A stretch of 11,828 bases of DNA from the IMG/VR virus record IMGVR_UViG_3300035516_000805; one strand, given 5' to 3'. Numbering within the stretch: position 1 is the first letter of the stretch; the number at the start of each line of letters is the position of its first letter. Below, piece after piece: positions 1 through 11,828 of the stretch. Under the pieces are notes generated by a model, which made no database searches, was not told where the DNA came from, and saw nothing but the letters and a program-made list of their open reading frames with translations. The position numbers were made by a program, and so were the translations under genes. This DNA comes from a virus (Duplodnaviria > Heunggongvirae > Uroviricota > Caudoviricetes).

Positions 1-1
1 A

Positions 2-145
2 GGAGTATTGAATTTTGCATTTATCTATAATGAAGATGAATGGTTAAAAACTTCAATGAAGGACCATTATCCGTGTGTAGGTACAATTAATGAAAATGGT
101 TTTTTAATTAAAAAATCTGAAAATCCGATAGAATTGGAACTTTGA
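2..145 (+). CDS. 3' end of a hypothetical gene entering from the left edge
   Basis: Frame 2 is open from the window edge (GVLNFAFIYNEDEWLKTSMKDHYPCVGTINENGFLIKKSENPIELEL) to TGA at 143-145. A hairpin follows immediately. Confidence 0.6.
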   Translation, partial: GVLNFAFIYNEDEWLKTSMKDHYPCVGTINENGFLIKKSENPIELEL

Positions 146-169
146 CAGTAGCTATAAAATAACTACTGT
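145..169 (+). terminator. Hairpin after the partial gene, possible terminator
   Basis: ACAGTAG (145-151) and CTACTGT (163-169) form an inverted repeat. The T tail is short. Confidence 0.35.
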
Positions 170-191
170 TTAAAAGTTTAGGAGGAAAACT

Positions 192-890
192 ATGATAAAA
201 AGAGACTTATTTAAAAATTCATTTAAAATGTTAGCTTTGTCTTTTGTAACAGCATTAACTTTAACCGGATGCAGTATCGAACTTAAAGTTCCTGATAATT
301 TTTCTGTTAATGAAACAAAAGATGAAGTGATAGATTATGCAGTATATAATATCGCTCAGATAATTGATGATACTAATTTAAAAAATGAAGATGAAATTAA
401 CCAGATAATTGAAGAAATTAATGAAGAACTTAATAATGAGGAACTTTGTGATTTTCAGAAAGCTACATTAGTAAGAGTTGTAGATGGAGATACTATTGTA
501 GTTGATATTGACGGAGAAAATTATAAAGTAAGACTTATCGGTATTGATACACCTGAAAGTGTAGCCTCTCAGGAATACCTTGACAGAACCGGCAAAGAAA
601 ATACTTCAGAAGGTATGGCAGCAAGTGATTATACAAAAGCACTTTTAGAAGACGTTAATGAAGTATATTTACAGAAAGATGTCTCAGATACAGACAGATA
701 TGGCAGGTTACTTCGCTATGTCTGGCTAGAAATTCCTGATAATGATTATGATTTAGGAGAAATCTCTACAAAAATGTTAAACGGTATTTTGGTTACTAAT
801 CATATTGCTAATGTTGCAACGTATAAACCGGATGTAGCCCACAGTGATGATTTTACATATTTGTATGAACATAATGATGAATTTAGATAA
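192..890 (+). CDS. Thermonuclease (staphylococcal nuclease family) lipoprotein
   Basis: GGAGG RBS. Signal peptide with lipobox LTGC. SNase motifs VVDGDT, VRLIGIDTPE and DRYGRLLRYV are intact. An acidic linker separates the lipobox from the nuclease domain. Confidence 0.92.
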   Translation: MIKRDLFKNSFKMLALSFVTALTLTGCSIELKVPDNFSVNETKDEVIDYAVYNIAQIIDDTNLKNEDEINQIIEEINEELNNEELCDFQKATLVRVVDGDTIVVDIDGENYKVRLIGIDTPESVASQEYLDRTGKENTSEGMAASDYTKALLEDVNEVYLQKDVSDTDRYGRLLRYVWLEIPDNDYDLGEISTKMLNGILVTNHIANVATYKPDVAHSDDFTYLYEHNDEFR

Positions 891-951
891 AGTATAAGTG
901 AAAACTATAGGTATAAAAAACATAGATAAATTAGAAGATTTTCTGTAATAG

Positions 952-981
952 TAGATTTCTTAGATATGATTATGTTATATT
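952..981 (+). promoter_or_regulatory. Possible sigma-A promoter for the HipA-like gene
   Basis: Extended -10 TGtTATATT (973-981) with a weak -35 TAGATT (952-957) at 18 bp spacing. The AT-rich background makes chance matches likely. Confidence 0.3.
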
Positions 982-1017
982 AATAGTAAGAGAAAAGTTT
1001 TTAAGAAGGGATAAACT

Positions 1018-1572
1018 ATGATATACAATCTCTATCATAAAACTGACCTTGTTTGTACTGTAAAGTTAAGTCAACACGGAATAGTTCAAGCAGCCAGTCT
1101 TTTAAAACAGAATATTAAAGATTTGCCTTTACCTATAAAATGGTGTTTAAAAGATAAAGCCTTGATAGATACTGAGACAGAAGACTCTATCATTTTAAAT
1201 GAAGAAGGTATTTATTATGTTGATGAATGGCTGCAAAATAGAGAAATTCCGATTAATCGTCAGCAATTACAAAAATACATAGACAGAGGAAAAACAGTAA
1301 GAAAATGGATGCTGGAAAACTATGCTTTTTCTTTTACTGACTGCTATTGGATAAAACCTGATACAGAACTTTTATCTTGGAAAGACATTTTAAGATTAAA
1401 AGAAGATGTGGATGAATATTCTATCTGTAAAAATGTTCAAAAATATAAAGGTAATAATTCTACTTTAGGTGGAGAATTGGAAAAGTATTGGTATAAAAAA
1501 GATAATGAGTTATATTTATGTAAAAAAAATGAGCCAAACTATGTGAAAAGACTGGTGAAACAGTTGGGATAG
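1018..1572 (+). pseudogene. Truncated HipA/CtkA-like kinase (N-terminal part only), last residues read from TnpB DNA
   Basis: Motifs EWLQNREIP, AFSFTDCYWIKP and STLGGELEKYW...YLCK match Firmicutes HipA-like kinases up to the ATP-binding lysine. The catalytic core is missing. The final codons overlap TnpB sequence in another frame. Confidence 0.72.
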
Positions 1573-2135
1573 ATTTAGGAATCGTAGATTTTGCAATATT
1601 TTCTGATGGAACTAAAATAGAAAATCCTAGATTTTATGAAAAATCAGAAAAGAAACTTGCTAAATTGCAAAGAGAACTTTCAAGAAAAACAATTGGTAGT
1701 TCAAATTGGAATAAAGCAAGAATTAAAGTTGCAAATTTACAGAAACATATTTCTAATCAACGAAATGATTTCTTGCATAAATTGACTACTGATATTGTAA
1801 AACAATATGATGTAATATGTCTTGAAGACCTCGATATAAAATCTATGAAAGAAACTGATTTAAAAATAAGAAATAAGCATATGAATGATATTTCTTTGTC
1901 AGAATTTTGTAGACAGATTACATATAAATCTCAATGGTATGGGAAGATAACATCTGTAATAGATAAATATTATCCATCTTCTCAGATATGTCATGTCTGT
2001 GGTTATAGAGATGGTAAGAAATCTGTGGATATTAGAAAATGGATTTGTCCTAATTGTCATTCTGAATTAGATAGGGACGAAAATGCTGCTATTAATATTG
2101 AGAATGAAGGATTAAGAATATTAGAAATAGCTTAA
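1533..2135 (+). pseudogene. tnpB: IS200/IS605-family TnpB, C-terminal half only (RuvC and Zn finger)
   Basis: The frame of ORF 1665-2135 is open back to 1533: KLCEKTGETVGIDLG (RuvC-I D), VICLEDL (RuvC-II E), CHVCG...CPNC Zn finger, DRDENAAINI (RuvC-III D). There is no start codon with RBS and no N-terminal HTH/WED/REC region. Confidence 0.92.
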
Positions 2136-2256
2136 TATATATTATCTAGGGTAGGAACTATCCGAAGTTACGCCTATGGAGATGGAGGTTACGAAATCTG
2201 TGAAATAGGAATCTCGTGGCTTTAGCCATGAGAGGTTCAACCGAAGGTAAAGACAT
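2136..2256 (+). ncRNA. TnpB omega-RNA (reRNA) scaffold plus putative guide
   Basis: Typical post-tnpB scaffold: GGGTAG-GAA-CTATCC hairpin, TTACGCCTATGGAGA...ATAGGAA long-range pairing and terminal hairpin, ending at TCAA 2240. The following ~16 nt would be the guide. The 5' end may extend into tnpB. Confidence 0.7.
2209..2240 (+). mobile_element. IS200/IS605 right end
   Basis: GAAT guide (2209-2212), hairpin CTCGTGGC-TTTA-GCCATGAG (2213-2232), then TCAA (2237-2240). This is the same guide and cleavage pair as the IS608 right end. Confidence 0.88.
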
Positions 2257-2395
2257 TATAATGCTTTGCTTTGAAAAATCTTCGGATTTCTGCCATAGAC
2301 ATATTATTGCAGAAGAAATGTCTAAAGCATTGAACATTGATATTATAGAATTTGGTAGTGAACTTCAAAAGTCAGACTCAGAAATTGGCAGATAA
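2241..2395 (+). pseudogene. 3' remnant of a DUF488-like gene interrupted by the IS
   Basis: Directly after the IS end the frame reads EGKDIIMLCFEKSSDFCHRHIIAEEMSKALNIDIIEF...GR*. The LCxE...CHRH motif is typical of the DUF488 C-terminus. The 5' half is not in the window. Confidence 0.7.
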
Positions 2396-2400
2396 AGAAT

Positions 2401-2434
2401 AAAAAATAAGGAATAATATTATTCCTTATTTTTT
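2401..2434. terminator. Bidirectional intrinsic terminator
   Basis: Perfect 34-bp palindrome AAAAAATAAGGAATAAT/ATTATTCCTTATTTTTT just after the DUF488 stop. Confidence 0.75.
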
Positions 2435-2444
2435 TACTCAAGTA

Positions 2445-2474
2445 TTGACATTAATAGTAATTCAATGTCATACT
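2445..2474 (+). promoter_or_regulatory. Sigma-A promoter overlapped by an operator-like palindrome
   Basis: Perfect TTGACA (2445-2450) and CATACT (2469-2474) at 18 bp spacing. The inverted repeat TGACATT-N11-AATGTCA (2446-2470) covers both boxes. Confidence 0.55.
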
Positions 2475-2505
2475 AATAATAGAAAAAATAGTTATCTAAG
2501 AAAGG

Positions 2506-2913
2506 ATGATTTATATGATAAATTATAAAAAGGAAGTAGCAAAAGCACTTAATATAACAATGACAGAAAAATTATTTTTTGCTCATCCAAATACATTAAC
2601 TTATTATTTAGATAAATTTTTAAATCCACAGGAAAAAGAAAATATTAAAAGAGATTTTCAATTAGCTGTTCTTGTAGGGGAATATAAAGAAAATGAATAT
2701 GCTAAATTTAAAAAATACAGACTTGAAGAAGACAAGGTTATAATTGATATTTTGCAAAAGAAAAGAATGGCAAAAAAGGAACGTCAAAGAAAACTTGAAG
2801 AAGAACTTAAGAAAATTGATGAAGAAGAGATACCGGAGGAAACTTTTGAAGAATTTTTAGCTAAAAGACATGCTGAAAATGCCGAAAATGCCGAAAATGC
2901 TGAAGAAGTATAA
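2506..2913 (+). CDS. Hypothetical protein with charged coiled-coil C-terminus (true start probably ATG 2515)
   Basis: ORF track. AAGGA RBS is best spaced to ATG 2515. The protein ends in AENAENAENAEE. Confidence 0.75.
   Translation: MIYMINYKKEVAKALNITMTEKLFFAHPNTLTYYLDKFLNPQEKENIKRDFQLAVLVGEYKENEYAKFKKYRLEEDKVIIDILQKKRMAKKERQRKLEEELKKIDEEEIPEETFEEFLAKRHAENAENAENAEEV
2872..2907 (+). repeat. 9-bp coding tandem repeat (GCYGAAAAT x3 plus GCTGAAGAA)
   Basis: Read directly from the sequence. Encodes AEN repeats. Confidence 0.85.
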
Positions 2914-2943
2914 TTTAAATATTGTTTAAGTTAATAGAGGGAA

Positions 2944-3225
2944 GTGCTGAGAATGTTAAAATGGCATATGATACAAAATTATAATAAAGACATATTGGCA
3001 GAAGTAAACATTGAAAATGGTGTAAAACTTCCCGAAATTAATAGAAAATTATTATTTGAAAGACAAGATGGAAAATTATTTCTTGGTGAATTTCAAGAAA
3101 AGAAAGATGGAATTTTTGGATTCGTTACTTTTACTGGTGGAACTGCTCATATAATTGATGATATTGGACTAAGTGGCAATAATATCAATGGAGTTCTATG
3201 GACTTATTTTGATATAGCAGAATAG
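2944..3225 (+). CDS. Hypothetical protein
   Basis: ORF track. GAGGG RBS precedes GTG 2944 and ATG 2953. No confident family assignment. Confidence 0.7.
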   Translation: MLRMLKWHMIQNYNKDILAEVNIENGVKLPEINRKLLFERQDGKLFLGEFQEKKDGIFGFVTFTGGTAHIIDDIGLSGNNINGVLWTYFDIAE

Positions 3226-3228
3226 AAA

Positions 3229-3269
3229 CTTGGATAGTAGTTCTGAAAGGAACTACTATCAGTAGTGTT
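3229..3269. repeat. Hairpin module (possible terminator), inverted copy of 11702-11738
   Basis: GATAGTAGTTC-tgaaag-GAACTACTATC (3233-3260) plus flank AGTAGTGTT. Its reverse complement shares AACACTACTGATAGTAGT and ACTACTATC(C/T)AAG with 11702-11738. Confidence 0.8.
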
Positions 3270-3295
3270 AGTAGTCTTTAAATTTATTGGAAACA

Positions 3296-3376
3296 GGGAA
3301 GGGGTTTATAACCCAGAGGCTTTTATTGGAATAAACAAAGCTCCTCCCACAGCCTAAAGGCAGTGGGTTTCTGCTT
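3296..3376 (-). mobile_element. Isolated IS200/IS605-type end, probable non-autonomous remnant
   Basis: Minus-strand hairpin CCCACTGCC-TTTA-GGCTGTGGG (3346-3367) preceded by GAAA, with TCAT at 3377-3380. There are extra GC-rich hairpins at 3302-3341. No transposase gene is attached. Confidence 0.6.
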
Positions 3377-3400
3377 ATGACTATATGGAGGTTGATTTTT

Positions 3401-3796
3401 ATGAAAGAATATTTTACTAAGTTTAAAAAGATAATTGATATCTATATGCCAGACTACGGAGAAGGTGAGACAAAAGCTTCTCAGATTGTAACGGCTGTTA
3501 GCAATTTAATTTACAAATTTTATATTAATGGAGATGTTTTTGATAATACATATCATTTAGATGGAGATTTAAACGATATATCAAGTTATGCTAATTGGTT
3601 ATATGAATATGTTAATGAAACGGATGAAATTCTTTTAAAGATTTCTAATTGTTATAATTACAATGATTATGAAAATTTACTAAAAGAACTTGCAGATTTA
3701 CTACTAAATGAAGCTTATTTAGATGAACAAAATCAGCAAAATAAAATTGGTAGTATTTATCACTGTAACGGTAATTTTAAATTCAATTTTAAATAA
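3401..3796 (+). CDS. Hypothetical protein (start reassigned from 3377 to ATG 3401)
   Basis: GGAGG RBS at about 3386-3390 precedes ATG 3401. The Tyr/Asp/Asn-rich protein contains YMPDYGEGETKASQ...YKFYINGDVFDN. Function unknown. Confidence 0.75.
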   Translation: MKEYFTKFKKIIDIYMPDYGEGETKASQIVTAVSNLIYKFYINGDVFDNTYHLDGDLNDISSYANWLYEYVNETDEILLKISNCYNYNDYENLLKELADLLLNEAYLDEQNQQNKIGSIYHCNGNFKFNFK

Positions 3797-3819
3797 TTTA
3801 ACTATGATGAGGATATAAC

Positions 3820-4015
3820 ATGAATACATTAATCTTTTTCACTTTGCATATAATGACTTTGATAATCAGTGTGCTTTGGTTTGATATTGCTACAAGTCTG
3901 TATTCAATTTTAAATATGGTATTATATATTATAGATTATTTTGCAGTATTGTAGGATTAATAGTTTTACTACTTTTGGTTATCCATCAAAGAAAATCTAT
4001 AAAAATTAAATTTAC
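3820..4015 (+). pseudogene. Small membrane-protein gene, apparently frameshifted (missed by the ORF track)
   Basis: GAGGA RBS and ATG 3820 give a hydrophobic 44-aa ORF to TAG 3954. The -1 frame (open from 3885) continues KSVFNFKYGIIYYRLFCSIVGLIVLLLLVIHQRKSIKIKFT, a second TM helix with a basic tail, running into the IS-like end. Confidence 0.45.
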
Positions 4016-4059
4016 AAAGAGCTGGCAAAGTCCCGATGCTTTAGCTTCGGGCTGTTCAA
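4012..4059 (+). mobile_element. Isolated IS200/IS605-type end (PATE-like)
   Basis: TTAC (4012-4015), AAAG (4027-4030), hairpin CCCGATGC-TTTA-GCTTCGGG (4032-4051), then CTGTTCAA. The GTTCAA lies at the same offset from the hairpin as in the right end at 2240. Confidence 0.65.
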
Positions 4060-4086
4060 TATTAAATGTAAAATACAGGGTGTGAT

Positions 4087-4497
4087 GTGATGAATACTAC
4101 CAACAATATAGATTTTGGAAAAATGTATTTGGATTGGCTAAAACAGAATATAGACCAGTATTCAGTAAATGACCATACGTTTAGAATTACTTTACCATTT
4201 TCGAATAGAAATAATGATATGGTTGAAATGTATATTATAGATGAAAAAAATGGTAATTTCAAATTAACAGATGATGGAATAACTATTAGTGATTTAAAAT
4301 TGTCCGGTTTCGATTATTCAATTAATGAAAAGCGCAAAGTAATATTACAGTCTATAATAACCGCATATGGAGTGATAAAAACTGATAATGATGAACTGGT
4401 GATAAAATGTACATTGAGTGATTTATCATTAAAGATACATATGTTGGCACAATGTATAATTAAAATTAGTGATTTATTGATAATATTATATACATAG
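4087..4497 (+). CDS. DUF1828 domain protein lacking the usual DUF1829 C-terminal domain
   Basis: ITLPFSNRNNDMVEMYI, FKLTDDGITISDLKLSG and KIHMLAQCIIKISDL match my recollection of DUF1828. The ORF stops immediately after the domain. Confidence 0.72.
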   Translation: MMNTTNNIDFGKMYLDWLKQNIDQYSVNDHTFRITLPFSNRNNDMVEMYIIDEKNGNFKLTDDGITISDLKLSGFDYSINEKRKVILQSIITAYGVIKTDNDELVIKCTLSDLSLKIHMLAQCIIKISDLLIILYT

Positions 4498-4500
4498 TTA

Positions 4501-4535
4501 ATAAACCCTCAAAGTAATTTACCTTGAGGGTTTAT
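4501..4535. terminator. Bidirectional terminator between convergent genes
   Basis: ATAAACCCTCAAAGTAA-T-TTACCTTGAGGGTTTAT, a 17-bp arm with one mismatch, followed by a T-rich tail. Confidence 0.8.
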
Positions 4536-4547
4536 TTATTATTTTCT

Positions 4548-5801
4548 TTATATTTCTTCGATTTTCTTTTTTAGTTCTTCAATTGAATGTTCCTGTTCGT
4601 GTCGAACTTTTCTGCCAAATTGAATATATTCATTACAAATTTGTTTTACCTGTTCTCTGTTTTCATCAGCAATATTATTTAATGCATACTCTAAATCAGT
4701 CATAGCATTTAATTGTTTCTTTATCTTATTAATATCATAATTATTACGTTTCATATATTCAATTAACCATTCTCCAAAAAATGGTTTTAACATTTCAAGT
4801 GCTTCATTAATTGCATTATCTTTATCTTTTTCCATTTTTTCAATAGAAGCCTTTAATTGTTTAATTTCTTTCTTTTGTTCAATATTGTTTCCACGGAAAC
4901 CGGCTTCACGGACTAAGTATTCACGTACAAAGTCCTGCTTTATCTGTTCTTGCTGATAATGAAAATCCTGTGCATCTTTTATTACTCTTTGTGCATATTC
5001 CGGCTTAATTGAACCATCTTCGTTTAATTCCATTAAAGTAGGCTCTAATTCCTTTATTTCAATCTTAGCCCTTCCAATGGTCGCCTGTTTAAAAGCGTGA
5101 ATATCTTCAAAGCCAACAGCTCTTTTAGCATAAGGTACTCCACGTTCCAAACCATAATCTTTACCGACTTCTTCATAATAATCCGTCTGAAGCTTTGCAA
5201 GGTCAGCAGGTCCGTCAATAAAAGATTTACAGTTTAAATGCCCTTTTTTATCAATTGGAATGATATAAGCGTGAATATGCGGTCCAAGTGTTACTTCTTT
5301 TTTGGTTCCATCTTCACTGTATTCAATTTCATGTGTTTCATCCATATGTAAAACACAATGTTTGACATTTTCTTCTCCAAAATGTCTTTTTATAAATTCC
5401 AATGAATCTGCTGCCCACTTTTCAGGGTCGCCGTTAATATCCTGAGTATATTTAATAACACATTCAATTCCTTTAACGCCATTCTTACGAAGTTTTGGTA
5501 TAGTATCTTTTCTCTTTTCAATTTCTCTTGCAAACATTTCTTCATAAGAAACCTGTCTCATTTTTTGATTTCCGTCTTCGTCTAATACCGGTTTATCAAA
5601 TTTATCTAATACCGGTGTTAATGGTAACGGAATCAAATCTTTGTTTAAATATGTCAGTTCCGGATTAATATTCTTAGGTGTATAATTGGGGTCACTACGG
5701 GTGTTATGTTTAAATGCTTCCTGTAATGTTTTACCTTGTCCTTTTAATTCTCTATATTTTCTCACTTTTACAACTCCATAACTATGTCTTCCCTGTACCA
5801 T
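4548..5801 (-). CDS. mob: MOBV (Mob/Pre, plasmid recombination enzyme family) relaxase
   Basis: Motif I KHNTR, motif II RKNGVKGIECV, motif III LHMDE...PHIH, LQTDYY...YGLERG, and a coiled-coil C-terminus. AAGGAG RBS. Confidence 0.9.
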   Translation of the reverse strand: MVQGRHSYGVVKVRKYRELKGQGKTLQEAFKHNTRSDPNYTPKNINPELTYLNKDLIPLPLTPVLDKFDKPVLDEDGNQKMRQVSYEEMFAREIEKRKDTIPKLRKNGVKGIECVIKYTQDINGDPEKWAADSLEFIKRHFGEENVKHCVLHMDETHEIEYSEDGTKKEVTLGPHIHAYIIPIDKKGHLNCKSFIDGPADLAKLQTDYYEEVGKDYGLERGVPYAKRAVGFEDIHAFKQATIGRAKIEIKELEPTLMELNEDGSIKPEYAQRVIKDAQDFHYQQEQIKQDFVREYLVREAGFRGNNIEQKKEIKQLKASIEKMEKDKDNAINEALEMLKPFFGEWLIEYMKRNNYDINKIKKQLNAMTDLEYALNNIADENREQVKQICNEYIQFGRKVRHEQEHSIEELKKKIEEI

Positions 5802-5900
5802 TTTTATCTCTCCTTTAAAAATTTCTTCTATATAAATAATGTAAAATATATATACACTTTTTAAGGTGAAAATAAATTGTGTAGGAACATAATTGTATAT

Positions 5901-5935
5901 TTATATTAGTTTTCTTTTATAGGAAACTAATATAA
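5901..5935. repeat. 12-bp inverted repeat upstream of mob
   Basis: TTATATTAGTTT (5901-5912) and AAACTAATATAA (5924-5935). Confidence 0.7.
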
Positions 5936-6246
5936 AAAGTCTTTTAATATTCTTTTAAAAATAAATGTTTTTCAATATTTTTTACTATTATTGTGTTTTT
6001 CTTCCTTTTAAAGTAATCTTTTTAAGTCTTAACCATTTAAAAGAACCTTTTAAAGTTTATCCTTTATTTGAAAACTAACTTAGTAAAGGTATAAGTAATA
6101 CTTTTAATGTTTAACACTTTTAAAGTTTTAACAAAAGGATTTACTGTCAATCTTAGTTGTTGCTGCTTAATTTACTTTAAAAGAGTATACTTATATGGTC
6201 TTAATTTTATATCGTTTTCAACTAACTCCGCCTTATTCTTTTATTG

Positions 6247-6383
6247 TTTATACCAATATAGTATGTTCTTTTTTATTATTTGTTTGACTTTAAAAGTCTC
6301 GTTCACCATTTGTTTTACACCTATATAGTGTGTTCTTTTTAAATTTCTTTATTTAATATTTATACAATATAGTGTGTGTTTTT
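6247..6383 (+). repeat. Three ~26-bp direct repeats resembling the MOBV oriT nick region
   Basis: TTTATACCAATATAGTATGTTCTTTTT (6247), TTTACACCTATATAGTGTGTTCTTTTT (6314) and TTTATACAATATAGTGTGTGTTTTT (6359). The core TATAGTGTGTT matches the pMV158-type nic sequence. Confidence 0.6.
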
Positions 6384-6408
6384 ATTGTTTAATAAATTTA
6401 GTTTGTAT

Positions 6409-6526
6409 CTTAGGTAGAGTACTATCTAAGTAATGGAAGTTTTGTTTTAATAAAAATTTCGATTTTACCGTAAATTCTAAAGAATTTATGGTGTAATGGA
6501 AATTCTGTAAAAACAGAACTTCCATT
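6409..6526. repeat. Palindrome cluster, partial copy of the 11560-11828 array
   Basis: 6449-6490 is identical to 11635-11676 (42 bp). The hairpin at 6495-6526 recurs at 11804-11828. The hairpin at 6409-6430 resembles 11711-11738. Confidence 0.88.
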
Positions 6527-6569
6527 TTACATTATTTATATATCAAATAAGATATTGGAGGATAATAAT

Positions 6570-8690
6570 ATGGCACAGTCAACAAGAGAAGGAATAGAAC
6601 AGGCAATATTATTGGAACAGCTATTGTTATTACCATTTAGTATTTGGGTAGACAGAGTAGCCCCGGATGTAAAAGAAAAATATAGAGATTTCTTTGAACG
6701 TATGAGTGTAATCACTGATAACGGCAGATATGACCCTTATATGTTATCTATTGATAATGACGAAATGGGTTTAGACTTTCAAAGTTTCTTAAAAGAAAAA
6801 CTTTTAGAGCATCCTGAAACACAGTTTTTAATTTTGGAAGATTCAAAAAATGACAGTGTTGTTGTAGGATGTAATGCACAAGGTAAGAAAATCGTTGAAA
6901 GTATACAGGCAGAATGGTTACTTCAAAAGAATAAGGCACGTCCAATGAGATTAACGTTGGATGAATTTAAAGATTTATATGAAGGACAGGAAATGGTGGA
7001 AATACCTTTAACGCCTGACCAAATGGATAAACTGATACAGACAAAGAACTTTTCATACGCCTTGGATGAAAAAACAGGAACAGCTACACTGTTAAAGTCA
7101 GACTTTATTCATTTGGAACATAATATGGATAATGACTTACTGACAATACTGTTACAGGCAGATGTTAATGCAGTAACGGCAAAGACACAGAACGCTAAAT
7201 ATGAAAATAATTTAAAGTATAAGTTATCAGAATACGTTGAAAATGAAGAAAATATTTACATTGCGCCAATGGGAAAAGGTGATTACTATATCCGTAAATC
7301 ATATGGTATGGTACAATTAATTGACAAACAGGGTATGCCGGTTAAAGGAATGGAAGTAAATGTTGCAGAATTTCATAAAAACAAAGATAGTATGTCTAAA
7401 ATGGAAAAACTGCAGTTTTATAACAAATTAAATACGATTTTTTCTCTGGTAAAGGACCCGATAAAGATTAATCAGGATGTGAAAGACAGAATCAGTGCAG
7501 AAAATAAAACTGAGAATAAAGACGTTCAGATTAAAGAATTTATTGAAGACCATTTATTTACCGGAGATATAACTGATTTTATCCAAGATAAAAATTATAT
7601 GATTAATCTTGATAGAATAGGTGCAGACTTTATTAAGGACGAACATGGTGTTGTCATTGATGTTGAATATGGCAGGGCTATTACAGAAAACGATTCCTTT
7701 ATCATTCAAAAAAATTATAATATCAATGAACTGGAAGAAGAGAATAAGTTTTTACAGGAAGTTTTAAACTCTGTAAAGGATAATCAATATGATTCCAAGT
7801 ATGAAGCCAGACTGCAGGAAATAATGCCGGGTAAAGTTGATGTAGATAAAATTAAAAATCAAATTTTTAAGAATACTGATAAAATAACAAGGTCAGAGCA
7901 GAACCAACATGATAAAAAAGGTATTTTTAAACTTCAAGAGGCAAACATTGACAGTAAAAACTTAGCATATTTAAAGAACAGTAAGAACTTTATGGATGCA
8001 TTAAGAGTCAGTAAAGACAATTCAATACAAAAGGAATATGTCATCAATGAAGTAAACTCAGACCTGTTTAAAGACCCTAAAGAAGAAGTCATTATGAGCA
8101 GACTTGTAGGAATTGGCAAGGACAGTATCATTTCAGAGGAGCGTGATAAGACCATTAATAATATTGTTAAGGAATATCAGAAATTGTTAATCAAAGAAGG
8201 TGCTTCCGAAGCACATTTAAACGAAGCAGTCAGTAAGTTAAGAAATGCTTTGGAAAATTCTGATTATGGTAAAATTTATACACAAAGAGAGATTATCAGT
8301 ACAATTGAAGCTATGAAAGATGAACTATGGACGGTCAATGGTTCTCATCCATTTGCAAATATTACTGAGCAGGAATTAACGCAGCAGTTTGACGCTATTT
8401 TAAAACAAAATGATTTGGATGAGGCAGTACAAAAGAGATGCAGTAAGGTTGAAGATGTAATTAAAGACATTTCAGACCGTATTAAGAAAGAAGACTGTCC
8501 AACCAGATTGCAGAAGTCAATTGATAAACGTATAAATGAAACCGAGCCAAGTAAAGATATGATAAAGGAAACAAAGGATAGTCTTGACAGGATTCGAACA
8601 ATCTATATTAAAAAGTATATAGATGAACATGGACTGAATGATGAAAATGCTAACCGTAACTATGGCGGAGAACGTGAAAGGTTTTCATAA
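6570..8690 (+). CDS. Large hypothetical protein (~706 aa; start reassigned to ATG 6570)
   Basis: GGAGG RBS before ATG 6570. Long, uninterrupted, charged ORF. No motif that I can recognise. Confidence 0.85.
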   Translation: MAQSTREGIEQAILLEQLLLLPFSIWVDRVAPDVKEKYRDFFERMSVITDNGRYDPYMLSIDNDEMGLDFQSFLKEKLLEHPETQFLILEDSKNDSVVVGCNAQGKKIVESIQAEWLLQKNKARPMRLTLDEFKDLYEGQEMVEIPLTPDQMDKLIQTKNFSYALDEKTGTATLLKSDFIHLEHNMDNDLLTILLQADVNAVTAKTQNAKYENNLKYKLSEYVENEENIYIAPMGKGDYYIRKSYGMVQLIDKQGMPVKGMEVNVAEFHKNKDSMSKMEKLQFYNKLNTIFSLVKDPIKINQDVKDRISAENKTENKDVQIKEFIEDHLFTGDITDFIQDKNYMINLDRIGADFIKDEHGVVIDVEYGRAITENDSFIIQKNYNINELEEENKFLQEVLNSVKDNQYDSKYEARLQEIMPGKVDVDKIKNQIFKNTDKITRSEQNQHDKKGIFKLQEANIDSKNLAYLKNSKNFMDALRVSKDNSIQKEYVINEVNSDLFKDPKEEVIMSRLVGIGKDSIISEERDKTINNIVKEYQKLLIKEGASEAHLNEAVSKLRNALENSDYGKIYTQREIISTIEAMKDELWTVNGSHPFANITEQELTQQFDAILKQNDLDEAVQKRCSKVEDVIKDISDRIKKEDCPTRLQKSIDKRINETEPSKDMIKETKDSLDRIRTIYIKKYIDEHGLNDENANRNYGGERERFS

Positions 8691-8708
8691 ATGAAAGGTT
8701 TTCATAAA
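8675..8708 (+). repeat. 17-bp tandem duplication spanning the stop codon
   Basis: TGAAAGGTTTTCATAAA at 8675-8691 and again at 8692-8708. Confidence 0.9.
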
Positions 8709-8713
8709 GGTTA

Positions 8714-8754
8714 AACTTTAAAGGGATAACTTAAATAGTTATCCCTTTAAAGTT
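8714..8754. terminator. Bidirectional terminator between convergent genes
   Basis: Perfect 18-bp arms AACTTTAAAGGGATAACT-taaat-AGTTATCCCTTTAAAGTT, overlapping the stop of the minus-strand gene. Confidence 0.85.
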
Positions 8755-9334
8755 ACAATATTTTATATTGATTTTGGAAAAATTCCAAGTCTTTTTGCAT
8801 TTCTTTATAATCTGTAAGTAAATTGTAAAACGTGGCTTTTTTTAAACCGGTCCTATTTAAAAATTCTTTAGATGTAATTACTTTATTTGTCCACAGAATA
8901 TATAATTCTTCCCAGTTATCAGGATAGTTTATCTTATTTCGACCTGAATTTTTATGCCGATTAACAGGTAATTTAACAATATTAGTATTACTGTTTAAAA
9001 TAGTTTGTAATATAGTTGTTAATATAGCTTTATTTATTGGCTGAGATATTCCAAAAATGTATGTTGCTTCAATGCTGCAGATTATAAGATACATAGAATT
9101 TTTAATAAACCATTCTAATTGATTAGAAATATCTGCCTCATTTAATCCAAGTGAAGATGAATCGTTAATTATAAGAATATCATCAGAGGACATTTTATTT
9201 TTTAACTTTTCAAGTTCTCTAAAAGACCGTCTGCTTTCAGCGATAACAGTAATATTTTCTAGTTTATTAATATTAATAACATCCTTAAATGATGAAATAT
9301 CTTCTGTATTTTTTATATATATATAGGTATCCAT
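8753..9334 (-). CDS. Serine-resolvase-like protein with C-terminal HTH and degenerate catalytic motifs (start reassigned to ATG 9334)
   Basis: AAAGAGG RBS before MDTYIYIK. Resolvase-like length and layout. C-terminal GRNKI hook and TGLKKATFYNLL HTH are retained. YxRVS reads YIYIKN and DRLxR reads DSSSLG. Confidence 0.7.
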   Translation of the reverse strand: MDTYIYIKNTEDISSFKDVININKLENITVIAESRRSFRELEKLKNKMSSDDILIINDSSSLGLNEADISNQLEWFIKNSMYLIICSIEATYIFGISQPINKAILTTILQTILNSNTNIVKLPVNRHKNSGRNKINYPDNWEELYILWTNKVITSKEFLNRTGLKKATFYNLLTDYKEMQKDLEFFQNQYKIL

Positions 9335-9350
9335 AAAATTAACCTCTTTC

Positions 9351-11420
9351 TTAGAATATACCAAAGTATTTAGGCTTAATATGAGAAACTTTTTCAAATT
9401 CTTTCCGGTTTACGGATATTTTTGAAGAATCTCTTGTTGAAATGTTTTTTGCCTCTAATTCAGGCGGTAACGTATTAAACCATGACGTTAAACGTTTTTT
9501 ACTGTCCGCATCATTTCCTAATTCTATAATTACATGTGAATTTGTAAAAGTAAAGGCTTTTTTATTTTGAGAATAAAAATCACTAATCTCTTTAAAAGTC
9601 TCATCAAAAATAGAATGAGCGTTACTAGCATAATCATTATTCCATGTAAGTTCTTTCATATAAGAAGGAACAGTATAACCGTAATCTTCTAAAATTGATA
9701 TTATTGTTTTAGAAGATTTATTCATTATATCAGGATACCAAGAATCTGCACGGTCTTTACTGTAAATGATATAATCGAGTAATTTTTTAACTTCATCAAG
9801 CATCCTTCTGCTATATTCTCTGTAAAATCCTGTTCCAAGCCGTCTAATAATAGCATCACCTAACCCTTTTTTTGCACTTCTATCAGTTGTACTTGGTAAA
9901 GCTCCATCAAAACTTAAAAATACCATTCTTTTTCTGATAGGTTCATCGGGACTTTCTACATTATTACTTGCAAATGCAATCATTGGCTGCGTTTCAAGCT
10001 GAGTATCTTCACATTTATTAATATTTTTTATTGTATCTTTATTGTTTGAGAAAAATCGGTTATCTATTTCATCTATAAAAACCGGAATACCTTTACAGCT
10101 AACCTGAATATTTCTTATATCTTCTTTTTTACAGTCTTCTTTATTAATAACATTTAAATCTTTACCAGTCATCATTTTTAATATAGCACGGAACATAAAT
10201 GTTTTTCCACTATTTGACGTTTTAGACGTAGCCAGTAAAAATAATGGTAAACTATCATTAGAAACACCCATTAGTTTTGCAGTACAACGTAATTTGGCGT
10301 TATATGGAGAACAAAACATAGCATTTAAAAGTTTAAAATGAGTTTCTTTTAATCGGGGTTTATTACCAACAAAATCATCAAAATTATTAAAAATTCCTAA
10401 TAATTCTTCTATATCATTTTTTACTTCATCTTCAGTAGGATTAAGATTCATAGGGCTACCATTTAATTTTATTATGCCTTCATCATAATCAATTTCCATA
10501 CTAGGATAAGATTCTGTAGTATTTCTAATTTCAATCTTTCTTTTTTGAATTAGTTTTTTATTATTAAATTCTAATTTTTCTACGGTTTTAGGAGCAAATT
10601 CAATAAGACCATTTTTTGATTTTAAATTAATATTAGCAATCTTGTCATATTCTTCTTTAATTTTTTGATGTTCAATATTATATTGAATATTTTCTAAAAT
10701 TATATCATCATTTTGCATAGGATGTTGTAAAATAACAGTTTTACCTGTTTCTTTTACTTTTTTAATAATTGCATTGGATTCTATAAAATCATCAGTCTTT
10801 TTAGTAGTAATAATCTCAGCAGGAATATCCTCAGAATTTTCCCATGCCGTTTCAAAATCAGTTAAATATGACTCGTATGCATATTCTGTATCATCACATT
10901 CATAAAACTCCATATGTTCACCGTTCCAAGCCCTATTAGACATATTTGCTGATGTTGTAATAACTCTGGTTTTACCATTATCGGCTTTTAATAAATAAAT
11001 TTTTCTATGGTCGAGTATAAAAGTAGGTGTATGTATCACTAAATCACCGTTAAGCACCATATCTGATAAATATGGATGTTTTCTGACTGCATCCGCCGCT
11101 TCTTTAGCATTAGTTAAAGTTTCTATTAAAAATTCTGTTGTTTTAATATCTTTTTGAACTAAAAAAGAAGCCCCTAAAAGAATTTCACCATACTTGAAAT
11201 TCTTCATAATTTTATCAATAAAATTAATGTCATAAGAAAATGTAATTGCGTAAATAGTATCAAAGCCGGAAAATAATTCGTCTACTGTTTGATATGATAT
11301 ACCTGTCATTTTTGTATTATAACATTTTATCTGGTACTCGTCTGACTTTAAATTTCCATCAATTACAGTTAAATTATTAAGTGAATTACTGTCATCGAAT
11401 AAGCTTATTTGTTCATCCAT
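9351..11420 (-). CDS. PLD (HKD)-family nuclease fused to an SF3/AAA+-like P-loop ATPase (start reassigned to ATG 11420)
   Basis: GGAGGA RBS before MDEQISLF. N-terminal DHRKIYLL...TTSANMS...HMEF (a single HxK/SxN/E motif). C-terminal Walker A SNSGKT, Walker B PVFIDEI, motif C IAFASN and arginine finger IRKRMVFL. Confidence 0.82.
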   Translation of the reverse strand: MDEQISLFDDSNSLNNLTVIDGNLKSDEYQIKCYNTKMTGISYQTVDELFSGFDTIYAITFSYDINFIDKIMKNFKYGEILLGASFLVQKDIKTTEFLIETLTNAKEAADAVRKHPYLSDMVLNGDLVIHTPTFILDHRKIYLLKADNGKTRVITTSANMSNRAWNGEHMEFYECDDTEYAYESYLTDFETAWENSEDIPAEIITTKKTDDFIESNAIIKKVKETGKTVILQHPMQNDDIILENIQYNIEHQKIKEEYDKIANINLKSKNGLIEFAPKTVEKLEFNNKKLIQKRKIEIRNTTESYPSMEIDYDEGIIKLNGSPMNLNPTEDEVKNDIEELLGIFNNFDDFVGNKPRLKETHFKLLNAMFCSPYNAKLRCTAKLMGVSNDSLPLFLLATSKTSNSGKTFMFRAILKMMTGKDLNVINKEDCKKEDIRNIQVSCKGIPVFIDEIDNRFFSNNKDTIKNINKCEDTQLETQPMIAFASNNVESPDEPIRKRMVFLSFDGALPSTTDRSAKKGLGDAIIRRLGTGFYREYSRRMLDEVKKLLDYIIYSKDRADSWYPDIMNKSSKTIISILEDYGYTVPSYMKELTWNNDYASNAHSIFDETFKEISDFYSQNKKAFTFTNSHVIIELGNDADSKKRLTSWFNTLPPELEAKNISTRDSSKISVNRKEFEKVSHIKPKYFGIF

Positions 11421-11559
11421 AAAATTTTCCTCCATTATAAAAGTCTATAAACTATTGTTATAAACTATTATAATTTAAGTCTAAAAATAAATCAATATTT
11501 TTAGACTATATATATTATAACTTTTAATGGACGCTCTTTATAAATTTGACTTAAATCGA

Positions 11560-11828
11560 AAATTCTATTAAAATAGAATTTCCATTATACTACAAGTTCT
11601 AAAGAACTTATAGTTTTCATCGAATTTTTATTAAAATAAAAATTTCGATTTTACCGTAAATTCTAAAGAATTTATGTCAGTTGGAAGTTTTCTAAACTTC
11701 CAACACTACTGATAGTAGTCTGAAGACTACTATCTAAGGTGTAATTAAAATAGAAGTTCTAAAAGAACTTCTATTAAACAAAACATTATTTATAATGTTT
11801 TAGGGAAATTCTGTAAAAAACAGAACTT
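11560..11828. repeat. Array of about nine closely spaced short inverted repeats
   Basis: IRs at 11560-11581, 11594-11609, 11620-11648, 11657-11674, 11680-11704, 11711-11734, 11749-11775, 11780-11801 and 11804-11828 (cut by the window edge). Several share AA(A/G)TTCT...AGAA(C/T)TT. Confidence 0.88.

Follow-up and report, generated by a model that had tools for sequence, protein, structure and literature searches.

To our knowledge, all characterised ATP-dependent PLD nucleases (SauUSI, MANTIS MtsD and NgoAVII/CglI) use SF2 helicase motors. For NgoAVII and CglI, extensive ATP hydrolysis by the partner ATPase is required. SauUSI, a type IV ATP-dependent restriction enzyme (PDB 7clg), and MtsD, a PLD plus SF2 helicase effector (bioRxiv 10.64898/2026.09.23.753747), each have an N-terminal, single-HKD, dimerising PLD nuclease fused to an ATP-driven DNA motor. 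The two-gene cassette considered here, which lies in a window of 11,828 nucleotides (the whole stretch of DNA analysed), has a first gene of the same general plan, and it resembles SauUSI and MtsD also in its defence contexts. The motors, however, are of different kinds: those of SauUSI and MtsD are dimeric SF2 helicases, whereas that of gene 1 is of the AAA+/SF3 type and would presumably form a ring. The cassette also lacks a target-recognition domain like that of SauUSI and partners of the MtsABC type; its partner is a dead resolvase.

Both genes are on the minus strand, gene 1 at 11420..9351 followed by gene 2 at 9334..8753. Gene 1 encodes a 689-residue PLD nuclease–AAA+/SF3-type ATPase fusion with a precomputed assignment to Pfam family PF27394 ('Aq_aa27'). 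Its start is most likely the ATG at 11420, which is preceded by GGAGG and agrees with the starts of homologues; an alternative ATG given by the ORF lister, at 11435, is five codons further upstream. The 16-bp spacer between the genes (9335..9350, minus strand) contains the ribosome-binding site of gene 2, AGAGG, and gene 2 itself encodes 193 residues. An inverted repeat at 8714..8754, read as a hairpin terminator with an 18-bp stem, is common to the operon and to a convergent 711-aa gene. A preliminary description of this DNA had read the locus as two co-oriented genes with a short gap that holds a ribosome-binding site and a strong terminator at the end, and this layout stands. Because the 711-aa gene occurs in identical copies of the host element and nowhere else, the possibility that it forms a third component was rejected.

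The AlphaFold2 model of gene 1 (mean pLDDT 80) contains a nuclease domain with the α/β fold of the PLD superfamily at residues 28–204 (10809..11339, minus strand). In VIA-align, this domain matches Nuc (1bys; Z 12.4, rmsd 2.9, 134 aligned residues), the NgoAVII R-protein (4rct; Z 11.6), and BfiI (Z 9.5), with further matches to NucT, Zucchini, and SauUSI; among Swiss-Prot models, the top Foldseek match of gene 1 is NgoFVII. The PLDc_2 match is weak, distant relatives give weak RE_NgoFVII Pfam matches, a PDB profile search by sequence returned nothing significant, and PHROGs holds no family for gene 1. Gene 1 has more than 190 homologues, and the large PF27394 family amounts to 993 representatives of 50%-identity clusters. 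Among 65 homologues, the single HKD motif (HxK..D..SxN; 10944–11009), which reads D137-H138-R139-K140, D147, and S157-A158-N159, is invariant or nearly so, with H138, K140, D147, S157, A158, and N159 each invariant or at least 90% conserved. The closest family to this domain is that of NgoAVII and CglI, together with BfiI and NgoFVII. Unlike enzymes of the NgoAVII/CglI type, however, the cassette has no B3-like DNA-binding domain, no SF2-like ATPase as a separate subunit, and no cognate methyltransferase, and no sensor or specificity domain is recognisable in gene 1.

The motor domain, residues 307–685 (9366..10502, minus strand), is an AAA+/SF3-type, ring-helicase-like ATPase with a C-terminal domain. 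Its best structural matches, which include the C-terminal domain, are SCCmec Cch (5dgk; Z 13.1, 279 aligned residues) and SaPIbov1 Rep (8tch; Z 11.7). MCMs (Z 8–9), papillomavirus E1 (Z 8.2), and D5 (Z 8.1) match as well, and other fold matches are to poxvirus D5/E5 and the ASFV primase-helicase. The domain has the ASCE AAA+ fold with its full motif set, invariant or nearly so in the 65 homologues: Walker A G405-K406, Walker B D450-E451, sensor 1/motif C N486, and the predicted Arg finger R496/R498. The spacing of the motifs is SF3-like, with Walker A and B about 45 residues apart and motif C about 36 residues after Walker B, and SF3 and MCM-like folds both match. No SF2-type motor of the SauUSI, MtsD, or NgoAVII/CglI class is present; SauUSI is among the top structural matches of gene 1, but by way of the PLD domain. 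The combination of one HKD-type motif with a complete ATPase motif set, and the assignment of the motor to SF3/AAA+ rather than SF2, had both been proposed in the preliminary description, and the homologues and the structural matches to Cch and SaPI Rep bear them out.

Cch and SaPI Rep are mobile-element-encoded AAA+ (MCM-like or SF3) self-loading ring helicases whose C-terminal winged-helix domain reads iterons beside rep (PMC9371898). As initiators of replication, they come with a neighbouring iteron origin and a primase partner and lack a nuclease domain, whereas the cassette has a PLD nuclease and neither conserved origin-like repeats nor replication partners. That the closest solved folds to the motor belong to mobile-element replication initiator-helicases is compatible with a replication role and counts against a defence reading. 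In the literature, we found no paper on the gene 1 family or on a PLD–AAA+/SF3 architecture; full-text matches to 'aq_aa27' were unrelated DOI strings, and the proteins described in the papers on the END nuclease, Druantia DruE/DruH, DefensePredictor, and MANTIS differ from the products of both genes.

The AlphaFold2 model of gene 2 (8753..9334, minus strand; pLDDT 86) shows the full fold of a small serine recombinase, with catalytic domain, E-helix, and helix-turn-helix (HTH). Its top full-length Foldseek matches are the Sin, γδ, and Tn3 resolvases (E ~6e-6 to 1e-4), and comparison with a true resolvase by hhalign gives a probability of 97%, such that gene 2 has the whole fold in common with TnpR of Tn3/γδ and with Sin, and detectable homology to true resolvases. 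A PDB profile search by sequence found just weak Sin/Tn3 matches, and PHROGs gave a weak DNA-invertase match and nothing else. The catalytic apparatus is gone: a 7-residue deletion takes out the loop with the nucleophilic serine (YxRVSTxxQ), and alignment across the family shows SLGLN in place of DRLGR and lysine in place of R8, with Arg8, Asp67, Arg68, and Arg71 all replaced. Recombination by gene 2 is excluded by these changes, and the earlier view of a resolvase-shaped protein without catalytic residues is confirmed. The GR hook and the C-terminal HTH (residues ~141–191; 8762–8914) are retained. Compared with TnpR and Sin, gene 2 has a shorter counterpart of the E-helix, and it is fixed beside a nuclease gene, not a transposase.

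The linkage of the two genes is strict. The 16 species-representative genomes found (Lachnospira, Lachnospiraceae, Campylobacter concisus, Peptoniphilus, Finegoldia, and Anaerococcus) all have them side by side in an unchanged order, and so do metagenome and IMG/VR loci. A homologous partner still accompanies relatives at ~28% identity, and as far as that level the adjacency holds in every relative checked, in Bacillota and Campylobacter. The co-occurrence that the preliminary description would have wanted is therefore found, and the data support a conserved, self-contained two-gene module. Its spread is patchy, with a full-length member in 6 of 401 sampled Bacillota genomes and just two matches among 2.9 million viral contigs. 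Sister clades of the nuclease, and the copies on Acetobacteraceae plasmids, have an intact PLD-ATPase and no partner gene. An active resolvase encoded upstream on an Acetobacter plasmid was considered as the dead partner and rejected, its catalytic motifs being intact; judging from those motifs, it is probably that plasmid's own resolvase.

The region upstream of gene 1 suggests what the dead resolvase does. The best promoter-like match there (10/12; 11467..11495, minus strand) is a σ70-type promoter with a −35 box TTGATT (11490–11495), a 17-nt spacer, and a −10 box TATAAT (11467–11472), and homologous loci have the same layout, TTGAC...TATAAT. The −35 box is enclosed by a perfect 28-bp palindrome, GTCTAAAAAT-N8-ATTTTTAGAC (11479..11506, minus strand), a candidate operator (O1) conserved in position and sequence in ~25 homologous loci. 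The operator is usually present in two copies 40–43 bp apart, flanking TTGAC and TATAAT, and the second (O2) is at −55..−15 in most homologous loci. In the window, the O2 position (11442..11466, minus strand), downstream of the −10 box and ahead of the ribosome-binding site, has a tandem TAGTTTATA repeat ending TATAGAC and no operator match at three or fewer mismatches; this degeneracy counts against the operator-pair model. Across 502 kb of loci, there are 43 operator matches at three or fewer mismatches, 42 of them within ~100 nt upstream of gene 1. Over the complete sequence of five host genomes, every match at two or fewer mismatches sits at the gene 1 promoter, and matches with three mismatches occur at about the control rate. 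Where the HTH of gene 2 has diverged (L041, L042, and L049), the half-sites have diverged too, with the GTCYAA core kept, and no such palindrome occurs at the sister-clade loci or on the Acetobacteraceae plasmids, both of which are without gene 2. Judged from these comparisons, the 28-bp palindrome is a conserved operator found essentially only at the promoter of the cassette.

A precedent for this arrangement exists among active resolvases. TnpR represses tnpA and tnpR through binding to res, site I of which is 28 bp. The presumed sites of gene 2 are likewise 28-bp inverted repeats that overlap the promoter, one over the −35 box and one after the −10 box, and they are promoter-specific. Because the operator is conserved, overlaps the promoter, and is specific to the cassette, the most likely role of the dead resolvase is autorepression at the cassette's own promoter. 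The preliminary description had cast it as a targeting or self-protection subunit; the conserved operators, and the sister clades in which the nuclease has no such partner, fit a repressor better. It is possible that gene 2 could additionally serve as a subunit or an antitoxin. Among regulators of defence systems, BrxR, CapW, and others of the WYL type offer a likeness: a toxic defence effector and a dedicated DNA-binding regulator (both predicted in our case), with palindromic operators for the latter at the promoter of the former. Gene 2 differs from them in its serine-recombinase origin, being neither WYL nor wHTH, and in being encoded downstream of the effector.

The genes around the cassette point to its probable role. 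One locus (L032) has GmrSD, UvrD, and IS200/605 as neighbours, another (L036) Vsr and a DISARM-like PLDc_2/MZB/helicase set, and a third (L013) HsdR, HipA, Fic, and Zeta toxin. SoFic, PDC-S01, and PDC-S04 are found among the 73 neighbours in species-representative loci, about half of which are ordinary housekeeping genes, and BrxL and ParDE adjoin partner-less members. Two loci (L010 and L011) represent a variable Finegoldia hotspot, in which a 1049-aa AAA_11/12 helicase may be present or absent. In the window, the cassette travels as cargo of a conjugative element that carries type IV secretion genes (L006), and the identical element read past 11828 (L001 and L006) continues with conjugation genes and genes for hexapeptide-repeat proteins. 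With no overlap between its ends, the window is not a closed circle in itself, and a PLSDB megablast of the region found no match. These observations support contexts of the defence-island or mobile-element type. With a threshold of E 0.1, PADLOC v2.0.0 matched neither gene of the pair, nor the 711-aa neighbour, to a system; as first supposed, the pair corresponds to no named defence system in that collection.

Taken as a whole, we give a probability of about 0.55 to the explanation that this is a horizontally mobile cassette for a defence nuclease, built from a PLD domain and a ring motor and autorepressed by a dead resolvase. Gene 1 would be the effector, its single-HKD PLD domain pairing with that of a second copy to create one active site. 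The protein would form a ring, ATP would power its loading on or movement along DNA, and the DNA would be cut. From the association with defence neighbours, we infer that gene 1 is probably an anti-phage or anti-plasmid nuclease, acting on incoming phage or plasmid DNA. Gene 2 would be a domesticated small serine recombinase whose dimers bind the two operators, one covering the −35 box and the other immediately past the −10 box, and thereby keep a potentially toxic nuclease tightly repressed. Its job would be repression as by Tn3 TnpR at res, minus the recombination. A further-reaching proposal, which we advance tentatively and hold to be rather doubtful, is that the cassette represents a new, methylase-free class of ATP-dependent defence nuclease in which a replicative-helicase-type ring with six PLD domains threads and cuts foreign DNA. 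The resolvase would then go beyond passive repression: on contact with the DNA or recombinases of an invader, it would free the promoter or license the ring to load.

A promoter that is apparently autorepressed by the product of a small second gene could also belong to a toxin–antitoxin or addiction module that stabilises plasmids and islands, with gene 1 as nuclease toxin and gene 2 as both contact antitoxin and promoter repressor. The cassette is on a conjugative plasmid here and is elsewhere found among HipA, Zeta, ParDE, Fic, and other toxin–antitoxin genes, in line with such a role. The PLD-ATPases that are intact without a partner, in the sister clades and on Acetobacteraceae plasmids, are however hard to square with a toxin that needs neutralisation. 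The cassette also occurs in stable chromosomal hotspots between housekeeping genes, and a 689-aa motor-nuclease is atypical of a type II toxin. We regard this explanation as unlikely.

The preliminary description had offered, as its other possibility, a nicking and unwinding protein for replication or resolution that acts on palindromic DNA upstream. Gene 1 would then be an initiator-helicase of the Cch/SaPI Rep type, nicking through its PLD domain at the palindromes as origin, and gene 2 an accessory protein that binds the origin or res. The palindromes themselves are real: eight perfect ones with arms of at least 8 nt occur in 408 nt upstream of gene 1, far above chance (in 300 shuffles, 0.28 on average and never more than 2). 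They are not part of the system, though, as the array was not found upstream of 20 homologous loci. A single one of the palindromes belongs to the gene pair, and the palindrome family of the array recurs elsewhere in the host element; the ~400-bp array consists of repeats of a REP-like family dispersed in the host conjugative plasmid. The array was rejected as origin, res site, or nuclease target because it is element-specific, and the replication or resolution reading loses its basis with it. What favours that reading is the match of the motor to the self-loading replicative helicases, the plasmid-like element on which the window lies, and the general knowledge that PLD enzymes act through a covalent phospho-histidine intermediate. 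Against these, the sole conserved cis element is the promoter-overlapping operator pair, and no iteron origin adjoins the gene; the iteron-like repeats of the host element are separate and near the relaxase gene. No primase, integrase, or other element backbone accompanies the pair, the cassette sits between housekeeping genes in Finegoldia, and the lack of a PHROG match and the scarcity in viral contigs also argue against it. A replication or resolution module thus seems quite improbable.

Least probable by our estimate is an ordinary restriction-modification endonuclease with its methyltransferase just outside the window: the PLD domain is nearest to the restriction enzymes NgoAVII/NgoFVII, BfiI, and SauUSI, some relatives bear the NCBI name 'restriction endonuclease PLD domain-containing protein,' and methyltransferases lie close by in L003 (D12, ~1.1 kb upstream) and L032 (N6_N4), but the identical element past 11828 (L001 and L006) has no methyltransferase within ~8 kb either side, in keeping with the preliminary description, which had no methylase in view, and methyltransferases make up only 2 of the 73 neighbours in species-representative loci, are of different families and orientations, and are mutually non-homologous.

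Overall, the cassette combines a nuclease domain of known type with a ring-helicase motor borrowed from mobile-element replication proteins, in a family whose only catalogue entry is PF27394. The fixed dead-resolvase partner and its operator are the new elements. The operator provides a sequence signature by which the cassette can be located in genomes and a testable handle on its regulation, and the cassette is now set apart from the REP-like palindromes of its host plasmid, which would otherwise mislead annotation. Should gene 1 prove to be a defence enzyme, it would add a compact system with a single effector and a distinct mechanism. The proposed role of gene 2, if true, would clearly illustrate how a site-specific recombinase can be domesticated to serve as a dedicated switch for transcription.

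The two genes of the cassette lie on the minus strand; the gap between them is 16 bp, as the preliminary description had it. Gene 1, the nuclease-ATPase fusion (11420..9351), encodes 689 aa; the ATG at 11420 was chosen over the start of the listed open reading frame (11435..9351) because GGAGG precedes this ATG at the usual distance and homologues start at the equivalent MDE. Gene 2, the partner resembling a small serine recombinase, starts at the ATG at 9334, which is preceded by AGAGG (the listed open reading frame begins with TTG at 9397), and encodes 193 aa, the length called on every related contig. A hairpin with an 18-bp stem (8714-8754) reaches into the end of gene 2 and is common to a convergent gene of 711 aa (6555-8690, plus strand). 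The latter is present only in identical copies of the window's element, and its product has no match in Pfam, NCBIfam, PADLOC or PHROG.

A search of Pfam-A with gene 1 returns a sub-threshold PLDc_2 match and nothing else. More than 190 close homologues are found in a large protein collection, all with the precomputed assignment PF27394 ('Aq_aa27'), and an exhaustive profile search recovers 993 cluster representatives at 50% identity, of which 308 fall below 1e-30; fragments aside, nearly all of the 150 matches listed are full length. Across 65 homologues, a single canonical HKD motif (D137-H138-R139-K140, D147, and S157-A158-N159) is invariant or nearly so, as are the ATPase motifs: G405-K406 of Walker A, D450-E451 of Walker B, N486 of sensor 1/motif C, and R496/R498. 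Structure searches with the AlphaFold2 model (mean pLDDT 80) split the protein into two clear domains. Residues 28-204 are predicted to adopt a PLD fold, matching Nuc (Z 12.4, rmsd 2.9, 134 residues), the NgoAVII R-protein (Z 11.6), BfiI (Z 9.5), NucT, Zucchini, and SauUSI, with NgoFVII among the matching Swiss-Prot models. For residues 307-685 of the model, the best matches are the SCCmec helicase Cch (Z 13.1 over 279 aligned residues) and SaPIbov1 Rep (Z 11.7); MCMs, poxvirus D5/E5, the ASFV primase-helicase, JCV large T antigen, and papillomavirus E1 rank lower. Helicases of the Cch/SaPI Rep type form an SF3 or MCM-like AAA+ self-loading class with a C-terminal winged-helix domain (PMC9371898). 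The earlier assignment of gene 1 as a PLD nuclease joined to an SF3/AAA+ motor is correct. On Aquifex plasmid ece1, the PLD and ATPase halves appear to be separate genes, since aq_aa28 matches the PLD part of gene 1.

By function, the nearest characterized enzymes are SauUSI, MANTIS MtsD, and NgoAVII/CglI. In SauUSI and NgoAVII/CglI, the PLD nuclease is coupled to an SF2 motor. MtsD likewise has a PLD nuclease and an SF2 motor (bioRxiv 10.64898/2026.09.23.753747). The motor of gene 1, in contrast, is of the AAA+/SF3 type, which places gene 1 outside that class, although its proposed working logic is similar. A check against known defence systems with PADLOC v2.0.0 gave no match to either protein, and a literature search returned no paper on this family, nor one describing a nuclease regulated by a dead resolvase.

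The model of gene 2 (pLDDT 86) matches the Sin, gamma-delta, and Tn3 resolvases along their full length (E about 6e-6), and the family profile aligns to an authentic resolvase at a probability of 97%. When the two groups are aligned jointly, true resolvases carry GY(V/A)RVST..Q and LDRL(G/A)R, and members of the gene 2 family have YIYxK, then a 7-residue deletion, and SLxSLGLN. Every member has therefore lost the nucleophile and the catalytic arginines. The best-conserved part is the GR hook and the HTH (GLKKATFYN). The proposal of a resolvase-shaped protein devoid of catalytic residues is confirmed at the level of sequence and predicted fold, and gene 2 is best described as a dead resolvase with its DNA-binding parts kept.

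The pair is adjacent, in the same order, in 16 of 16 species-representative genomes recovered (Lachnospira pectinoschiza, other Lachnospiraceae, Campylobacter concisus and relatives, Peptoniphilus, Finegoldia, and Anaerococcus), in both IMG/VR matches, and in every metagenomic contig with room for two genes. A homologous partner is still present at three loci where gene 1 relatives have only about 28% identity (L041, L042, and L049). A less likely rival reading takes this pair as a toxin-antitoxin module. No partner accompanies gene 1 in a sister clade (L046-L048) or in the Acetobacteraceae plasmid copies, which have about 22% identity.

A shared layout emerges from the 160-nt upstream sequences of about 30 gene 1 loci: a 28-bp inverted repeat, TATAAT, a second copy of the repeat, and the ribosome-binding site. 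The repeat is GTCTAAAAAT-N8-ATTTTTAGAC, with a -35 TTGAC within the 8-bp center. When up to three mismatches were allowed, 502 kb of loci contained 43 matches, 42 directly upstream of gene 1 and usually paired 40-43 bp apart. In five whole host genomes, matches with up to two mismatches all fall at the gene 1 promoter, and those with three occur at about the rate of a reversed-pattern control. In the window, the first candidate operator, O1 (11479-11506), is a perfect copy and surrounds the region's best promoter match (TTGATT, 17 nt, TATAAT); the second, O2, is degenerate. Where the HTH of gene 2 has diverged, the half-sites have diverged too, with the GTCYAA outer core kept, and no operator palindrome was found at loci lacking gene 2. 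A resolvase dimer site (res site I) has a 28-bp geometry, and TnpR shuts down its own promoter by binding a res-type site. Because gene 2 is the sole DNA-binding protein that always accompanies the site, and given this geometry and the TnpR precedent, we infer that gene 2 binds the operator as an autorepressor.

The palindromes reported beside the pair are real, with eight perfect ones within 408 nt (0.28 expected by shuffling), but they are not conserved: the equivalent 450 nt of 20 homologous loci hold just 0-2. Members of the same family (GTTGGAAGTTCT..AGAACTTCCAAC and GATAGTAGTTCT..AGAACTACTATC types) also lie between other genes of the host element, and the array is part of that element, unrelated to the cassette. 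These 22-27-bp perfect palindromes, with cores AAGTTCT..AGAACTT and AGTAGT..ACTACT, are dispersed and clustered between genes of the conjugative element (3252-3282, 6433-6540, and 11507-11828 in the window; 2443-2977, 3252-3280, and 16075-16102 in another copy, L006) and look REP/BIME-like. In L001, a near-identical JGI contig, the palindromic region is duplicated at the contig end, directly after the 711-aa gene (10024-10151 versus 4717-4845, the latter equal to window 11700-11828; 5307-bp period), which could reflect repeat-cluster recombination (circle or tandem duplication) or a repeat-caused assembly artefact.

The window's cassette is cargo of a conjugative, plasmid-like element, a 58.5-kb contig of which carries type IV secretion genes, a MobV relaxase, Fic, and SNase. 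The 750-bp non-coding stretch from the MobV gene to the 711-aa gene contains three direct repeats (6240-6390), each about 19 nt long and AATATAGTGTGTTCTTTTT-like, at spacings of 46-66 bp, beside many CTTTTAAAAG-type motifs, and is possibly an oriV/oriT region. A 156-aa C-terminal piece of a TnpB/Cas12f-like protein (1665-2135, plus strand; OrfB_IS605 and TNB domains) is apparently a truncated IS605-family remnant. A further, unlikely reading takes gene 1 as an orphan restriction enzyme. The absence of a methylase noted earlier extends past 11828, where the identical element encodes beta-solenoid proteins and no methyltransferase was found, and methyltransferases make up only 2 of 73 further neighbours elsewhere. 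The beta-solenoid genes (L001 3161-4668) encode two paralogous hexapeptide/YdcK-type proteins of 234 and 259 aa and are transcribed divergently from the cassette.

The 73 neighbours include SoFic, PDC-S01, and PDC-S04, and many housekeeping genes too. In Finegoldia, the cassette occupies a variable chromosomal hotspot in which a 1049-aa AAA_11/12 helicase is present or absent (L011, L027, and L029 versus L010); the helicase gene lies directly downstream of the cassette (L011 10676-13825). The Negativicoccus cassette shares an island with genes for HsdR, HipA, Fic, and Zeta toxin, that of Anaerovibrio adjoins Vsr and a DISARM-like gene set, and another adjoins GmrSD, UvrD, and IS200/605. Relatives without the partner adjoin BrxL and ParDE. 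One of these (L047) is flanked by a BrxL-type gene and, downstream, by a small open reading frame (79-1239 and 3578-3820) with a weak, sub-threshold Lon_C match, which suggests insertion within or beside brxL of a BREX system, at the gene's 3' end. The distribution of the family is patchy, with members in 6 of 401 Bacillota genomes sampled; the family is rare among viral contigs and absent from PHROGs. Cultured strains that carry the operon include Finegoldia magna, Lachnospira pectinoschiza M83, and Anaerovibrio sp. RM50.

We predict that gene 2 dimers would keep the promoter closed at O1 and O2. On expression, gene 1 would assemble via its AAA+ domain, its PLD domains would pair to form active sites, and ATP would be used for DNA engagement and cutting. 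A replication initiator is another, unlikely reading. Context and distribution point away from a replication module and from a classical restriction-modification enzyme; they are the signature of a mobile gene for defence or addiction.
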